From contig DATLNR010000134.1 in assembly GCA_035536655.1 (NCBI GenBank), positions 34,846 to 98,845 on the forward strand: DNA of 64,000 bases, given 5' to 3'. Made by a program: the position numbers and the translations under genes. This document shows, in pieces, positions 1-64,000 of the stretch. Source of the DNA: Casimicrobiaceae bacterium (lineage in GTDB: Bacteria; Pseudomonadota; Gammaproteobacteria; Burkholderiales; Casimicrobiaceae). Positions within the stretch are counted from its first letter, which is position 1, and every line of letters begins with the position of its first letter. The notes under the pieces are model-generated. The model saw only the letters and a list, made by a program, of their open reading frames with translations. It made no database searches and had not been told where the DNA came from.

Positions 1-218
1 CCGTAGCGACCGAAATGGCCGCGCGCGTCGGGCAGGTCGTATGAAAGGTCGTCAGTCGCGCCGGGCCACCCCAAGCGGCTGACTGCGCCCCCTTGGGGGC
101 GGCGAGCAACGGGAGCGTGTGGGTCTCTCGTCAGTTCCGCCGGGCCGTCCCAAGGAACTGACTGCGCCCCCTCGGGGGGCAGCGAGCGACGCGAGCGTGG
201 GGGTCGTTTATCAGACAT
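1..218 (-). CDS. trpB: Tryptophan synthase beta chain, 5' part (runs off window), with a repeat-derived N-terminal extension
   Basis: Not in the ORF track. Manual translation from ATG at 218 (overlapping the trpF 3' end) is open to the edge: MSDKRPPRSRRSLPPEGAQSVPWDGPAELTRDPHAPVARRPQGGAVSRLGWPGATDDLSYDLPDARGHFGRYG. YDLPDARGHFGxYG is the typical betaproteobacterial TrpB N-terminus, and the gene follows trpF. Alternative start: TTG at 74. Confidence 0.88.
   Translation of the reverse strand, partial: MSDKRPPRSRRSLPPEGAQSVPWDGPAELTRDPHAPVARRPQGGAVSRLGWPGATDDLSYDLPDARGHFGRY
51..125. repeat. Palindromic REP-like element, copy 1
   Basis: gtcagtcgc(51-59)-g-ccgggccaccccaa-gcggctgac(75-83)-tgcgcccccttgggggcggcgagcaacgggagcgtgtgggtc; same architecture as copies 2 and 3. 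Confidence 0.85.
131..208. repeat. Palindromic REP-like element, copy 2
   Basis: tcagttcc(131-138)-gccgggccgtcccaa-ggaactga(154-161)-ctgcgccccctcggggggcagcgagcgacgcgagcgtgggggtcgtt. Confidence 0.85.
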
Positions 219-855
219 CTGCATTGCGCACTTCCCGGATGAACGCATCGACCTTCTGCGCGTCCTTGATGCCGGCCATCGGCCGGCCATTCGCATCGCG
301 CGCCTCGACGCCGCTCGACACATCGACGCCCCATGGCCGCGTCGCGCGAATCGCGGCCGCGACGTTAGCCGCGTTCAAGCCGCCCGATAGCACAACCGGA
401 CGCTCGAGCGTCGAGGGCAGCCGCGACCAATCGAAGGTCCGACCGGTGCCACCGGGTCGACCTTCCGCCGGCGGCGCGTCGAACAGCCATGCGGCAGCAT
501 CGCCATAGGAAGCGAGCGATTCTAGCAAACGGCCGCTTTGGTCGACGGCGAACGCCTTGAGGTAGCGACGGCCGAACGACCGGCACAGCGCAGGCGATTC
601 GTGGCCGTGGAACTGCAACACGTCGAGCGGCACGCGATCGAGCACGGCGCGCACTTCTTCCGCCGTTGGATCGACGAACAAGCCGACGATCGAAACGAGC
701 GGCGGCAATTCGTCGGCGATCGATCGCGCGCGCTCGATGTCGATGCGCCGCGGCGTTCCGGGCCAGAACACGAAGCCGATCGCGTCGGCGCCGGCTCGTG
801 CCGCGGCAATGCCGTCGTCGAGCCGCGTGATGCCGCAGATCTTGATTCGCGTCAC
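211..855 (-). CDS. trpF: Phosphoribosylanthranilate isomerase
   Basis: RIKICGIT, ADAIGFVF, LQFHG, VLSGGL and GVDVSSGVE motifs; lies between truA and trpB. Confidence 0.97.
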   Translation of the reverse strand: MTRIKICGITRLDDGIAAARAGADAIGFVFWPGTPRRIDIERARSIADELPPLVSIVGLFVDPTAEEVRAVLDRVPLDVLQFHGHESPALCRSFGRRYLKAFAVDQSGRLLESLASYGDAAAWLFDAPPAEGRPGGTGRTFDWSRLPSTLERPVVLSGGLNAANVAAAIRATRPWGVDVSSGVEARDANGRPMAGIKDAQKVDAFIREVRNADV

Positions 856-1001
856 GTCAGTCGCGCAGGGCGTGGCGCGAGCAGCCGGCGAGGGGCCCCA
901 CGCGTTGTCTCTGCGCGAGGATCGCGGCGTGGAAAGTCCAAACGCAAGGTCGACACGAGATGGCGGAATCGCCAGCTCACTGCCACTGTCCGTCCGAAGC
1001 C

Positions 1002-1066
1002 AGCCGCCCCAAGCGACTGACTGCGCCCCCCAGGGGGCAGCGACCGACGGGAGGGTGGGGGTCGTT
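1002..1066. repeat. Palindromic REP-like element, copy 3 (its 5' arm lies at 856-864)
   Basis: agccgccccaagcgactgactgcgccccccagggggcagcgaccgacgggagggtgggggtcgtt; gcgactgac (1013-1021) is the exact reverse complement of gtcagtcgc (856-864). Confidence 0.8.
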
Positions 1067-1069
1067 CAC

Positions 1070-1852
1070 CTAGAACGCAGGAACGTCACGACGCGTCGGC
1101 GGCAACGCGAAGCGATCGTCGTAATCCGCGCCGGTGAAGTACAGCCCGTGCGCCGGAAACGTCGCCGGTCCGCGCGTTCGATCACGCGCGTCGAGCAGCT
1201 CGCGCAGCGATGCAATCGATTTGGCGCCGGCGCCGATCGGGATCAGCGCGCCGATCATGTTGCGGATCATGTGATGCAGGAAGCCGTCGGCCGAGAAGTC
1301 GAAACGGATCAGATCGTGCTGCAGAGCGCAGACTCGCGCGACATGTAGCGTTCGCACCGGCGTCTTCGCCTGACACTCGGCGGCGCGAAACGAGCTGAAA
1401 TCGTGCTCACCGTTGACGCCGTCAAGGGCTCGTTGCATGGCCTCGACGTCGAGCGGCCGATGGTACCAGCCGACGCGTCCCGCGTTTAAGGCCGGCCGTT
1501 CGCCACGCATCAGCAGGAGATAGCTGTAATGACGGGCGCGTGCAGCGAACCGGGCGTGAAACTCGTCGATGGCAAGTGCAGCCCACAGGACGGCGATCGT
1601 CGGCGGCAGCATCGCATTGACACCTCGTACCCATGCTTGCAGCGGTCGCGAAGCCGACGTGTCGAAGTGCACGATCTGCGATGTCGCATGCACGCCGGCA
1701 TCGGTGCGACCCGCCGCCGACACGCGAACCGCTTGACCTGCGATCGACGCGATCGCACGTTCGAGCGCGTCCTGCACGGCGCAGCCGTCGGGCTGCGACT
1801 GGAAACCGCAGAAGTCGCGGCCATCGTATTCGACGGCAAGGGCGTAGCGCAT
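1070..1852 (-). CDS. truA: tRNA pseudouridine(38-40) synthase
   Basis: MRYALAVEYDG...GFQSQ, AGRTDAGVHA catalytic motif, HDFSSFRAAECQAK, FLHHMIRN. Start trimmed from the 2083 ORF start. Confidence 0.97.
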   Translation of the reverse strand: MRYALAVEYDGRDFCGFQSQPDGCAVQDALERAIASIAGQAVRVSAAGRTDAGVHATSQIVHFDTSASRPLQAWVRGVNAMLPPTIAVLWAALAIDEFHARFAARARHYSYLLLMRGERPALNAGRVGWYHRPLDVEAMQRALDGVNGEHDFSSFRAAECQAKTPVRTLHVARVCALQHDLIRFDFSADGFLHHMIRNMIGALIPIGAGAKSIASLRELLDARDRTRGPATFPAHGLYFTGADYDDRFALPPTRRDVPAF

Positions 1853-1872
1853 CGAAGCGTCCCGGGATGCCC

Positions 1873-1905
1873 AAAAAAGACGGCGGGTCGCTACCCCCGC
1901 CGTCT
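1873..1905 (-). terminator. Intrinsic terminator after fimV
   Basis: Minus strand AGACGGCGGG-GGTAGCGA-CCCGCCGTCT-TTTTT: 10-bp stem plus U tract. Confidence 0.8.
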
Positions 1906-1929
1906 CACCCCTCGTGAACTGTCGCGCCG

Positions 1930-4647
1930 TTAAGCGAGCTTGGCCAAGAGCGCGTTCGCCTCGCTTTTCTGCTGATCGTCGCCTTCGTGCAGCACTTCCT
2001 GCAGGATCTCGCGCGCGCCTTCCATGTCGCCCATCTCCTGGTACGCCTTGGCGAGATCGAGCTTGGTCGCGGCGTCGTGCCACTGCCCGTCGAGCACGGA
2101 CGGCGTCGGATCCTCGAACGTCGCGCGCTCCGGATCAAAGCCCAGGTCGAGCTTGTCGAGCTCGATCGCGGCAACCGGCCGCGTGAGCGACGAACCCCCC
2201 AACGGGCCGGATTCGGCGACGCCGTGACCGACCGGCACTGCAGGTTCCCGACGCGCCATCGGCTCCGGCTTCTCGTCGTCGTCGAGCCGGAAATCGAAAT
2301 CGAGCTTGTCGGCGACTTCGCGACGCACCGCCTCGACCTTCTGCTCCATCGGCGAAGGCGGCGTCGCTGCGCGCGCCGTGGTCATCGAGCCCGCGAGCGC
2401 TGCAGCGGAAGCCGCGGACGCGGCGCTTCCCACGCGGGCCTTGTCGGAGGTGAAATCGAGATGCTCGCCTGCACGCTGGATCGTCGTCGGGCCTTGCTCG
2501 AACGCGATCGGCGATACGCTGTTCGTGCCTGACGTCGGCGCGATCGAGATCTCCTCGTCGAGCTGGAAGTCGAGCACATCCGGCTTGCCCGGCACCTTGA
2601 CCGGCGTAATGTCGGGGGCGAACGAAGTCGCTCCCGCCGCTGCTGCGGCGCCGCCGGTTGCAGCCGCCACGTGCACCGGCGGCATCGCACCGCCCTCGGC
2701 GAACATCGGGTTGTTCGGATCGAGCTGACGACCCAGCGCGACCGCCTTCTGCCAAACCTCACCCTGCCCCTGGCTCACCGCGTAAAGCTCGGAAGCGACC
2801 GTCTCGAACGCCGACGGCTTGTTGTGCTGCGCGTGGATCTCGAGCAGCTTCAGATAGATCTCCTGCCGTTGCGGATCCTTCTTCAACGCGTCCTTCAGGA
2901 TCTCTTCGGCTTGCGCATCGCGGCCGTAGGCGAGGTACACCTCGGCTTCGGCGATCGGATCGACTTCGTCGGTGTCGATGTTGCCCAGGCCCTCGCGGCT
3001 GAAGTCGCTCGCGAGCGAATTCTCGCCAGTGTTGACGACGCCGCCGCCGGTCGATCCGAAGACCGTGTTCGTCTTGATGTCGGTGCCGGAGATGATGCTG
3101 TCTTCGAACTTGGTCGTCTTGCGACGGCGCGCAGCGACCAGCGCAGCGATCCCTCCGAGAAGCGCGAGCGCGCCGGCGCCGATGACCCACGTCGGCGTAT
3201 TCGTCATCAGGTCGTCGAAGAACGAAGGCTCCGCCTTCGGCGCGGGCTTCGCCGTGACGACAGGCGCAGGCGCCGGCTTGACCGGCGGCACGACAGCCGG
3301 AATCGGCGCGGGCTCCGGCGCCTTCACCGGTTCGGCGGCCTTCGGCGGCTCCGCGGCCTTGATCGGTTCGGGTGCCTTGACCGGCTCGGCCGCCTTCGGC
3401 GGTTCCGGCTTTATCGGTGCGGGCGTGACCGTCGGTGCTGGCGGCGTCGTCACCACGGGCGGTGCCGTCGCGACCGGCGGGATCACTGGCGTCGGTGTCG
3501 TTGTCACCGGCGGCGCGACCGTCGGCGCGGGCGCCTTCCCCTTCGCCGCATCGGCCTGCGTCTGCGCCTGCGCGAGCGTTTGGCTTCGCAGCTCCAACGC
3601 ACGCTTCATGTCGGCGACGGTCTTCTCGAGATCGGCGATCCGCGCGTTCGCCTCGGCAAGCTGCTTGTTGCGCGCCACGGCGTCCTCGGCGGCGCTCGCG
3701 CCACCGCGACCGACACCCGCCTCGCGCGAAACGCGCACCTGATCACGACCGGCTGGCGGAGCGCCGGCGCGGTCTTCGACCGCGGCTCCGATCCGTCCAC
3801 CTGCGGCCCGCGTCCCGCTGCCGTCGACGGACGGTGCCGCCGCCGCGACGCGATCGCGATAAGCGCGCCAGTCCGAAGCCTGCACGCGGACGACGCGTGA
3901 CGCTTCCACGGGCTGCGCCGACGAAGCTTCCTGCGCGCTGGGGATCGCAACGATCGCACCGCTGCGCAGCCGGTTCATGTTGTTGCCGTCGAACGCATTC
4001 GCGTTCGCATTGAACAGCGCAACCAGCATCTGCTCGAGCGTCACGTCGCTCGGCTTGTACTGGTTGGCGATCTTCGAAAGCGTTTCGCCGCGCTGCACGA
4101 CATGGCCGTCCGCAGGTGCCGTGGCCGGCGCAGCAGCCGCCGCGGTGCGCCCGACCGGCGCAGGCGCTTGTGGAGCCGCCGCGGTCGTCGTCGTGGGCGC
4201 ACCGACGCGCGCCGGCGCGACCGGGTCGACGGTGGCCATCGTCGCCTGTCCCGGCGGATCGAGCAGGAACGTGTATTCGCGCACCACGCGGCCCGACGCC
4301 CAGCTGACGTCGACCATCAGATCGAGATACGGCTCGTTGACCGGCGTCGGCGACGTGACGCGGAGCATCGCCCGGCCATCGGGCGTCCGCTCGACGGAGA
4401 TGCGGGCGCGCGACAGCACACCTTGGTAGCTCAGGTTGTTCTGGCGGTACAGCGACGGATCGGCGATCTTCGCCTGCAACGAATCGAGTTCTTCCCGCGT
4501 CGCCGAAGCGAGGTCGATCTGCGCCACGAGCGGCTGACCAAGCGCGGAGGTCACCGTCAGCTTGCCCAGAGCCAGCGCGTACACGGGCACCGGGAGCGCC
4601 AGCGCGCTCGCGACCAGCGTCAACGTGAAAAGGGGTTTTGCTCGCAT
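1930..4647 (-). CDS. fimV: FimV/HubP family polar landmark protein
   Basis: Signal peptide, ALGKLTVTSALGQPL N-domain, LysM (HVVQRGETLSKIA), coiled coil, Pro/Ala linker, TM segment, DPIAEAEVYLAYGR TPR domain and C-terminal ATKLDLAKAYQEMGD motif; classic asd-fimV-truA synteny. Confidence 0.95.
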   Translation of the reverse strand: MRAKPLFTLTLVASALALPVPVYALALGKLTVTSALGQPLVAQIDLASATREELDSLQAKIADPSLYRQNNLSYQGVLSRARISVERTPDGRAMLRVTSPTPVNEPYLDLMVDVSWASGRVVREYTFLLDPPGQATMATVDPVAPARVGAPTTTTAAAPQAPAPVGRTAAAAAPATAPADGHVVQRGETLSKIANQYKPSDVTLEQMLVALFNANANAFDGNNMNRLRSGAIVAIPSAQEASSAQPVEASRVVRVQASDWRAYRDRVAAAAPSVDGSGTRAAGGRIGAAVEDRAGAPPAGRDQVRVSREAGVGRGGASAAEDAVARNKQLAEANARIADLEKTVADMKRALELRSQTLAQAQTQADAAKGKAPAPTVAPPVTTTPTPVIPPVATAPPVVTTPPAPTVTPAPIKPEPPKAAEPVKAPEPIKAAEPPKAAEPVKAPEPAPIPAVVPPVKPAPAPVVTAKPAPKAEPSFFDDLMTNTPTWVIGAGALALLGGIAALVAARRRKTTKFEDSIISGTDIKTNTVFGSTGGGVVNTGENSLASDFSREGLGNIDTDEVDPIAEAEVYLAYGRDAQAEEILKDALKKDPQRQEIYLKLLEIHAQHNKPSAFETVASELYAVSQGQGEVWQKAVALGRQLDPNNPMFAEGGAMPPVHVAAATGGAAAAAGATSFAPDITPVKVPGKPDVLDFQLDEEISIAPTSGTNSVSPIAFEQGPTTIQRAGEHLDFTSDKARVGSAASAASAAALAGSMTTARAATPPSPMEQKVEAVRREVADKLDFDFRLDDDEKPEPMARREPAVPVGHGVAESGPLGGSSLTRPVAAIELDKLDLGFDPERATFEDPTPSVLDGQWHDAATKLDLAKAYQEMGDMEGAREILQEVLHEGDDQQKSEANALLAKLA

Positions 4648-4987
4648 GCCGATCCCTCGAGGGAAATTCGTCGTGTTGGCGCGTACTTGGCGACGTTAGC
4701 ATCATGGATTTAGCTCCGCAAGCTAAACCCCCGTCTGAGCTTGAGATTTCGCCCTTCCGCGTTGTGGTCTACGCAAGCTTTATGCCGACGTGCCGACGAG
4801 CGGTTTTCGGATGCTCGCGGTGGGGCTCACAACTGCCGTTTTCGTTGGCCGTTTTAAGGGCGACGGCGTACGAACGGTCGTTGCATGACCTGATCGTTTC
4901 GTCGCGAGAGGCGGGGCGCGATGGTCGAAACCGCCTAGAAAGTGCCGCACCACGGCACGAGCCGCGTACGGTCACGCTTCGTGTCGC

Positions 4988-6109
4988 CTATCGTTCGAGA
5001 AGGATCCGCAGCATGCGTCGCAGCGGTTCGGCCGCTCCCCACAACAGCTGGTCGCCGACGGTGAAAGCCGACACGTAACCCGGGCCAACATCGAGCTTGC
5101 GAAGCCGGCCGATCGGAATGTCGAGCGTGCCGGTCACCGCCGTCGGCGTGAGCTTGCGCATACTGTCCTCGCGTGTGTTGGGAACGACCCGCACCCACTC
5201 ATTGGCGCTGGCAAGCCCGCGCTCGATCGCTTCGAGCGGTAGATCCTCGCGTAGCTTGATCGTCAGCGCCTGCGAGTGACAGCGCATCGCGCCGACCCGC
5301 ACGCAAATCGACTCGACCGGAATCGTCGCGGGCCGGCCCGCTGTTCCGCGTCCGAGGATCTTGTTCAGTTCCGCGCCGCCCTTCCACTCTTCCTTCGACA
5401 TGCCGTTGCCGAGATCCTTGTCGATCCATGGAATCAAGCTGCCGGCGAGCGGAACGATCGTGTGCTCGGTCGGCAGTGCGCGATCGCGCAACGTCGCGGC
5501 AACATCGCGATCGATCTCGAGGATCGACGAAGCGGGATCGGCAAGCAACGTATGCGCGGCCTCGTGCGCGGCGCCCATCTGCACGAGCAACTCGCGCATG
5601 GCTTGCGCGCCTGCACCCGACGCAGCCTGATACGTCATGCACGTGACCCACTCGATCAGGTCGCGCTCGAGCAGTCCGGCCACCGCCATCATCATCAAGC
5701 TCACGGTGCAGTTGCCGCCGATGTAGTTGCGCACGTTCGCGCGCAATGCGGCGTCGATGACGGTGCGATTGACCGGATCGAGGATGATGACGGCATCCTC
5801 GTTCATGCGCATTGCACTCGCCGCGTCGATCCAGTAGCCGTCGAATCCCGCCGCGCGCAATTTCGGATACATCGCCTGCGTCCAGTCGCTGCCCTGGCAG
5901 GTGACGATGGCGTGAAGGCCGGCGAACGCTTTCGGATCGTTCGCGTCGAACAGCGCGGTTGCCTTGCCTGCAATCGTTGGCCCGCGAGCGCCCTTGGCCG
6001 ACGTCGAGAAGAACCGCGGCTCGATGTGCTCGAAATCACGCTCCTCGTGCATGCGCGCAAGGAGCACGGAGCCGACCATGCCGCGCCAACCAACGATTCC
6101 AACCTTCAT
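4988..6109 (-). CDS. asd: Aspartate-semialdehyde dehydrogenase
   Basis: [21 protein letters not shown] catalytic Cys, [25 protein letters not shown]. Confidence 0.98.
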
Positions 6110-6224
6110 GCGGACACCCTGATACCCGGGCCGGTGTCAAAGCCGTTTTGACCCGCCCCGTCTTTCTGGCCTGCTGGCACTTCGTGCCAACGCTCGCAGG
6201 GTGGAAGCGGAGGCCACGCGACCG

Positions 6225-6341
6225 TCAGGTCGTCTTGGTCGTCGCTTTTTTCGTGCCTGCGACGGGCGTGCGCGAACCGTCCTTCCGACGAACGGTGAAA
6301 GAACGAGAAACAATGGCGCACGGACGCATGACCACGATCAT
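6225..6341 (-). CDS. Putative Thr/Lys-rich leader peptide upstream of asd (38 aa)
   Basis: ATG overlaps the leuB stop (ATGA). Reads [38 protein letters not shown], followed by several hairpins before asd. Translation is inferred. Confidence 0.45.
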
Positions 6342-7405
6342 AGCATCAGCGCGGCAATGACCGCGTCGCCCATCGCGCGCGTGCCGATCGCGTCGCGGGC
6401 ACCGGCGATGTCGGCAGTGCGATGGCCGGCAGCAAGCACCGAACGCACGGCTCGCTCGATGCGGTCCGCAACGTCTGCGCGGTTGAACGTGTAGCGGAAC
6501 ATCATCGCAAGCGAGAGGATCGTCGCCAGCGGATTCGCCTTGTCGCGCCCGGCAATGTCCGGCGCCGACCCGTGGATCGGCTCGTACAATCCCTTGCCGC
6601 GCGCGTCGAGCGATGCCGAGGGAAGCATGCCGATCGAGCCGGCGAGCATCGACGCCTCGTCGGACAGAATGTCGCCGAACAGGTTGCCGGTGACGATGAC
6701 GTCGAACTGCTTCGGATTGCGCACGAGCTGCATCGCGGCGTTGTCGACGTACATGTGCGTAATGTCGATGTCCGGATAGTCGCGCGCGACTCTCGTCACC
6801 ACTTCGCGCCACAAGATCGACGTGTCGAGGACGTTTGCTTTGTCGACCGAAGTCAGGCGGCGCGAGCGCTTTGCCGCAATGTCGAAACCGACGCGCGCGA
6901 TGCGAACGATTTCCGACTCGCTGTAGCGCATAGTGTCGAAGCCTTCCGCTTCGCCGCTTGCGTTCGTGCGACGGCCGCGCGGCGTGCCGAAATAAACGTC
7001 ACCGGTCAACTCGCGCACGATCATCAAGTCGAGGCCGGCGACGACGTCGTGCTTCAGCGTCGATGCGGCGGCAAGCTCGGGGAACAACATCGCCGGCCGC
7101 AGGTTTGCGAAGAGCTCGAGCGACTTGCGCAGTGCGAGCAGCGCCTGCTCGGGCCGAAGCTCGCGCGGCGCCGTGTCGTACTTCGGGCCGCCGACTGCGC
7201 CCATCAGGATCGCGTCGGCCGATTGTCCGAGCGCGAGTGTCGCCGGCGGCAGCGGATGACCGGAGGCATCGTAAGCGGCACCACCGATGTCGGCCGTTTC
7301 CGTTTCGAGCGGCATGCCAGCGCGACGCAGCGCGTCGATGACGCGCAACGCCTGCCCAACGATTTCGGGACCGACGCCGTCGCCGGGCAGAACGGCGATC
7401 TTCAC
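6338..7405 (-). CDS. leuB: 3-isopropylmalate dehydrogenase
   Basis: [42 protein letters not shown]. Confidence 0.98.
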
Positions 7406-7426
7406 GGGTCGTGGGTTTCGCGGGAC

Positions 7427-8065
7427 CTACTTGAGCCACGGCTGCTGGTGCAGCCGCTTCGCCTCGAACGCACCGATCTCGTCGGCGTGCGCGAGCGTGA
7501 GCCCGATCTCGTCGAGACCGTTGGTGAGGCATTGCTTGCGGAACGCGTCGATGTCGAACGGAAACGTCGTCGAACCGTCCGGCGTCGACACGACTTGCGC
7601 CGGCAGGTCGATCGTGAGCTTGAAGCCGGGAAACACTGCCGTGTCGGCGAACAGTCGCGACACGGCGCTGTCCGGCAGCACGATCGGCAGCAGGCCGTTC
7701 TTGTAGCAGTTGTTGAAGAAGATGTCGGCGAACGACGGCGCGATGATCGCGCGAAAGCCGTAGTCGGCGAGCGCCCAGGGCGCATGCTCGCGCGAGCTGC
7801 CGCACCCGAAGTTCTCGCGCGCAAGCAGGATCGACGCGCCGCGATAGCGCGGCTCGTTCAGCACGAAGTCGGGGTTCGCCCGGCGCGTCGCGTTCTCCCT
7901 GCCCGGCTCGCCGTGGTCGAGATAGCGCCACGCGTCGAACAGGTTCGGACCAAAGCCCGAGCGCTTGATCGATTTGAGGAACTGCTTCGGGATGATTGCG
8001 TCGGTGTCGACGTTCGCGCGATCGAGTGGCGCGGCGAGGCCGGTGTGAACGGTGAAGGGTTGCAT
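7427..8065 (-). CDS. leuD: 3-isopropylmalate dehydratase small subunit
   Basis: [35 protein letters not shown]. Confidence 0.98.
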
Positions 8066-8072
8066 GCGTGAA

Positions 8073-9479
8073 CTAGAGCCGACGCACGTCGACGAAATGA
8101 CCTTCGAGCGCCGCCGCCGCGGCCATCGCCGGGCTGACGAGATGCGTGCGGCCGCCCGCGCCCTGCCGGCCTTCGAAATTGCGATTCGACGTCGACGCGC
8201 AGCGCTCGCCCGGCTCGAGCCGGTCGTCGTTCATCGCGAGGCACATCGAGCAGCCGGGCTCTCGCCATTCGAAGCCGGCGTCGCGGAACACGCGATCGAG
8301 ACCTTCGCTCTCCGCTTGCGCTTTGACGAGCCCGGAACCCGGAACGACCAGCGCGAGTTTGACCGACGGCGCGACGCGCCGCCCGCGTGCAACCGCCGCC
8401 GCTTCGCGCAGGTCCTCGATGCGCGAGTTCGTGCACGAGCCGATGAAGACCTTGTCGATCGCAATCGAGCCGATCGGCGTGTTCGGCTCGAGCCCCATGT
8501 AGGCGAGCGCCTTCTCGAGACTGGTCCGGCGTGTCGCATCGCGGACCTTGTCGGGATCCGGCACGCGGCCGTCGATCGGCGCGACCATTTCGGGCGACGT
8601 GCCCCACGTCACTTGCGGCGTGATCTCCGCCGCGTCGAACACGTGCGTCGTGTCGAACGTCGCGCCCTCATCGGTCACGAGCGTTCGCCAGAAGGCGACG
8701 GCGCGATCCCATGTTTCGCCCGCAGGCGCAAGCGGCCGGCCGCGCAGGTAGTCGATCGTCGCGTCGTCGACGCCGATAAGGCCCGCTCGCGCGCCGGCCT
8801 CGATCGTCATGTTGCAAAGCGTCATCCGCGCTTCCATCGACAACGCGCGAATTGCGCTGCCGGCATACTCGATTGCATGACCCGTACCGCCCGCCGTGCC
8901 GATGCGACCGATGATCGACAGCGCAAGGTCCTTCGCCGTGACGCCGCTCTTGAGCCGCCCGTCGACGCGGATCAGCATGCGCTTCGCCTTCTTCATCAGC
9001 AGGCACTGCGTCGCGAGCACGTGCTCGACTTCGGATGTGCCGATGCCGAACGCGAGCGCGGCGAATGCGCCGTGCGTGCTGGTGTGCGAATCGCCGCAGA
9101 CGACGGTCATGCCGGGAAGCGTCGCGCCGTTCTCCGGTCCGATGACGTGCACGATGCCCATGCGCCGATCGCGAAACGGGAAGTACGCCTTGGCGCCGGT
9201 CGCCCGCACGTTCGCGTCGAGCGTCTCGACCTGCGTGCGCGAGACCGGATCGCGGATGCCCTCGTTCCAGTCCTTCGTCGGTGTGTTGTGATCGGTCGTG
9301 GCAACGATCGACGAAACGCGCCAGGGCTTGCGACCCGCAAGCCGCAGTCCTTCGTACGCCTGCGGACTGGTCACCTCGTGCACCAGATGCCGGTCGATGT
9401 AGACGAGCGCCGTGCCGTCGCTTTCGGTGCGGACGACGTGGCTGTCGAACAACTTGTCGTAGAGGGTGTAGCGCGGCAT
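8073..9479 (-). CDS. leuC: 3-isopropylmalate dehydratase large subunit
   Basis: [53 protein letters not shown]. Start set at MPRYTL. Confidence 0.98.
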
Positions 9480-9581
9480 GGGGATCAACCGCAGGGGCGT
9501 GCGAACGTTATTTGAAAAGCCTAGCACACCCGTTGGCGGCGACTGCGGCTATGCTTCGTGCGCTTCAGAAGAGCACGAACG

Positions 9582-10640
9582 ATGCCGCCTGATCCCGCAC
9601 CGCCGTCGCGATTTCCCCCCGAAGCGTCGCTGATCCTGGTGCTGCTGACGACGGCGCTTGCGGTCGTGTTCCTCGTGCTCTTAGCCGACAGCGAGTCCCG
9701 TCATGCGCAGGCAGCGCGCTCGGCGCAGGTGCGCGCGCTCGCCGCGGACCGCGCGTTGCTCGAGCTGCAGCTCGCGACGCGCGGCGCGCAGCCGTCGCAC
9801 GGCGGTAACGCCGCGGCAATGCGGGCGTTCGAGAACGCCCGTAACCTGCTCGATGGGGATCCGCGCACGCTCGCGCTGGTCGAGCGCATCCGCCCGATCG
9901 CTGCCGCACCGCAGAGCGCGGATGCCGGCGCAATCGCGGCGCTCGAGGAACTGCGCAACACGTTGACCACGTCCTCGGCAGCCGCCGCCGAGGAGGCGCG
10001 CCAGGACGTCGTTACGGCACACCGCGTGACGCTGGCGGCCGGACTGCTGCTGACCCTCGTCACGCTTGGTACCGTTGTCTTCATTTTCGAGGAGCGTCGA
10101 CGACGGCGCCGGCTTGCGCAAAAGCTCGAGCGCGAAGCGAACCACGATCTGTTGACGTCGCTGCCGAATCGGCGCTTCTTCCTCGAGTGGCTCTCGTACG
10201 CGCTCGCCCAGGCGCGCCGCGATGGCCGCAAGATCGCGCTGCTCTACATCGACCTCGACGGATTCAAGACGGTGAACGACCGCCATGGTCATCGCCGCGG
10301 CGACGCGGCGCTCGCGGCCATCGCTGAACGCCTGCGCAGCACGAAACGCGAAGGCGACCTTCTCGCGCGCATCGGCGGCGACGAATTCGCGCTTGCAGCG
10401 CCGAACGCGCGCGACGGTCATGAAATGGCGGCGCTGGGCGAACGTCTTCTCGCCAGTTTGACCGACGGGCAGGCGCCGCAGCTCTCCGACGTGCCGCTCG
10501 GCGCGTCGATCGGGATCGCCTTCTATCCCGACGATGCCAACGACGTTCCGGGACTACTCGCCGCTGCGGATGCCGCGATGTACGCGGCCAAGCGCGCGGG
10601 GGGTCATCGCGTTGCGTTTCATGTGTTCAGCGAGGCCTGA
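9582..10640 (+). CDS. Membrane-anchored diguanylate cyclase
   Basis: Two hydrophobic segments flanking a periplasmic region; [22 protein letters not shown] and RIGGDEF active site, with RxxD (REGD) I-site. Confidence 0.92.
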
Positions 10641-11542
10641 GCTTCGGCGAGCACGTTCGCCCCGCATCCTTCGACGAACGGATCGAATGCCTTTACAGCC
10701 GTCGAGCGAAGCCAGGTGATCTGGCGCTTCGCAAGCTGCCGCGTCGCGGCGATGCCGGCGGAGCGGAGCGATTCGGCGTCGATCTCCCCTTCGAGATGAG
10801 CCCATGCCTGCCGATAACCGACGGCGCGCATCGACGGCAATTCGCGCGTCAATACGTAGCGATGCCGCAATCGCGCGAGCTCGTCCAGCAGCCCTTGCGC
10901 GAGCATCGCATCGAAGCGCGCGGCGATTCGGCGGTGCAGCTCGGCGCGATCGACGGGCAATAACGCGAGCGCACGATGTGGTCCGAGGACCGGTGCGGTC
11001 CGCAAGCCCTGCAACGAAGAAAGCGGCGTTCCGCTCGTCCGATGGACCTCGAGCGCGCGCTGGATGCGTTGTGCGTCGTGCGGCGCGATGCGAACGGCCG
11101 CGGCCGGATCGACACGCGCAAGCTCCGCGTGCATCGCGGGCCATCCGCGTGCGCGCGCCTGCGCATCGATTTCGGCGCGCGTCGAAGCGTCGGCCTGTGG
11201 GAGTTCCGACAGGCCTTCGGTCAGCGCCCTGAAGTAGAGCATCGTCCCGCCTGCGACGATCGGCACGCGACCTCTTCCGCGGATCGCGTCGATCGCCGCA
11301 ATCGCATCGCGAACGAAACGCGCGGCGGAGTAGCTTCGATCCGGATCGATGATGTCGATCAGATGATGTTTCACGCGCGAGCGCGTCGCCGCATCCGGTT
11401 TCGCCGTCCCGATATCCATGCCGCGATACACCTGCGCCGAATCGACGCTGACGATCTCGCCGTTCAGCGCATCGGCAAGCGCGAGAGCAAGATCGCTCTT
11501 GCCCGTCGCCGTCGGGCCGATCAACAGGATCGCGGGGCGCAT
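10619..11542 (-). CDS. miaA: tRNA dimethylallyltransferase
   Basis: GPTATGKS P-loop, [36 protein letters not shown]. Start overlaps the mutL stop (TGATG). Confidence 0.97.
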
Positions 11543-13323
11543 CAGCGACCGCGAAGGAACATGCGATCGAGGTCCGCGAGCGTGAGCTGATACCACGTCG
11601 GCCGGCCGTGATTGCACTGGCCCGCACGCTCGGTCGCCTCCATCTCTCGCAACAACGCATTCATTTCGGCCGGCGTCAGGCTGCGATTCGCGCGAACCGC
11701 GGCATGACACGCCATCGTCGAGAGAATCTCGTCGGCGCGAGCGGCAAGCACTTCGCTTGCGCCGTACTCGCGTAGCTCGTGCAGCACCGCTCGCGCGAGC
11801 GTCGCGGGATCCGCATCGGCGAGCGGCGCCGGCACGCCGCGCACGATCAATGTCCCGCTCGCGATCGATCCGAGCTCGAATCCGAGCCGCGCAAGCGTTT
11901 CGGCATGCTCGCCAGCCGCCGCGACGTCGATCGCTTCCGCCGCGAACGTTGCAGGCACGAGCAAAGGCTGCATCGGCACGCTGGCGCCGAGCGTTGCCTT
12001 GAGCCGCTCGTAGACGATGCGTTCGTGGGCCGCATGCATGTCGACCATCACGAGGCCTTCGCGGTTCTGAGCGAGGATGTAGATGCCGTGCAACTGCGCG
12101 AGCGCAAAGCCGAGCGGATGATCGTCGTTCGTGGCCGGCAGATCGACGCCGCCGACGTTGTCTCGCGCGCCGAACAGTCGCGCGTAGAACGCCGAAGGTT
12201 CCGCGGTTGCGAACGTCAACCCTGGCTGCGCTTCCTGCGCATAAGTGCGGCCGGCTCCGGTCTCGCGCACCGGTGGCGGCACGCGTGCGGCGGCGAGCCC
12301 GAGTTTCTCGGCCGCGGACACCGCCGGCTGCTCGCGCGCCGTCGCGGCAAGCGCGCGCTCGACCGCGTGCCGGACGAACTGATGGATCGCGCCGGCGTCG
12401 CGAAACCGCACTTCCACCTTCTGCGGATGCACGTTGACGTCGACGCGACGCGGATCGAGCGTGAGCCACAGCGCGAACGACGGAGCACGCTCATGGTGCA
12501 GCACATCGCGATAGGCTTCGCGCAGCGCGTGGCCGAGCATTCGATCGCGCACGAAGCGACCGTTGACGAACAGGTATTGAGCGCCGCTCGTCTGCGTCGC
12601 ATAGGCCGGCCGAACGGCGAAGCCGTCGAGCCGGACGCCGCCCGCTTCCTCATCGACGAGCGCGGCATGCGTGGTGAATGCCGTTCCGAGCACGGCTTCG
12701 ACGCGTAAACGTCGGCCATCGGGCAGCAATCGCCGCTGGGCCTTGCCGTTGTGGTGCAGCGTGAAGCCGATCGTCGGATGCGCAAGCGCGAGGCGCCGCA
12801 GCGCCTCGTCGCAATGCGCCCACTCGGTCGCCTCGGTGCGGAGAAACTTGCGCCGCGCCGGCGTGTTGAAGAACAGCTCCTCGATCGTGACGGTCGTCCC
12901 CGACGCGAGCGCCGCGGGAAGCATCGGCCGTGGCGTTCCGCCTTCGACCTCGAGACGCCATGCATGCGGCTTCGCAGCGGCACGCGAGGTGATCGCAAAC
13001 TTCGATACCGCGGCGATCGACGCCAGCGCTTCGCCGCGAAAGCCGAGCGACGCGATCGCTTCGAGGTCCGACGGCGTCGCGATCTTCGACGTGGCATGCC
13101 GCGCGACGGCGAGCGCCAGGTCCTCGCGCTCGATACCCTGGCCGTTGTCCGCAACGCGGATCCGCTTGACGCCGCCGCCGGCGATGTCGACGTCGATTTG
13201 CGTCGCGCCCGCGTCGATGCTGTTCTCGACCAACTCCTTCAGCGCGGCCGACGGGCGCTCGACGACCTCACCGGCCGCGATCTGGTTGACCAGCAGGTCG
13301 GAGAGTGCGCGGATTCGCGTCAA
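11542..13323 (-). CDS. mutL: DNA mismatch repair endonuclease MutL
   Basis: [39 protein letters not shown] endonuclease motif, ACHAAV, CNHGRP. Confidence 0.98.
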
Positions 13324-13333
13324 TGCTTGGCCG

Positions 13334-14041
13334 TCAGCCCTTGAGATTCACCGACCAGCGCCGGTAGACGTCGTCAGCGACCGCATTCAACCTCGACACG
13401 TTGCGCTCGAGGTTCGCGAGGATGTCGCGCGCGTTCTGCGTGGCATCCGTCGACTCGGCCGGCAAATCGCCGCCGGACAGGCGGATCCAATCGCGCGCGA
13501 TTGCCGTCGTCATCTCCGGATGTCCCTGGAAACCGATGTGGCGGCCGTCGACGACGTACGCCTGGTTCTCGTTGAATCGATTCGTCAGCACACGCGTCGC
13601 CCGCGGGGGAAGCGTGAAGTCCTCGTAATGCCACTCGAATGTCTTGAAGCCATCGCGCCCGCCGAACCACTCGCGCGCTTCGGGCGTGCGCTCGACGTCG
13701 ACGTCGATCCAGCCGATCTCGGTGTTGCTCGCCTTCGACACCTTCGCGCCGAGCGCCTTCGCCATCAGCTGTCCGCCGAGGCAATGACCGATCACCGGCA
13801 CGTCGTTGTCGACCGCGTCGCGAACCAGCGCCTCCATCGGCGCGACCCACGGCAGCGCATCGTTGACGCTCATCGGCCCGCCCATCATCCCGATGCCGGC
13901 GAACGACGTGGCACGCTCGGGAACCGGCTCGCCATCGTGCAGCGAAACGAGCTTCCACGGCCGCCCGTTCGCATCCAGCCATTCGCCGAGCCGTCCCGGC
14001 TCGTCACCAGGGGAGAAGCGGAAGACGGCGATGGGTTTCAT
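13334..14041 (-). CDS. Type 1 glutamine amidotransferase-like protein
   Basis: MGGPMSVND, GHCLGGQL nucleophile elbow, QGHPE. Confidence 0.88.
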   Translation of the reverse strand: MKPIAVFRFSPGDEPGRLGEWLDANGRPWKLVSLHDGEPVPERATSFAGIGMMGGPMSVNDALPWVAPMEALVRDAVDNDVPVIGHCLGGQLMAKALGAKVSKASNTEIGWIDVDVERTPEAREWFGGRDGFKTFEWHYEDFTLPPRATRVLTNRFNENQAYVVDGRHIGFQGHPEMTTAIARDWIRLSGGDLPAESTDATQNARDILANLERNVSRLNAVADDVYRRWSVNLKG

Positions 14042-14062
14042 CGGGGGAGCTTAACAGCGGGC

Positions 14063-14824
14063 TTACATCTGCTTGAACAAATGCGTGAACTGCCGCGAAA
14101 TGGGTAGCTTCTCCGGCCGGCTCTTGAGGAGCACGAACTGGCGCTCGGCGTCTTCACGCAAGACGCCCGCCACTTGGTCGAGATTGACCAGCGTGCTGCG
14201 ATGCACTTGCCAGAACTTGTCGGGATCGAGGTCCGCCACAAGGTCTTTCAACGGCGTGCGGATCAGCGCCTCGGATTCCTTCAGCACGACGCGCGTGTAC
14301 TTCGTGTCGCTCTGGAAATAGACGACGTCACTGACGGCGATGAGCTTCACTTGCTTGCCGACCGCGGCTTTGATCCAGCGCATTCGCTGCGCGGGCTTTG
14401 CCACCGTCTCGCGCAGTTTCGCCACGAGCGCGGACAGGTCGGCCGGCGGCATCGCGATCTTGCGCTTCAAGCGCTCGACGGTCTGCGCGAGCCGCTCGGA
14501 TTCGACCGGCTTCAACAGATAGTCGACCGCGCCGGCTTCGAATGCAGCGAGCGCGTACTGATCGTAGGCGGTGATGAACACGACATGGCAATCGGTGCCG
14601 ACGGCGGCTGCGACGTCGAGACCCGTTCGCCCCGGCATCCGAATGTCGAGAAAAGCGATCGTCGGAGCGTGCACGTCGATGAGCGCGAGCGCTTCATCGC
14701 CGTCGGACGCTTCAGCGACGATGTCGAGCTCGGGCCAGACTTCGGCGAGCTTCTCCTTCAGCCGCTCGCGCATCAGCGGCTCGTCCTCGGCGATCAGCGC
14801 AGTCGCTCGCGTGCTCATCGGCAC
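14063..14824 (-). CDS. LytTR-family response regulator
   Basis: REC domain (IAEDEP, FLDIRMP, VFITAYDQYA, YLLKP) plus LytTR domain (YFQSDTKYT, FWQVHRSTLVN). Confidence 0.95.
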   Translation of the reverse strand: MPMSTRATALIAEDEPLMRERLKEKLAEVWPELDIVAEASDGDEALALIDVHAPTIAFLDIRMPGRTGLDVAAAVGTDCHVVFITAYDQYALAAFEAGAVDYLLKPVESERLAQTVERLKRKIAMPPADLSALVAKLRETVAKPAQRMRWIKAAVGKQVKLIAVSDVVYFQSDTKYTRVVLKESEALIRTPLKDLVADLDPDKFWQVHRSTLVNLDQVAGVLREDAERQFVLLKSRPEKLPISRQFTHLFKQM

Positions 14825-14835
14825 AAGTCCACGGG

Positions 14836-16044
14836 TCAGGTCGTGAAGGATTCGGTCGCAGTCGACGACGACGGCCGCGGTTGCAGCGGAGCGACGGCCT
14901 GCGTGGAAGGCAAAACGATCCGCGCGACGAACCCGCGCGGCTCGTTCACTTCGAGCTCGAGCACGGCGCGATCGCCGAAAAGGAGATCGAGGCGCTCGCG
15001 GACGTTCGCAAGCCCGATGCCCTGGCCCGGCTCGCCGCCGCCGTCGAGTCCGGCGCCGGTGTCGGCCACCGTCAGCAGCAACCGACCGTCCGATTGCACG
15101 TCGGCGTGCACATCGATGCGGCCGCCGTCGGCTGACGGCTCGACGCCGTGCTTGATCGCGTTCTCGACGAGCGTGATCAGCATGCCGGGCGGGACCATCG
15201 TTCCCCGCAATTCGGCGGGGATGCTGCAGTGGAACTCGAGGCGCGTGCCGAGGCGGCGTTGCATGATCTCGAGATACGCGTCGATCAACGACGCTTCTTC
15301 GCCAAGCGTCGTCGCCTCGTGGCGCAACGATGGCGTCGCCGCGCGCAGGAAGCGGATCAGGTTGGCGATCAACCGCGCAGCTTCCGGGGCGCCGCGCTCG
15401 GCAAGCTGCTGCGCGCTGCCCAGCGTGTTGAACAGGAAATGCGGCTCGACCTGAAGCTGCAGCATCCGCAGCTTCGACTCGGCAAGCTGGCGCGACAGGT
15501 CACTCTGCCGGCGCTGCGCTTCGAGGTTCGCGGCGAGCGCCTTGTACTCGCGATTGCGCAATGCCGCGATCAAGGCAACCACGAGCGAATAGAGCGAGCC
15601 GAACACGAGCCCCGCGATGACGACGTGCCGCACCTTCGCGCTGTCGTGCAGCCAGTCGAACGGATCGACGCCCCTGACGACGCCGGCGACGCCTGCGCCG
15701 GCAAACGCGCCGACGAGCGCAAGCAGCGGCCCGATGACGATGTAGCGGAACAACTTGCCGCTGAACTTGCGATAGCCGAACCACGCGGTGAGCCCGGCCC
15801 ACAGCAGCATGAGGACGACGACGTTGAACAGCACCGACGCTTCGAGCAACGACATGTTCCACGGCAGCTCGGACGCGATCCAGGCGAACAGCGTTGTCGT
15901 CGCGATGATGCCGACGAGCCAGCGCCAGCCGGCGCGATAGAACCAGCGATCGAACGACTTGACGTCCTCGCGCTCGATCTCCGAAAGCGAGGCAAGCACG
16001 CGCTCGCAGAACGCGTCGTAGCGGGACTTGAGGGCGGCGAACAT
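14836..16044 (-). CDS. LytS/YehU-type sensor histidine kinase
   Basis: N-terminal TM helices, LQVEPHFLFNTL H-box, LVENAIKHG, DTGAG and GIGLANVRERL. Confidence 0.93.
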   Translation of the reverse strand: MFAALKSRYDAFCERVLASLSEIEREDVKSFDRWFYRAGWRWLVGIIATTTLFAWIASELPWNMSLLEASVLFNVVVLMLLWAGLTAWFGYRKFSGKLFRYIVIGPLLALVGAFAGAGVAGVVRGVDPFDWLHDSAKVRHVVIAGLVFGSLYSLVVALIAALRNREYKALAANLEAQRRQSDLSRQLAESKLRMLQLQVEPHFLFNTLGSAQQLAERGAPEAARLIANLIRFLRAATPSLRHEATTLGEEASLIDAYLEIMQRRLGTRLEFHCSIPAELRGTMVPPGMLITLVENAIKHGVEPSADGGRIDVHADVQSDGRLLLTVADTGAGLDGGGEPGQGIGLANVRERLDLLFGDRAVLELEVNEPRGFVARIVLPSTQAVAPLQPRPSSSTATESFTT

Positions 16045-16162
16045 GGGCGGAGGCGCCCGTCATTCTAGGCGACGGGCCCGCGTCTTCGTGCCGATGCGAC
16101 CAGCGACGATCGTGGGCGACTAATCGCTCCTCTCGCGGACGGACGACCGTGCCAGCCGCCTG

Positions 16163-16195
16163 GCGGATATTCGCCATCGGGACAGCGAATATTCG
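16163..16195. promoter_or_regulatory. Direct-repeat pair with 22-bp period, putative regulator site
   Basis: gcggatattcg (16163-16173) and gcgaatattcg (16185-16195), between the divergent kinase gene and a small ORF. Confidence 0.45.
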
Positions 16196-16256
16196 GCTGG
16201 CGCACGGATGCGATCAGGCGCAGCGTCGTTGCGTCACGTCACCCAACGGAAACGCT

Positions 16257-16475
16257 ATGCCGGAACTCAAGCCCGCCGAACTCGACGACGACTGCGTTGC
16301 GCGTCTTGCCGCCCTTCCCATGAATGCTGCCGATCGCGCCGAGGCGATCGCGGAGTGGAAGCACTGCGACGCATCGGCCGCGTCGATCGCCGACAATGTC
16401 GATCAGATGAGAGGCGTGATCCGAATGCTTCGGCACGCGTTCACGACACGGCGCCACCGGCTCGATGATCGTTAG
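16257..16475 (+). CDS. Small hypothetical protein (72 aa)
   Basis: MPELKPAELDDDCVARLAALPMNAADRAEAIAEWKHCD...; fills the intergenic gap, and its stop abuts the stop of the convergent gene. Confidence 0.55.
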   Translation: MPELKPAELDDDCVARLAALPMNAADRAEAIAEWKHCDASAASIADNVDQMRGVIRMLRHAFTTRRHRLDDR

Positions 16476-17642
16476 TCAGGCCGCGAGCGCCTTCATCTCG
16501 CGGCGGAGGTCGGACTTGCCTTCGAAGCCGATACCCGGCAGGTCGGGCAGCGTGACGTAGCTGTTCTCCACCTTCACGCCATCGGGGAAGCCGCCAAACG
16601 GCTGGAACAGGTCGGGATACGACTCGTTGCCGCCCAAGCCGAGGCCAGCCGCAATGTTCAGCGACATTTGGTGGCCACCATGCGGAATGCAGCGGCTCGC
16701 CGCCCATCCGTGCTGCTTCAGCATGTCCAGCGTGCGCAGATATTCCACCAAGCCGTAGCTGAGGGCGCAATCGAACTGAAGCCAATCGCGGTCGGAGCGC
16801 ATGCCGCCGTAGCGGATCAGGTTGCGCGCATCCTGCATCGAGAACAGGTTTTCGCCCGTCGCCATCGGGTTCTTGTAGTAGTTGTGCAGCGTTGCCTGCA
16901 GTTGGAAGTCCAGCGGATCGCCCGGCTCCTCGTACCAGAACAGGTCGTACTGCGAAAGCGCCTTGGCATAAGCGATGGCGGTGTCGAGGTCGAACCGGCC
17001 GTTCGCGTCGACACACAGCTTCTGACCGTCCTGCAGCACTTCCTTGATCGCGTCGATGCGGCGAAGGTCTTCGTCCAGCGAAGCCCCGCCGATCTTTTTC
17101 TTGACCACCGTGTAGCCACGGTCGATGTAGCTGCGCATTTCGTCCTGCAGCTTGCGCAAGTCCTGGCCCGGGTAGTAGTACCCGCCGGCGGCGTACACGA
17201 AGACCTTGCGATTCGGCTGTCCGTCGCCGTAGCGGTCGGCCAGGAGCTGGAACAGCGGCTTGCCTTCGATCTTGGCCACCGCATCCCAGACGGCCATGTC
17301 GATGGTTCCGATCGCCACCGAGCGCTCCCCGTGACCACCCGGCTTTTCGTTCGCGAACATCGCTGCCCAGATCCTGTGCGGATCGAGATTTTCGCGAGCC
17401 GCGTCGACGAGCGAGGCAGGATCGGCTTGAATGATGCGAGGAATGAACCGCTCGCGCATCAGCGTGCCCTGGCCGTAGCGGCCGTTGGAATTGAACCCGT
17501 AGCCGACCACCGGCTTGCCGTCGCGGATCACGTCGGTGACGACGGCCACGAGGCTCAGATTCATCTTGCTAAAGTCGATGTAGGCGTTACGAATCGACGA
17601 GCTGATGGGAACGGTCTTTTCCCGGATTTCGACGATCTTCAC
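16476..17642 (-). CDS. Mandelate racemase/enolase superfamily enzyme, D-tartrate dehydratase (TarD)-like
   Basis: YGFNSNGRYGQG, NEKPGGHGERSVA, VDANGRF, WYEEPGDPLD, ATGENLFS, PHGGHQMSL and GNESYP match the Bradyrhizobium D-tartrate dehydratase subgroup as I recall it. Confidence 0.85.
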   Translation of the reverse strand: MKIVEIREKTVPISSSIRNAYIDFSKMNLSLVAVVTDVIRDGKPVVGYGFNSNGRYGQGTLMRERFIPRIIQADPASLVDAARENLDPHRIWAAMFANEKPGGHGERSVAIGTIDMAVWDAVAKIEGKPLFQLLADRYGDGQPNRKVFVYAAGGYYYPGQDLRKLQDEMRSYIDRGYTVVKKKIGGASLDEDLRRIDAIKEVLQDGQKLCVDANGRFDLDTAIAYAKALSQYDLFWYEEPGDPLDFQLQATLHNYYKNPMATGENLFSMQDARNLIRYGGMRSDRDWLQFDCALSYGLVEYLRTLDMLKQHGWAASRCIPHGGHQMSLNIAAGLGLGGNESYPDLFQPFGGFPDGVKVENSYVTLPDLPGIGFEGKSDLRREMKALAA

Positions 17643-17774
17643 GGCGTGGGTGGTGAGGTTGCGGTTGAACGGCCTTCATCTTCGTCGTTTGCCCACAGCC
17701 ATGCCCATCCCCGGTCCTTCGAGACTTCGGCGCGCACGAACCTTCGGGTTACGGGCGCGCTCTTGTGCGAACAG

Positions 17775-18590
17775 TCACAGGCCGCGCGCAATGCGCGCAT
17801 ACGCGGAGTGATTGTGTATCGACTCGAAATTCTCCGCCTCCACGACGAACCCGTCGAGCCGGGCATCGGCCGCAAGACGCGCAGCCACGCCGCGCACCAG
17901 ATCCTCGACGAAGCGCGGGTTGTCGTAGGCGCGCTCGGTGACGAACTTCTCGTCGGAGCGCTTCAGGATGCCGAAGAGTTCGGAAGACGCTTCCTCCTCG
18001 GCATAGCGCAAGAGCTCCGCCACGTAAACCGGCACGCGCGTACGCGCGGTGATCGTGATCAGCGAGCGCTGGTTGTGCGCCCCATAGTCGGAGATCTCCT
18101 TCGACGAGGGGCACAGCGACGTCACCGGCACCGCAACCGTCATCGTCTGCGCATAGCGTCCCGCATCGACCTCGCCGACGAGCTTCGCGTGATAGTCGAG
18201 CAGGCTCGCGATGCCGGATACCGGCGCTGTCTTGCGCACGAAGAACGGGAACGCCAGCTCGAGCCGCCCGCCCGGCGCGTCGAGCCGCGCGGCAAGCATT
18301 TCGACGAGCTCGCGTAACGTCGTCACGCCGATCGGCTCCGCACCCGGTCCGGCGCGTTCTTCGAGCAACGCAACCAGCCGCGACATGTGCGTGCCCTTGC
18401 GATCGGCGGGAAGGCGGACGAACACGCTCGCTTCGACGATCGTCGACTGAACGCCGTCGCGGTCGGCGATCGGCAGCGGATAGCGGAGCCCGCGAATGCC
18501 GACCTGGTCGATAGCGAGCTTGCGATCGTCGGACGCCGACTGTACGTCGGGCATCGCTCTCAGCTTCTGCGCGTCGATGCGTCGATTCAT
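17775..18590 (-). CDS. folE2: GTP cyclohydrolase IB
   Basis: KGTHMSR, VTSLCPSSKEIS, GAHNQRS, KRSDEKFVTERAYDNPRFVED, ESIHNHSAYA; usual position after dxs. Confidence 0.95.
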   Translation of the reverse strand: MNRRIDAQKLRAMPDVQSASDDRKLAIDQVGIRGLRYPLPIADRDGVQSTIVEASVFVRLPADRKGTHMSRLVALLEERAGPGAEPIGVTTLRELVEMLAARLDAPGGRLELAFPFFVRKTAPVSGIASLLDYHAKLVGEVDAGRYAQTMTVAVPVTSLCPSSKEISDYGAHNQRSLITITARTRVPVYVAELLRYAEEEASSELFGILKRSDEKFVTERAYDNPRFVEDLVRGVAARLAADARLDGFVVEAENFESIHNHSAYARIARGL

Positions 18591-18612
18591 CGATCGATTA
18601 TCGCAGCCCGGC

Positions 18613-20514
18613 TCACGCCGCGGCGGGCTTCACCCACGACTGGTCGGACAACGTCCCGAATCGGCGTGCGATCGATGCTGCGATGCCCTTCGCATCGAGC
18701 CCGACGCGCGACAGCAGGAACGCGGGATCGCCGTGATCGATGAACTCGTCGGGCAATCCGAGCATCAGCAGCGGTATCGTCACGGCGGCCTCGGCAAGCG
18801 CTTCGGCCACGGCGCTGCCCGCGCCACCCGCCACGACGTTCTCCTCGATGGTAATCAGCGCATCGTGCTCGCGCGCGAGCTTCAGCACCAGATCGACATC
18901 GAGCGGCTTGACGAACCGCATGTTCGCCACTGTCGCGTCATGGATCTCCGCCGCTTCCAGCGCCGCGGACAACGGCGCGCCGAACGCGAGGATCGCGAAT
19001 CGATTGCCGCGCCGCCTCGCCTCGCGCACGACAACACCTTCGCCGACCGGCAACGTAGCAAGTCCCGGATCGATCGTCGCACCCGGCCCGCTGCCGCGTG
19101 GATAGCGCACCGCCGACGGCGTCGGCAGCGAGAAAGCCGTGCTCAGGAGCTTGCGGCATTCGTCCTCGCTCGCCGGCGTCATCACCGTCGTGTTCGGCAG
19201 GCAGCGGAGATACGAAAGATCGAACGCGCCGAGATGCGTGGCGCCGTCGGCGCCGACGATCCCCGCGCGGTCGATCGCAAAGACGACCGGCAGGTTCTGC
19301 AGCGCGACGTCGTGGATCAGCTGATCGTAGCCGCGCTGCAAAAACGTCGAATAGATCGCCACCACGGGGCGCATCCCTTCGCAAGCGAGACCCGCCGCGA
19401 ACGTCACCGCGTGCTGCTCGGCGATGCCGACGTCGAAGTAGCGGTTCGGAAATTCCTGCGAAAAACGGACGAGTCCGGATCCTTCGCGCATTGCGGGAGT
19501 GATCGCGACGAGCCGCGGATCGGCAGCGGCCATGTCGCAAAGCCAGTCTCCGAAGACCTGCGTGTAAGACGTCTTCGCTGCCGCCTTCACCGTGATGCCG
19601 GTCGCCGGATCGAACTTCGTGACGCCGTGATAAAGGATCGGGTCGTCCTCGGCGCGCGCGTAGCCGTAGCCCTTCCTCGTGATCACGTGCAGGAACTGGG
19701 GCCCGGACAGTTGCCGAACGTTGGCGAGCGTCGCGACCAGCGCCTCGACGTCATGACCATCGATCGGTCCGATGTAGTTGAAGCCGAACTCCTCGAACAG
19801 CGTGCCGGGAAGCACCATCCCCTTCATGTGCTCTTCCCAGCGCTTCGCGAGCTCTTTGACCGGCGGCAGCCTCGACAGCACTTCCTTGCCGCCGCGGCGC
19901 ACGCTGTTGTAGAACCGCGACGACAGCACCTTCGCCAGATAGTGGTGGAAAGCGCCGACCGGCTCGCTGATCGACATCTCGTTGTCGTTCAGGATGACGA
20001 GCAGATCCGCGCCCGCGATGCCGGCGTTGTTCAGCGCCTCGAACGCCATGCCCGCGCTCATCGCGCCATCTCCGATGACGGCTACCGCGCGCCGCGTCTC
20101 GCCCTTGAGCTTCGCTGCCAGCGCCATGCCGAGTGCCGCGGAGATCGATGTCGAGCTGTGTGCGGTGCCAAACGTGTCGTACTCGCTTTCCGAGCGGCGC
20201 GGGAAGCCTGACGGACCGCCCCATTGGCGCAGCTTGCCCATCGAACCGCGTCGGCCGGTGAGGATCTTGTGCGCGTAGGTTTGATGACCGACGTCCCAGA
20301 CGAGCCGGTCGCGCGGCGTGTCGAACACATAATGCAACGCGATTGTCAGCTCGACGGTGCCGAGGTTCGACGACAGGTGACCGCCGGTCTGCGCGACGGA
20401 TTGCAGCAGGAACGTGCGCAGCTCGCGCGCAAGCTGCGGCAGTTGCGCTTTGGGAAGCGCGCGCAGGTCTTCGGGAGTGTCGAGCGTCTCGAGCAACGAG
20501 GTCGTCATGGGCAT
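18613..20514 (-). CDS. dxs: 1-deoxy-D-xylulose-5-phosphate synthase
   Basis: [43 protein letters not shown]. Start 20514 or 20508. Confidence 0.98.
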
Positions 20515-20521
20515 ACGGGGA

Positions 20522-21403
20522 CTAATGCGTTCGCATCGTGATCCAGTCCGAAAGCTCCGACAAGCGCCGCCCCCGCGGCCTGAGCGGTGCCAGAGCTTCG
20601 TGCGCGTCCTGCCGAAGCCTCTCGGCGTAGCGCTTCGCTTCGTCCAGCCCGAGCAAAGCCACGTACGTAGGCTTGTTCTGCGCAGCGTCCTTGCCGGCCG
20701 TCTTGCCGAGCGTCGCTGCGCAGCCCTCGACGTCGAGCACGTCGTCCACGACCTGAAAGGCGAGCCCGATGGCGGCGGCATAACGGTCGAGCGCGCGCTG
20801 CTGCGCGATCTCGAGCGGCTCGCCGCACAGGGCGCCCAAGCGGACGGCCGCACGGATGAGCGCGCCGGTTTTCATCCGATGCATCGCCTCGACGTCGGCA
20901 ATGCCGACGGCGCTCGCGGCCAGATCCACCGCCTGCCCCCCCGCCATCCCGGAGGCCCCGGACGCCCGAGCCAGTTCGAGGCACGCCGCACCGACGTCGG
21001 GCAACGCGGATTGGGCCAGCATCTCGAATGCGTGCGTCTGCAAGGCGTCGCCGGCAAGAAGCGCGAGCGCTTCGCCATGCGCGACATGACACGTCGGCTT
21101 GCCGCGTCGCAGGTCATCGTCATCCATGCACGGCAAGTCGTCATGGACGAGCGAGTACGCGTGGATCAGCTCGACGGCGGCCGCGGCCGCATCGACCCGC
21201 TCGGTGTCGGCATCGGTGAGCTCGCCCGCGGCATACGCGAGCAATGCGCGCATGCGCTTTCCGCCGCCGAGCGTGGCATAGCGCATCGCCTCGAGCAACG
21301 GCGTCGCGACGGCATCGCTCGACGCCAGCGATCGATCCAGCACATGCTCGATGCGCAGCTGGCGCTCGCGCGACCAAACGGCGAAGGCGAGATCGTCACG
21401 CAT
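20522..21403 (-). CDS. ispA: Geranyltranstransferase / farnesyl diphosphate synthase
   Basis: [45 protein letters not shown]. Confidence 0.96.
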
Positions 21404-21626
21404 CGCCGGGCTCGAACGCCTTCAGCACGCCGCGCTCGAGGATCTCCACTTGCTGCTGAGCGTCCTTCAACTCGCGCTGACAGAACGTAAGCAATTGCGC
21501 ACCCCGCTGGTAGGCAGCGAGCGCGTCCTTCAACGGCAGCTGACCGCCTTCCATCCGCGCGACGATGTCCTCGAGCTCGGCGAGCGCGGCCTCGAAACTA
21601 AGCGGCGAGTCGGGAGTCTGTGCCAT
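21396..21626 (-). CDS. xseB: Exodeoxyribonuclease VII small subunit
   Basis: SFEAALAELEDIVARMEGGQLPL...YQRG..L..FCQ; xseB-ispA-dxs synteny. Confidence 0.95.
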   Translation of the reverse strand: MAQTPDSPLSFEAALAELEDIVARMEGGQLPLKDALAAYQRGAQLLTFCQRELKDAQQQVEILERGVLKAFEPGDA

Positions 21627-21721
21627 CGGGAATCGTCGCGCTGAAGCCGGCGGGAGAGGTCGTTCCACGCTTCGGGCGGCGTCGGGGAGCCGTCCTGTCG
21701 ATCGCGCCGTTTCATTCGCGA

Positions 21722-21751
21722 TTGACCTTCTCGCGAGCGGCCTTACATACT
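21722..21751 (+). promoter_or_regulatory. Putative sigma70 promoter of the Rieske gene
   Basis: TTGACC-18 nt-CATACT, ending about 70 nt before the ATG at 21820. Confidence 0.4.
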
Positions 21752-21819
21752 AGCAGGTTCGTCGCCTCCGCCGCCCTTTCGCGGCATGACCGGCATCGAT
21801 GCGATCCTCGAGCTAAGCC

Positions 21820-22935
21820 ATGACGAATCTAGCCTCCGCCAGAGATCTCACCGAAGCGACGTCGCAGCTTGCCGCGGCGTGGTATTGCGATCCACGCGTG
21901 TTCGAGGCGGAAATGCGGACGCTGTTCTCCCGCGCGCCGGGGTACGTCGGACACGAACTGATGGTGCCGGAAGTCGGCGACTATCACGCGCTCGAATCGC
22001 GGGATAACGGTCAGGTGCTGGTCCGCAATGCCGACGGCGTCGAGCTCCTGTCGAACATCTGCCGGCATCGGCAGGCGGTGATGCTCAAGGGTCGCGGCAA
22101 TGTCGGCAACATCGTCTGCCCGCTGCACCGCTGGACTTACGACCTTAAGGGGCAACTGCTCGGCGCGCCGCAGTTCGCCGTGCAGCCCTGCGCGAGTCTT
22201 GCAAAGACGCCTTTGCAGAACTGGAACGGCCTGTTGTTCGACGGTAAGCGCACTGTCGCGCAGGACCTCGCAGGCATCAGCACCGAGCTCTTCGACTTCG
22301 CCGACTACCGCCTCGACAGGGTCGAGATGCACGACTGCCGGTACAACTGGAAGTCGTTCATCGAGGTCTATCTCGAGGACTACCACGTCGGCCCGTTTCA
22401 TCCGGGGCTTGGTCAGTTCGTGACCTGCGACGACCTGGCGTGGGAGTTCGCGCCGTGGGCGTCGAAGCAGACGGTCGGCATCCATTGCGAGCTTTCGAAG
22501 CCCGGCACGAAGGCCTACGCGAAGTGGCACGAGGCCGTGCTGCGCTTCTATGACGGCAGGATCCCGCCGCACGGCGCGATCTGGCTCACCTACTTCCCGA
22601 ACGTCATGCTCGAGTGGTATCCGCACGTGCTCGTCGTGAGCACCCTCTATCCGAAGGCGCCCGATCGGACGATGAACGTCGTCGAGTTCTATTACCCGGA
22701 AGAGATCGCGTTGTTCGAGCGCGAGTTCGTCGAGAGTGAGCAGGCGGCGTACATGGAAACCGCGGTCGAGGATGACGAGATCGCGATCCGCATGGACGAG
22801 GGTCGCAAGCTCCTTTACGCGCAGGGACGCAACGAAGCAGGTCCCTATCAGTCGCCAATGGAAGACGGCATGCAGCACTTCCACGAGTTCTATCGGCGCG
22901 AGATGGGTTCGGAGCTCGAGGCGCTGTCGGCATGA
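21820..22935 (+). CDS. Rieske non-heme iron oxygenase, probable putrescine 2-hydroxylase
   Basis: CRHR...CPLHRW Rieske ligands; NWKSFIEVYLEDYHVGPFH and ED mononuclear iron site. Divergent from xseB, the position where, as I recall, the Ralstonia/Bordetella putrescine 2-hydroxylase lies. Confidence 0.8.
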   Translation: MTNLASARDLTEATSQLAAAWYCDPRVFEAEMRTLFSRAPGYVGHELMVPEVGDYHALESRDNGQVLVRNADGVELLSNICRHRQAVMLKGRGNVGNIVCPLHRWTYDLKGQLLGAPQFAVQPCASLAKTPLQNWNGLLFDGKRTVAQDLAGISTELFDFADYRLDRVEMHDCRYNWKSFIEVYLEDYHVGPFHPGLGQFVTCDDLAWEFAPWASKQTVGIHCELSKPGTKAYAKWHEAVLRFYDGRIPPHGAIWLTYFPNVMLEWYPHVLVVSTLYPKAPDRTMNVVEFYYPEEIALFEREFVESEQAAYMETAVEDDEIAIRMDEGRKLLYAQGRNEAGPYQSPMEDGMQHFHEFYRREMGSELEALSA

Positions 22936-22965
22936 GGCTGCGGTAAGCTTGGGCCGGAATCGGCC

Positions 22966-23814
22966 ATGCATTCGACGCTCATCTCCACCGAAGAACTCGC
23001 ACGGCGCCTCGGCGATCCGGCGCTCGTCGTCGTCGATGTGCGCCACGACCTGATGCAGCCCGACGCGTGGGGTGAATCGCGCTACGCCGAGTCGCACATC
23101 CCGGGCGCTCGTTTTGTGCACCTCGACCGCGAGCTTTCCGCGGCGAAAAACGGTCGCAACGGACGGCACCCGCTGCCTTCAGTCGAGGAAGCAACGGCAC
23201 TGTTTTCGCGTGTCGGCATCGACGCGCACAAGCAGGTCGTCGCGTACGATCAGAACGCCGGCATGTTCGCGGCGCGTCTATGGTGGATGCTGCGCTGGCT
23301 TGGTCACGATGCGGTCGCCGTGCTCGATGGCGGATTCGAACAGTGGACGAGCGAAGGGCGACCCGTTACGTCGCAACTACCGGTCGTCGAGCCCGCGGTC
23401 TTCGTCGCGCGGCAGGTGAAGTCGACAATGACGACGGCCGATGTGCTCGATGACCTGAACGCGCCAACGTTGACATTGCTCGACGCGCGCGCACCCGAGC
23501 GCTTCCGCGGCGAAATCGAGCCGCTCGATCCGGTGGCCGGCCACATTCCCGGCGCCATCAATCGCTTCTACGGCAGCAACGTCGACACCCAGGGTCGTTT
23601 CAAATCGCCGCAGGCGTTGCGCAACGAGTTCGCCCAGCTGCTCGGCACCGCGCCGCTCGAGCGCGTCGTGCATTACTGCGGCAGCGGCGTCACCGCATGC
23701 CACAACCAGCTTGCGATGGAAGTCGCGGGCCTGCCCGGCACGCAACTTTTTCCGGGGTCGTGGAGCGAGTGGTGCGCGGATGAATCGCGCCCGGTCGCCG
23801 TGGGATACGCGTGA
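22966..23814 (+). CDS. Two-domain rhodanese / 3-mercaptopyruvate sulfurtransferase (SseA-like)
   Basis: HIPGA twice, AARLWWML, VLDGG, catalytic YCGSGVTAC, GSWSEW. Confidence 0.92.
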   Translation: MHSTLISTEELARRLGDPALVVVDVRHDLMQPDAWGESRYAESHIPGARFVHLDRELSAAKNGRNGRHPLPSVEEATALFSRVGIDAHKQVVAYDQNAGMFAARLWWMLRWLGHDAVAVLDGGFEQWTSEGRPVTSQLPVVEPAVFVARQVKSTMTTADVLDDLNAPTLTLLDARAPERFRGEIEPLDPVAGHIPGAINRFYGSNVDTQGRFKSPQALRNEFAQLLGTAPLERVVHYCGSGVTACHNQLAMEVAGLPGTQLFPGSWSEWCADESRPVAVGYA

Positions 23815-24578
23815 TGCGACGGCTCGAAGGTCGCCATGCGATCGTCACCGGCGCCGCACGCGGCATCGGTTTCGCGATCGCGCAGCGCCTCGCGTCGGAA
23901 GGCGCGCGGATCACGCTCGTCGACCTTCCCGACAGCGCCGGGGCGGAAGCCGCGAAGACGCTTGCCGACGCCGCCTTCGTCGCAGCCGACGTATCGGAGA
24001 GCGGCGACGTCAAACGAATGGTCGACGATGCACTCGCGCGCAACGGCCGCATCGACATCCTGGTCAACAACGCCGGCATCCTGCACACGTGCGAGTTTCT
24101 CGACCTGGACGAAGCCGACTTCGACCGCGTGCTGCGCGTGAACGTGAAGTCGATGTTCCTCGTCGGCCAGGCGGTCGCCCGTTCGATGGTCGAGCGCAAG
24201 ATCGCCGGCGCGATCGTCAACATGTCGTCGGTCAACGCCGTGCTGGCGATTCCGACGCAGGTGCCGTACACGGTGAGCAAAGGCGCGGTGAATCAGCTCA
24301 CGAAGGTCATGGCGCTCTCGCTCGCACCGCATGGCATTCGCGTCAACGCGATCGGTCCGGGGACCATCGCGACCGAGATGACGAAGGGTTTGCAGACCGA
24401 CGAGGCTGCGCGCAAGCGGATCCTGTCGCGGACGCCGTTGCGACGCGTTGGCGAGCCCGAAGAAGTCGCCGCGATCGCTGCGTTTCTCGCGAGCGACGAC
24501 GCGTCGTACATCTCCGGACAGACGATCTATCCGGACGGCGGCCGGCTCGGGCTCAATTACACGGTGCCGGTGGAATAG
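23811..24578 (+). CDS. Short-chain dehydrogenase/reductase
   Basis: TGAARGIG, LVNNAG, YTVSK, IRVNAIGPG. Confidence 0.92.
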   Translation: MMRRLEGRHAIVTGAARGIGFAIAQRLASEGARITLVDLPDSAGAEAAKTLADAAFVAADVSESGDVKRMVDDALARNGRIDILVNNAGILHTCEFLDLDEADFDRVLRVNVKSMFLVGQAVARSMVERKIAGAIVNMSSVNAVLAIPTQVPYTVSKGAVNQLTKVMALSLAPHGIRVNAIGPGTIATEMTKGLQTDEAARKRILSRTPLRRVGEPEEVAAIAAFLASDDASYISGQTIYPDGGRLGLNYTVPVE

Positions 24579-24599
24579 CGGTCCAGATTCTCCCGTCGA

Positions 24600-24778
24600 T
24601 CTACATGACGCGACCCGCTGGCGGCGCGGATCACCCGATCCACCAGCAACGCTCGACTCTGCGGGGTGGTTCGCGCATTCTTGTGGATGTTCATCCGGCT
24701 GTCTCCTGCGAGGTTGATCGGCTCGCACCAATCAGCTTTTCGGATACAGCCCCGGTGAACAACCTCATAGAAATCACC
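24600..24778 (-). mobile_element. Truncated IS481-family remnant (left end plus first ~22 transposase codons)
   Basis: Minus strand GTGATTTCTATGAGGTTGTTCACC end motif, GGAG RBS, then ATG at 24694: MNIHKNARTTPQSRALLVDRVI, the typical IS481 N-terminal leucine-zipper start. The integrase core is absent. Confidence 0.8.
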
Positions 24779-25325
24779 TCGAGCGACCCAAACGCCACTC
24801 CGCGACAGGGCGATAGTCCGAGCCCCCCGGCGCGGGCGTCGAGGCTACGAGCGAAAGCGCTTCGACGGTCCAGCCGATCGAGGGGACGCTGCCGCGCTGG
24901 ACGCTGCGGATGCGATCACGCGCCAGCGTGATGTGCGGCCGAAACATGCGCTGCTCCAACGCGTGACCGGCTGCAACGAGTTGTGATCGGAGCTCGAGGT
25001 GCAGCGCGTGAAGAGGCTCGACGGCGGCGGCGGGAGCGAGCCACGCAACGCCATACGACGTGCCGCCGAGTCGCTCCAGCACGATGCGAAACGGCGCTAC
25101 GCTCCCCGCCGCGTGCGCTCCGATCGTGCTTAGCGCCTCGACGCTTTCGACGGGAACTTCTCCGACGAACGCCACCGTCAAATGCAGGTTGACGTCGCGC
25201 GGCGCGCGGCCTTGCCCGTCACGCGCAATCTCCTCGGCGAGCCGCACGAGCGCCTTGCGCGCGGCGGCATCCGGCCACAACGCATAGAATAGCCGCTGCT
25301 TCCTGCCCCTCGTCTCCCCGCTCAT
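24774..25325 (-). CDS. thpR: RNA 2',3'-cyclic phosphodiesterase (2H family)
   Basis: RLFYALWP, two HxT motifs (LHLTVAF, PHITLAR), C-terminal S...PGGSDY. Confidence 0.9.
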   Translation of the reverse strand: MSGETRGRKQRLFYALWPDAAARKALVRLAEEIARDGQGRAPRDVNLHLTVAFVGEVPVESVEALSTIGAHAAGSVAPFRIVLERLGGTSYGVAWLAPAAAVEPLHALHLELRSQLVAAGHALEQRMFRPHITLARDRIRSVQRGSVPSIGWTVEALSLVASTPAPGGSDYRPVAEWRLGRSR

Positions 25326-25354
25326 CGCGGAAGTTTAGGGTCAGACGCGGCGCT

Positions 25355-26668
<1,314 letters not shown>

Positions 26669-26804
26669 CGATTTCTCCGGTCCGTGGAAGGCGACGGTGC
26701 AAGCGTCGTTGGACGAACCGTAGCAAATTCAACGCGGGCGCTCAAGCGCGTTAATGCGCTGCGTCACGATTAATTTCCCAACTAATCAGTCAGTTCGAAT
26801 GCGA

Positions 26805-26819
26805 TTCCACGATGCGGAA
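26805..26819. promoter_or_regulatory. IclR-like palindromic operator 1
   Basis: TTCCACGATGCGGAA in the aceA/cytochrome c divergent region. Confidence 0.55.
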
Positions 26820-26966
26820 GGATTCCAGCGCACAGACGCCATGATTTTGTTGCGTCGCAGGGCTGGCCCCCTCAAACGCGCTCTTCCCCCGCGGCGGCAT
26901 GATCCTAACCGACTGATATTTCGACGAACCGGCGCGTAGGTAATTCACTCGACGTGGCCGTGCTCA

Positions 26967-26981
26967 TTCCACATCGCGGAA
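26967..26981. promoter_or_regulatory. IclR-like palindromic operator 2
   Basis: TTCCACATCGCGGAA, a near-identical second copy. Confidence 0.55.
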
Positions 26982-27146
26982 ATCGATTCCGTGCGCAAAT
27001 GGCATTCGCCGAGCGGTAACTGGCATCGGACCGCGCGACGGTCTAACGATGGAACGTCGCGACGGCGTAAACGGCGAGGCGGCGGATTATGCTATGCGCC
27101 GTCGCGCGACCCACCGCGCCGTCCCCACGACTTCAAGGAGATTCGA

Positions 27147-27455
27147 ATGCGAACCGCTTTGCCCTGGCTCGCGGCGATCGCGCTTGCCCCGCCGATCGCG
27201 CCCGCGCACGCGCAATCCGACATGCAGCGCGCACGCGACCTTGCCGCGAGTTGCTCGAATTGCCACGGCACCGCAGGCCGCGCGCAAGGCCAGTTACCGG
27301 TGCTCGCGGGACAGCCGAAAGCGGACATCGTTTCGAAGCTGAACGACTTCCGCGACGGCAAGCGGCCTGCGACGATCATGCATCAGCTCGCGAAAGGCTA
27401 TACGCCCGACCAGATCGACATGATCGCCGGCTGGTTCTCGCAACAGAAACCGTAA
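27147..27455 (+). CDS. Monoheme class I cytochrome c, flavocytochrome c partner subunit
   Basis: AAGGAG RBS, signal peptide, CSNCH heme motif, TIMHQLAKGY axial Met; directly upstream of an fccB-like gene. Confidence 0.92.
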   Translation: MRTALPWLAAIALAPPIAPAHAQSDMQRARDLAASCSNCHGTAGRAQGQLPVLAGQPKADIVSKLNDFRDGKRPATIMHQLAKGYTPDQIDMIAGWFSQQKP

Positions 27456-27472
27456 CGGGGAAACGCATGCGT

Positions 27473-28750
27473 ATGCAAAGACGACAATTCATCAAGACCG
27501 CCGCCGCGGTCACCGCCACGACCGCCGTTGCCGGTTGTGCGACGATCGGGACCGGCGGTCCGTCGGCAGGCAAGGTCGTCGTCGTTGGAGGCGGTTACGG
27601 CGGCGCAACGACGGCGAAGTACACGCGGCTGTGGAGCAACGGGCGCGTCGACGTGACGCTCGTCGAGCCGAACCCGGCGTTCGTCTCGTGTCCGATGAGC
27701 AATCTCGTGCTCGGCGGCAGCCGCACGATCGATGACGTGACGGTCGCGTACGACGGCCTTCGACGCCACGGCGTTCGCGTGCTGCGCGATACGGCGACAA
27801 CAGTCGATCCCGAGAGGCGCATCGTGCGTCTCGCGAGCGGCGCTGAGCTGCCGTACGACCGCCTCGTCTTGTCGCCCGGCATCGATTTCATGTACGAGAA
27901 CGTTCCCGGGCTCGACAACGCCCAGGCGCAGGAAGCGATCCTGCATGCGTGGAAAGCGGGGCCGCAGACGGTTGCACTACGTCGGCAGCTCGAGGCGATG
28001 CCGGACGGCGGCGTCTATGCGCTGACGATTCCCGTGGCGCCGTATCGCTGCCCGCCCGGGCCGTACGAGCGCGCGTGCCAGGTGGCGTGGTATTTCCGCA
28101 AGGCGAAGCCCAAGTCGAAGGTGCTCGTTCTCGACGGCAACCCCGACGTCACGTCGAAGGCCGGGCTGTTCAAGCGCGCCTGGTCGGAAGAGTACAAGGG
28201 AATCGTCGAGTACCGGCCGAATCACGTGATGACCGACGTCGACTGGCGCACGAAAACCGCCAAGTTCGAGACGGCGCAGGACGTGAAAGCCGACGTTCTC
28301 AACGCGGTCCCGCCGCATCGTGCCGGCAATATCGCCCGGCAGGCCGGCGTCATCACGGCGAACAATCGCTGGTGCGAGGTTGACTTCCTGACGTTCGAGT
28401 CGATCAAGGTGAAAAGCATTCACGTCATCGGCGATTCGATCCAGATCGCGCCCGCGATGCCCAAGTCCGGGCACATGGCGAACGCGCACGCAAAGGTGTG
28501 CGCATCGGCGATCGTCGCGACGCTCACCGGACAGCCGGTGAACGCTTCACCGCTGATCACCAACACCTGCTACAGCTTCATCACCGACCGCGACGTCGTG
28601 CACGTCGCCTCGGTGCACACCTACGATCGGGACAAGAAGACGTTCCTCGCCGTGCAGGGTGCCGGCGGTTTGTCGCCGACGTGGACGCCGCTCGAGGGCG
28701 AGTACGCGCAGGGATGGGCGCGGAACATCTGGGCGGATGCGTTGGCGTGA
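27473..28750 (+). CDS. fccB: Flavocytochrome c sulfide dehydrogenase, flavoprotein subunit
   Basis: Tat signal RRQFIK, VVVGGGYGG, FVSCPMSN, YRCPPGPYER, PKSGHMAN, NTCYS. Start 27467 or 27473. Confidence 0.9.
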   Translation: MQRRQFIKTAAAVTATTAVAGCATIGTGGPSAGKVVVVGGGYGGATTAKYTRLWSNGRVDVTLVEPNPAFVSCPMSNLVLGGSRTIDDVTVAYDGLRRHGVRVLRDTATTVDPERRIVRLASGAELPYDRLVLSPGIDFMYENVPGLDNAQAQEAILHAWKAGPQTVALRRQLEAMPDGGVYALTIPVAPYRCPPGPYERACQVAWYFRKAKPKSKVLVLDGNPDVTSKAGLFKRAWSEEYKGIVEYRPNHVMTDVDWRTKTAKFETAQDVKADVLNAVPPHRAGNIARQAGVITANNRWCEVDFLTFESIKVKSIHVIGDSIQIAPAMPKSGHMANAHAKVCASAIVATLTGQPVNASPLITNTCYSFITDRDVVHVASVHTYDRDKKTFLAVQGAGGLSPTWTPLEGEYAQGWARNIWADALA

Positions 28751-28769
28751 CAGAGTCACGCCGGCGTGA

Positions 28770-28798
28770 GCAGCTCGGTAACCGGGCTACCGAGCTGC
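28770..28798. terminator. Hairpin between convergent genes
   Basis: Perfect 11-bp stem gcagctcggta/taccgagctgc, preceded by palindrome tcacgccggcgtga; no U tract. Confidence 0.45.
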
Positions 28799-28805
28799 GC
28801 GGTAC

Positions 28806-29468
28806 CTAGAAAGGCGAGGCGGTGCCGTCGCGACTGATAATCGACGCACGCAGATTGCAGCGGCTGTCGGACAAATCTCCGCTGCCGGCCACGCGCGACA
28901 TGCGAACACCGAAGCGCACCGTTTGGCCGACGGCGAGGTCGACGTTGGCCAGGTTGGCGATCGAGCCCCACTGATTCGCGGCGATCGCTCCGCGGTTGGC
29001 GACCGTCGTGAGCTGCGTCCAGTTCGCGCCATTGTCGGTCGTATAAACCAGGTCGGCCGCGACGTCGACGTTGGTCGGCGCGAGACCGGCGAAGGCGAGA
29101 TCGAGATACGCGCGACGCGGAAATCCGGTGACCGCATAGTTCGCCGTCTGGCAGATCGTCGGCGCACCGCTCAGGTTCACCGCGCCGGAGACGACATCGA
29201 CGCCGACCTGCACCGGCGTCAACGCCGTCCCGAGGCGGTTCATGAATGCAGCCATCTGGTTGCGCAGCACGGGCTGCGTCGGGCAGTACAGCGTACCGGG
29301 AATGTTGCAGCCGATCGTCACGCCGCGGTTGCGGATCCATTCGATGTTGGCGCAGAAGATGTCGTTCGAGTCGACGTCGTCGAAGCCTGCGCACGGTGGG
29401 GCGGCCGTGGCGACGGTCGACACGATCGAGAGCGCGAGGGCGGCAAGAAACTGCTGGCGGGCACGCAT
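28806..29468 (-). CDS. Secreted protein: Cys-containing SLH-like domain plus C-terminal beta-rich domain (220 aa)
   Basis: Signal peptide MRARQQFLAALALSIVSTVATA, then CAGFDDV...FCANIEWIRNRGVTIGC...YCPTQPVLRNQMAAFMNRL. This is the true gene inside the 28806..30302 ORF. Confidence 0.85.
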   Translation of the reverse strand: MRARQQFLAALALSIVSTVATAAPPCAGFDDVDSNDIFCANIEWIRNRGVTIGCNIPGTLYCPTQPVLRNQMAAFMNRLGTALTPVQVGVDVVSGAVNLSGAPTICQTANYAVTGFPRRAYLDLAFAGLAPTNVDVAADLVYTTDNGANWTQLTTVANRGAIAANQWGSIANLANVDLAVGQTVRFGVRMSRVAGSGDLSDSRCNLRASIISRDGTASPF

Positions 29469-29488
29469 GAAGGACTCCGTAAAAACGA

Positions 29489-31564
29489 TCAGAAAGGTGC
29501 TGAAGGCGAGTTGCGGTTTTCTATAAGAGCGCGAACGTTGCAGCGACTGTCGGTCAGATTCGCAGTGCCTCCCGCGCCTCCTCGTGTCATCTGCAAGCCG
29601 AAGCGAACGCGATCGCCGACGCCGACGTCGACGCTTCCCTGCACGCGCAGGTTGGCCCACTGCGTGCCGGCGGTCCGCCGCAGCTGTACGGTCGTGATCG
29701 GCGTCCAGGACACGCCACCGTCGAAGCTCGCGACAACTTCGGCACCGAACTCGGTTGGTGACGCTGCCTGGCCCATGAATACACCGGTGAGCGTCGCCCG
29801 TCGCGGATAGTTGTTGACGATCGTATCGGCGGTTTCGCACACGACTGCGCCGGTGCCGACGGTCAGTGCGCCGGGGGCTTGCTCGCGTGTCACCGGCAGC
29901 GGCGTCAGCGCCGTCCCCAGCCGGTTCATGAACGCGGCCATCTGGTTGCGCAGCACCGGATCGTTCGGGCAGTAGAGGTTGGTCGCGCAACCGATCGTCA
30001 CGCGGCGATTGCGCAGCCACGCGATGTTCGCGCAGAACACGTCGGACGGGTCGACATCGAGGAAGGCGGAGCAGGTATTCGAATACTCGAACGCGCCGAT
30101 GTCCGTCTGCGCGCCGAGAGTGCGCGAAAACCCTGCGCCCCGCTGATCGGTTTCCACCAACAGCGGATTGCTTCCCGTGTCGACTGCGGCGCTTGCCGGC
30201 GGCAGCGCATGCGTGCGTGAAAGACCGCTGTTGAAGGCCAACGATTGCAGCGCGGGGTCGACCCCGACCAGGTTCCCGCTGCCCGACAGCGTGATGTTGC
30301 ACGTCGCGCAGATCGACTCGACGAGCGCGTTGTTGCTCGTTGCCGTGAACGACGAGAGGTTCGTTGACGTCGCGAGATCGAACGTCGAGCCCGCGCTGTC
30401 CGCGAGGACCGTGGACGCAAGCGTCAGCGTCGGCACGGCCGTGTTGCTGCCGGATGCCGGCGTCGTCGGTCCAGATGCGACGAGCACGCCGCCGGCTTGG
30501 CCGGCCGCCGCGGCGTTCACCGCAATCGTCGAGTTGTACAGGTTTGCCGCAACGTTGCCATACGCGTGCAGTCCTCCCGCCGTCGAGTCGGCGAGGTTGC
30601 GCGAGATCGTCGAGTTGATGATCGTGACCGGCGTGCGCTGGAACGACGCCTGGCGCGTCGGACTATCGTTCTGCACGGAAATGCCGCCGCCGACTTGCGC
30701 GGCATTGTCGGTGATCTCCGATCGCTCGATCATCACGGCCAGCGCGGTCAGATCGAGTGCGCCGCCGCGATAGCTGTTTCCGCTGATCGCCGGCACCGGC
30801 ACATCGACATGATTCGCGACGAAGCGCGCTTCGACCAGTCGCACATCGGGCGCCGACGTCGTCGCGATCGCACCACCGAATCCGGACGTCGTCGTGGGCT
30901 GCACGCGATTGCCGGTGAACAGGCTATTGCCGATCGCGACCGACGCATTGACCGTCGCGGCGCCGCCACACTGCTCGCCAACGAAGATCGCTCCGCCGGC
31001 GACGTCGGCGGTCACCGGGACCAGCGGCCGCGCGCGGTTGTCGATGAACAGCGCATTGCGGATCAGCAGCGCCTGGCCGGCGTCGCGCATCTGGAACGAC
31101 ACGCCGCCGCCGCTTCGCGCGGTGCTGTTCCGGATCGTAACGCCATCGAGCACGAGGCTCTTGTTGGTCCAGATCGCCCCGCCGGTGTTGCCGCTCGTCT
31201 CTCTGCCGTTCGCAAGCGTCAACCCGGAAAGCGTCACCGCGTAGCTCGGCGTCGTCGCCGGACAACCAGGATCGTCGGTGATGAAGAAGATGCGGTCATT
31301 CGCGTTGCCGTCGATCGTGAGACTCGCCGTTCCCGGCCCCGAGATCGTCAACGGTCCGCTGATTGCAAGCGCCCCGGTCGTCAGTACGATCGTACCGCTG
31401 ACCGTGAAGTTGATCGTGTCCGCACCCGCAGCGGCGTTCGCTTGGGCGACGGCGCTACGCAGACTGCCTGCGCCACTGTCATTCAGGTTGGTAACGGTGA
31501 ACGTCGCGCCGAGCGCGGACGTCGACATCACCAACACCGGTGCAATCCACAGAAACGGCTTCAA
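29489..31564 (-). CDS. Secreted beta-helix / choice-of-anchor-Q-like surface protein with C-terminal SLH-like module (691 aa)
   Basis: TTG start with GGGAG RBS and signal peptide; TFTVTNLNDSGAGSLR N-terminus; GGAI/GGGV repeats; DPALQSLAFN...TDQRG...DIGAFE; C-terminal ~200 aa homologous to the downstream gene. Confidence 0.85.
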   Translation of the reverse strand: MKPFLWIAPVLVMSTSALGATFTVTNLNDSGAGSLRSAVAQANAAAGADTINFTVSGTIVLTTGALAISGPLTISGPGTASLTIDGNANDRIFFITDDPGCPATTPSYAVTLSGLTLANGRETSGNTGGAIWTNKSLVLDGVTIRNSTARSGGGVSFQMRDAGQALLIRNALFIDNRARPLVPVTADVAGGAIFVGEQCGGAATVNASVAIGNSLFTGNRVQPTTTSGFGGAIATTSAPDVRLVEARFVANHVDVPVPAISGNSYRGGALDLTALAVMIERSEITDNAAQVGGGISVQNDSPTRQASFQRTPVTIINSTISRNLADSTAGGLHAYGNVAANLYNSTIAVNAAAAGQAGGVLVASGPTTPASGSNTAVPTLTLASTVLADSAGSTFDLATSTNLSSFTATSNNALVESICATCNITLSGSGNLVGVDPALQSLAFNSGLSRTHALPPASAAVDTGSNPLLVETDQRGAGFSRTLGAQTDIGAFEYSNTCSAFLDVDPSDVFCANIAWLRNRRVTIGCATNLYCPNDPVLRNQMAAFMNRLGTALTPLPVTREQAPGALTVGTGAVVCETADTIVNNYPRRATLTGVFMGQAASPTEFGAEVVASFDGGVSWTPITTVQLRRTAGTQWANLRVQGSVDVGVGDRVRFGLQMTRGGAGGTANLTDSRCNVRALIENRNSPSAPF

Positions 31565-31743
31565 GTCTCGATCTCCCGTGTGGCTCGACGCGACTTCGCC
31601 CAATCGATGCAGCGCGATGCTACAACGCGGATCGGGCCGGAAAAGACGACAGTTTCTACGTTTCGACCGTAGGAAAAGTTGCGCTCGTGCGTAATCCGAC
31701 AAACCGTAGCAGACACCCGGCATGTCGTTGCGCGGCGACGAGT

Positions 31744-31774
31744 AAAAAAAGACGACGCCCGCAGGCGCCGTCTT
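31744..31774 (-). terminator. Intrinsic terminator after clpA
   Basis: Minus strand AAGACGGCGCC-TGC-GGGCGTCGTC-TTTTTTT. Confidence 0.75.
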
Positions 31775-31795
31775 CAACAAGAAAGACGACAGACT

Positions 31796-34084
31796 TTACG
31801 CAGGCTCTGCCTCGGCCGGCGCTTCCGGCGCGGCGGGCGCTTCCTCATGGAACACCAGCTTGACGGTGTTGTCGTCGTCGAGGTCGATCGTCACCTTTCC
31901 GCCATTCACCAGGCGACCAAACAGCAGTTCCTCGGCCAGCGCCTTGCGGATCATGTCCTGGATCAGACGGGCCATCGGCCGCGCGCCCATCTGCGGATCG
32001 AAGCCCTTCTTTGCCAGCAGCGACTTCAGTATGGCGGTGAACGTGGGCTCGACCTTCTTCTCCTGCAGCTGCGCTTCGAGCTCGAGCAGGAACTTGTCAA
32101 CGACCTTCAGGATAACCTCGTGATCGAGTGATGCGAAGCTGACGGTGGCGTCGAGCCGGTTGCGAAACTCCGGCGTGAAGAGTCGCTTGATCTCGGCCAT
32201 CTCGTCACCCGGCTGCTTCTCGGTCGAGAAACCGATCGTGCCCTTCGCGAGGTCGGCCGCGCCCGCGTTCGTCGTCATGATGATCGTGACGTTGCGAAAG
32301 TCGGCCTTGCGCCCGTTGTTGTCGGTCAACGTTCCGTGGTCCATCACCTGCAGCAGAATGTTGAAGATGTCCGGATGCGCCTTCTCGATTTCGTCGAGCA
32401 GGAGCACGCTGTACGGATGCTTGGTGATCGATTCGGTCAGCTGACCGCCCTGGTCGAAACCGACGTAGCCCGGCGGCGCCCCGATCAAACGTGAGACCGC
32501 GTGCCGCTCCATGTACTCGGACATGTCGAAGCGGATCAGCTCCACGCCGAGGCAGTACGCGAGCTGCCGCGCGACCTCGGTCTTGCCAACGCCCGTCGGT
32601 CCGCTGAACAGGAAGTTGCCGATCGGCTTCTGCGGATTGCCGAGGCCCGAACGGGCCATGCGAATCGCCGACACGAGCGCGTCGATCGCCTTGGCCTGGC
32701 CGAACACGACGTTCTTCAGATCGCGGTCGAGCGTCTTCAGCGCATTGCGATCGTCGGACGATACGTTTTTCGCCGGTATGCGCGCGATCTTTGCGACGAT
32801 CTCCTCGACCTCGAGCTTGCCGATGATCTTCTTCTGCTTCGACTTGGGCAGAATCTTCTGCGCGGCGCCCGCTTCGTCGATGACATCGATCGCCTTGTCC
32901 GGCAGATGGCGATCGTTGATGAAGCGCGCGGAGAGTTCCGCCGCGCTGGTCAGCGCCGCCGGCGCGTACTTGACGCCATGGTGCTGTTCGAAACGCGACT
33001 TCAGTCCCTTGAGGATCTCGATCGTCTCGACGACCGAAGGCTCGGGCACATCGACCTTCTGGAAGCGCCGCGACAGCGCATGATCCTTCTCGAAGATCTG
33101 GCGAAACTCGGCGTAAGTCGTCGCACCGATGCATTTCAGCGCGCCGGTCGAAAGCGCGGGCTTCAACAGATTGGACGCGTCGAGCGTGCCGCCGGAGGCC
33201 GCCCCGGCGCCGATGATCGTATGGATCTCGTCGATGAACAGGATCGAGCGCGGGTTCTCGCTCAGTTGCTTCAGCACCGCCTTCAATCGCTGCTCGAAAT
33301 CGCCGCGATACTTGGTGCCGGCGAGCAGCGCGCCCATGTCGAGCGAGAAAACCTGAAACTCCTTCAAGAGCTCCGGGACGTCGCCCTCGTTGATGCGACG
33401 TGCGAGCCCTTCGGCGATCGCCGTCTTGCCCACACCAGCCTCGCCCACCAGCAGCGGGTTGTTCTTGCGACGGCGGCAGAGCACCTGAACGACGCGCTCG
33501 AGTTCGTGCTCGCGGCCGATCAGCGGATCGATCTTGCCGTTCTTCGCCATGTGGTTCAGGTTGACCGTGTACGCGTCGAGCGCGCCTTGCGACTCGCTGC
33601 CGCCTTCGCCTTCTTCCTTGCCGCTATCACCCTTCTCCTGCTTCGCCTGCGGGGTCTTGGTGATGCCGTGCGCGATGTAGTTGACGACGTCGAGCCGCGT
33701 GACGCCACGCTGATTCAGGAAATAGACGGCGTGCGATTCTTTCTCGCCGAAGATGGCGACCAGCACGTTCGCGCCGGTGACTTCCTTCTTGCCGGACGAC
33801 TGAACGTGAAGGATCGCGCGCTGGATCACGCGCTGAAAGCCCTGCGTCGGCTGCGTGTCGGCGTCGGAATGCTGCGGAAGCCGCGGCGTGTGCTCGTTGA
33901 TGAAATCGGTAAGGACACCGCGTAGCTCCTCGAGGTCGACGCCGCAGGCCTTCAAGACCTCGGCGGCCGAAGGGTTGTCGAGCATCGCCAGCAACAGGTG
34001 CTCGACGGTGATGAACTCGTGCTGCTTTTGCCGAGCCTCGACGAACGCCATGTGGAGGGAGACTTCCAGTTCCTGCGCAATCAT
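31796..34084 (-). CDS. clpA: ATP-dependent Clp protease ATP-binding subunit ClpA
   Basis: [30 protein letters not shown] and GPTGVGKT Walker A motifs; follows clpS. Confidence 0.98.
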
Positions 34085-34139
34085 CTTTCTCACCCGTGTC
34101 GCTTAGGTCGCGGCGACCCCGCCGTCGATCCCCTAACGC

Positions 34140-34448
34140 TCAAGTCTCCTCCATCGTGCACTGCAATGGATGCTGGTGCTTGCGCGCAATGCCCAGCACC
34201 TGGTCCACTTTCGACGCCGCCACTTCCCGCGTGAAGGTTCCGCAGACGCCCATGCCCTCGCGATGGACCTGCAGCATCACGCGCGTTGCCTTCTCTCGCG
34301 TCATCGCGAACACAGTCTGCAATACGACGACGACAAAGTCCATCGGAGTGTAGTCGTCGTTCAACAGCAGCACTTTGTATAAAGGAGGCGGTTTTTGCTT
34401 GGTTTTATCGGCCTCGAGGACCTCGCCGCGCTGCTCGTGCACCGCCAT
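34140..34448 (-). CDS. clpS: Clp protease adaptor ClpS
   Basis: [26 protein letters not shown]. Confidence 0.97.
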
Positions 34449-34543
34449 ACGGGGAAAACACCGGAAACGACACGTAGATAGGGGGTATGTTTGATGATTG
34501 CAACAGTTTTATCAAGGGCAAATACCCTTCCTCCGGCGCGGGC

Positions 34544-34573
34544 TTGACTCGGGGCGGAAATTGCGCGTACAAC
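34544..34573 (+). promoter_or_regulatory. Putative sigma70 promoter of the cold-shock gene
   Basis: TTGACT-18 nt-TACAAC, implying a long (~140 nt) 5' UTR as is common for csp genes. Confidence 0.4.
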
Positions 34574-34716
34574 GGGGCCGTTTGGCAGAGGGGAGCTATC
34601 GAACTCGGTTTGCCGCGTTTCGCTTGTCGCGCCTGCCGCCGCGCGACTGCCGCCATGCTTGCCGCCTTAGCTTGATCCTCGCGAACGCCTCTTTATCTCT
34701 GTAAGGAACAAGCTGT

Positions 34717-34920
34717 ATGGCAACCGGAACCGTCAAGTGGTTCAACGACGCGAAGGGGTACGGGTTCATCACGCCGGACGACGGGGGCGAGGACCTGTTC
34801 GCGCACTTCTCGGCGATCCAGATGCAGGGGTTCAAGAGCCTGAAGGAAGGACAGAAGGTCAGTTTCGAGGTGACCCAGGGGCCGAAAGGAAAGCAGGCGA
34901 GCAACATTCAGTCCGCCTGA
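34717..34920 (+). CDS. Cold-shock domain protein (CspA/CspD family)
   Basis: [12 protein letters not shown] (RNP1), DLFAHFSAI (RNP2); divergent from clpS, as at the cspD locus. Confidence 0.97.
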
Positions 34921-34963
34921 ACGTTGAGGGAGCGCGCCGCCGAAAGTCGGCGCCTTGCTATCG

Positions 34964-34988
34964 AAAGCCCGCGCGAGCGGGCTTTTTT
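34964..34988 (+). terminator. Intrinsic terminator after csp (possibly bidirectional)
   Basis: AAAGCCCGC-GCGA-GCGGGCTTTTTT. Confidence 0.85.
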
Positions 34989-35114
34989 CTTGACGCAATC
35001 GTGCGGGCGCCGGCCTGCTGCAGAACGCGTCTTATCAGCCGGCGCCGCGATGCGCTGTCGCGATGTTCCCTTCGTACGTTGCTGATCCGGGGAACGTCCG
35101 ATCGACGATGAAAC

Positions 35115-36374
35115 TCACATTCGCTCGATCATCGCCTTGCCGAATCCCGAGCACGAGACCTGTTTCGCGCCGGACATCAGGCGTGCGAAGTCGTAGGTGA
35201 CGACCTTGTCGCCGATCGCCTTCTGCAACGAATCGACGATGAGCTTCGCCGGCTCGCGCCAGCCCATGTGGATCAGCATCATCTCCGCCGACAGGATCTC
35301 CGAACCCGGATTGACATAGTCCTTGCCGGCGTACTTCGGTGCCGTGCCGTGCGTCGCTTCGAACATCGCGACCGAGTCGGACATGTTGGCCCCGGGTGCG
35401 ATGCCGATGCCGCCGACCTGCGCTGCGAGCGCGTCGCTGATGTAGTCGCCGTTCAGGTTGAGAGTTGCGATGACGTCGTACTCGGCGGGCCGCAGCAGGA
35501 TCTGTTGCAGGAAGGCGTCGGCGATCGCGTCCTTGACGACAATATCGCGGCCGCTCTTCGGGCTCTTCAGCGTCATCCACGGACCGCCGTCCAAAGGCTT
35601 GGCGCCGAACTCGCGTTCGGCGAGCGCATAGCCCCAGTCGCGGAAAGCCCCCTCGGTAAACTTCATGATGTTGCCTTTGTGCACGAGCGTCACCGACTTG
35701 CGGTCGTTTGCGATCGCGTAGTCGAACGCCTTGCGCACGAGTCGCTCGGTGCCTTCGCGCGACACGGGCTTGACGCCGATACCCGACGTTGCCGGAAAGC
35801 GCACTTTGCGCACGCCCATCTCGCGCGTCAGGAAATCGATCAGCTTCCGCGCGCCGTCGCTTTCCGCCGGCCATTCGATGCCCGCGTAGATGTCTTCGCT
35901 GTTCTCGCGAAAGATCACCATATCGACCTTCTCCGGCTCGCGTACCGGCGAGGGCACGCCGGCGAAGTAGCGCACCGGCCGCAGGCAGACGTACAGGTCG
36001 AGCTCCTGACGCAGCGCGACGTTGAGCGAGCGAATGCCGCCGCCGACCGGCGTCGTCAACGGACCCTTGATCGACACGACGTACTCGCGCAGCGCCGCCA
36101 TCGTTTCTTCCGGCAGCCAGACATCGGGACCATAAAGCCGCGTCGACTTCTCGCCCGCGTAAATCTCCATCCAGTGAATCTTGCGCTTGCCGCCATAAGC
36201 CTTCGCGACCGCCGCGTTGACGACGTCGATCATCACCGGCGTGATGTCGACGCCGGTGCCGTCACCCTCGATGTACGGGATGATCGGCTGATCGGAAACG
36301 TTCAGCGTGAAGTCGGAATTGACCGTGATCTTGCTGCCGCCGGACGGGACTTTGATGTGTCGGGTGCTGGACAT
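35115..36374 (-). CDS. icd: NADP-dependent isocitrate dehydrogenase
   Basis: [48 protein letters not shown]. Confidence 0.98.
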
Positions 36375-36460
36375 TGGGAATCTCTCGACGACGGGTCGAC
36401 ATTATGACGATTGGTGCTTCCCTCCATGCTACTATCCGCCGCCCTGCAGAACCGCCCCCG

Positions 36461-37843
36461 ATGATTCGCAACTTGCTCGCCCGCTTCCTTCCGGGATTGC
36501 GGGGCAACGAGCCGCGCGTCTATTCGAGCGACAAGCATCCGGTGCGTGCCGCGCAAACGAGCGCGGGAGCGCGCATGGTGACGCGCAAGCTGCAGGAAGC
36601 GGGCTTCAAGGCGTTTGTTGTCGGGGGCGCGGTGCGCGACCTGATGCTCGGCATCGAGCCGAAGGACTTCGACATCGCGACCGATGCGCATCCGGAGGCG
36701 GTCAAGCCGCTGTTTCGCCGCGCATACATCATCGGCCGCCGTTTCCGCCTTGTGCACGTCCACGTCGGCAACGAAGTCATCGAAGTGTCGACGTTTCGCG
36801 GCTCGCAAAGCGGCACCGATGCCACCGACGAGCACGGCCGGTTGATCTCCGACAACGTCTACGGCTCCCAGGCCGAGGATGCGGCCCGCCGCGATTTCAC
36901 GATCAATGCGCTGTACTTCGATCCGTCGACGGAGGCGATCTGGGACTACGTCGGCGGTGTCAACGACGTGCGGGCCAGGCGGCTCAAGCTGATCGGGCCT
37001 CCGGTGACGCGGTTCCGCGAGGATCCGGTGCGAATGCTTCGCGCGATCCGGCTTGCAGCGAAGCTCGAGCTCGCCATCGAACCGAAAACCGCTGCGCCGA
37101 TTGCCCGGCTTGCGGAGCTGATCGGCAACGTTCCGGCCGCGCGTCTGTTCGACGAAATGCAGAAGCTCTTGATGTCGGGACATGCGACGGAAGCGCTGCG
37201 CAGCTTGCGCGAGTACGGGCTGCACCATGGCCTTCTGCCGATGATCGACGTGATCCTCGAGCAACCCGGCGGACAGCGTTTCATCGAAGCGGCCCTGACG
37301 AACACCGACGCCCGCGTGCGCGAGGACAAGGGCGTATCGCCTGCGTTCCTGTTCGCGACGCTGCTCTGGCACGAAGTGCTCGCGCGCTGGACCAGCGCCA
37401 AGGAACGCGGCGCTCGGCCGCTGCCCGCATTGTTCGATGCAATGGACGACGTCCTTGCGAGCCAGGCGAAGGAGCTCGCGATTCCGCGGCGTTTCGAGGC
37501 GGCGATCAAGGAGATCTGGATCCTGCAACCGCGCTTCGAGCAACGTGCAGGACAGCGACCGGTCCGGCTGCTCGAGCATCCGCGCTTTCGTGCCGCTTAC
37601 GATTTCCTGATGCTGCGCGCGCAGGCCGGCGAAGTCGCGGCGGACATCGCGCAATGGTGGACGCGGTTCGAGGCGGCCGACGTGGCCGAGCGCGAGGCGA
37701 TGCTCAAACCCGACGAAGCGCCGAAGAAGCGTCGGCGATCGCGCCCGCGCGGACGCAAACGGCGTGACGGCGAGCTGTCGGCCGAAACGTCGGGCGCCGC
37801 CACCGAATCACCGACGACAGAACGCGACGATCCGCAGGCGTGA
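36461..37843 (+). CDS. pcnB: Poly(A) polymerase I
   Basis: VGGAVRDL, PKDFDIAT, IIGRRFRLVHV, RRDFTINAL, EDPVRMLR, HPRFRAAYDFL. Start trimmed. Confidence 0.96.
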   Translation: MIRNLLARFLPGLRGNEPRVYSSDKHPVRAAQTSAGARMVTRKLQEAGFKAFVVGGAVRDLMLGIEPKDFDIATDAHPEAVKPLFRRAYIIGRRFRLVHVHVGNEVIEVSTFRGSQSGTDATDEHGRLISDNVYGSQAEDAARRDFTINALYFDPSTEAIWDYVGGVNDVRARRLKLIGPPVTRFREDPVRMLRAIRLAAKLELAIEPKTAAPIARLAELIGNVPAARLFDEMQKLLMSGHATEALRSLREYGLHHGLLPMIDVILEQPGGQRFIEAALTNTDARVREDKGVSPAFLFATLLWHEVLARWTSAKERGARPLPALFDAMDDVLASQAKELAIPRRFEAAIKEIWILQPRFEQRAGQRPVRLLEHPRFRAAYDFLMLRAQAGEVAADIAQWWTRFEAADVAEREAMLKPDEAPKKRRRSRPRGRKRRDGELSAETSGAATESPTTERDDPQA

Positions 37844-37847
37844 AGCG

Positions 37848-38354
37848 ATGCGCATCGTGGTCGGGCTCGGCAGCAACCTCGATCGGCCGCACTGGCAACT
37901 CGCGCGTGCCGTGCGAGCACTGTCGCGGTTGCCCCGGACGCGTGTCGTCGGTCTTTCGCCCTTCTACCTCACGGCTCCGCAAGGCGGTACGCGCGCGCAA
38001 CCCGACTACGTCAACGCCGTCGCCGTGATCGAATCGAAGCTCGAGCCTCTGGCGCTCCTCGATCGGATGCATGCAATCGAGCGCAGGCAGCGGCGCGTGC
38101 GCGTCACGAACGAACGCAACGCGCCGCGCACGATCGACCTCGACCTGTTGCTCGCCGGTCGCCGGCGCTCGTCGGGCGGGCGCGTGGCGCTTCCGCATCC
38201 GCGAATGCAGCAGCGTGCGTTCGTGTTGCGTCCGTTGGTCGATGTGGCGCCGCATGTATCCGTGCCCGGACATGGCCTCGCGCGAAAGCTGTTGCGCGAC
38301 GTCGCATCGCAGCGCGCCGTGCGTATTCGCGAATCGCGTCCGGTGCGTCGGTAA
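37848..38354 (+). CDS. folK: 6-hydroxymethyl-7,8-dihydropterin pyrophosphokinase
   Basis: VGLGSNL, DYVNAV, PRTIDLDLL, LPHPRMQQRAFVL. Confidence 0.96.
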   Translation: MRIVVGLGSNLDRPHWQLARAVRALSRLPRTRVVGLSPFYLTAPQGGTRAQPDYVNAVAVIESKLEPLALLDRMHAIERRQRRVRVTNERNAPRTIDLDLLLAGRRRSSGGRVALPHPRMQQRAFVLRPLVDVAPHVSVPGHGLARKLLRDVASQRAVRIRESRPVRR

Positions 38355-38998
38355 TGGAAATCGTGAAGTGTCGCTACATCGTCGTCGAAGGGCCGATCGG
38401 CGCGGGGAAGACGACGCTCGCGCGGCAACTCGCGCATCATCTGCACGCGGACATGCTGCTCGAGCTTCCCGAGGAAAATCCGTTCCTCGCCCGCTTCTAC
38501 GACGACATGGCGCGCTACGCCCTGCCGGCGCAGCTCAACTTCCTGTTCCAGCGCGTCGACCAGCTGCGTAGTCTGGCGCAGCTCGACTTCTTCGCGCGGC
38601 CGACGGTCGCCGACTTTCTATTCGACAAGGATCCGCTGTTCGCGCGGATAACGCTCACGGACGACGAATTCGCGCTGTACGACAAGATCTTCCAGCACTT
38701 CAGGCCGCAAGTGCCTGTTCCGGACCTCGTCGTCTACCTCCAAGCGCCGGTCGACACGCTGGTCGAGCGCGTACACCGGCGCGGCGTCGAGTTCGAGCGG
38801 CAGATGCCGGCCAGCTATCTCGCCCGGCTGGCCGATGCCTACGCGCGCTATTTCTATCAGTATGATGCCGCGCCGCTGTTGATCGTGAACAGCGAGCGGT
38901 TGAATTTCGCCGACGACCGGGCGCACGTCGATCTGCTGCTCGAGCGCATCGCCGGCATGCGCAGCGGTCGCGAGTTCTTCAACCTCGGAAGAGCTTGA
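38354..38998 (+). CDS. Deoxynucleoside kinase
   Basis: IVVEGPIGAGKTT P-loop, ENPFL..FY, PDLVVYLQAP. Confidence 0.93.
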   Translation: MEIVKCRYIVVEGPIGAGKTTLARQLAHHLHADMLLELPEENPFLARFYDDMARYALPAQLNFLFQRVDQLRSLAQLDFFARPTVADFLFDKDPLFARITLTDDEFALYDKIFQHFRPQVPVPDLVVYLQAPVDTLVERVHRRGVEFERQMPASYLARLADAYARYFYQYDAAPLLIVNSERLNFADDRAHVDLLLERIAGMRSGREFFNLGRA

Positions 38999-39091
38999 GT
39001 TTCGGCAATGCGCGGCGAATCAGGATTGAACTGACGCGCGGACGCCGCCGGCGTCGCTTATCCTAAGACGTCAAGAAAATCGGAGGTCCCC

Positions 39092-40069
39092 GTGCAAAGA
39101 ATCCTGGCATGGCTCATCCGCGGCATCGCGCTGGCGGCATTGGCGACGGTCGCTTCTGCGCAGACGACGATGTCGTATCCGTCGAAGCCGATCCGCCTCA
39201 TCGTGCCGTTTCCGCCGGGCGCGGGAACCGACACAGTGGCGCGTTTCGTTGCGACGAAGCTCGGCGAATCGATGAACGCGACGATCGTTATCGACAACCG
39301 CACCGGGGCCGGCGGCGCAATCGGCGCCGCCGAAGCGTCGAAAGCCGACCCGGACGGCTATACGCTGCTTTTCGTCGCGTCGCCGTTCACCACCGTTGCC
39401 GCATCGACGAAAGCCCCGGGTTACGACCCGATCCGGAATTTCGTCCCGGTCGCGTCGATCGCCTCGGGCCCGCTCGCCTTCGTCGTCAACCCGACAGTGC
39501 CGGCCAGCACGATGCGCGAGTTCATTGCCTGGGCGCGGCAGAACCCCGGCAGGATCAACTACGGCTCCGCCGGACCGGGCAGCGTCAATCACCTGGCGCT
39601 GGAGCTCTTCATGGCAAGAACCGGCACCGAAATCGTCCATGTTCCGTATCGCGGCATCGCCGATGCCACGAAGGATCTTCTCGGCGGGCAGCTGCAGGCG
39701 ATGACGGCGTCGATTCCCGCAACGCTGCCGCAGCTTGCCGACAAGCGCGTGCGCGTCCTCGCCGTGACCGGCGACCGGCGCATTCCACAGATCCCCGACG
39801 CGCCGAGCTGGCAGGAAGAAGGCGTGACCGATGCGAACGTCATCAATTACTGGGGCGTCGTCGCACCGGCCGGCACGCCGGCCGAGATCGTGCGCAAGCT
39901 GAACAGCGAGATTCAGAAAGTGCTGGCGCAACCCGACGTGCGCGCGCGGCTCGAGCGCGAGGGCGCGGAGCTCGTCAGCGGACCGCCGGAGCGGCTGGGC
40001 ATCATCATCGAGCGCGACCTGACGAGCTGGCGCAAGTTGATCACCGAGGCGCGGATCGCGCTTCAGTGA
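39092..40069 (+). CDS. Tripartite tricarboxylate transporter solute receptor (Bug/TctC)
   Basis: YPSKPIRLIVPFPPGAGTD, NRTGAGG, NYGSAGPGS, HVPYRG. Confidence 0.93.
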   Translation: MQRILAWLIRGIALAALATVASAQTTMSYPSKPIRLIVPFPPGAGTDTVARFVATKLGESMNATIVIDNRTGAGGAIGAAEASKADPDGYTLLFVASPFTTVAASTKAPGYDPIRNFVPVASIASGPLAFVVNPTVPASTMREFIAWARQNPGRINYGSAGPGSVNHLALELFMARTGTEIVHVPYRGIADATKDLLGGQLQAMTASIPATLPQLADKRVRVLAVTGDRRIPQIPDAPSWQEEGVTDANVINYWGVVAPAGTPAEIVRKLNSEIQKVLAQPDVRARLEREGAELVSGPPERLGIIIERDLTSWRKLITEARIALQ

Positions 40070-40962
40070 TTCCCGTTCTTGCTCCTTAGCGCGAGCACGT
40101 TTCCGGCGACGGCAAGCACGACGCCGACCGCGGCGATCGGCGTCCATCGGTAGCCTTCGGCGAACGTGGACAAGAACATCGCGACGACCGGCGTCGAGAC
40201 GGCGAGAAAGCTCGCCGGCCCGGGACCTACCTGCCTGATCAACACGAAGTACGCGACGAAAGCGACGACGCTGCCGAGCACGGCAAGATACGCAAGCGAC
40301 GCGACATAAGGCCATCGAGCGTCGAACGTCCACACAGCGCCGGCGACCGCGGCCGCGATTGCGGCGGTCGCTGCACCGTACGCCATGCCCCACGCCGTTC
40401 CGCTGAACACCGGAACGCCGATTCGCTGAAGTCGCAGCGTCACCAGGTTGCCGATCGAGGCGATCAGCGTTGCAATGAACGCGAACGCAATGCCGAGTGC
40501 GGCGTCCCCGCCGTCACCGACGGCGGCAAGCTCCGGCAGGAACAGCAACGCGACACCGAGGACACCCAGGCTCGCTCCCGCAATCACGCGTGGAGCCATC
40601 GGCGTGCCGAAAGCGAGTCGCGTTCCGACAGGCGTCATGAACACCATCGTCGAGAACACGACGGCAACAAGGCCTGACGCCACGTAACGCTCGGCGACGT
40701 AGATCAGGACGTAGTTGATGCCGAACATCGTCGCACCCTGCCCCGCGAGGAACAGATGCGTGCGCGCGGAAAAGCTGAGCGACCGCTTGAGCGCCAGGCA
40801 CGAGGCCGCAAGGATCACGGACGCGAGCGCGAAGCGATAGGCGACCGAGACTTCCGGCGCGACCTCGCCGAGCTGGAACTTGATCGCGAGCCACGTCGAG
40901 CCCCAGATCGCCGTCGCGATGACGAACAACGCGACAGGGCCGACACCGAACGCGGCGTTCAT
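40063..40962 (-). CDS. EamA/DMT family transporter
   Basis: IWGSTWLAIK, ~10 TM helices, LAYLAVLGSVVAF. Start overlaps the upstream permease stop (ATGA). Confidence 0.9.
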   Translation of the reverse strand: MNAAFGVGPVALFVIATAIWGSTWLAIKFQLGEVAPEVSVAYRFALASVILAASCLALKRSLSFSARTHLFLAGQGATMFGINYVLIYVAERYVASGLVAVVFSTMVFMTPVGTRLAFGTPMAPRVIAGASLGVLGVALLFLPELAAVGDGGDAALGIAFAFIATLIASIGNLVTLRLQRIGVPVFSGTAWGMAYGAATAAIAAAVAGAVWTFDARWPYVASLAYLAVLGSVVAFVAYFVLIRQVGPGPASFLAVSTPVVAMFLSTFAEGYRWTPIAAVGVVLAVAGNVLALRSKNGNH

Positions 40963-42125
40963 GCCGCGCGCAGCGCGTCGACGATACGCAGCCGCGCCGC
41001 GCGAGCGGCGGGCAGAACGCCGCCGATCAATCCCATGGACAATGCGAACGCGATCGAGATCGCGACGATCGTAGGCGTCAGCGTGAACGAGAACGCGATC
41101 TCGGCGAACGTCTGGAAGTTGACGGTGGAGATCGTCGCCGTCTGCATCAGCGACGCGGCCCCGAGGCCGAGCACGCCACCGAGTAACCCGAGGGCCAGCG
41201 CTTCGACCAGGAACGCGGCCAGGATCGCGGCTCGCGTGAATCCGAGCGCGCGCAGCGTGCCGATCTCCGCAGTGCGTGAGGCAACGCTCGCGTACATGGT
41301 GATCATTGCGCCGATGATCGCGCCGATCGAGAAGATGACCGAGATCGCGACGCCGAGGATGCTGATGAACCGCGCAAGCGTTTCCGACTGGTCGGCGTAG
41401 AAGCGCGGCTCGCGCTTCGCCTCGAGCGTGAGACGCGGGTCGCTCTCGACGGCACGCTTGAACGCGTCGAAGCGCTCGCCGTCGGCGAGCTTGACGAGCA
41501 TCGACGAGTACCCGATGCGTCGGAACGCCTGTAGCATCTGCTCGGCGTCGCCCCAGATCTCCGAGCTGAAGCCGGTGCGTCCTGCGTCGAACGTGCCGAC
41601 AACCAGCCAGTCGCGCGACGCGAAGCGCACGGTTTCGCCAAGACCGGCGCCGCGGAAGCCGTTGGCGATCGAGCGTGCCGTGATGACTTCCAACGTGCCT
41701 GGTCGAAACATGCGCCCTTCGACGAGCACGGCCTGCGGTCGCAGCACAATGCCTTCCGGCGTGATGCCGCGAATCGTCACGTTCGATGGCTTGCCGCTCG
41801 CCCGCTTCGGCAGATTGATCAGCACCACCGGCTCTTTCGAGACAAGCGAACGGCCATCGCCGCCGATCATCACCTCCGGCATCGTTTCGACGATGCCAGC
41901 CTGCAGCCGATCGATGCCGCTTTGCACTTCGCTTTGCGACGAGCGGCGAATGACGACGACATTGTCGGGCTGGCCGGTCTGGACCAGCGTCTCGCGCAGC
42001 CCGGCGGCGAGCATCAGCACGGTCGCGAAGACATAAACGACCAGCGCCATGCCGCCCGCCGTGAGCGCCGTCGTCAACCGACGCGCCGCGAGATTGCGCA
42101 CGACGTAGGAAATCGGAATCTTCAT
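40959..42125 (-). CDS. ABC exporter permease (MacB/FtsX family)
   Basis: TALTAGGMAL TM1, large periplasmic domain, RTAEIGTLRALGF, PAARAAR..IVDALR. Confidence 0.92.
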   Translation of the reverse strand: MKIPISYVVRNLAARRLTTALTAGGMALVVYVFATVLMLAAGLRETLVQTGQPDNVVVIRRSSQSEVQSGIDRLQAGIVETMPEVMIGGDGRSLVSKEPVVLINLPKRASGKPSNVTIRGITPEGIVLRPQAVLVEGRMFRPGTLEVITARSIANGFRGAGLGETVRFASRDWLVVGTFDAGRTGFSSEIWGDAEQMLQAFRRIGYSSMLVKLADGERFDAFKRAVESDPRLTLEAKREPRFYADQSETLARFISILGVAISVIFSIGAIIGAMITMYASVASRTAEIGTLRALGFTRAAILAAFLVEALALGLLGGVLGLGAASLMQTATISTVNFQTFAEIAFSFTLTPTIVAISIAFALSMGLIGGVLPAARAARLRIVDALRAA

Positions 42126-43282
42126 CAGCCGATCGCCCGCAAGCCGTCGACGATCGGCACGTGACCGGCACGCCATGCGGGGAACAGAGCGGCGACGGTG
42201 CCGACGCTGAGCGCAGCGGCGAGCTGCAGCATCATCGTCGTGCTCGAGACGAGGAACACGGGAAACAGCGAGCCAACCGCGCCCGAGAATCCCTTCGCCA
42301 CCGGAAATGTCAGCGCGATCCCGATGATCCCGCCAGCGAGCGCGATGCCGATCGACTCGCCGAAGATCAGCACGCCGACGAAACTTCGCGAAAAGCCGAG
42401 CGCCTTCAGCGTCGCATACTCGGCGTAGCGCTCGCGCGCGGTCATCGTCATCGTGTTCGCCATGACCGCCATGATGATCGCGATGACGACGAACGACACC
42501 GCCTCGATCGCTAGCAGGATCGCTTCGGTCATCGAGATGAAGCCGAGCTGGAACGCCTTCTCGGTCTCGGTGCGCGTCTCCGCGAGCGAGTTCGCGAACA
42601 TCGCGTCGATCGCCGCCGACACCTCCGCTGCACGATCGGGATCGGTAAGCTGCACGATGAACACGCCGGTCTGGTCCGCGCGGCGCGGAAACGTTCGCTT
42701 GATCGTCTCGTTCAGGTACGTCCAGTGGAAGAACATCGCCGACGTATCGGTCGAGCTTTCGGCGCCTTCATAGATGCCGCGCAGCGTGAACGTCCACGTG
42801 CCGGGAAAGATCGTGCCGCGCAGCGCGACCGAGTCGCCCACCTTCCATCCGTACTGCTGCGCGAGCTTCGCGCCGGCTATCGCGCTCGTGCGATCCGAAA
42901 GGAACGCCTTGCGCTCTTCGGGAGACAACTCGAACTCGGGGTACATGCCGAGATAGCTCGTCGGCTCGATTGCGAACTGCGGAAAGAAGTTGCGCTCGCT
43001 CACGTAAACGCCACCGAACCAGTTCGCCCACGACACCGAGGCGACGCCGTCGACCTGGCGAATCTTCTGCGCGTAGGTCAGCGGCATCGAGAACACGAGC
43101 GACACCGCATTGCGCGTGACGAGGCGGGCCGACGAACTCGCGTTCGCGCCTGCGTACCAAGCGTCGACAACTGTGCGCAACAAGCCGAACGCGACGATCG
43201 CCACGACGATGCCCGCGAGCGTGAGCGCCGTGCGCAGCTTGTGACGAAAGGCGTTGCGAAGGACGAGGAGCGAAACGAACAC
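42125..43282 (-). CDS. ABC exporter permease (MacB/FtsX family)
   Basis: RNAFRHKLRTALT, ERYAEYATLKALGF, PAWRA...IVDGLR. Confidence 0.92.
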   Translation of the reverse strand: MFVSLLVLRNAFRHKLRTALTLAGIVVAIVAFGLLRTVVDAWYAGANASSSARLVTRNAVSLVFSMPLTYAQKIRQVDGVASVSWANWFGGVYVSERNFFPQFAIEPTSYLGMYPEFELSPEERKAFLSDRTSAIAGAKLAQQYGWKVGDSVALRGTIFPGTWTFTLRGIYEGAESSTDTSAMFFHWTYLNETIKRTFPRRADQTGVFIVQLTDPDRAAEVSAAIDAMFANSLAETRTETEKAFQLGFISMTEAILLAIEAVSFVVIAIIMAVMANTMTMTARERYAEYATLKALGFSRSFVGVLIFGESIGIALAGGIIGIALTFPVAKGFSGAVGSLFPVFLVSSTTMMLQLAAALSVGTVAALFPAWRAGHVPIVDGLRAIG

Positions 43283-43322
43283 GCGACGGCGGCTCCCGGC
43301 GACGGTGCCGCCATGCCGAACG

Positions 43323-44537
43323 ATGAATCAGCAGTTTATCCGAGGGGATACACCGTTCATCGGCGGGGCATGTTTCTTGCGCCAATCACCGCATGTGCAT
43401 GCACACAAGGCGTTGTTGCGCGCGCGCTCTTCCGCTGCTGTGAGACACAACACGGCCTGGCGTTCATCGATCGTTCGCGTGGTCACCGCCGCGGCCGCGG
43501 TCACTGCATTGCGTGCCGGACGCGTCGATGCCGGGATCGTCGACTTCACCGAGTTGGTCAACTGGACGTCGTTCTCGCCCGTACACATCGGATGGACGTT
43601 GCTTGCAGGCGCCGGACTCGCCGCCGTTGCGATCACCGCGCGCAACGTCCGCCGATCGCAGAACACCGCGCTTCCCGAGGAGCCGCTCGGAACCTACGTC
43701 GCGGAAACGGAAGCGCTGATCGATGCGCCGGCGAACGAAGCGATCGCGGACGAACGAGCCGCGGCAGCGGTCGAACCTCAAGCGACCGAGGTTTCAATGC
43801 AATCGGCGCACGTCGAGCCGGCGGTGATCGTCGACGATGGCGCCGATGCGACGGAAGTCTCGACCGCGGAGCTTCGCTCGGATCGCGCGTCGCCCGACGA
43901 CCGCTCCACGTTGTTCCTCGAGCTCGCGCACGTCGACTTGTCGATCGACGTGCTGCGACGCCACCTCGAACACGAAGCGCGGCCGATGCCGGCCGTGTGG
44001 CTCATGCTCCTCGACCTGTGCCGCACGCACGGACGCGAACGGACGTTTCACGAGCTCGCGTCCGAGTTTCATCGGCGCTTCAACGCGCGCGCGCCGGAAT
44101 GGGACGGATTTCCGCCAGGTCGCGGCGACGCCGGTCTCGAAGCCTATCCGCGGATCATCGAAGCGATCACGCAAGCCTGGGGCACACCCACGTGCCGCGA
44201 GCTTCTCGATCAATTGCTGTACGACCGGCGCGGCGGGGATCGACGCGGCTTCACGATCAATGCCTATCAGGATCTGGTTGCGTTGAGCCGCGCCACCGAC
44301 GCCGTGCTCGATGGCATCGATCGACAGCGTGTCCTCGATCGCACGACGGATTCGTCCGTCGATGAATGGGGCAGCGCGTCGCTCTCGGGGCGCATCCACG
44401 AGATGTTCGCGCGCGAGCACCAGGCCACGGCGCTGCCTTCGACGACCGAAGCGTTCGACAAGATCGAGCAACTGCGGCGACGTGCGGAGGGATTGCTGTC
44501 GTCGAAACGCGCGAAGGCGAAGGACCGCCGACCCTAG
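43323..44537 (+). CDS. Membrane protein with FimV-like cytoplasmic helical domain
   Basis: N-terminal hydrophobic segments, acidic linker, then WLMLLDL...F..LA.EF...FN..AP.W and LEAYPRI...W...LL.D.RGG.R.GF, a pattern seen in FimV-related proteins. Start uncertain. Confidence 0.65.
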   Translation: MNQQFIRGDTPFIGGACFLRQSPHVHAHKALLRARSSAAVRHNTAWRSSIVRVVTAAAAVTALRAGRVDAGIVDFTELVNWTSFSPVHIGWTLLAGAGLAAVAITARNVRRSQNTALPEEPLGTYVAETEALIDAPANEAIADERAAAAVEPQATEVSMQSAHVEPAVIVDDGADATEVSTAELRSDRASPDDRSTLFLELAHVDLSIDVLRRHLEHEARPMPAVWLMLLDLCRTHGRERTFHELASEFHRRFNARAPEWDGFPPGRGDAGLEAYPRIIEAITQAWGTPTCRELLDQLLYDRRGGDRRGFTINAYQDLVALSRATDAVLDGIDRQRVLDRTTDSSVDEWGSASLSGRIHEMFAREHQATALPSTTEAFDKIEQLRRRAEGLLSSKRAKAKDRRP

Positions 44538-44559
44538 CGTAGCGAAGCGGCGCGCGGAC

Positions 44560-45243
44560 TCAATCGACGAGCAGGCCCTTCTCGAGGTGCACGATGCGGC
44601 GCGCCTTTTCCGCGGCTTTCGGGTCGTGCGTCACCATGATGATCGTCTTCTGCAGCTCGCGGTTGAGGCGCGCGAGAAGCTCGAGGATCTCCTCGGCGGT
44701 CACGCGGTCGAGATCGCCGGTTGGCTCGTCGGCAACGATCAGTGTCGGATCGGTGATCAGCGCACGAGCGATCGCGACACGTTGCTGTTGCCCGCCGGAC
44801 AGTTCGTTCGGCTTGTGATCGGCGCGGTCGGAAAGGCCGACGAGCGAAAGCGCCAAGTCGACGCGCTCGCGACGCTCGCGCCGCGACAGCGACGTCAGCA
44901 TCAGCGGCAGCTCGACATTCTCGAACGCCGAGAGCACCGGCATCAGGTTGTAGAACTGGAAGATGAACCCGACGTGCTCGGCGCGCCACGTCGCGAGCTC
45001 GGCATCGGCGAGCTGCGTGATGTCGACGCCGCCGATGAGGATCTCGCCGGAAGACGGTTTGTCGATGCCGGCGATCAGATTCAGGAGTGTCGACTTGCCC
45101 GACCCCGACGGTCCCATCAATGCGATGTAATCGCCGGCGTTGACATCGAAATCGATCTCGATCAACACCGGAATCAGCTGATCGCCGCGCGTGTAGTACT
45201 TCGACAGCTTGCGGATCGCAACGATCGGCGCGTCCGCCATCAT
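44560..45243 (-). CDS. ABC transporter ATP-binding protein (LolD/MacB type)
   Basis: GPSGSGKST, LSGGQQQRVAIARAL, ADEPTGDLD, MVTHD. Confidence 0.96.
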   Translation of the reverse strand: MMADAPIVAIRKLSKYYTRGDQLIPVLIEIDFDVNAGDYIALMGPSGSGKSTLLNLIAGIDKPSSGEILIGGVDITQLADAELATWRAEHVGFIFQFYNLMPVLSAFENVELPLMLTSLSRRERRERVDLALSLVGLSDRADHKPNELSGGQQQRVAIARALITDPTLIVADEPTGDLDRVTAEEILELLARLNRELQKTIIMVTHDPKAAEKARRIVHLEKGLLVD

Positions 45244-45283
45244 CACCACGTCGGGGCCCTCTCGTTGCGCGGACGGTTGCACG

Positions 45284-46492
45284 CTATTTCTGCGCCGCGC
45301 TGACAAGATCGCCGGCGGAAAGCTCCGCAGGAGGCTTCAGCACGGCGCGCTCGCCCGCCTTGACGTCGCCCGCGATCGCCACGGCGTCGCCGAGCTTGGC
45401 GCCGGTGGTCACGGGGACGGCGGCGACACGGTCGCCGCGGACGACGAGAATGACACTGCGACCTTCGCGCGCAACGATGGCGTCCGCGTTCACGGCGGTC
45501 GTCGGCTGCTGTTGCTCGGGCGTGATCTCCTGCGTCAAGAGCGCCACCTTCGCGCTCATCTCGGGCAGCACGCGCGGGTCGATCGCGTCGAAACGGATCT
45601 TCGTCGTCACCGTCGCCTTCGCACGATCGACGGTCGGCACGATCCGGCTGATCCGGCCGCGAAAGCGCATGTCGGGCAGCGCATCGAGCAGGATCTCCGC
45701 TGGCTGGCCGACGTTGACCTTCGCAAGGCTCGATTCCGAGACGTCCGCTTCGACCTCGAGCGTACTCATGTCGGCCATCGTGACGACGGCGCCTTTGCTG
45801 TCCGACGCCGACGAGAACGGCGTGATGATGTCGCCGACGTTCGCCGTCTTCTGCAGGATCACGCCGTCGAACGGCGCACGAATCAACGTGAAGTCGACGG
45901 CGACGCGCGCATTTCGCGCGTTCGCTTGCGCGGCGGCGATCGTCGCTTTCGCGCTCGCGATCGTCGCGACCGCGCGGTCGTGACGCGCCTTCGATGTGTC
46001 GACGACCGCCTGCGCGACGAAGTTCTTCGCTGCGAGATCGCGATTGCGCCCGAGCTGCTGGGCCGCGTCGCGTTCCTCGGCCTGCGCCTGCTCGAGCGCC
46101 GCCCGCGCCGCAACGACGTTCGCCTGCGCGCTGTCCGCCTGCGCGACGACGTCCCGGTTGTCGAGCCGCGCGATCACTTCCCCGGCTGAAACTCGCGAGC
46201 CTTCGGCGACGCCGAGCCACTCCAGTCGCCCCGTGGCCTTCGATGCAATCGCGGCCTTGCGTTGCGCGACGACGTAGCCCGTCGCGTTGAGCACCGCATA
46301 TTGCTGCGACGGATAGCTCGTGACCACGGGCGTGGTTTGCACGACCGTCGGACGCGGCGCGAACGCATACCAGATGCCGCCAGCCGCGGCGACGATCAGG
46401 CCGAGTGCAGGCCACAGCCATCGTCGACGCCCGCGACGCGTCGGTGCGATGCTGCGGTCGATCTTGAGTCGGCCAAGGTCGTCGGGTGTCAC
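45284..46492 (-). CDS. Periplasmic adaptor (MFP, MacA-like)
   Basis: N-terminal TM, ATGYVVA, lipoyl halves, IRAPFDGV, EVEADVSE. Confidence 0.93.
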   Translation of the reverse strand: MTPDDLGRLKIDRSIAPTRRGRRRWLWPALGLIVAAAGGIWYAFAPRPTVVQTTPVVTSYPSQQYAVLNATGYVVAQRKAAIASKATGRLEWLGVAEGSRVSAGEVIARLDNRDVVAQADSAQANVVAARAALEQAQAEERDAAQQLGRNRDLAAKNFVAQAVVDTSKARHDRAVATIASAKATIAAAQANARNARVAVDFTLIRAPFDGVILQKTANVGDIITPFSSASDSKGAVVTMADMSTLEVEADVSESSLAKVNVGQPAEILLDALPDMRFRGRISRIVPTVDRAKATVTTKIRFDAIDPRVLPEMSAKVALLTQEITPEQQQPTTAVNADAIVAREGRSVILVVRGDRVAAVPVTTGAKLGDAVAIAGDVKAGERAVLKPPAELSAGDLVSAAQK

Positions 46493-46567
46493 CGGGAAAA
46501 CAACAACCTACGAGTAGTCAAGCGCCGCCACGCCAGCGCTACGCGGCGACTATTCAGTTCTTCATGC

Positions 46568-47503
46568 TCAATCACAGCCGCGCGGGATTGTAGCTTGGCG
46601 CTGGGATGCGTCGCGTGTGCCGGCGGCCGTGCGCACGGCGAGCACAACAAGCCCGGCCGCAATCAACGCGATGCCGAGCCACTCGGTTGCCGTCAGACGC
46701 TCGCCGACGATGAGCATCGACGAAACGAGCGCGATGACCGGGATCGCGAACATGTTGAGCGAAGCCGTGCTTGCAGGCAGGTGACGCAGCACGAAAGCCC
46801 ACAGGACAAAGCCGACCACGATCGACACGAACGCGGTCCACGCGAGAAGTGCGATGTAGACGCCGTCCCACGCGACCGGCGGCAGATCGAAAAACCACGG
46901 CAACGGCGTCAGCGGCAGGACACCGATCAGCATCTGCCAGGCGAGGAAGTTCATCAACGGAAAATCGTCATTGCGGAGGTAGTACTTCGTCGCGACGCTG
47001 CCGGCCGCCCAGCCGAATCCGGACAGCACCGCCCACAACTTCGGGGTTAGGTCACCGCTCCAGTTCCATGGGCTCACCACCAACGTAAGTCCGGCAGAAG
47101 CAAGCGCAATGGCGATCCACAACGTCCCGCGCACGCGTTCGTGCAGCACGGGCCAGGCCAGTAGCAGCGTCCAGAACGGCATCGTGAAGACCAGCACCGA
47201 CGTGCGACCCGCACCGCCTTCCGCCAGTGCCATCGTCGTCGAGCCGAAGTTCACCGTCGTCTGGAAGAAGCCTGTGACGACGAGCGGCCACCAGCGCGTC
47301 GGCCAGGCGAGATCGCGCTGCACGACGAGCAGCGCGAACACCGCAACCACGGCGAGCCACGTCCGCTGGACGTTGTAGACGATCGGATGCGCGTGGCCGA
47401 GCGCGAGCTTCATCACGATCCAGTTGCTGCCCCAGATCAGCGTGAGCGCGACCACCGCGACGTAGGCGCCGCGTCTTGTGTCGAGGCGCGAAAGGACGCT
47501 CAC
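46568..47503 (-). CDS. EamA/DMT family transporter
   Basis: IWGSNWIVMK, FTMPFW, duplicated 5-TM repeats. Confidence 0.9.
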   Translation of the reverse strand: MSVLSRLDTRRGAYVAVVALTLIWGSNWIVMKLALGHAHPIVYNVQRTWLAVVAVFALLVVQRDLAWPTRWWPLVVTGFFQTTVNFGSTTMALAEGGAGRTSVLVFTMPFWTLLLAWPVLHERVRGTLWIAIALASAGLTLVVSPWNWSGDLTPKLWAVLSGFGWAAGSVATKYYLRNDDFPLMNFLAWQMLIGVLPLTPLPWFFDLPPVAWDGVYIALLAWTAFVSIVVGFVLWAFVLRHLPASTASLNMFAIPVIALVSSMLIVGERLTATEWLGIALIAAGLVVLAVRTAAGTRDASQRQATIPRGCD

Positions 47504-47563
47504 GCGATCGCTCCAAGCGACACGACGCGATGAAGAACCAAGACGCGAAATCGCCGCGTAGCG

Positions 47564-48520
47564 TCAGCGTCGCGGCACTTGATCAACTCGTAGGTTCTTG
47601 TTGAACCGCTCGATCGCGTGTGCGACCGCTTCCGGTTGATCGTGATGCAGCATGTGGCCAGCATCCGGAATCTCGAACAGCGTTGCATCGAGGATGTGCG
47701 CCATGCGCAGGCGTATCTCGGCGAGCGGTTTGTCGAGCACTTCTTCCGGCGAGCGATGGTCGAGCCACGCGCGGATGTGCGAGTCGCGCGCCGCAACCCA
47801 CAGCGTCCTCGCTGTGATCCGTCGCCAGATCGCGTACACCTCCTCGATCCGGTAGACGGTCGGGAACGGAAGCTTGTGCCGCGGATCGGACGTCAGCCGA
47901 ACTTTGCCGTCCGTCGATTCCGCTGCCCAATGGCGCGCGAGAAACGCCGCCTTGTCACGCGTCAACCGCGGGTCGTTCTTCAACAGGCGCTGTGCAACGG
48001 CATCGAAGCTGTCGTAGGGCGAAAACGCGACCGGTTGCTCGAGCGCGTCCAGCCAACGAGTGAACTTGTACGGCGCACGATCGGCGCTTTCCGCGGGAAT
48101 GCCGAAGCCATCCAGCGCGACCAACGTCGCTACGCGCGAGCGGCGCACGCCTGCGTAGTGCATGACGACGTGCGCGCCGAGGCTGTGCCCGATGAGATTG
48201 GCCGGCTCGTTAGGCGAAAACCGCGCGAGCAACGCGTCGAGATCGGCCACATAGTCGGCGAACCAATAGCCCTGCGGTTGCCAGTCGCTGCGGCCGAACC
48301 CGCGCAGATCCGGCGCAATCACATGCCAACGTGCCTGCAGCGCATCGACGACGAACTGGAACGACGCGCCGACGTCCATCCAGCCGTGCAGCATGAAAAG
48401 CTTCGGTGCCGATTCGTCGCCCCAGTGCATCACGTGCGTCGAAAGACCGCGCAGATCGACGCGCTCGGCGCGGGGCATCACGCGCGGAATGTAACGTTGC
48501 GCTAGCGCTTCTTGCTGCAT
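47564..48520 (-). CDS. Alpha/beta hydrolase
   Basis: LHGWMD, APDLRGFG, GHSLG nucleophile, DAGHMLHH. Only the 3' part of the 956-aa ORF is real; the rest is antisense to dnaE. Confidence 0.9.
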   Translation of the reverse strand: MQQEALAQRYIPRVMPRAERVDLRGLSTHVMHWGDESAPKLFMLHGWMDVGASFQFVVDALQARWHVIAPDLRGFGRSDWQPQGYWFADYVADLDALLARFSPNEPANLIGHSLGAHVVMHYAGVRRSRVATLVALDGFGIPAESADRAPYKFTRWLDALEQPVAFSPYDSFDAVAQRLLKNDPRLTRDKAAFLARHWAAESTDGKVRLTSDPRHKLPFPTVYRIEEVYAIWRRITARTLWVAARDSHIRAWLDHRSPEEVLDKPLAEIRLRMAHILDATLFEIPDAGHMLHHDQPEAVAHAIERFNKNLRVDQVPRR

Positions 48521-48822
48521 TGCGCGAGCCCATCCTGCCAGCCGGTCCGATAGTTGCCATCGGCAGGAAAGCGAACCGCATCCTTGCGCGCTCCGCCGGT
48601 CGCGCTGGCGCAACCGTCCGCATAACCTTGCCGGTACGGCAGCGGAAAGCCAGTGAGATTGACCGGCGGTGGCGGTGGCTCCGCGGTTCGCGGCAGCGGC
48701 GCGGCCGGCGGTGGCGGCTGCTGGACCGTCGCGCAGCCGTTGATCATCGCGACGGCAATCGCCAGCGAAGCGACGACACGCGACATCCGGGCGTACGAGA
48801 GGGTCATGATCGGCAACGCCAC
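48502..48822 (-). CDS. Small putative lipoprotein
   Basis: Hydrophobic stretch ending in lipobox-like INGC, Pro-rich linker, repeated Y..G(Y/W).DG motif, further Cys pair. Confidence 0.7.
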   Translation of the reverse strand: MALPIMTLSYARMSRVVASLAIAVAMINGCATVQQPPPPAAPLPRTAEPPPPPVNLTGFPLPYRQGYADGCASATGGARKDAVRFPADGNYRTGWQDGLAQCSKKR

Positions 48823-48883
48823 GGAGTAAAATTCGCTCGCGTGTCGCGAAGCTCGTTTTTCGATTCCAAATACTAACAGGTCG

Positions 48884-51800
48884 ATGCAAAAAGCGTTCGA
48901 GCCGACGTTCGTCCATCTGCGCGTTCACAGCGAATTCTCGGTCGCGGACGGGACGCTCAGGATCGACGATGCGGTCGATGCAGCGGTCGCCGATGACATG
49001 CCGGCGCTGGCGCTCACCGACCTCGCAAACTTCTTCGGTCTGGTGAAGTTCTATTGCGCGGCGCGCGAACGCGGCGTGAAGCCGATCGCGGGTTGCGACG
49101 TGTGGATCACGCACGACAGCGAGCGCGACGCACCGCATCGCGCGCTGCTGCTTGCGTCGAACCGCGCGGGTTTCGGCACGCTTTGCGACTGGCTCACGCG
49201 CGCCTACCGGACGAACCAGCATCGCGGTCGCGCCGAGTTGCGCAAGCAATGGTTCGACGAGGGTACCGAAGGCTTGATCGCGTTGTCCGGCGCACGCGAT
49301 GGTGACATCGGCCAGGCGCTTCTGCAAGGCAACGACATCGGCGCACGGCGGCTCGCGCAGCAATGGGCGACGGCGTTTCCGGACCGCTTCTACCTCGAGA
49401 TTCAGCGCGCCGGCCGCGGCGATGATGAACCGCTGATCGATGTGACGCTCGACCTCGCGGCGGAAACGGCGCTGCCTGTCGTTGCGACGCATCCGGTGCA
49501 ATTCGCGCGGCGCGGCGACTTTCGCGCGCACGAAGCGCGCGTGTGCATCGCCGAAGGCCACATCCTCGCGGACACGCGACGTCCGCGCCGGTTCACCGCG
49601 GACCAGCATTTCGCCACACAAGCCGAGATGGCCGCGCGCTTCGCCGATCTTCCCGAGGCGCTTGCGAACAGCGTCGCGATCGCGCAGCGCTGCAACCTGA
49701 CGATCGCGCTGGGGCGCAATCATCTTCCCGAGTTTCCGACGCCGGAAGGCATCACGATCGACCAGCACCTCGCGAACGAAGCACGCGCCGGGCTCGCCAT
49801 GCGGTTCGAGTCGCTGTTCGCCAATGCGGATGAGCGCGACCGTCGGCGACCCGACTATGAAACGAGGCTCGCGTTCGAGATCTCGACGATCTGCGAAATG
49901 GGCTTCGCCGGCTACTTTCTCATCGTCGCGGACTTCATCAACTGGGCGAAGCGCAACGGCGTGCCGGTCGGTCCCGGCCGCGGATCCGGCGCGGGGTCGC
50001 TCGTCGCGTACGCGCTCGGCATCACCGATCTCGATCCGTTGCGCTACGGGTTGCTGTTCGAGCGGTTCTTGAATCCCGAACGCGTCTCGATGCCCGACTT
50101 CGACATCGACTTCTGCCAGGACACGCGGGAGCGCGTCATCGACTACGTCAGGCGCAAGTACGGCGCGGACAGCGTCGCGCAGATCGCGACGTTCGGCACG
50201 ATGGCGGCGAAGGCCGCGGTTCGCGACGTGGGCCGCGTGCTCGATCTGCCGTACGGCTTCGTCGACGGCATCGCAAAGCTGATCCCGTTCCAACCGGGCC
50301 GCCTGGTGACGCTTGCGCAGGCGCGCGAGATGGAGCCGTTGCTGGCGGAGCGCGAACGCAACGAAGAAGAAGTCCGCGAGCTGCTCGCACTCGCCGAGTC
50401 GATCGAAGGGCTCACGCGCAACGTCGGCATGCACGCCGGCGGCGTGCTGATCGCGCCGGGTCGCCTCACCGACTTCTGTCCGATGTACCTGCAGGCCGGC
50501 GCCGACTCGCCGGTGTCGCAGTTCGACAAGGACGACGTCGAGGCTGTCGGACTCGTCAAGTTCGACTTTCTCGGACTCACGACGCTGACGATCCTCGACT
50601 GGACGCTGCGCTACGTGCGCAAGCTGGATCCCTCATCGACGCTCGAGCTCGCCACGCTGCCGCTCGACGACAAGCGCGCGTACGACATCTTCAAGACCGG
50701 CAACACGAGCGCCGTGTTCCAGTTCGAATCGCGCGGCATGCGCGATCTGCTGACGCGCGCGAAGCCGGATCGTTTCGACGACATCATCGCGCTGGTGGCA
50801 CTGTACCGGCCGGGCCCGATGGACCTGATTCCCGACTACGTCGATCGCAAGCTCGGCCGGCAAAAGGTCGAGTACCTCGATCCGCGGCTCGTCCCGATCC
50901 TGGCGCCGACCTACGGCGTGATGGTCTACCAGGAGCAGGTGATGCAGATCGCGCAGGTGATCGGGGGCTACACGCTCGGTGCCGCGGATCTGTTGCGCCG
51001 CGCAATGGGCAAGAAGAAGCCGGAGGAGATGGCGAAGCACCGCGACATCTTCGTCGCGGGTGCCGAGAAGAACAGTCTTGCGCGAGCGAAGGCAACGCAG
51101 CTGTTCGACCTGATGGAAAAGTTTGCGGGCTACGGCTTCAACAAGTCGCATGCCGCGGCGTACGCGCTCATTGCATACCAGACGGCGTATTTCAAGGCGC
51201 ACCATCCGGCGGCGTTCATGGCGGCGAATCTTTCGCTGGTGATGGACGACACGGACAAGGTGCGGGCGCTGTACGCCGACGCGTTGTCGCTCGGCCTCAC
51301 GGTCTTGCCGCCGGACGTCAACGCGTCCGCTTATCGCTTCGAGCCGGTCGACGCTTCCGGCATCCGCTACGGGCTCGGCGGCATCAAGGGAACCGGTGAA
51401 CAGGCGATCGAAAGCATCGTCGCGGCGCGTACGGCAGGGGGTCCGTTTCGCGACCTGTTCGACTTTTGCCGGCGTGTCGACAAGCGACTGTGTAATCGGC
51501 GCGTCGTCGAGGCGCTGGTCAAGGCCGGCGCATTCGATTCGATCGATGCGCGGCGCGCGACGTTGTTCGCGTCGGTCGGCATCGCCATCGAAGCCGCCGA
51601 GCGCGCGGAAGCATCGGCGGGACAGGTTTCGCTGTTCGGCGATCCCACGCGCGACGAAGCTGCGCCGCTCGTCATTGCGCGCGAATGGAGCGAGGCCGAA
51701 CGGCTCGCGCACGAGAAAACTGCGCTCGGGTTCTATCTGTCCGGCCATCCGTTCAGGGCCTACGCGAGCGAGCTTTCGGCGATAGTCAGGACGACGCTTG

Positions 51801-52324
51801 CGAGCATCCAGCCGAAAGCGGATCGGCAATTGATTGCGGGCATCGTGACTGCGCTGCGCGTGCAGACCGGACGCCGCGGCAAGATGGCGTTCGTGACGCT
51901 CGACGATGGCAACGGCGCCGCCGAGATCGTGGTTTTCAACGAAACGTTCGATGCGCGCCGGAACCTGTTGCGCGACGACCAGCTCGTCGTCATCGAAGCA
52001 CGCGTGCTGCAGCGCGTGGGCGACGACGGCGAGTCGCAGGGATTGCGCATCGTCGCCGAGAACGTCTACGACCTGGGCGAAGTGCGCAAGCGCTGGGCGA
52101 AGCGCCTCACGCTCTCGATCAACGGCAACGCGGACGCCGGCCGCCTCGAGGATCTGTTGAAGCCGTTTCGCGGCGACGGCGTGCGCGTCACCGTTCGCTA
52201 CGGCAACGGCCGCTTCGGCGGCGACATCGAGCTGCCTGAAAGCTGGCGCGTCGCGCCCGATTCGGCGCTGATCGACCGGTTGCGGGAGTGGCTCGAGCCC
52301 GAGAACGTCGAAGTCGTGTACTGA
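48884..52324 (+). CDS. dnaE: DNA polymerase III alpha subunit
   Basis: HLRVHSEFS PHP domain, GPGRGSGAGS, PDFDIDF, KFDFLGL, GYGFNKSH, OB fold; no intein. Confidence 0.99.
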   Translation: MQKAFEPTFVHLRVHSEFSVADGTLRIDDAVDAAVADDMPALALTDLANFFGLVKFYCAARERGVKPIAGCDVWITHDSERDAPHRALLLASNRAGFGTLCDWLTRAYRTNQHRGRAELRKQWFDEGTEGLIALSGARDGDIGQALLQGNDIGARRLAQQWATAFPDRFYLEIQRAGRGDDEPLIDVTLDLAAETALPVVATHPVQFARRGDFRAHEARVCIAEGHILADTRRPRRFTADQHFATQAEMAARFADLPEALANSVAIAQRCNLTIALGRNHLPEFPTPEGITIDQHLANEARAGLAMRFESLFANADERDRRRPDYETRLAFEISTICEMGFAGYFLIVADFINWAKRNGVPVGPGRGSGAGSLVAYALGITDLDPLRYGLLFERFLNPERVSMPDFDIDFCQDTRERVIDYVRRKYGADSVAQIATFGTMAAKAAVRDVGRVLDLPYGFVDGIAKLIPFQPGRLVTLAQAREMEPLLAERERNEEEVRELLALAESIEGLTRNVGMHAGGVLIAPGRLTDFCPMYLQAGADSPVSQFDKDDVEAVGLVKFDFLGLTTLTILDWTLRYVRKLDPSSTLELATLPLDDKRAYDIFKTGNTSAVFQFESRGMRDLLTRAKPDRFDDIIALVALYRPGPMDLIPDYVDRKLGRQKVEYLDPRLVPILAPTYGVMVYQEQVMQIAQVIGGYTLGAADLLRRAMGKKKPEEMAKHRDIFVAGAEKNSLARAKATQLFDLMEKFAGYGFNKSHAAAYALIAYQTAYFKAHHPAAFMAANLSLVMDDTDKVRALYADALSLGLTVLPPDVNASAYRFEPVDASGIRYGLGGIKGTGEQAIESIVAARTAGGPFRDLFDFCRRVDKRLCNRRVVEALVKAGAFDSIDARRATLFASVGIAIEAAERAEASAGQVSLFGDPTRDEAAPLVIAREWSEAERLAHEKTALGFYLSGHPFRAYASELSAIVRTTLASIQPKADRQLIAGIVTALRVQTGRRGKMAFVTLDDGNGAAEIVVFNETFDARRNLLRDDQLVVIEARVLQRVGDDGESQGLRIVAENVYDLGEVRKRWAKRLTLSINGNADAGRLEDLLKPFRGDGVRVTVRYGNGRFGGDIELPESWRVAPDSALIDRLREWLEPENVEVVY

Positions 52325-52380
52325 GCGCCGGTGCTTCGTCGCGCGCCGATCGACGCGACAGAACCGCCGAAAGGCGTGCG

Positions 52381-52802
52381 TCAGCGCTGCGGTGCTCGCG
52401 CGATCACAATCATGTCGTCGCCACGCGGGAACCACGATCCGAACACTCCCCAGAGCACGAGCGATGGATGGCGCAGCATGTGCAGCGGTCCAACCGGGTC
52501 GAATCCGGCATCCATGACGCCGCCGCCGCTTCGAAACAGGCGAACGAGAAAGGCCGAGTTCACGAAGCGAGCCGCCGCCGGAATATCCGACGTGCGAAGA
52601 AGTCATACTTCTGGCGACGGATCGGATCGTTGGCATAGTACGCGGCGAAATCGATCGTTTCCAGGCAATGCAACGATTGACAGTCCCCACAGCGCCAGAC
52701 GGTGAAGTGCTCGCTCGCGAATTCCCTGACGTTGCAACGCACGCGTGCCGCGTCGGTGCACGACCGATACCCGGTGCTCATGCCGCATACGCAACACGTC
52801 AC
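52381..52802 (-). pseudogene. Probable internally deleted Zn-finger/class I methyltransferase gene
   Basis: 52560-52802 encodes MTCCVCG...CNVREF..E.FTVWRCGDCQSLH...YY and stops after 80 aa. 52381-52563 encodes a plausible C-terminal end (...GVFGSWFPRGDDMIVIAR). No SAM-binding core lies between them. Confidence 0.5.
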
Positions 52803-52835
52803 CGAAATGATCAACCGGCCCGCGCCGCCAGCCAG

Positions 52836-54008
52836 ATGCTGAAGACCTATGCCGCATTCTTCCGGCCGCCGGGTATCCCGAGGTTCGTGGTCGTCAGCTT
52901 TTTCGCGCGGATGCCGCTCGGGACGCTCAGTCTCGCGACATTGCTCCACATCCGCGAGCTTTCCGGCTCGATCGCATTTGCGGGGAGCGTCGTCGGCGCT
53001 CAGCTGATCGCCGCGGCGGCGATGGCGCCGGTGCTCGGCCGGCTGATCGATCGCCATGGTCCCCGTCGCGTGCTGCCGGTCACGGCCGTCGTGCCGGCGA
53101 TCGCGATCGCGTTCGTCTACTTCGCGCAGCCGTTGCAGCTCACACGCGGCGCCATCCTCGCGGCGGCGATCGCCACCGGCACGTTCATTCCGCCCGTGAC
53201 GACGATCGTGCGCGCGATATGGCGCCATCGCTTCGATGACGAGCAAGTCCGCAAGACCGCCTTCGCACTCGACACCGTCGCGATCGAGTTGTGCTTCACG
53301 CTCGGGCCGGCATTGATCGCGATCGTCATCGCCCTCGCGTCCGCCCGTGCCGCGCATGGGATCGCATGGCTTTTCACGATCACCGCGGTTCCGCTGCTCT
53401 ATGCATCCGGTGGGCTCGACTGGTGGAAGCGCGCACCGCCCGGTGAGCGACATCTGCTCGGACCCCTTCGCCAGCGCGAACTCCTGATCGTCTATGCCGC
53501 GATGTTCGCGCTCACCACATCGTTCGGCGCGCTCGAAGTCGGGTATCCGGGCTTCGCGTCCGAGCGCGCCACCGATGCTTGGGGACCGGCGCTGATCTCG
53601 ATCAACTCGGTCGGTAGCGCGCTCGGCGGCCTCGCCTACGGCGGTCTTACGACCGCGATGCCGGTCGAACGGCAGCTGCCGCGACTGATGGGCCTTCTGG
53701 CCGTGCCGGTCGCAATGCATCTCGTGGTCGATGGCCCGTGGCTGATGACTCCGCTGGCCTTCCTCGCCGGCCTGCTCATCGCGCCGTCGATGGCTGGCGG
53801 AACATTGATCGTGTCGAAGCATGCACCGCCCGCGTACATGACCGAGGCGTTCACCTGGTCGGCAACGGCGATCGTCACCGGTATCGGCGCAGGCATGGCG
53901 CTTGGCGGCGCGTTGATCGAGCGGTTCGGCGCGAAGAGTGCTTTTGTGCTCGCAATGGTGAGCGCGCTGACCGCAGCGCTGCTTGCGCTGGCGTTGCGCA
54001 AACGGTGA
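52836..54008 (+). CDS. MFS transporter
   Basis: FFARMPLG, GRLIDRHGPRR motif A, ~12 TM, EAFTW. Confidence 0.9.
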   Translation: MLKTYAAFFRPPGIPRFVVVSFFARMPLGTLSLATLLHIRELSGSIAFAGSVVGAQLIAAAAMAPVLGRLIDRHGPRRVLPVTAVVPAIAIAFVYFAQPLQLTRGAILAAAIATGTFIPPVTTIVRAIWRHRFDDEQVRKTAFALDTVAIELCFTLGPALIAIVIALASARAAHGIAWLFTITAVPLLYASGGLDWWKRAPPGERHLLGPLRQRELLIVYAAMFALTTSFGALEVGYPGFASERATDAWGPALISINSVGSALGGLAYGGLTTAMPVERQLPRLMGLLAVPVAMHLVVDGPWLMTPLAFLAGLLIAPSMAGGTLIVSKHAPPAYMTEAFTWSATAIVTGIGAGMALGGALIERFGAKSAFVLAMVSALTAALLALALRKR

Positions 54009-54034
54009 CCCACGGACTTGGATAGGAGGATTCG

Positions 54035-55033
54035 ATGAATGCGCCTTCCCGCATGCGCATCGTGACGATGCAAGCGCCCGGTGGCCCCGACGTCCTGGGC
54101 CCCGGCGAGGCGCCCGTACCGGTGCCGCAGGACAACGAAGTGCTGATCGAAGTCGACCATGCCGGCGTCAACCGGCCGGACTGTCTGCAGCGTTCGGGCT
54201 CGTACCCGCCACCGCCGCACGCAAGCCCCATCCTGGGGCTCGAAGTCGCCGGCCGGATCGTCGCTGCCGGTCACAACGTCGAACGCTGGAAAGCGGGCGA
54301 CACCGTGTGTGCGTTGGTTGCGGGCGGCGGCTATGCCGAGTATTGCGTCGCGCCCGAGCAATGGTGCCTGCCGATTCCGCAGGGCGTGAGCGTTCGCGAT
54401 GCAGCGGGTCTGCCGGAGACGCATTACACCGTGTGGAACAACCTCTTCGATCGCGGCGCGCTCGTGCAAGGCGAGACGCTGCTCTTGCACGGCGGAACCA
54501 GTGGCATCGGCTTGACGGCGATCCAGCTTGCTAAGGCGTTCGGCGCGACGGTCATTGCGACCGCAGGCTCGGCGGACAAGGTTCGTTTCTGTCGCGACAT
54601 CGGCGCCGATCACGCGATCGACTACAAGGCGCAGGACTTCGTCGCCGAAGTGATGCGGATCACGGACAAGCGCGGCGTCGACGTCGTGCTCGACACGATT
54701 GGAGGCGACTACATTCCGCGAAACCTTCGCTGCCTCGCGACCGACGGCCGACTCCTGATGATCGGCTTTCTGCAAGGGAGCAAGGCCGACATCGACTTCC
54801 GCTTTCTGATGGTCAAGCGCCAGACGATCACCGGCTCGACGCTGCGCGCGTCACCGTTCGAGCGAAAGGTCGAGCTCGCGAAGTCGCTCGAAGCGAACGT
54901 CTGGCCGCTCTATGCGCAGGGAAAGATGAAGACAGTTACGCACGCCGTCTTTCCGATGGAAGAGGCGGCGAAGGCGCATGCGCTGATGGAGTCGTCCGCA
55001 CATATCGGCAAGATCCTGCTGCGCGTCAGGTGA
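54035..55033 (+). CDS. NAD(P)H:quinone oxidoreductase (PIG3/zeta-crystallin family)
   Basis: AGVNRPD, ILGLEVAG, HGGTSGIG, HIGKILL. Confidence 0.93.
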   Translation: MNAPSRMRIVTMQAPGGPDVLGPGEAPVPVPQDNEVLIEVDHAGVNRPDCLQRSGSYPPPPHASPILGLEVAGRIVAAGHNVERWKAGDTVCALVAGGGYAEYCVAPEQWCLPIPQGVSVRDAAGLPETHYTVWNNLFDRGALVQGETLLLHGGTSGIGLTAIQLAKAFGATVIATAGSADKVRFCRDIGADHAIDYKAQDFVAEVMRITDKRGVDVVLDTIGGDYIPRNLRCLATDGRLLMIGFLQGSKADIDFRFLMVKRQTITGSTLRASPFERKVELAKSLEANVWPLYAQGKMKTVTHAVFPMEEAAKAHALMESSAHIGKILLRVR

Positions 55034-55040
55034 CGCGCAG

Positions 55041-55784
55041 CTAATACGTCGCGCGCCCGCCCGACAAATCGAACACAGCCCCCGTCGAAAACGAGCAGTC
55101 CTCGCTCGCAAGCCAGCACACGAGCGACGCGATTTCGTCGACGGTGCCGAAGCGACCCATCGGGATCTTCGACAGCATGAAGTCGATGTGCTGCTGCGTG
55201 ATCTGGTCGAAGATCGCGGTGCGGACCGCGGCGGGCGTGACGCAATTCACGCGGATGCCGGTCTTTGCGAGCTCCTTGCCGAGGCTCTTCGTCAACCCGA
55301 TGACGGCGGCTTTCGACGCGCTGTAGGCGCAAGCGGTCGGGTTGCCTTCCTTGCCGGCGATCGAGGCGATGTTGACGATGCGTCCGTAGTCGTTGCGTTG
55401 CATCACCGGCACGACGGCGCGGTTGCAATAGAAGACGCCGTTGAGATTGACGTCGACGACGCGCTGCCACTCCTCGATCGAGTAGTCCCACGTCATCGCA
55501 TTCGCGCCGGCGACACCCGCCGAGCACACCAGTACGTCGATGCCGCCGAGCGCGTTCACTGTCGAGCGCACCGCGGTATCGACGTCGGCCGGGCGTGACA
55601 CGTCGAGTGAAGCGATGTGCGCGAAACCGTGTTCGCGTTGCATGCGCGCGAGTGCGTCTTCGTCGCGATCCCAGAGCGCCACGCGCGCACCGCTTGCACG
55701 CAATCGCTGCGCAACGGCGAGCCCAATGCCGGCGGCGCCACCGGTCACGACGGCCCGCCGGCCGTCGAGATCAAGTCGGTTCAT
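55041..55784 (-). CDS. Short-chain dehydrogenase/reductase
   Basis: TGGAAGIG, NIASIAGKEGN, YSASK, FSTGAVFDLSGGRATY (sugar-acid dehydrogenase-like subgroup). Confidence 0.92.
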   Translation of the reverse strand: MNRLDLDGRRAVVTGGAAGIGLAVAQRLRASGARVALWDRDEDALARMQREHGFAHIASLDVSRPADVDTAVRSTVNALGGIDVLVCSAGVAGANAMTWDYSIEEWQRVVDVNLNGVFYCNRAVVPVMQRNDYGRIVNIASIAGKEGNPTACAYSASKAAVIGLTKSLGKELAKTGIRVNCVTPAAVRTAIFDQITQQHIDFMLSKIPMGRFGTVDEIASLVCWLASEDCSFSTGAVFDLSGGRATY

Positions 55785-55793
55785 CCCGGAAGC

Positions 55794-56618
55794 TTAACGC
55801 AGGAAGCGCAGCACGCTGACGACAACGAGGATCAGCGCGGTCAAACCGACGACGGCGAGGATGGCGGTCAGCAGATGCCGCGTTTCGCTCTGGAACACGA
55901 TCACTTCGTCGGCAAGCTCGGCGACCTGCGCCGACGACGCGTTCGACTTGGCGGTCGATTCGTCACGCCGCTCGTCGTCTTCGTACGGATCGACCTCGTC
56001 ATCGTAATCGGGCCGCGCGCCGCGACTTCCGGCATTCGCGACGTCGACCGGAACGACGAATGTCAGATTGGACACCGATACGCGTCGATGGGCCGTGTTG
56101 TCCCAGAACTTCGCGGTGCGACCGCTCTTCGATCGATACGTCACGCCGCGCGGGCCCGCGATCGTGCGCTCGCCGGCCTGCATGAAGATCTTCGTCGGCA
56201 GACGCCCGGCTCGGCCCAGATCGAGCAGCACCCGAAACTCGCGCGGCCCGAGCGGAACGTCCACCTGGAATTCCGCCGGCGCGCGGTTCGTCCCGGATTT
56301 CGATTCCGGCACGTAAGTCAATCGTCCCTGACTCTTGCCATCGGTACGCGTCAGAAGACCGCCTCGCTCGCGAACGCGCAGCATGCCGTTCAACATCTCG
56401 AGACGCTCGCCGCTTGCAAGCTCCACGGACTCGCCGCGTGCGAGCGAAACCTTCAGCACGAGGATCATCTCGGCGCCGTCCTCGATGACCACGCGCGCCT
56501 TGTGCGGCTTCAGTCGAATGAGCGGCATTCTCGGCGCTGCGGCGCCGGGCGGCGGCGTCTGGAACGGCGGATGCGACGACGTCTCGAACTGACGCGCGGT
56601 CTTGCGCATGGCGGGCAT
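55794..56618 (-). CDS. Hypothetical protein with a single C-terminal TM helix
   Basis: Open frame filling the gap between flanking genes; acidic linker, then LLTAILAVVGLTALILVVVSVLRFLR. Start uncertain (56609-56786). Confidence 0.6.
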   Translation of the reverse strand: MPAMRKTARQFETSSHPPFQTPPPGAAAPRMPLIRLKPHKARVVIEDGAEMILVLKVSLARGESVELASGERLEMLNGMLRVRERGGLLTRTDGKSQGRLTYVPESKSGTNRAPAEFQVDVPLGPREFRVLLDLGRAGRLPTKIFMQAGERTIAGPRGVTYRSKSGRTAKFWDNTAHRRVSVSNLTFVVPVDVANAGSRGARPDYDDEVDPYEDDERRDESTAKSNASSAQVAELADEVIVFQSETRHLLTAILAVVGLTALILVVVSVLRFLR

Positions 56619-56850
56619 CACGTCGCGCGGCGCATTCCCCTTGAAGCGCCCTACGCGCGTCCTCGTAGGCTCGACGATTCTAAACGCAAGGGCTTCGCGC
56701 GACGCAACTAAGCGCGCTCTTTCGACAGACGGACCCGTTGAAACGTCGAAGAACTTGACGAACGCTGCCGCTCGCTGATTGTCCACCCTGCGCTGTTCAG
56801 CCGAGCCGTGGCGGTGGGGTGCTTGCCGTACGCTCTGCGGACGTCCTTCG

Positions 56851-57315
56851 TTACTTCCGGCGGGCGCGGTAGGCGTCGATCGCGCGTTCGAGATCCCTGA
56901 GCTCGTCGCAGGGGAGGAGGCAGATCGTCTTCAAGGCCGCCACATGTCGCTCGGCGCCCGCGACGTCGCCCACGAGCAGGTAAGTCTCGCCGATGTATTC
57001 GTGCGCGCCGCGGTGCCGCGGGTCGAGCTCGATCGCGCGACGATAGTGCTTGAAAGCAAGGTCGAAGTCGCTAAGGTTGCGGTAGGCGAAACCCAGCATG
57101 TTCTGCAGATCGGCGTGCTCGGGATGGCGCAACTCGGCGCGCTTGAATCGGCGCACCGCCTCCGGCCATGCCTTGCCGTCGACGGCCTGCTTGCCGGCCG
57201 CATAGTCCTCGTCACGCGCAGCGAGATCCGGATCGGCTTCGTACGGGTCGGCGGTGGCGAGCGGCGCGAAAGCGACGATCGCCGCGCACACCAGACCCGA
57301 CAGGAACCGCCTCAC
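56851..57315 (-). CDS. Secreted tetratricopeptide-repeat protein
   Basis: Signal peptide; TPRs (NMLGFAYR...Y.RAIELDP.HRGAHEYIGE); C-terminal CLLPC. Confidence 0.85.
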   Translation of the reverse strand: MRRFLSGLVCAAIVAFAPLATADPYEADPDLAARDEDYAAGKQAVDGKAWPEAVRRFKRAELRHPEHADLQNMLGFAYRNLSDFDLAFKHYRRAIELDPRHRGAHEYIGETYLLVGDVAGAERHVAALKTICLLPCDELRDLERAIDAYRARRK

Positions 57316-58901
57316 CGTTGCGCGAGCTTCTTTGCGCTGACCAACTCTGGCCGCGCCGTGTCCGCATCTTTCGCGAGCACAACGAGCCTGCCGTAATAAC
57401 CCGCGGCCTTGGCGCTGTCGCCGCTCATCTCGGCGGCACGCGCGGATCCCAGGTAGTTGCGAAAGCGGTTCGGCTCGCGGACTTGCGACGCCTCGAACTC
57501 CTTCAGCGCCGCTTGCGCCTGCTTCATCTCGAGCAGCATGTCGCCCAAGAGCTCACGCGCCGGTACGATGCGGCCCGGCGTGACAATGTGCTTTTCATTG
57601 CGATCCTCGAGATCCGCCGCCGCTCGCATGAACCTGAGCGCATCGTCGGGCTTGCCTTCGCCCAGCGCGATCCATCCGGCAGTGGCCAATCGCTGCACCT
57701 CGACTTCGGTCGCCCAATAAGTGTTCTTCGCGTCCAACAGCGCCTTGTGCATCGATTCGAGCTGCTCGGCGTCCTTGCGTGCCGCGGCAACGTCGCCGCT
57801 ACGCGCCGCACCGAGCGCCCGCGCGAAGTGCGTGATGGCCTCGACAAACGGATACGCCGTGCCCGGCGGCTGAAGGGCGGCGGCTTCCTTCCACGCGCCG
57901 CGTTCGACCGCATAACGCGCCGGCATTGCGGCGATCGCATACGGGGCGATGAAACGCGGGCTGATGCCCGCGACCTTCATCGCCTCGCCGATCATCCGCC
58001 GCGCTTCGGCATCGCGGGCGAGCTGCAGATAGGCGTACACCATATAGTCGACCGCGTGGTAAGCCTCGTCCGCCTCGTTGCCGGCTTTGGCGACTTCCAT
58101 CGATCGCTTGTTCGTCGCAGCGGATTCCTGCCATGCGCCCACGCGCGTGAAGATATGCGAGGGCATGTGTAACGCATGCGGCGCGGCCGGCGCGATGCTT
58201 GCGTAACGGCGCGCTGCGGTAAGGCCCTTTTCGGCGATCGGCGGGGCGTCGTAGCTGTGGATCAGGTAATGCGCAACCCCCGGATGATCCGGGTACTTGA
58301 TGAACTGCGCCTCGAGGATCGAGGCGGCCTTGAGATACGCCGCATAGCTTTGATCGGCCTGGGTCTGCGTTCCCGCGATGTACAGCGCGGAAAAGATCTG
58401 CGCTTCGTCGTCCGTCGGAAAGCGTTGCGCGAGCGCCTCATAGGCTTTGGCCCGCGCGTTCTGGCGATCGCGCTCGGAACGCGTCGAAAAGTTTTCGTAG
58501 TACGTCGCGACCGCTTCGATGTAGGCGCGTTCGCGCTCGGTCTTCGCGCCGATGCGTCGTGCGTCCGCAATGGCCGCCTGCGACTGCTCGGCGCCCTTTG
58601 CCGACGCGCCCTGTCCCGCGAGCGGATTCGACATCAGGATCGACGCGACGCCCCAGTGCGCGATCGCGCATTGCGGGTCCTGTTTCAAGACGTCGCGGAA
58701 CGCCTGCTCGCCTGCCGAGTACCAGAACGAATGCAGCATGGCGACCGCGCGTTCGAATGCAGGCTGGACCTTCGGGTCACAACTCGTTGCGAACGCAACC
58801 TTGCCCAGCGGACCGCTTTGCGAATCGGTGTCGTGCCCATGCGCCGCGGCGTTGATGCCGAGCGCGAGAACCAAAGCAAGTTGAAGCGTGCGGCGGTTCA
58901 T
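57312..58901 (-). CDS. Secreted His-rich helical-repeat protein of unknown function
   Basis: GGAG RBS, signal peptide, LGKVAFATSC...AVAMLHSFWY, HPGVAHYLIHSYD, PHALHMPSHIF. Confidence 0.85.
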   Translation of the reverse strand: MNRRTLQLALVLALGINAAAHGHDTDSQSGPLGKVAFATSCDPKVQPAFERAVAMLHSFWYSAGEQAFRDVLKQDPQCAIAHWGVASILMSNPLAGQGASAKGAEQSQAAIADARRIGAKTERERAYIEAVATYYENFSTRSERDRQNARAKAYEALAQRFPTDDEAQIFSALYIAGTQTQADQSYAAYLKAASILEAQFIKYPDHPGVAHYLIHSYDAPPIAEKGLTAARRYASIAPAAPHALHMPSHIFTRVGAWQESAATNKRSMEVAKAGNEADEAYHAVDYMVYAYLQLARDAEARRMIGEAMKVAGISPRFIAPYAIAAMPARYAVERGAWKEAAALQPPGTAYPFVEAITHFARALGAARSGDVAAARKDAEQLESMHKALLDAKNTYWATEVEVQRLATAGWIALGEGKPDDALRFMRAAADLEDRNEKHIVTPGRIVPARELLGDMLLEMKQAQAALKEFEASQVREPNRFRNYLGSARAAEMSGDSAKAAGYYGRLVVLAKDADTARPELVSAKKLAQR

Positions 58902-59190
58902 CTGTTCTCCTGTCCGATAAAGCGAAGTGACTGCCACTACTGTGCGCGCAAGCCGCCGAAGACGTCAAACATGCTGAATACGTAAGGGTCGGCGCGTTTA
59001 CATCGATTCTAACGGCAGGCGCGGTAAACGCGATCGTTCACGATGAAGAACGTAATCGGCGGTGCAAAGGCGACAGAGGGCAGGCGTTCCCGGCGAGTCG
59101 AGGCAGCCTGTGCCGCAGATCCCGCAGCGATAAATCGAAAAAACTCACGTGCGCGCCTTGCGCCCGCTGCGTGTTGTCAGGAGCGCCCTC

Positions 59191-59322
59191 GCCGAACGAC
59201 TTCCCAGGATAACCGGTCCGTGTATGTGCGAACAGCGCATCGACGAAGTTCTGCATCGCCTCAGAAACGTAGCGCCGCGGATCCCATCCGGCCTGCATCC
59301 ACAGCCCGAGCACGCGGCCGTT
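59191..59322 (-). pseudogene. Possible LysR-type regulator C-terminal fragment
   Basis: NGRVLGLWMQAGWDPRRYVSEAMQNFVDALFAHTRTGYPGKSFG resembles the end of an LTTR effector domain; no HTH or upstream part is present. Confidence 0.4.
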
Positions 59323-59390
59323 CTGGGCTGTTCCCCGAGAAGCCATCGACGAAAGCCTAGTTGAATCGATCGAGATAGGCACCTCCACCG

Positions 59391-60869
59391 CTAGGCTTGG
59401 AGAGTGCTAGCCGCCCTCCAACTATCGATTTGAGCCGGACGACCGCTCAACAACCCGGCAATGACACTTGCAGTCTGCGGAAGCATGCAGGTAAAGCGCA
59501 CGTGAGCGGAGTCGTCGACATTGCTGCCACTTCCGACCACCTTGCCGTAAAGGCAGGTCGTGTGATCCGACGAGCCGTCCGAATCGAGGTAGATCGCAAT
59601 GTTGGTAAGGGGCCGCACCGCGCGAGTCGTGACGATCTCGGCCGCCTTGCTCGACAACTTCGTAACGCTCGCCGCGAATCTCTCTTCGCTCACGGATTTT
59701 TCGTCGACGACGGCGCAGGTCACAGCCACCGGCTGGGCCAAAGGTTGCAGCATGTCGGAGTAGTGCGGCAGGAAGGAGTTGTAAGTACCCGCTATCCCCC
59801 CGACTTCGTACACGGTGACCGGCTGCGGCACGCCCTTCGGATGGACGATCATCTGGCCATCCAGTCTGACGATCGCGCCCGCGTGCAATAGCGTCGCTTC
59901 GGATATCAGGATCTGGTTCCCGCACGAGTACGACTCGATGCGCGAGGCGAGATTGATATGCTTTCCCACGACACTGTACTTCGAACGTGTCTCGGAACCG
60001 ATGTTTCCGACGATGGCTTCGCCGGTATGTATGCCGACGCCCATCGAGAGCTCCGGCAAGCCATGGATCTGGTTGTACGCATTGACCGCTTCCATCGCCT
60101 TCTGCATGGCGACGGCACAGCCGATGGCACGCTGCGAATGATCGGGCTGTTCGTTCGGCGCTCCGAAGAATGCGAGCATGCCATCGCCGATGATCTCGTC
60201 GACGATACCGTGATGATCTGCGATGATCCTGGTCATCGCCCCCAGGAAGTTGTTGAGCATTTGCACGATCTGAGCCGGCGTGAACGGGCCTTCCGAGATC
60301 AACGTGAATCCGCGCAGATCGGCAACGAGGGCAGTCACGGTGCGCAGCTCGCCACCAAATTCGAGCGCTTCCGGCGATTCCAGCAACTTGTCGACGACCT
60401 CGTTCGCGACGTAGCGTCCGAAGACCTTCCGGATCAGCGTGTTGCGCGCTTCGAGCTGCGACGTCAACGTTCTCGCTTCGTCCGAAACGCGCTTGAGCGC
60501 GAGCTGGGTTCGCACCCGCGCCGGCACGACGACGAGATCGAGCGGCTTCATGATGTAATCGTTGGCGCCCATCTCGAGCGCGCCGGCGATGTCCTCGGAT
60601 TCCCCTCTTGCCGTCACCATGATGACCGGCAGCTCGGTCATCGAATAGGTCTTGCGGATGAGCTGAAGAACGGCCACGCCGTCGATGCCCGGCATTTCTA
60701 TGTCGAGGAGAACCAGGTCGAACTTTCGTTCCAGCAGCTTGTTGAGCGCGGCCTGCCCGTTCTCCGCAACGATCACTTCGTGGCCCTTCCGGACCATGCG
60801 TCGCGACAAGAGATCTCGATTCATCTCATTGTCATCGACGATGAGCAACGTTCCGCCAGGAGGGGTCAT
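59391..60869 (-). CDS. Receiver domain plus class III nucleotide cyclase
   Basis: REC (LIVDDN, LLDIEMP, MVTA, YIMKP); cyclase VADLRGFT, DEIIGDG, GIHTGEAIVGNIGS, NLASRIES; extra C-terminal beta domain. Start overlaps the upstream stop (ATGA). Confidence 0.93.
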   Translation of the reverse strand: MTPPGGTLLIVDDNEMNRDLLSRRMVRKGHEVIVAENGQAALNKLLERKFDLVLLDIEMPGIDGVAVLQLIRKTYSMTELPVIMVTARGESEDIAGALEMGANDYIMKPLDLVVVPARVRTQLALKRVSDEARTLTSQLEARNTLIRKVFGRYVANEVVDKLLESPEALEFGGELRTVTALVADLRGFTLISEGPFTPAQIVQMLNNFLGAMTRIIADHHGIVDEIIGDGMLAFFGAPNEQPDHSQRAIGCAVAMQKAMEAVNAYNQIHGLPELSMGVGIHTGEAIVGNIGSETRSKYSVVGKHINLASRIESYSCGNQILISEATLLHAGAIVRLDGQMIVHPKGVPQPVTVYEVGGIAGTYNSFLPHYSDMLQPLAQPVAVTCAVVDEKSVSEERFAASVTKLSSKAAEIVTTRAVRPLTNIAIYLDSDGSSDHTTCLYGKVVGSGSNVDDSAHVRFTCMLPQTASVIAGLLSGRPAQIDSWRAASTLQA

Positions 60870-61243
60870 GGGTTCCTTGCCGCTTGCAGGAGCAGTTGAA
60901 TCTTGTCGATCAGTCGCTCGATCTCGACCGGTTTGGTGTCGTAATCGTTGCACCCCGCCGCGAGCGCTCGTTCTCTGTCGCCCTGCATGGCATGCGCGGA
61001 GAGACCCAGAATCGGCAGCTCGCGCGTTCGAGGGTCGGCCCGAATGCGACTGGCGACTTCCAGACCATCCAGGACAGGGAGGCTGATGTCCAGCAGCAGC
61101 AGGTCCGGGGGATCGGTCCTGACCCTTTCGATGGCCTCCTCACCGTTCGTCGCCACCGTGACTCGATAGCCGCGCCGCACCAGGCGGCGGAGCAGCATGT
61201 CGCGGTTCAATTCGCTGTCTTCGACAAGGAGGATCTTGCTCAT
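60866..61243 (-). CDS. Single-domain response regulator (CheY/DivK-like)
   Basis: ILLVED, LLDISLP, GLSAHAM, YDTKP. Confidence 0.93.
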   Translation of the reverse strand: MSKILLVEDSELNRDMLLRRLVRRGYRVTVATNGEEAIERVRTDPPDLLLLDISLPVLDGLEVASRIRADPRTRELPILGLSAHAMQGDRERALAAGCNDYDTKPVEIERLIDKIQLLLQAARNP

Positions 61244-61342
61244 CGTCGAGCCGCCGCTTTGACCAAGACCCATCGCCGATGCGTGATGGAGGCCCCGTCG
61301 TTCATGGCTTTGCTTCGATCATCAGCGTGACGCGTCGAAAGG

Positions 61343-64000
61343 TCATGCGCCTAACGCCGCCTCGCGCACGCGCTCGATCGAAGTGGTCATTTCCCGCAAC
61401 AGGGCGTCGCGGCTCAAAGTGGACTTTGCGATGATCGCCTGCACATGCTCGTTCAGACGAACCAGCTCTTCGCGAGTCAGATCCTTGGCCGTCAGGACGA
61501 CGAGCGGAATCGTTTGCCACTCCGCATGCTTGCGTAGCTCATCGATGAACTCCAGTCCGTCCATCACCGGCATGACGAGATCGAGCAGAATGATCTCGGG
61601 CGGCTCTTGCTCGGCGAGAATGTCCAGCGCAACGCGTCCGTTCTCGGCCTCGACGACCGTCCAGCCCTCCCTGGCGACCATTCGGGCGATCATGGCCCGT
61701 GAGTTATCGTCGTCCTCAATCACCAACACCCTGCCGTGCGGAGTGTTCGAACAGTGCTTTCGCACGATGGCGAGCAGCCGCTCGCGATCGATCGGTTTCG
61801 TCAAGTAGTCGGCGGCACCCAGCGAATAGCCGATGTCCTTCTCGTCCAAAATCGTTACGACGATGACCGGGATATCCGCTAGATCCGGGTCCGCTTTCAG
61901 TTCAGCCAGCACCGTCCAGCCGTCCAGGCCCGCCATCATCACATCGAGCGTGATCGCGGTAGGATGAATCTGCTTCGCCAGCTTGAGCCCGCTTTCGCCG
62001 TTCGGTGCTGACACGGTCCGGAAGCCGTCCTTCGACAGGAACCGGCTGATGATTTCTCGCGTGGATGCATCGTCGTCGATGACGAGTACCGTGCGCTTCA
62101 CCGTGTGTTCATCATCTTCGACGGCCGGCGTCGAACGCGCATCTTGGCCGCGCGAAGGGCTTCCTTCGGCAATCTCCGACGGCAACCAGACCGTCAATTT
62201 CGTCCCCTGTCCCAACTTGCTTTCGGCTTCGATGTGTCCCCCCATCATTTCAGCAAAGCGCTTGCAGATGGCGAGGCCGAGACCCGTGCCGCCGTATCTG
62301 CGTGATGTGGACACGTCCGCTTGGGAGAACTCCTGAAACAGGTGCTGCATCTGTTGCGGGCTTATCCCTATTCCGGAGTCCTGCACGACGAAGCTGAGCC
62401 AGCGTTTTCCGGCCTTGACGACTTCGCTGACAGTCAGCGAGACGGAACCGCTTTCGGTGAACTTGCCGGCATTGCTCAGGAGATTGAGCAGAATCTGCCG
62501 CAGCTTCGTAACGTCGGTTCGTATGGGCGCAATGTCCGCCTGACAGACGACCGAGAGAATGTTGGCGTTCTTCTCGACGAGCTGGCGCACGGTCACTTTC
62601 ACGTCGTTCACCAGCGACGCCACGTCGACCGTCTCGACGTATCGCTCCATCCTTCCCGCCTCGACCTTCGACAGATCGAGGATGTCGTTGATCAGGGACA
62701 GCAAGTGATTGCCCGACGAATGGATCTTCCTGAGATCGTCGATGAGCGACTTGTCGGCGGACTCGTCACGTTCTTCGATCAGCATCTCGCTGTAGCCGAT
62801 GATCGCGTTCAGCGGCGTGCGCAGCTCGTGCGACATCCTCGCCAGGAATTCGGACTTGTGACGCGTTGCCTGCCTCAGCCTTTCGTTGACCTCCTTGAGC
62901 TGGTCCTGTTGCATTTGCAGCTCCGCCGTGCGCGCTGCAACCTTCTGCTCGAGGCCTACGTTGAGCTGCTCGATCTGGCGGTATCCCGAAGCGTTGGTCA
63001 TCGCTACAGCGAGCTGGCTGCATAGCGTCGACACCAAGCTCAGATCGGCGTGGGTCAGCGATCTGGCGAGACTTTCGACCACCACGATGCCGAGCGTGCG
63101 ACCCTCGAACTTCACCGGCGCGGCCAGGAACGAGCGAGCATCGAGGAGTCGGGCCATCGGCAACGGAATCTGCGACGTCGCTTCGGCGGCATCCGCTACC
63201 AAGAGCGGCTCGCCCTTCAAGGCGACGGTAGCGAACATCCGGCCTGCTCGTGCCAACGGAAACTCCAGATCCCGCAGCGCGTCTTCGAGGGGCTGCGATG
63301 ATCCGCCCGCCACCCTTCCATCGACCAGCGCCTGCTTTTCCTCGTTGTAACGAAAAAACGTCGCCCGGTCATAGCCCAGCCGGCCCACGACCGCCTGAAG
63401 CGTCAGCTGGATCAGTCTTTCCTGATCCAGCGTCGAGCTCATGTCGATCCCGATGTCATGCAGCGTCGACAACTCGGCCAGGCGCCGATGCTGCGCATCG
63501 GTCATCGTGGACAACGATTCCGTCATGTGATTGAAGGCGGTCGCGAGGACGCCGATCTCGTCCTGAGATCGGATCGGCACGCGCTGCGATAGATCGCCGC
63601 GCGAGATACGCAGTGCGGCTTGCGCCATCGCGCGGAGCGGCTTGACGATGTGATCGACGCCGAAGAACGATACGACTTGTGCGACTCCCACGATCACGAG
63701 TGTCAGCAAGATGCCGCCGAGCAGCGTCCTGCGGATCTTGTCGATCACGCTCTCGGACGACAACAGCATTTGCACGTTTCCGTGCGGAATGATCGTTTGC
63801 TGATTCTCGTCGGGCGTCGACATGCTTGCGCCCAGCAGCGCCAGCTCCGACGAAAGGCGGGTGGCGGTTCCACCGCGAATGGTTTGCACGTTCGCGAACG
63901 TGTGATAGATGCCGATACCATCGATCAGGTGATGGGCGATGAACGGCTTGTCCCATGCCGGATCGACGTTCGTGATTCGTCGGAAGCTCTCGGCGACCAA
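61343..64000 (-). CDS. Hybrid sensor histidine kinase (TM-HAMP-GAF-HisKA-HATPase-REC-REC), 5' end outside the window
   Basis: HAMP (DEIGVLATAFNHM), GAF, MSHELRTPLNAIIG, NLLSNAGKFT, DSGIG, GGTGLGL, and two receiver domains (TLDVMM, LLDLVM). Confidence 0.95.
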   Translation of the reverse strand: MVAESFRRITNVDPAWDKPFIAHHLIDGIGIYHTFANVQTIRGGTATRLSSELALLGASMSTPDENQQTIIPHGNVQMLLSSESVIDKIRRTLLGGILLTLVIVGVAQVVSFFGVDHIVKPLRAMAQAALRISRGDLSQRVPIRSQDEIGVLATAFNHMTESLSTMTDAQHRRLAELSTLHDIGIDMSSTLDQERLIQLTLQAVVGRLGYDRATFFRYNEEKQALVDGRVAGGSSQPLEDALRDLEFPLARAGRMFATVALKGEPLLVADAAEATSQIPLPMARLLDARSFLAAPVKFEGRTLGIVVVESLARSLTHADLSLVSTLCSQLAVAMTNASGYRQIEQLNVGLEQKVAARTAELQMQQDQLKEVNERLRQATRHKSEFLARMSHELRTPLNAIIGYSEMLIEERDESADKSLIDDLRKIHSSGNHLLSLINDILDLSKVEAGRMERYVETVDVASLVNDVKVTVRQLVEKNANILSVVCQADIAPIRTDVTKLRQILLNLLSNAGKFTESGSVSLTVSEVVKAGKRWLSFVVQDSGIGISPQQMQHLFQEFSQADVSTSRRYGGTGLGLAICKRFAEMMGGHIEAESKLGQGTKLTVWLPSEIAEGSPSRGQDARSTPAVEDDEHTVKRTVLVIDDDASTREIISRFLSKDGFRTVSAPNGESGLKLAKQIHPTAITLDVMMAGLDGWTVLAELKADPDLADIPVIVVTILDEKDIGYSLGAADYLTKPIDRERLLAIVRKHCSNTPHGRVLVIEDDDNSRAMIARMVAREGWTVVEAENGRVALDILAEQEPPEIILLDLVMPVMDGLEFIDELRKHAEWQTIPLVVLTAKDLTREELVRLNEHVQAIIAKSTLSRDALLREMTTSIERVREAALGA

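Follow-up and report, generated by a model that had tools for sequence, protein, structure and literature searches.

The trpB gene of a Casimicrobiaceae bacterium carries, within its first codons, two head-to-tail copies of the Beta-proteobacterial repeat element (BRE), a dispersed hairpin-forming repeat. The pair is in frame, and we consider it likely that the native start is read through it, giving a TrpB with a 54-residue N-terminal extension. The locus is a well-documented pair of filled and empty sites: a mobile hairpin repeat can become part of the very beginning of the coding sequence of an essential biosynthetic enzyme and be retained.

We analysed a stretch of 64,000 nucleotides, hereafter the window (contig C134:34846-98845), from an assembly of 181 contigs and 3.84 Mb. 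The gene order on the minus strand is truA, trpF, trpB, and the window begins inside trpB (Table 1). The crude codon-usage gene finder that we built recovered trpB, trpF, truA and their neighbours correctly. It called trpF at 211..858, and this gene was also in the list of open reading frames. When the contig is followed beyond the window, trpB read from ATG 218 encodes an intact TrpB of 451 aa, including the conserved YDLPDARGHFG core, and trpA, accD and folC are intact directly 3' of it. A search with the TrpB core found a single trpB in the genome.

Table 1. Features at the 5' end of trpB and at the adjacent trpF and truA-trpF junction (window coordinates).
Feature	Position	Strand	Basis or remarks
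Resumption of native trpB as (D)DLSYDLPDARGHFGRYG	1..50	(-)	Gene exits the window; codon-usage signal from 41
BRE unit 1, 79 nt, GAGAGACCCACACGC...GCGACTGAC	51..129	(-)	nhmmer and blastn matches; family alignment
In-frame TTG	72..74	(-)	In hairpin-2 loop of BRE unit 1; sole canonical alternative start before the core
BRE unit 2, 83 nt, GATAAACGACCCCCACGC...GGAACTGAC	130..212	(-)	nhmmer C134:35053-34980, E=1.4e-18; family alignment
trpF (phosphoribosylanthranilate isomerase)	211..855	(-)	GTG 855 to TGA 213-211, then TAA
ATG-2, start taken by the sequence-only reading	216..218	(-)	Overlaps trpF stop, reading ATGTCTGA
ATG-1, probable native trpB start	222..224	(-)	MQMSD...; in frame with ATG 218
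SD-like GGGAAG	236-231	(-)	6 nt upstream of ATG 224
Third BRE copy	856..1069	(-)	Between truA stop (TAG 1072-1070) and trpF GTG (855-853)

An earlier sequence-only reading of this DNA had started TrpB at ATG 218-216 and noted its overlap with the trpF stop (TGA 213-211, ATGTCTGA), which is indeed there. It had also stated that no other in-frame ATG precedes the conserved core. This is true downstream, where the sequence from 216 to the core has neither ATG nor GTG in frame, but it missed a further in-frame ATG upstream (224-222). The latter is the more likely native start, because the congeners have an AAGGAG/GGAAG box 6 nt before the equivalent first ATG/GTG of 'ATGCAGATG' (one of them, L004, has the ATG-1 start only). 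From either ATG, the frame is open across both repeat units into DDLSYDLPDARGHFGRYGG, and the peptides quoted in that reading were reproduced exactly.

The insert has 162 nt, i.e., 54 codons (212..51, with a 2-nt register ambiguity), which confirms the in-frame insert seen earlier and corrects its size from about 50 residues. It lies exactly between codon 3 (codon 5 if counted from ATG 224) and the conserved motif, with the junctions ...GCAGATGTCT|GATAAACGACC...(162 nt)...GCGACTGAC|GACCTTTCATACGACCTGCCC. What had been described as two palindromic repeats are two repeat units, although each is a directional element of ~80 nt with two hairpins, and they are arranged head to tail. The units are ~83% identical to each other, with different hairpin arms. 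As the same reading had seen, they are translated in different phases and neither holds a stop: the translation of unit 2 gives KRPPRS... and that of unit 1 gives DPHAP.... Unit 2, whose hairpin-2 arms are at 162-154 and 138-130, has ATA where the family has its 5' ATG. Unit 1 is also devoid of the 5' ATG and has GAGAGACC in place of GATGAACGACC. Its hairpin-1 loop has 2 nt, against 3 nt in most copies, and owing to this missing nucleotide its terminal TGA falls into another frame. The final CTGAC of the array is followed by neither ATG nor GTG, and thus by no restart codon.

A stop-free passage through such an array is not improbable, because 55-86% of the combinations of BRE unit and phase are free of stops; selection on an essential operon gene would remove insertions that are out of frame or carry stops. 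The codon usage across the insert resembles that of non-coding DNA, as expected for any recent insert. The 58-residue extension had no match among 5.8 billion proteins, the exact TrpF protein had no record in public assemblies, and an Rfam scan of window positions 1-1200 gave no model matching the repeat. The only match of the scan, below threshold, was to the Burkholderia sRNA ncS037, within trpF (window 676-823, minus strand), whose score of 23 bits against a gathering threshold of 112 (E=0.25) is most likely due to chance.

The TrpB core served as query against 30 related genomes; 29 of them have trpB, and from these we retrieved the trpF-trpB junction. The site at the start of trpB was empty in all 18 congeners and in all 11 more distant relatives with the locus, e.g., in the form ATGTCT|GACCTC.... 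The congeners, which represent 18 species, have a short native TrpB N-terminus starting on the trpF stop. The junctions of two of them are ...GCGGATGTCTGACCTCCCCTACAACCTTCCCGAC (L002, MSDLPYNLPD) and ...GCAGATGTCTGATCTTCCCTATCGACTTCCC (L003), and both keep the ATGTCTGA overlap. They thus read ATGTCTGA-CCTCCC and ATGTCTGA-TCTTCC, respectively, i.e., MSDLPY.LPD..., where the present genome has MSD, 54 residues and DLSYDLPD. Hence, the insertion is recent and in frame. The alignment of these junctions, which had been suggested as a check, therefore bears out the proposal that a dispersed repeat entered the 5' end of trpB in frame.

The N-terminus of TrpB seems an accommodating place for such an event. 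Solved TrpBs start aligning at query residue 60-62, and 0 to ~20 residues precede the motif in them, e.g., in 1X1Q. The N-termini of the congeners vary by ~10 residues. These two observations indicate that this end of the protein is tolerant to changes in length. The rest of the gene is unremarkable: trpB is 83-86% identical to its congeners, which is the range found among the congeners themselves.

We propose that two head-to-tail BRE units entered trpB after the species split from its sequenced congeners, leaving the native start codon, the ribosome-binding site and the overlap with the trpF stop untouched. With intact start signals and no stop, ribosomes should initiate as before and read straight through the insert. 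The product would be an otherwise normal TrpB with 54 extra residues after MSD (or MQMSD). This segment is rich in Pro, Arg, Gly and Ala and, judging from its composition, is probably disordered. The extension is predicted to be translated, with the long form as the main product, and the variable length of the TrpB N-terminus may be the reason why this form is tolerated. The insert can be explained without an adaptive role.

The repeat was identified as a BRE by comparison with published elements. BRE were named by Hot et al. 2011 (BMC Genomics 12:207, PMC3110155), who described elements of 75-91 bp, with partial copies of 40-60 bp, in Bordetella, Polaromonas, Delftia, Acidovorax and other genera. 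Our profile, built from this genome only, aligned over model positions 1-68 of 75 with the BREs of B. pertussis and B. bronchiseptica (List S1 of PMC3110155), in which the three conserved blocks occur in the same order. The score against the Bordetella BRE was 21.1 bits, and the best of 2000 shuffles reached 3.7 bits. The near-full-length alignment, the order of the blocks and these scores identify the element as a BRE. The two groups share the collinear blocks CCCCCACGCT / GCTGCCCCCCRAGGGGGC / TTGGG(G)CGGCCCG, a dispersed distribution and head-to-tail arrays, and the units at trpB (83 and 79 nt) fit the published length. They differ in their hairpin arms, which are CAGTCAGTNGC / GCNACTGAC in this lineage and runs of T/A in Bordetella, and in their abundance, with ~148 copies here against a published maximum of 29.

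In the sense of the genes, the unit starts with (G)ATG-AACGACCCCCACGCT, followed by a short variable hairpin. Then come hairpin 1, GCTGCCCCC-nnn-GGGGGCGC, and hairpin 2, CAGTCAGTnGC-TTGGGRCGGCCCKGC-GCnACTGAC. The stem of hairpin 2 is kept by compensatory changes; one of its column pairs is CG in 16 copies, GC in 10 and UA in 7. Full copies in the genome have 70-95 nt. An iterated nhmmer profile found 148 copies at 143 loci, five of which are tandem pairs in one orientation. A strict pattern had 38 matches in the genome and none with the reversed control. The same pattern was present in 37 of the 61 genomes of the genus. It was also found in Polaromonas, Hydrogenophaga, Acidovorax, Variovorax, Curvibacter, Rubrivivax, Rhodocyclaceae, Sulfuritalea, Zoogloea, Azoarcus, Castellaniella, a Bordetella MAG, Burkholderia guangdongensis and Casimicrobiaceae MAGs.

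Most copies are intergenic, as revealed by the genome-wide search that the sequence-only reading had called for: 15 of the 148 overlap a predicted coding sequence by more than 30 nt, and about a dozen of the 143 loci are coding. Between co-directional genes the orientation is strongly biased, with 85 of the 148 copies in sense and 23 in antisense. In other taxa, 37 copies with genes on both sides are in sense and nine in antisense. The 5' end of the BRE is usually 0-12 nt from the stop of the upstream gene, and the ATG/GTG of the downstream gene commonly follows CTGAC at 0-3 nt. Matched flanks had at least 4 nt in common in 16 copies, where shuffled pairings gave 11.3 +/- 2.2. These counts are no more than suggestive, and support for duplication of a target (ATGA/GTGA) is weak.

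This arrangement encloses a small open reading frame. From its 5' ATG, the BRE typically encodes a mini-ORF of ~26 codons, e.g., MNDPHARFARCPQRGRSQLLGAARRN*, whose stop is either the TGA within aCTGAc or part of an ATGA that overlaps the following start. We took the 64 arrays of this genome with a sense gene start within 45 nt and recorded stops within -40..+3 of that start. The frame of the ATG stopped beside the next start in 45 of them, and the two other frames in 3 and 19. In other named betaproteobacterial genomes, the corresponding numbers were 44 of 57 arrays, 3 and 10. Family members read the core in any of its three phases (MKRPPRS..., M.PHA..., MAPTL...), which shows that the sequence of the peptide is not what is conserved. 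We also considered selection on unit length modulo three. Apart from the two master lengths, 78 and 90 nt counted from ATG to TGA, nine of the 25 copies were in frame, as chance predicts; with no excess of multiples of three, the keeping of frame within this genome may reflect inheritance from the master copies. The test across taxa (44 of 57) is stronger evidence for the mini-ORF than the lengths in this genome. We found no description of the mini-ORF and its stop/restart layout in the BRE literature (Hot et al. 2011; Delihas 2011).

Of 60 such units, 28 have an SD-like GGGAGG in the 3' arm of hairpin 2, 4-16 nt upstream of the next start, and the predicted fold pairs it with an internal CCTCCC in 22 of these 28. 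In a BRE subfamily of Comamonadaceae and Rhodocyclaceae (L065, L081, L126, L135, L128 and others), the 3' hairpin arm is GGGAGGCC, and TGATG or CATG comes next. There the arm itself supplies the SD box and the start codon of the next gene, and the box is paired to an internal GGCCTCCC. In another subfamily, of which there are few members, the arms are GCGCTCAT and the opposite strand carries an ATG...TGA of its own.

BRE appears to be organised so that its insertion between cistrons keeps translation flowing, by means of the mini-ORF and, in some subfamilies, of a masked ribosome-binding site. Whether BRE is more than a tolerated repeat and acts as a 'translational relay' cassette across the class seems to us evenly balanced. 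Such a cassette would lodge on stop/start junctions and start codons, begin with an ATG and stay open for ~26 codons in whichever phase this ATG sets, the peptide being irrelevant. The stop of the mini-ORF would then fall within a few bases of the start of the next gene, and in a large subfamily the masked GGGAGG would be exposed only by a ribosome translating the mini-ORF. The trpB array, with ATA in place of ATG, its stops in other frames and no restart codon, would be a natural 'failed relay' that survived solely by being an in-frame fusion. If true, the relay would explain how ~150 copies of a repeat can be harmless inside operons, and BRE would constitute a compact natural coupling module.

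BRE within genes have been known from Betaproteobacteria since 2011, both as internal copies and as extensions of the 5' or 3' end (PMC3110155; PMC3184786). Delihas 2011 counted them among the repeats that form in-frame fusions, whether internal or at either gene end, and remarked on about nine genes with internal BRE inserts (PMC3184786). A literature search of limited reach found no BRE papers later than 2011, and the element has been barely studied since then. What is new here is the trpB site, a rare obligatory N-terminal fusion made of a double unit, and additional quantitative support for the relay layout.

Other genes of this genome are read through BRE copies. The S-adenosylhomocysteine hydrolase AhcY contains one in frame (contig C162:38550-38632) and is ~31 residues longer at this point than the B. 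pseudomallei structure 3D64. The alignment breaks at query 131-163, against two residues in the solved chain, and the insert is flanked by ...IFEWSDH and ...NMILDDGGDAT. Copies also lie within the span of Pfam domains in two AMP-dependent ligases, in GluQRS and in a FAD monooxygenase (three of these four in antisense). In at least five genes, GlyQ and an ABC ATPase among them, the frame crosses a BRE and ends at a stop further on. A second obligatory N-terminal fusion occurs in a beta-eliminating lyase of the threonine-aldolase type (contig C100:19988-21127), the one array besides trpB without a restart codon. It reads MGADAPIK-[BRE 26 aa]-VQFASDNNAGICPE, has no restart codon after the unit, and its Pfam domain starts at residue 36, directly after the BRE-coded segment. 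Internal copies cannot be bypassed, so peptides encoded by BRE are evidently tolerated in this organism.

These observations allow the explanations of the trpB insert to be weighed. The pair might serve as an untranslated, leader-like spacer, with TrpB starting at TTG 74 and gaining only ~10 residues. A spacer followed by a fresh start codon is what most BRE copies provide (the mini-ORF stops beside the next start in the 45 of 64 arrays given above), TTG 74 is in frame with TrpB, and the non-coding codon usage of the insert fits an untranslated segment. Yet ribosomes starting at ATG 224 or 218 meet no stop before TTG 74 and would read through anyway. The ATG/GTG that directly follows CTGAC in nearly all other copies is absent at trpB. 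The TTG itself lies in a hairpin loop, and the nearest and only SD-like run, AAGGGGG, ends 12-13 nt upstream, paired in the stem of hairpin 1. We thus regard the spacer as unlikely, even if TTG 74 could be a minor or even the major start. As the stop-next-to-restart layout is missing in this copy, only an in-frame fusion could keep the essential operon gene working. It is considerably less probable that the assembly is at fault and that the true junction has another number of units, with no real fusion. The assembly is fragmented into 181 contigs, and BRE arrays in Bordetella are variable-number tandem repeats. Against this, two units ~83% identical with unlike hairpin arms make collapse or duplication by the assembler unlikely, both flanks of the insert are syntenic with the relatives, and the frame is exactly preserved.

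The sequence-only reading had also suggested that the repeat tunes translation through its structure. In this case the insert would be adaptive, its hairpins setting the translation of trpB relative to trpF or its extra peptide having a function. The stems of the family are indeed maintained by compensatory changes, and BRE in many taxa appears built to pass ribosomes between cistrons. At trpB, however, the fold of the 186-nt repeat region is no more stable than that of shuffled sequences (z = -1.8), which gives no reason to postulate a special regulatory structure here. The insert is missing from all 18 congeners, and indeed from every relative examined, and its peptide is read in two arbitrary phases in a family that uses all three and conserves no peptide sequence. 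Tuning by structure thus found no support, and adaptation in either form is highly improbable. Decay of trpB is harder still to credit: an interrupted native N-terminus might mark a pseudogene, but the reading frame is full length and stop-free, matches solved TrpBs from end to end and belongs to the only trpB in the genome. Its identity to the congeners equals that among them, trpF and trpA on either side are intact, and we saw neither an elevated dN/dS nor a loss of catalytic residues in the alignment with solved TrpBs. We therefore retain the in-frame fusion read from the native start. Gene callers will over-extend or truncate genes of this kind, and such fusions bear on the origin of disordered protein tails.

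REP elements are single imperfect palindromes that measure 20-40 nt, have a conserved tetranucleotide at the 5' end and alternate in orientation within their BIME clusters; they are associated with a RAYT gene (a Y1 transposase) flanked by the repeats. Like them, BRE are GC-rich hairpin repeats at the ends of genes whose stems are kept by compensatory change, but they have ~80 nt and two hairpins, are directional, and occur in tandem in one orientation. We inspected by eye the genes lying between oppositely oriented BRE pairs at two of three loci; their products look like housekeeping proteins, an ABC-type permease and a ZipA-like protein, and there was no RAYT among them. The repeats of Rickettsia known as RPE (Ogata et al. 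2000, via PMC3184786) form hairpins and are found in frame in housekeeping genes without destroying the protein. The analogy with RPE drawn by the sequence-only reading is apt as a description of the behaviour of the element, with in-frame insertions adding a peptide segment in TrpB, AhcY and others here. RPE are set apart by host class and size (105-146 bp, PMC3184786, versus 79-83 nt here), and most BRE copies in this genome are intergenic, not inside genes. MIRU (Supply et al. 1997, via PMC3184786) are units of 40-100 bp in intercistronic spacers of operons, head to tail and in variable number, and their small ORFs overlap, at the two ends, the stop and the start codon of the neighbouring genes (PMC3184786). 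The BRE family is likewise intercistronic and co-oriented with transcription, with a unit ORF abutting the flanking stop and start. MIRU belong to another phylum and presumably differ in sequence, so we do not claim common descent. The trpB array itself departs from this pattern, being a fusion without the stop/restart layout.

A third BRE copy lies just upstream, between truA and trpF. It has ~130 extra nt in the loop of hairpin 2 and GTGA on both flanks. Its 3' CTGAC abuts the GTG of trpF, and its GTG-started mini-ORF stops early, in the extra DNA. In most congeners this junction has 8-30 nt (up to 73 nt). Two of them have it filled independently: in one (L004, congener G004) it holds an antisense BRE, also split by ~110 extra nt, and in the other (L007, congener G003) a different palindromic element of 160 nt. 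The truA-trpF junction thus looks like a hot spot of insertion.

Follow-up and report, generated by a model that had tools for sequence, protein, structure and literature searches.

Aspartate-semialdehyde dehydrogenase (Asd) is the enzyme common to the lysine, threonine, isoleucine and methionine pathways, and its step lies immediately before the point where the aspartate family branches. In E. coli, asd is repressed by lysine, threonine and methionine. To our knowledge, the mechanism of this repression has never been clearly resolved. Lysine is usually sensed by a riboswitch, not by a leader peptide. Leader-peptide sensing as a general principle is textbook knowledge.

The leader thrL of Enterobacteria (RF00506) and leaders that follow the trp-type logic read charged tRNA, in thrL through Thr and Ile codons. 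They have three states (ribosome stalled, ribosome at the stop codon, no ribosome), and a hairpin over the sensor codons (1:2) competes with an alternative helix. The element described here would share this logic. Unlike thrL, it has no intrinsic terminator and no match to RF00506, it includes Lys codons, its segments are ordered C-C-G-G instead of 1-2-3-4, it precedes asd and not thrABC, and it is probably leaderless. In the Rho-dependent attenuation of tna, sensing likewise takes place at the end of the leader ORF (tnaC), in C-rich RNA that lacks an intrinsic terminator. However, tnaC senses free tryptophan via its nascent peptide at the stop codon, whereas the signal here would be the identity of the codons, in a peptide that is not conserved.

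A Thr/Lys short ORF in the 5' UTR of asd, SEP5, is known from S. meliloti and has been suggested to be a leader peptide (Hadjeras et al. 2023, Microlife, PMC10117765). The same study names the downstream gene aspartate dehydrogenase and reports SEP5 as conserved in Sinorhizobium only. SEP5 is a translated short ORF with a Thr/Lys cluster near its 3' end, directly 5' of asd, and in this layout our element resembles it. It differs in belonging to the Alphaproteobacteria and in that no Ile codons, promoter design or RNA switch have been described for it; the likeness is drawn from its description. Because SEP5 is reported to be conserved only in Sinorhizobium, the two elements are likely of independent origin.

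In mycobacteria, leaderless polycysteine short ORFs (sORFs; the 'Cys ribulon') control how the gene that follows is translated (Canestrari et al., bioRxiv 10.1101/834739). For the mycobacterial cys leaders Rho had first been proposed (PMC1262725). As in our element, the run of sensor codons lies close to the sORF stop and there is no U-tract terminator. The mycobacterial sORFs are leaderless, and the spacing between box and ATG suggests the same for the leader described here. In mycobacteria, the stalled ribosome blocks an RNA structure and thereby increases downstream translation. In contrast to our element, the Cys ribulon belongs to Actinobacteria and senses Cys, not Thr, Lys and Ile. Its duplex sequesters the downstream ribosome-binding site, whereas the states of our element differ in the pairing of a G-rich segment just 5' of the Shine-Dalgarno sequence (SD).

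The element and its distribution

The window is the whole stretch of Casimicrobiaceae DNA that we analysed (64,000 nucleotides). It contains leuB and asd, separated by a spacer of 228 nt. Every feature of the element lies on the minus strand (Table 1). A sequence-only reading of this spacer had proposed a Thr/Lys-sensing leader for asd. The 38-codon ORF that it described, which runs from the leuB-overlapping ATG to TKKATTKTT, is present on the minus strand where it had been placed. So are the stems it quoted: CGACC/GGTCG across the stop codon (6219-6232), TGGCAC/GTGCCA (6175-6189), CCTGC/GCAGG (6170-6174 with 6196-6200), TGGCCT/AGGCCA (6167-6172 with 6211-6216), GTCAAA/TTTGAC (6136-6152) and GACACC/GGTGTC (6113-6138).

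Table 1. Coordinates of the leuB-asd region in the window
Feature	Position	Strand	Remarks
leuB	7405..6338	-	identity confirmed by Pfam
asd (aspartate-semialdehyde dehydrogenase), the controlled gene	4988..6109	-	Pfam PF01118 and PF02774
Leader ORF, preferred form	6225..6329	-	ATG 6329-6327 to TGA 6227-6225, 34 codons
Leader ORF, longer form	ATG 6341-6339	-	38 codons, same frame and same stop
Sensor tail TKKATTKTT	6228..6254	-	ACG AAA AAA GCG ACG ACC AAG ACG ACC
Extended -10-like box TGCTATGAT, proposed leader-asd promoter	6337..6345	-	overlaps the leuB stop codon
Hairpin H0, CGACC-UGAC-GGUCG	6219..6232	-	last Thr codons, across the stop, with the first post-stop bases
Segment a (CGGUCGCGUG) and C1 (GCCUCCGCU)	6206..6224	-	C-rich 5' strand common to folds X and Y
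Segment C2: CCACCCUGC	6196..6204	-	pairs with GCAGG (6170-6174)
Extra hairpin UUGGCAC-GAA-GUGCCA	6175..6190	-	in the C2-G1 loop
Segment G1 (GCAGG) and linker L (CCAGAAAGAC)	6160..6174	-	read directly from the sequence
Segment G2: GGGGCGGG, proposed effector	6152..6159	-	G-rich; free in fold X, paired in fold Y
Insert with hairpins GUCAAA/UUUGAC and GACACC/GGUGUC	6110..6152	-	asd SD follows
asd SD AGGGUG	6115-6120	-	within 6110..6152

The comparative set comprises 55 distinct copies compiled from genomes of Casimicrobiaceae (Burkholderiales); since the copies are related to one another, they do not count as independent observations. The first were found in the leuB-asd interval of 10 genomes of the same genus, and in every one of the 55 the element lies directly 5' of asd. 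A covariance model built without the window copy detects that copy (6147-6254) at E = 4e-6. The same model matches in 34 of 138 genomes of the genus and also in other genera of the family (17/31, 3/3 and others). In the remaining 104 of the 138 genomes it finds no match. Hence, the element is dispensable, because most genomes of the genus lack it.

When we scanned the GTDB genomes with a DNA pattern, 28 of the 43 matches fell between leuB and asd. Of these 28, all but one carry record titles of Casimicrobiaceae, Burkholderiales or beta/proteobacterial MAGs; the title of the remaining one is discordant (Solirubrobacteraceae). Going by such matches, the element is confined to Casimicrobiaceae among the genomes searched.

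Searches against Rfam returned no Thr_leader or other leader match in the window at E values up to 10, and nothing relevant in four relatives at the gathering score. At 39254-39359 the covariance model matches the window a second time (E = 2e-4), within an ORF with an N-terminus resembling that of a Bug/TctC-type binding protein. We take this match to be due to chance. Weak secondary matches of the model also occur in the genomes G004, G109, G118 and G138.

Sensor codons and the start of the leader

By its sequence the locus has the makings of a leader peptide: a short ORF, a cluster of codons for pathway end products, and a biosynthetic gene downstream. The leader tail is the only one among 127,948 nine-codon stretches (six frames, 64 kb) to hold at least seven Thr, Lys or Ile. 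Across the 55 copies, these three amino acids make up about 80% of the last nine codons versus about 9% elsewhere in the peptide. The enrichment spans about the final nine codons. For 50 homologues, the last 10 codons are 45% Thr, 22% Lys and 12% Ile (codon ATC), compared with 6%, 0.5% and 2.4% in the rest of the ORF. Position -2 of the tail is Thr in all 50. The rare codon AAA accounts for 45% of the tail Lys codons versus 7% in asd genes.

What is kept in these tails is their composition. Residue order and synonymous codons differ among homologues, and the tails have diverged in nucleotide sequence into variants such as KKITTTKTT, KKIATITTT, FIVKATKTTT, LKTTTKSIKTA and TKITTIKTT. The frame from ATG to tail is maintained in 50 of the 55 copies, while the leader ORF varies in length from 27 to 71 codons and its N-terminal part is not conserved. 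These 20-60 N-terminal residues are rich in Ala, Arg and Pro, as expected of GC-rich filler sequence. In one relative (G186) a natural deletion has removed both the box and the N-terminal part, leaving a 6-codon ORF (M-T-I-K-T-T-stop).

A Thr/Lys-sensing leader for asd, as the sequence-only reading had it, is strongly supported by the 55 homologues, across which a Thr/Lys/Ile-rich tail is kept. Yet that reading was incomplete: going by the composition of the tails, Ile codons are part of the sensor beside those for Thr and Lys.

The start of the leader is conserved as well. The motif TGnTAnnnT (an extended -10 box) is found 6-8 nt 5' of an in-frame ATG in 50 of the 55 copies. Its -10 hexamer reads TATGAT, TACGAT, TAGGAT or TAGCAT, and 18-19 nt upstream there is often a TTGC(T/A)(G/A) motif. 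In the window the conserved start is the second ATG (6329-6327), 7 nt after the box. One copy has a divergent acyltransferase gene between leuB and the element, and therefore needs a promoter of its own.

In the window alone, TGNTANGAT has a single match versus 1.5 expected by chance. It is uninformative from the window and only its conservation counts. The only other match in the window to the pattern of box, spacing and ATG starts a real GATase gene. A consensus scan gave no sigma-70-like and no terminator-like site. The scan missed the -10 box because the window copy has no recognisable -35 element before it.

We regard the box at 6337..6345 as a putative promoter. Its conservation together with that of the ATG, and the divergent gene in one relative, suggest a separate, probably leaderless transcript with its own extended -10 promoter, and not an ORF embedded in the leu-asd operon as first assumed. 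The expected ATGA overlap with leuB did not hold up in the relatives; what they keep is TGnTAnnnT followed after 6-8 nt by ATG.

Could read-through transcripts of leuCDB instead be the main source of leader translation in the window, through termination-reinitiation at AUGA? The window's ATG at 6341-6339 overlaps the leuB stop codon (TGA, 6340-6338) in frame with the conserved ATG, but this overlap is a by-product of the ATG contained in TATGAT, within which it sits; boxes of the TACGAT or TAGGAT type offer no ATG there. The leuB stop, moreover, lies 13-139 nt 5' of the leader ATG in most copies. The missing -35-like element before the window's box would fit read-through, and so would G186, where the box is lost and the 6-codon ORF is coupled to the leuB stop through a UGAUG overlap. 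All in all we consider read-through as the main route rather unlikely. The read-through and leaderless routes are not mutually exclusive.

Two alternative RNA folds

The RNA between the sensor tail and asd can adopt two folds. In fold X the post-stop segment and C1 pair with G1 and the linker in one long helix and leave G2 single-stranded. In fold Y H0 forms and G2 is paired. The copies fall into two structural classes: in class I C1 and C2 pair with G2 and G1, and in class II C2 pairs with G2 instead. Segments a, C1 and G1 are common to both folds, which are mutually exclusive and each conserved in several sequence versions.

For transcripts that stop short of G2, the minimum-free-energy structure is fold X in 34 of 40 copies of class I and in nearly all of the 14 of class II. 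At least 8 different sequence solutions occur for the outer helix of fold X. With the full RNA, most of the inspected copies have fold Y as their minimum-free-energy structure. Mean energies are -27.9 kcal/mol for fold X, -32.5 kcal/mol for the full RNA without the codons and -38.1 kcal/mol with them. Comparing the latter two, H0 therefore tips the balance towards fold Y.

Hairpin H0 is predicted in most of the 55 copies and includes only the last 5-6 nt of the sensor tract. Among its compensatory variants are CGGCC/GGCCG, GGGC/GCCC and GCCC/GGGC, some of which alter the last amino acid. P1 and P2 are 91% paired, with a covariation score above that of all 500 shuffles. For the C1:G2 helix covariation says nothing, because its core never varies. 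For the a:L helix, some 6 to 15 of the 40 copies of class I show a weak helix or none, according to how it is measured. We abandoned column-based covariation for it, since its short variable segments could not be aligned by MAFFT. Duplex energies of a:L differ moderately, with a mean of -8.5 kcal/mol for cognate versus -7.0 kcal/mol for non-cognate pairs.

The window copy has some peculiarities. Its C2:GCAGG pair is a compensatory variant of the family's CCCCGC/GCGGGG, and its AGGCCA (G1/L) is able to pair with UGGCCU of a/C1. In its minimum-free-energy fold, however, C2 pairs with CAGGGUG at the asd SD instead. The hairpin at 6175..6190 is absent from the other copies. Hence, the weight of the evidence lies in the conservation among relatives, because the window's spacer folds only weakly better than shuffled sequence (z = -1.76).

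An insert comparable to 6110..6152, of unrelated sequence, is present in 8 of the 55 copies, including the window. The two exclusive stems at the asd SD (6113-6152), first seen as the switch, lie in this insert and are not conserved. Judged by what the copies share, the conserved switch sits upstream of these SD-covering stems, at 6152-6232. Its two sets of helices exclude each other, and the choice between them would depend on the position of the ribosome.

From the leader to asd

We consider it probable that a ribosome-mediated leader-peptide switch controls asd. The transcript would start at or beside the AUG of the 34-codon leader ORF, with its extended -10 promoter overlapping the last bases of leuB. 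Of the ORF, only about nine codons at the end (Thr, Lys, Ile) would matter. Fold Y would be the ground state, in which G2 is buried and H0 takes in the last Thr codons. With a ribosome stalled on Thr, Lys or Ile codons, the 5' arm of H0 would be covered and the post-stop segment left free. Under stalling, fold X, which is transcribed first, would form and persist. A ribosome at the stop codon would cover the post-stop segment, so that fold Y wins. If the leader is not translated, H0 would form and fold Y would win again. Once free, G2, which in most copies adjoins the ribosome-binding site of asd, would open that site and thus yield more Asd when Thr, Lys or Ile is limiting. Rho polarity may reinforce the response. 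Comparative sequence supports the sensor and the switch well, and it establishes the ORF with its conservation and coding character, its codon bias, the two folds with their covariation and the lack of a U-tract terminator; the leaderless start, the selection of fold X by stalling and the opening of the asd site by free G2 are steps that we infer.

The position of G2 suits such a role. In 46 of the 55 copies, 8-25 nt separate its 3' end from the asd ATG. In the window this distance is 42 nt, and in 8 copies, including the window, an unrelated hairpin insert parts G2 from the SD. In an equilibrium model, placing the ribosome footprint on the sensor codons or on the stop left the accessibility of the asd SD/AUG unchanged (means 0.45-0.47). 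Blocking 24 nt after the stop raised it from 0.40 to 0.49 in the 45 short copies and left it unchanged in the 10 long ones.

Direct sequestration of the asd SD is not well supported as the conserved mechanism: with ribosome footprints, the accessibility in partition-function modelling did not shift consistently, a longer block had a small effect, and the SD-covering stems are specific to the window. We rejected pairing of C1 (CCACC/CCUCC) with the SD; on inspection, the C1 variant and the SD sequence do not covary. Translational attenuation, already favoured by the sequence-only reading, is what we infer too, even though equilibrium modelling of SD accessibility gave no effect or a small one. 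Among the candidates for the output step, translation initiation is the most likely.

The same sensor might act through Rho-dependent termination before or inside asd, similar to tna. A stalled ribosome would then block Rho; after full translation of the leader the ribosome would leave, and Rho would load on naked C-rich RNA. There is indeed no U-tract terminator in any copy, as the sequence-only reading had found for the window (T runs from the leader stop to asd reach a maximum of 3 in each of the 55). The sensor codons adjoin the stop, an arrangement also seen in tnaC and the mycobacterial cys leaders (PMC1262725). C exceeds G in 49 of 50 leader ORFs (C 0.41, G 0.33) and in the first 36 nt after the stop (C 0.47, G 0.32); the asd coding sequence has C 0.33 and G 0.36. 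However, the C-rich tract is almost fully paired in both conserved folds and would be a poor substrate for loading, and a G content of about 32% is well above that of typical rut sites. For the mycobacterial Cys sORFs, experiments gave translation control, not Rho (bioRxiv 10.1101/834739). Finally, termination by Rho leaves unexplained the conservation of two folds in which G2 is in different states. We therefore give it a small chance, well below that of a switch acting on asd translation.

It is even less probable, in our view quite improbable, that the ORF is not translated at all and that the spacer serves as a structured non-coding RNA or as a binding site for a protein (something riboswitch-like, for instance, or the 3' end of the leuB transcript). 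The A-rich ACG/AAG tract would then be conserved for reasons at the RNA level. The last Thr codons do lie within H0, which makes their conservation partly structural, but H0 takes in only the last 5-6 nt of the tract. The nucleotides of the tract vary while its amino-acid composition is kept, and its frame to the ATG at a fixed distance from the -10 box survives many indels. The enriched amino acids are specifically the three end products of the pathway into which asd feeds. No Rfam leader family matches, and in the mycobacterial LEU element the codons of a leader-like ORF did not matter (PMC1262725). That the ORF encodes a functional small protein with the Thr/Lys tail as its feature is hardly credible: SEP5 of S. 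meliloti, when tagged, was detected as a stable protein (PMC10117765), but here the filler-like N-terminal residues are conserved in neither sequence nor length, and a 6-codon version exists.

Returning to the leader-peptide switch, the element may be a proteobacterial counterpart of the mycobacterial 'ribulon'. It would be leaderless and terminator-less, sense Thr, Lys and Ile at once, act on the initiation of Asd translation through a C-C-G-G switch, and be one of several independent inventions of Thr/Lys leaders for asd across phyla. We hold this broader picture only tentatively and would not bet on all of it.

The practical reach of the finding is limited, since nearly all members of the family are uncultured bacteria from soil and water, and leader-peptide sensing as such is textbook. 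The natural compensatory variants of the two-fold RNA switch are ready-made mutants for testing. If our reading is true, one cis-acting device reads three end products of a pathway through codon choice. A high-GC Gram-negative lineage would then also use the leaderless design without a terminator, for which most documentation so far comes from Actinobacteria.

A conserved element between leuB and asd

The leuB–asd spacer of the window is 228 nt long and contains everything that a sequence-only reading had listed there: the ATG that overlaps the leuB stop, the ORF of 38 codons that it opens, the hairpin across its stop codon and every stem quoted. Among 127,948 nine-codon stretches in the six frames of the window, the leader tail (TKKATTKTT) alone reaches at least seven Thr, Lys or Ile codons per nine. 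An Rfam search of the region returned no match at E up to 10, and a consensus scan of the window found no sigma-70-like site. The RNA fold of the window's own copy is only marginally more stable than shuffles (z = -1.76), hence a single sequence is insufficient to settle the matter.

In a DNA search of 41 related genomes the leuB–asd spacer ranges from 25 to 1352 nt. At four loci of the same genus (L008, L013, L017 and L018) the spacer measures 582–663 nt and is nearly filled by one forward-strand ORF resembling a GNAT-type acetyltransferase; the leader element is absent there. Three features recur in all same-genus genomes whose spacer measures about 230–270 nt: a small ORF with a Lys/Thr/Ile-rich tail before the stop (KKITTTKTT, AKTAKTT, KKIATITTT, KATKTTT, KKVTTITT and ILIKTTA in relatives), an invariant TGCTAnGAT box 6–7 nt 5' of the in-frame ATG, and a conserved GC-rich RNA 3' of the ORF.

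A covariance model was built from nine relatives, with the window's copy left out. The model recovers the window's copy (E = 4e-6) and finds exactly one strong copy each in 34 of the 138 genomes of the genus. Other genera of the family have copies too (17 of 31, 3 of 3 and 2 of 2 genomes), with weaker matches elsewhere. In sixteen genomes from other families of the order the spacer is only 25–54 nt wherever both genes were found, too short to hold the element. When GTDB species genomes were scanned with a pattern, 43 matches came up, 28 of them between leuB and asd under record titles that are almost all Casimicrobiaceae, Burkholderiales or beta/proteobacterial MAGs. The remaining 15 are scattered through unrelated phyla and are attributed to chance. 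A weak second model match in the window (28 bits) was likewise taken as chance in GC-rich coding DNA.

With duplicates removed, we compiled 55 distinct copies. The leader ORF and its Thr/Lys codons are present in the leuB–asd spacers of relatives, and the conserved Thr/Lys/Ile tail strongly supports the proposal of a Thr/Lys-sensing leader peptide before asd. The leuB–asd locus is a rearrangement hotspot, and the element has been lost repeatedly.

Features of the leuB–asd region and related sites (window positions unless a locus is named)
Feature	Position	Strand	Remarks
leuC, leuD, FimV-like gene		minus	
leuB		minus	Pfam PF00180
asd		minus	Pfam PF01118, PF02774
leuB–asd spacer	6337..6110	minus	
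Leader ORF	ATG 6329-6327 (preferred) or 6341; TGA 6227-6225	minus	
Extended -10-like box	9515-9527	minus	TGTGCTAGGCT
Class-I glutamine amidotransferase gene	13337-14041	minus	235 aa; PF00117; Pfam alignment fits proposed start
Second covariance-model match	39254-39359	plus	within ORF with Bug/TctC-type periplasmic binding protein-like N-terminus
Acyltransferase-3-like membrane protein gene	L014 1758-2837	minus	359 aa; divergent, between leuB and leader-asd unit, relative's genome G012
Six-codon leader ORF	L062, about 1490-1520	element's strand	relative's genome G186

Putative promoter and start of the leader

The motif TGnTAnnnT lies 6–8 nt 5' of the in-frame ATG in 50 of the 55 copies. The -10 hexamers are TATGAT, TACGAT, TAGGAT and TAGCAT, and the base preceding the ATG is usually C. 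In two further copies the -10-like hexamer either precedes a GTG start or lacks the TG extension, and many copies carry a TTGC(T/A)(G/A) motif 18–19 nt 5' of the hexamer. The spacing between box and ATG fits a transcription start on the A of the AUG or beside it; judged by this spacing, the leader transcript is probably leaderless. In G012 the acyltransferase-3 gene lies on the opposite strand between leuB and the element, so that copy requires a promoter of its own.

The ATGA overlap with leuB, to which the sequence-only reading drew attention, exists in the window and is absent from copies with a TACGAT or TAGGAT box. It arises because the TATGAT box happens to hold an in-frame ATG. The window's copy lacks a -35-like element, and translational coupling to leuB may contribute there too. 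In relatives a near-palindrome, TTGCTGC-N3-GCA(A/G)C, recurs 18–33 nt upstream of the -10 box. It encodes the leuB C-terminus (VAALQ-stop) in some genomes and lies free in the spacer elsewhere, where its TTGCTG is placed as a -35 element would be. It may serve as a -35 element, bind a regulator, or do both.

Within the window, TGnTAnnnT-N5-8-ATG/GTG matches twice, at the leader and at the start of the glutamine amidotransferase gene, where TGTTAAGCT is followed by 6 nt and the ATG. The latter is a candidate leaderless gene, and finding a second candidate hints that this organism may use leaderless mRNA. The TGTGCTAGGCT box, about 35 nt 5' of the likely leuC start (ATG about 9479), also has the look of an extended -10 and may mark the promoter of the leu operon. 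Upstream of leuC in the window there is no evident leader ORF with Leu codons.

The probable codon sensor and two competing folds

The leader ORFs of the copies are 27–71 codons long, and their N-terminal part is unconserved Ala/Arg/Pro-rich filler. The last ten codons are 45% Thr, 22% Lys and 12% Ile, compared with 6%, 0.5% and 2.4% in the remaining codons. Thr occupies position -2 in 50/50 tails and -1 in 42/50, and Lys occupies -3 in 31/50. The order of Thr, Lys and Ile and the synonymous codons used differ from copy to copy, which argues for selection on codon meaning and not on nucleotide sequence. The rare codon AAA makes up 45% of tail Lys codons versus 7% across the asd genes at these loci, as expected of a starvation sensor. 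Of the four end products whose synthesis needs Asd, three are Thr, Lys and Ile.

In G186 the -10 box and the N-terminal part are lost and ATG-ACG-ATC-AAG-ACG-ACC-TGA is kept. The start of this ORF (M-T-I-K-T-T-stop) and the leuB stop overlap in UGAUG, and the RNA beyond the ORF is intact. It is a natural minimal leader that retains exactly the tail. The ATG is out of frame in two copies, both from MAGs, one of them beside T5 runs.

The RNA after the stop consists, in order, of a post-stop segment a, the C-rich segments C1 and C2, a near-invariant GAGCG, and the G-rich segments G1 and G2 with a linker L between them. In the hairpin across the stop (H0), predicted in most copies, the last Thr codons pair with a. 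Compensatory variants of H0 include CGGCC/GGCCG, GGGC/GCCC and GCCC/GGGC; some change the last residue to Ala, Gly or Pro.

For the full RNA of most copies, the predicted minimum-free-energy structure is fold Y, in which G2 is paired. Its class I version (41 copies) combines H0, C2:G1 and C1:G2. These helices are 91% paired, their covariation score lies above all 500 shuffles, and both sides change at 5 of 16 pairs; the C1:G2 core is invariant. In class II (14 copies, one genus) H0 is joined by a C2:G2 helix of 9–12 bp, which covaries as GCCUCCGC/GCGGAGGC, GCCCCCGC/GCGGGGGC and CCUCGUCCCC/GGGGCGAGG.

In fold X, a+C1 forms a long helix with G1+L; C2 sits in the apical loop, and G2 is single-stranded. 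When transcripts are truncated immediately 5' of G2, X is the structure of minimum free energy in 34 of 40 class I copies and nearly all 14 of class II. The outer part of the helix is built from at least eight distinct sequence combinations, for example GUCGCGUC/GACGCGAC, GGGUCGGGC/GCCCGGGGACC, CCGCAC/GUGCGG, CGGGCA/UGCCCG, GGCGUC/GACGCC and CCGGUC/GACCGG. The mean a:L duplex energy is -8.5 kcal/mol for cognate versus -7.0 for non-cognate pairs, and the helix is weak in several copies. In class I, X averages -27.9 kcal/mol, and the full RNA averages -32.5 if the codons are left out and -38.1 if they are included; thus H0 shifts the balance towards Y by about 5–6 kcal/mol. Once the codons are masked, the best full fold (class I) exceeds X in stability by only about 4.6 kcal/mol, and X is transcribed first.

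We propose that ribosome position would set one of three states. A ribosome stalled in the last few sense codons would mask the 5' arm of H0 and not a, so that fold X forms and G2 is free. A ribosome at the stop codon would mask a, block X and thereby give fold Y. If the leader is untranslated, H0 would form and again lead to Y. The leader stop is UGA in 51 of 55 copies, mostly followed by C, and UGA-C is a slowly terminating context in E. coli. If release is slow there, masking of the post-stop segment would last longer.

Proposed output step and relation to known attenuators

In 46 of 55 copies the 3' end of G2 lies 8–25 nt before the asd ATG, right against the SD. The off-state helix therefore takes up the 5' part of the ribosome-binding region, and control of asd translation initiation is the most economical reading of the output. 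This reading has weak support. In equilibrium modelling, SD/AUG accessibility shows no consistent change with realistic ribosome footprints and only a small one, from 0.40 to 0.49, with a longer block. An unrelated hairpin insert separates G2 from the SD in 8 copies, the window's included. In the window's predicted fold, C2 (CACCCUG) pairs with the SD region (CAGGGUG), a pairing unseen in other copies.

The main alternative is a Rho-dependent mechanism, which accords with the excess of C over G in the leader ORF (49/50 copies); however, the C-rich tract is base-paired in both folds. Intrinsic termination is unsupported: as the sequence-only reading had remarked, there is no U-tract terminator, a consensus scan of the window gave no terminator-like site, and no T run between leader stop and asd exceeds 3 in any of the 55 copies.

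The closest published case to this element is SEP5 of S. meliloti, a translated sORF upstream of asd; six Thr codons and three Lys codons lie close to its 3' end, and its authors suggested that it is a leader peptide (PMC10117765). In Actinobacteria, leader peptides that are leaderless and lack U-tract terminators have been documented (PMC8079986, PMC1262725), and a proteobacterial example of a leaderless leader is S. meliloti trpL (PMC10117765). The proposed translational output has a parallel in the leaderless Cys sORFs of mycobacteria: there, a structure that conceals the ribosome-binding site further downstream is blocked when ribosomes stall (bioRxiv 10.1101/834739).

The trp and thr attenuators follow the same three-state logic, but the element differs in its segment order, C-C-G-G, and in having no terminator. 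With the classical thrL family it shares the sensing logic; yet it has neither a terminator nor a match to RF00506, and hence we do not file it there. As far as could be found, this variant of a leader-peptide attenuator is undescribed in the literature. There is good support for both the sensor and the two-fold switch; a transcript that begins at the AUG and the effector step are inferences. The element is a real, conserved cis-regulatory element of Casimicrobiaceae.

Follow-up and report, generated by a model that had tools for sequence, protein, structure and literature searches.

The gene at 59391-60869 on the minus strand of the window (the whole stretch of Casimicrobiaceae DNA analysed here, 64,000 nucleotides long) probably encodes a phosphorylation-activated guanylate cyclase. 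A phosphorylation-controlled guanylate cyclase had been proposed by the first-pass annotation, and the proposal is now supported by the equivalence of Glu225 with Glu488 of Cya2, by a match to Cya2 at E=1e-55, by placement in a Cya2-type clade and by a complete receiver. The protein, referred to here as the receiver-cyclase, is not a new kind of enzyme: it is a Cya2-type core with a receiver as input and a Glu-Lys-Ser triad. It is no rarity in itself either, being one member of a very large family of receiver-cyclases, and as a single instance the prediction is sound and unsurprising. The gene, its parts and the two genes upstream of it are laid out as follows.

59391..60869, minus strand: whole gene, encoding a receiver, a signalling helix with transducer element, a class III cyclase and a PilZ-fold tail (ORF, Pfam, AlphaFold2 model)
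60531..60851, minus strand: receiver (REC), residues 7-113 (Pfam PF00072, 97 bits)
60363..60530, minus strand: linker, residues 114-169, a long helix followed by short helices with FGRY (model, alignment)
60411..60422, minus strand: FGRY motif, residues 150-153, invariant across relatives
59772..60362, minus strand: class III cyclase catalytic domain of Cya2 type, residues 170-366 (phmmer against the PDB, Pfam PF00211, tree)
60195..60197, minus strand: Glu225 codon GAG, the purine-specifying position (sequence, alignment to 2W01 and 6FHT)
59973..59981, minus strand: Lys297-Tyr298-Ser299, Ser299 being the second specificity position (sequence, alignment)
59940..59954, minus strand: Asn306-Leu-Ala-Ser-Arg310, with the transition-state Asn and Arg (alignment)
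59448..59747, minus strand: C-terminal PilZ-fold beta-barrel with helix, residues 375-474 (AlphaFold2, Foldseek, Pfam matches of homologs)
60866..61273, minus strand: single-domain receiver protein, 135 aa (Pfam PF00072, 93 bits)
61343..64000, minus strand: hybrid histidine kinase, 1000 aa, whose start lies ~345 nt past the window end (Pfam)

The reading frame is intact and codes for 492 amino acids plus a stop codon at 59391-59393. Where does it begin? The longest possible ORF, from a GTG at 60953, would intrude ~90 nt into the upstream gene. As the start we took the ATG at 60869, because it overlaps the stop codon of the upstream receiver gene (ATGA, 60866-60869), has an AAGGAA ~6 nt upstream and agrees with the N-termini of homologs in the family alignment; the coordinates originally assigned to the gene are therefore right. 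Pfam recognises Response_reg at residues 9-115 (97 bits) and Guanylate_cyc (PF00211) at 176-327 (85 bits, cut-off 21.9) and gives no match within residues 368-492, while an NCBIfam search returned receiver-domain matches alone, all below cut-off. The full-length AlphaFold2 model has a mean pLDDT of 85.8. The downstream ORF at 59038-59388 (116 aa) has no family match, and a scan over 58800-61500 found neither promoter nor terminator.

What points to GTP as the substrate? In a phmmer search against the PDB, residues 170-366 match Cya2 (2W01) at E=1e-55 and a phytochrome-Cya2 fusion carrying the E488K substitution (6FHT) at E=2.5e-64. The motif IVDEIIGDG, on which the first reading was built, is present with Glu225 encoded by GAG at 60195-60197 (CTC on the plus strand), and Cya2 does have DEFMGD at this place, as the first reading stated: the 2W01 chain reads tidefmgdg against ivdeiigdg here. 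Glu225 aligns with Glu488 in 2W01 and with the Lys in the E488K chain of 6FHT. Cya2 is a GTP-specific guanylate cyclase, and E488K alone turns it into an adenylate cyclase, each form being specific for its substrate (Etzl et al., PMC5995499). The catalytic residues tabulated for Cya2 (D448, R450, E488, D492, G562, N569, R573 and K608; PMC6005667) map, in that order, to D184, R186, E225, D229, S299, N306, R310 and K345, and all are identical bar one, Gly562 being replaced by Ser299. The catalytic Asp pair (Asp184 and Asp229) and NLASR (residues 306-310) are intact as first described, and the second specificity site does read KYSVVG (residues 297-302). In 68 relatives D184, R186, D229, N306, R310 and K345 are invariant or nearly so down to 46% identity; the catalytic residues are all conserved, and selection on catalysis is therefore indicated. 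Glu225 itself is conserved at 90% or more in the 68-member family alignment and is found in 113 of the 120 best database matches, and K297 is invariant in the same 68 sequences, with Y298 nearly so. Lys297 aligns with the Lys of the Cya2 KYG, two residues ahead of the second specificity site, and we infer that it is the supporting lysine of Cya2.

Could Glu225 be mere background variation among the cyclases of this genome? A profile search gave 16 matches to the cyclase profile in the assembly. None of the 13 other cyclase domains aligned from the genome has Glu at this position (Lys is found in seven, and H, A, Q, S or R in the others), and the combination of Glu225 with a Lys297-type residue occurs in none of them. 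Because it is absent from these paralogs, Glu225 is a specific departure rather than background variation.

Two determinants of Cya2 are missing, and they raise the question of whether the enzyme could be an adenylate cyclase, or one of dual specificity, despite Glu225. Gly562, at the second specificity position and with a steric role assigned to it by Rauch 2008, is replaced by Ser299, and Tyr572, the guanine-pocket Tyr before the catalytic Arg, by Ser309 (NLASR here vs NLTYR in Cya2). Both substitutions count against guanylate cyclase activity as predicted here, and so does the finding that specificity in class III enzymes arises during catalysis and not during binding and is not fully predicted by two residues (PMC7384201; Ma1120 mutants, PMC4215837). 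According to PMC4215837, citing Rauch 2008, Tyr572 greatly enhances the turnover of GTP and not that of ATP, and engineered Ma1120 variants with Glu show mixed preferences (PMC4215837). Relatives are moreover named after adenylate cyclase in databases, though by automatic annotation. Against this stands the single Glu-to-Lys exchange that makes Cya2 an adenylate cyclase, which marks the Glu as the main determinant (PMC5995499), and the structure of RhGC with GTP, in which the Glu alone makes a guanine-specific hydrogen bond (PMC7384201). It is reported in PMC6005667, PMC4215837 and PMC7384201 that most of the specificity comes from the Glu while the second residue works by shape, and that Ser is among the residues that guanylate cyclases have at this second position (Cys or Ser in the eukaryotic ones), Glu-Ser pairs being listed among guanylate cyclases. 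The loss of the tyrosine is also common in the family: its position is S, G or A in most members, Tyr is retained only in the cyanobacterial Glu-Lys-Gly subgroup, and among 29 locus-derived cyclases that were tabulated, 11 have Ser directly before the catalytic Arg. Eukaryotic guanylate cyclases likewise have a Ser before the catalytic Arg. Finally, seven paralogs in the same genome already carry the Lys typical of adenylate cyclases. On balance, an adenylate or dual-specificity enzyme seems unlikely, and guanylate cyclase activity is the preferred reading.

How widespread are such proteins, and where does this one belong? Of the 8,000 candidates scored in a protein search, more than 4,400 are relatives, almost all of them receiver-cyclases and almost all with the Glu. 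Among the sources named are Tectomicrobia, Vicinamibacteria, Binatia, Acidobacteria and Gammaproteobacteria, and many of the longer family members carry an N-terminal HisKA hairpin. Databases name these relatives 'adenylate cyclase', a label that is automatic. Among the best 120 matches, the triad at positions 225, 297 and 299 is Glu-Lys-Gly in 85, Glu-Lys-Ser in 20 (the receiver-cyclase itself included) and Glu-Lys-Ala in six; one cyanobacterial CHASE2 form (L123) also has Ser at the second specificity position. A maximum-likelihood tree was computed from 85 catalytic domains by a quick procedure, and some of its outgroup branches are long; only the groupings starred on it are dependable. On this tree the receiver-cyclase falls in a Glu-Lys-Ser clade (16 rows, SH-aLRT 99), nested in a clade of receiver-fused Glu-Lys-Ser/Ala forms (32 rows, SH-aLRT 99); together with the neighbouring CHASE2 clades from cyanobacteria, this belongs to a Cya2-type clade (75 rows, SH-aLRT 99). 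Of the ten same-genome paralogs included in the tree, nine fall outside the Cya2-type clade, and the tenth (L111) forms a long branch of uncertain position.

Close to home the gene is scarce. An ortholog was found in one of 24 genomes of the same genus in a first draw and in none of five in a second, and a Cya2-type match covering cyclase plus tail at E<=1e-45 occurs in 10 of 400 other genomes of the same order, which bears out the expectation that such enzymes are rare in Betaproteobacteria. A close ortholog (78%) is present in only one of those 10 genomes, from a different family. This rare and patchy distribution within the order suggests lateral transfer or repeated loss. A search of the literature on betaproteobacterial guanylate cyclases returned nothing relevant, and no enzyme assay of the receiver-cyclase or of any other receiver-fused family member was found.

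The C-terminal tail had been guessed to be PilZ-like, and the guess holds in the AlphaFold2 model, in Foldseek and in the Pfam PilZ matches of homologs. Residues 361-492 are modelled at a pLDDT of 83 as six strands followed by a helix, an arrangement drawn from AlphaFold2 and the 68-sequence alignment. A Foldseek search of the PDB with the tail gave PilZ domains for each of its 28 best matches (Alg44, BcsA, VCA0042, MapZ and YcgR), with probability 1.00, TM 0.5-0.68, E-values down to 4e-4 and 10-16% identity, and 26 of 67 homologs reach Pfam PilZ (PF07238) at E<=1, the best at 6.7e-7. What is a PilZ fold doing at the end of a cyclase? A canonical c-di-GMP receptor was considered and rejected: RxxxR is absent from the tail of the receiver-cyclase, and the D/N of D/NxSxxG is replaced by Lys (KLSSKA).

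The tail of Cya2-type enzymes from cyanobacteria offers a different answer. A search of 200 cyanobacterial genomes with residues 170-492 brought up ~50 ORFs, mostly 740-790 aa long, whose matches begin where the cyclase does and continue to about residue 470, well inside the tail; two of these ORFs were confirmed as CHASE2 plus cyclase, the architecture of Cya2. In BLASTP the tail alone matches the C-terminal ~110 residues of two CHASE2-cyclases at E=1e-13 and 1e-5, the former match covering residues 625-737 of a 745-aa protein. Because it is homologous to these cyanobacterial tails, the tail is, as judged by sequence, an ancestral part of the Cya2-type module. Cya2 fusions that lack the C-terminal extension are almost inactive (Etzl et al., PMC5995499), which suggests that the tail supports catalysis; its probable role is to make the enzyme catalytically competent, not to bind c-di-GMP.

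A more elaborate role can be imagined, in which the PilZ-fold tail is a working sensor of c-di-GMP or cGMP that gates the cyclase and integrates this signal with phosphorylation. Such a role would add to the main reading and is quite improbable. In its favour are the unmistakable PilZ fold, Pfam PilZ matches as good as E=6.7e-7 in some relatives and an xLSxxG/A core that survives in the second PilZ motif; the requirement for the extension in the Cya2 fusions (PMC5995499) would also fit a gating element. The residues that matter for the ligand argue the other way: RxxxR is absent in 65 of the 68 family members, and the Asp/Asn of D/NxSxxG is found in only three, with Lys in the receiver-cyclase and in most others. 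Nor does every PilZ-fold domain bind c-di-GMP. Equally speculative, and to be given little credence, is a closed feedback or cross-talk loop between the phosphorelay, cGMP and c-di-GMP, in which the tail or the GAF domain of the kinase would bind c-di-GMP or the cyclase's own product, cGMP, and the tail would be an allosteric module common to all Cya2-type cyclases.

If the enzyme is a guanylate cyclase, how would phosphorylation control it? The receiver has an acidic pocket (Asp12/Asp13), a phospho-acceptor Asp56 (60702-60704), Thr86 and Lys108; none of these five residues varies among the 68 aligned sequences, and neither does FGRY (F150, G151, R152, Y153). With the five residues in place, the receiver carries the full set needed for phosphorylation. 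FGRY is a conserved motif of the cyclase transducer element (PMC5995499). In the AlphaFold2 model the receiver shows a (beta-alpha)5 fold, and its last helix runs on as one helix (114-150) up to the transducer element; past residue 150 come the short transducer-element helices, then the cyclase, then the barrel. As modelled, this is the usual layout for signal transfer via a dimeric helix into a class III cyclase.

The genomic context supplies a kinase. The receiver-cyclase is the last gene of a same-strand operon of five, which extends on the contig past the window end: a porin-like Phenol_MetA_deg protein (502 aa), a PF04392 periplasmic binding protein (347 aa), the 1000-aa hybrid kinase (HAMP, GAF, HisKA, HATPase, REC, REC, domains that Pfam assigns in the portion inside the window and in the complete ORF), the 135-aa receiver and the receiver-cyclase. 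The kinase, single-receiver and receiver-cyclase genes overlap or abut, and the 135-aa receiver gene is translationally coupled to the cyclase gene. The order of the operon is repeated in the two closest genomes, from an uncultured beta proteobacterium (81% identity) and a Casimicrobiaceae MAG (79%), so that a hybrid kinase and a single receiver directly upstream are conserved in two relatives. No Hpt domain was detected in the operon that could carry phosphate onward from the hybrid kinase, and neither a cNMP-binding gene nor a phosphodiesterase gene lies in the operon or its flanks; both points count against the main reading. Six proteins with a cNMP domain are encoded in the genome, none of them on this contig; they are two CRP-like regulators, an MscS-type channel, a Na+/H+ exchanger, a stand-alone domain and a DUF294 protein. 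The first-pass annotation had called for a search for CRP-like cGMP receptors; two CRP-like regulators thus exist in the genome, and neither is near the gene.

From these parts a working mechanism can be proposed. The hybrid HAMP-GAF histidine kinase of the operon would sense a signal, possibly with the help of the periplasmic binding protein and the porin-like protein, and would pass phosphate to Asp56, either directly or through a relay. Between the kinase and cyclase genes lies that of the single-domain receiver, which probably acts as a competitor for the phosphate or as an intermediate in its relay. Class III cyclases homodimerise, and the change at Asp56 would pass via the dimeric helix and the transducer element to the cyclase homodimer, raising the conversion of GTP to cGMP. 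Guanine would be selected by Glu225 backed by Lys297, with the small Ser299 leaving room. Candidate readers of the cGMP are found elsewhere in the genome, namely the two CRP-like regulators and, with their cNMP-binding domains, the MscS-type channel and the Na+/H+ exchanger. That the protein is instead catalytically silent, a phosphate sink or scaffold in the relay whose cyclase domain serves dimerisation only, is barely credible: the operon does combine a single kinase with four receiver domains and has no Hpt, and degenerate cyclase domains are known in other proteins, but D184, R186, D229, N306, R310 and K345 are all present and hardly vary in relatives down to 46% identity.

Why would a phosphorylation-activated guanylate cyclase matter? 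What is known of bacterial cGMP signalling comes from a handful of assayed enzymes (Cya2, GcyA and GuaX), and the family described here comprises thousands of receiver-fused Cya2-type cyclases from soil and sediment bacteria that databases label as adenylate cyclases. If one member makes cGMP on phosphorylation, two-component systems would be tied directly to cGMP in many phyla, and a large set of genes would be open to re-annotation. The Glu-Lys-Ser subgroup would test the weight of the second specificity residue and of the Cya2 tyrosine, and work on the family would also reveal the role of the conserved PilZ-fold tail.

How does the receiver-cyclase compare with known systems? With the canonical PilZ receptors of c-di-GMP (Alg44, BcsA, YcgR and MapZ) its tail shares the six-stranded beta-barrel followed by a helix; it differs from them in lacking RxxxR and in having Lys for the D/N of D/NxSxxG. 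The other assayed bacterial guanylate cyclases are GuaX (XC_0250) from Xanthomonas campestris and GcyA from Rhodospirillum centenum (PMC3770947). They too are bacterial class III domains and make cGMP, but they are atypical, with Ala at a substrate-specifying position and Leu and Ala in place of the transition-state Asn and Arg (PMC3770947). A receiver is missing from both, and TPR repeats are present in GuaX; the receiver-cyclase has the canonical catalytic set and is not a near relative of either. An enzyme of the GuaX/GcyA type was rejected as a description of it on account of the Asn-Arg pair, which it has and they lack. A parallel in regulation is provided by 2c-Cyclop (Cop6/Vop6) of Chlamydomonas and Volvox, in which rhodopsin, histidine kinase, receiver and guanylate cyclase are joined in one chain and phosphorylation of the receiver Asp is required for guanylate cyclase activity (PMC6284317). 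Both proteins have a phosphorylatable receiver, as predicted here for the receiver-cyclase, directly upstream of a class III cyclase domain. 2c-Cyclop differs in being eukaryotic, a single polypeptide and driven by light, in having a cyclase that is not of the Cya2 subtype, and in that a PilZ-like tail is not reported for it.

The nearest known system is Cya2 itself (sll0646 of Synechocystis sp. PCC 6803; PDB 2W01, fusion 6FHT), the only bacterial producer of cGMP with a solved structure. The likeness extends over the catalytic core (E=1e-55) and includes the Glu, the Lys two residues before the second site, the metal-binding Asp pair, the Arg, the Asn-Arg pair and the Lys, as well as the FGRY transducer element ahead of the core. 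A PilZ-fold extension also occurs in cyanobacterial CHASE2-cyclases whose architecture and length are those of Cya2; it was with these that the tail was compared. The differences lie in two residues, Gly562 and Tyr572 in Cya2 against Ser299 and Ser309 in the receiver-cyclase; in the host, a cyanobacterium for Cya2 and a betaproteobacterial (Casimicrobiaceae-like) lineage here; and in the input, which is a CHASE2 domain with transmembrane helices in Cya2 and a cytoplasmic receiver in the receiver-cyclase.

Past the 3' end of the cyclase gene, and on its strand, lie the following features:

59038-59388, minus strand: ORF of 116 aa, beginning 3 nt past the cyclase stop
56851-58937, minus strand: two apparently secreted proteins with TPR repeats (541 aa and 154 aa)

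The short ORF is without a Pfam match and a scan of 58800-61500 found no terminator-like site near it, so it may be spurious or the remnant of a gene. A link between the TPR-repeat pair and the cyclase operon is not evident.

What lies at the other end, upstream of the hybrid kinase that shares this operon? The locus extended past the window (L091) contains:

L091:7201-9822, same strand, just past the window end: PF04392 'ABC substrate-binding' protein and Phenol_MetA_deg porin-like protein, immediately 5' of the hybrid kinase

No genes for an ABC permease or ATPase adjoin this pair in L091, and the arrangement of the two genes with the hybrid kinase is kept in L012, the locus of a close relative, which together suggest a co-sensor role rather than transport.

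The cyclase gene is absent from nearly all genomes sampled from the same genus, and an ortholog was found further away:

G455:C1:1407956-1408870: ortholog, 78% identical (locus L133), in a genome from another family within the same order

Such a patchy occurrence suggests that the gene was transferred laterally or lost repeatedly. The genome of the window (3.8 Mb) contains 16 matches to class III cyclases. Its six cNMP-binding proteins, all encoded on contigs other than that of the window, include a channel of the MscS type as well as a Na+/H+ exchanger, each with a C-terminal cNMP domain. On contig C113, a stand-alone cNMP domain adjoins another cyclase gene.

Among cyanobacterial CHASE2-cyclases (L122, L128, L120, L124, L125 and L127), some members of the Cya2-type clade have Asp in place of Glu at the key position (triad Asp-Glu-Thr) and others have Glu-Gln-Thr, indicating that even close Cya2 relatives differ in their specificity residues.

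A more distant relative (44% identity) comes from a Polyangiaceae MAG:

L013:2870-7410: HisKA-receiver-cyclase gene (Glu-Lys-Gly) and its neighbours

It is followed by a hybrid Cache-HAMP kinase gene. Of the two genes directly 5' of it, one specifies a cyclase that has Lys and a cNMP-binding domain, and the product of the other is a Ser/Thr protein kinase ending in a cNMP-binding domain, a layout resembling that of a cGMP-dependent kinase. The stop of this protein kinase gene overlaps the start of the cyclase gene.
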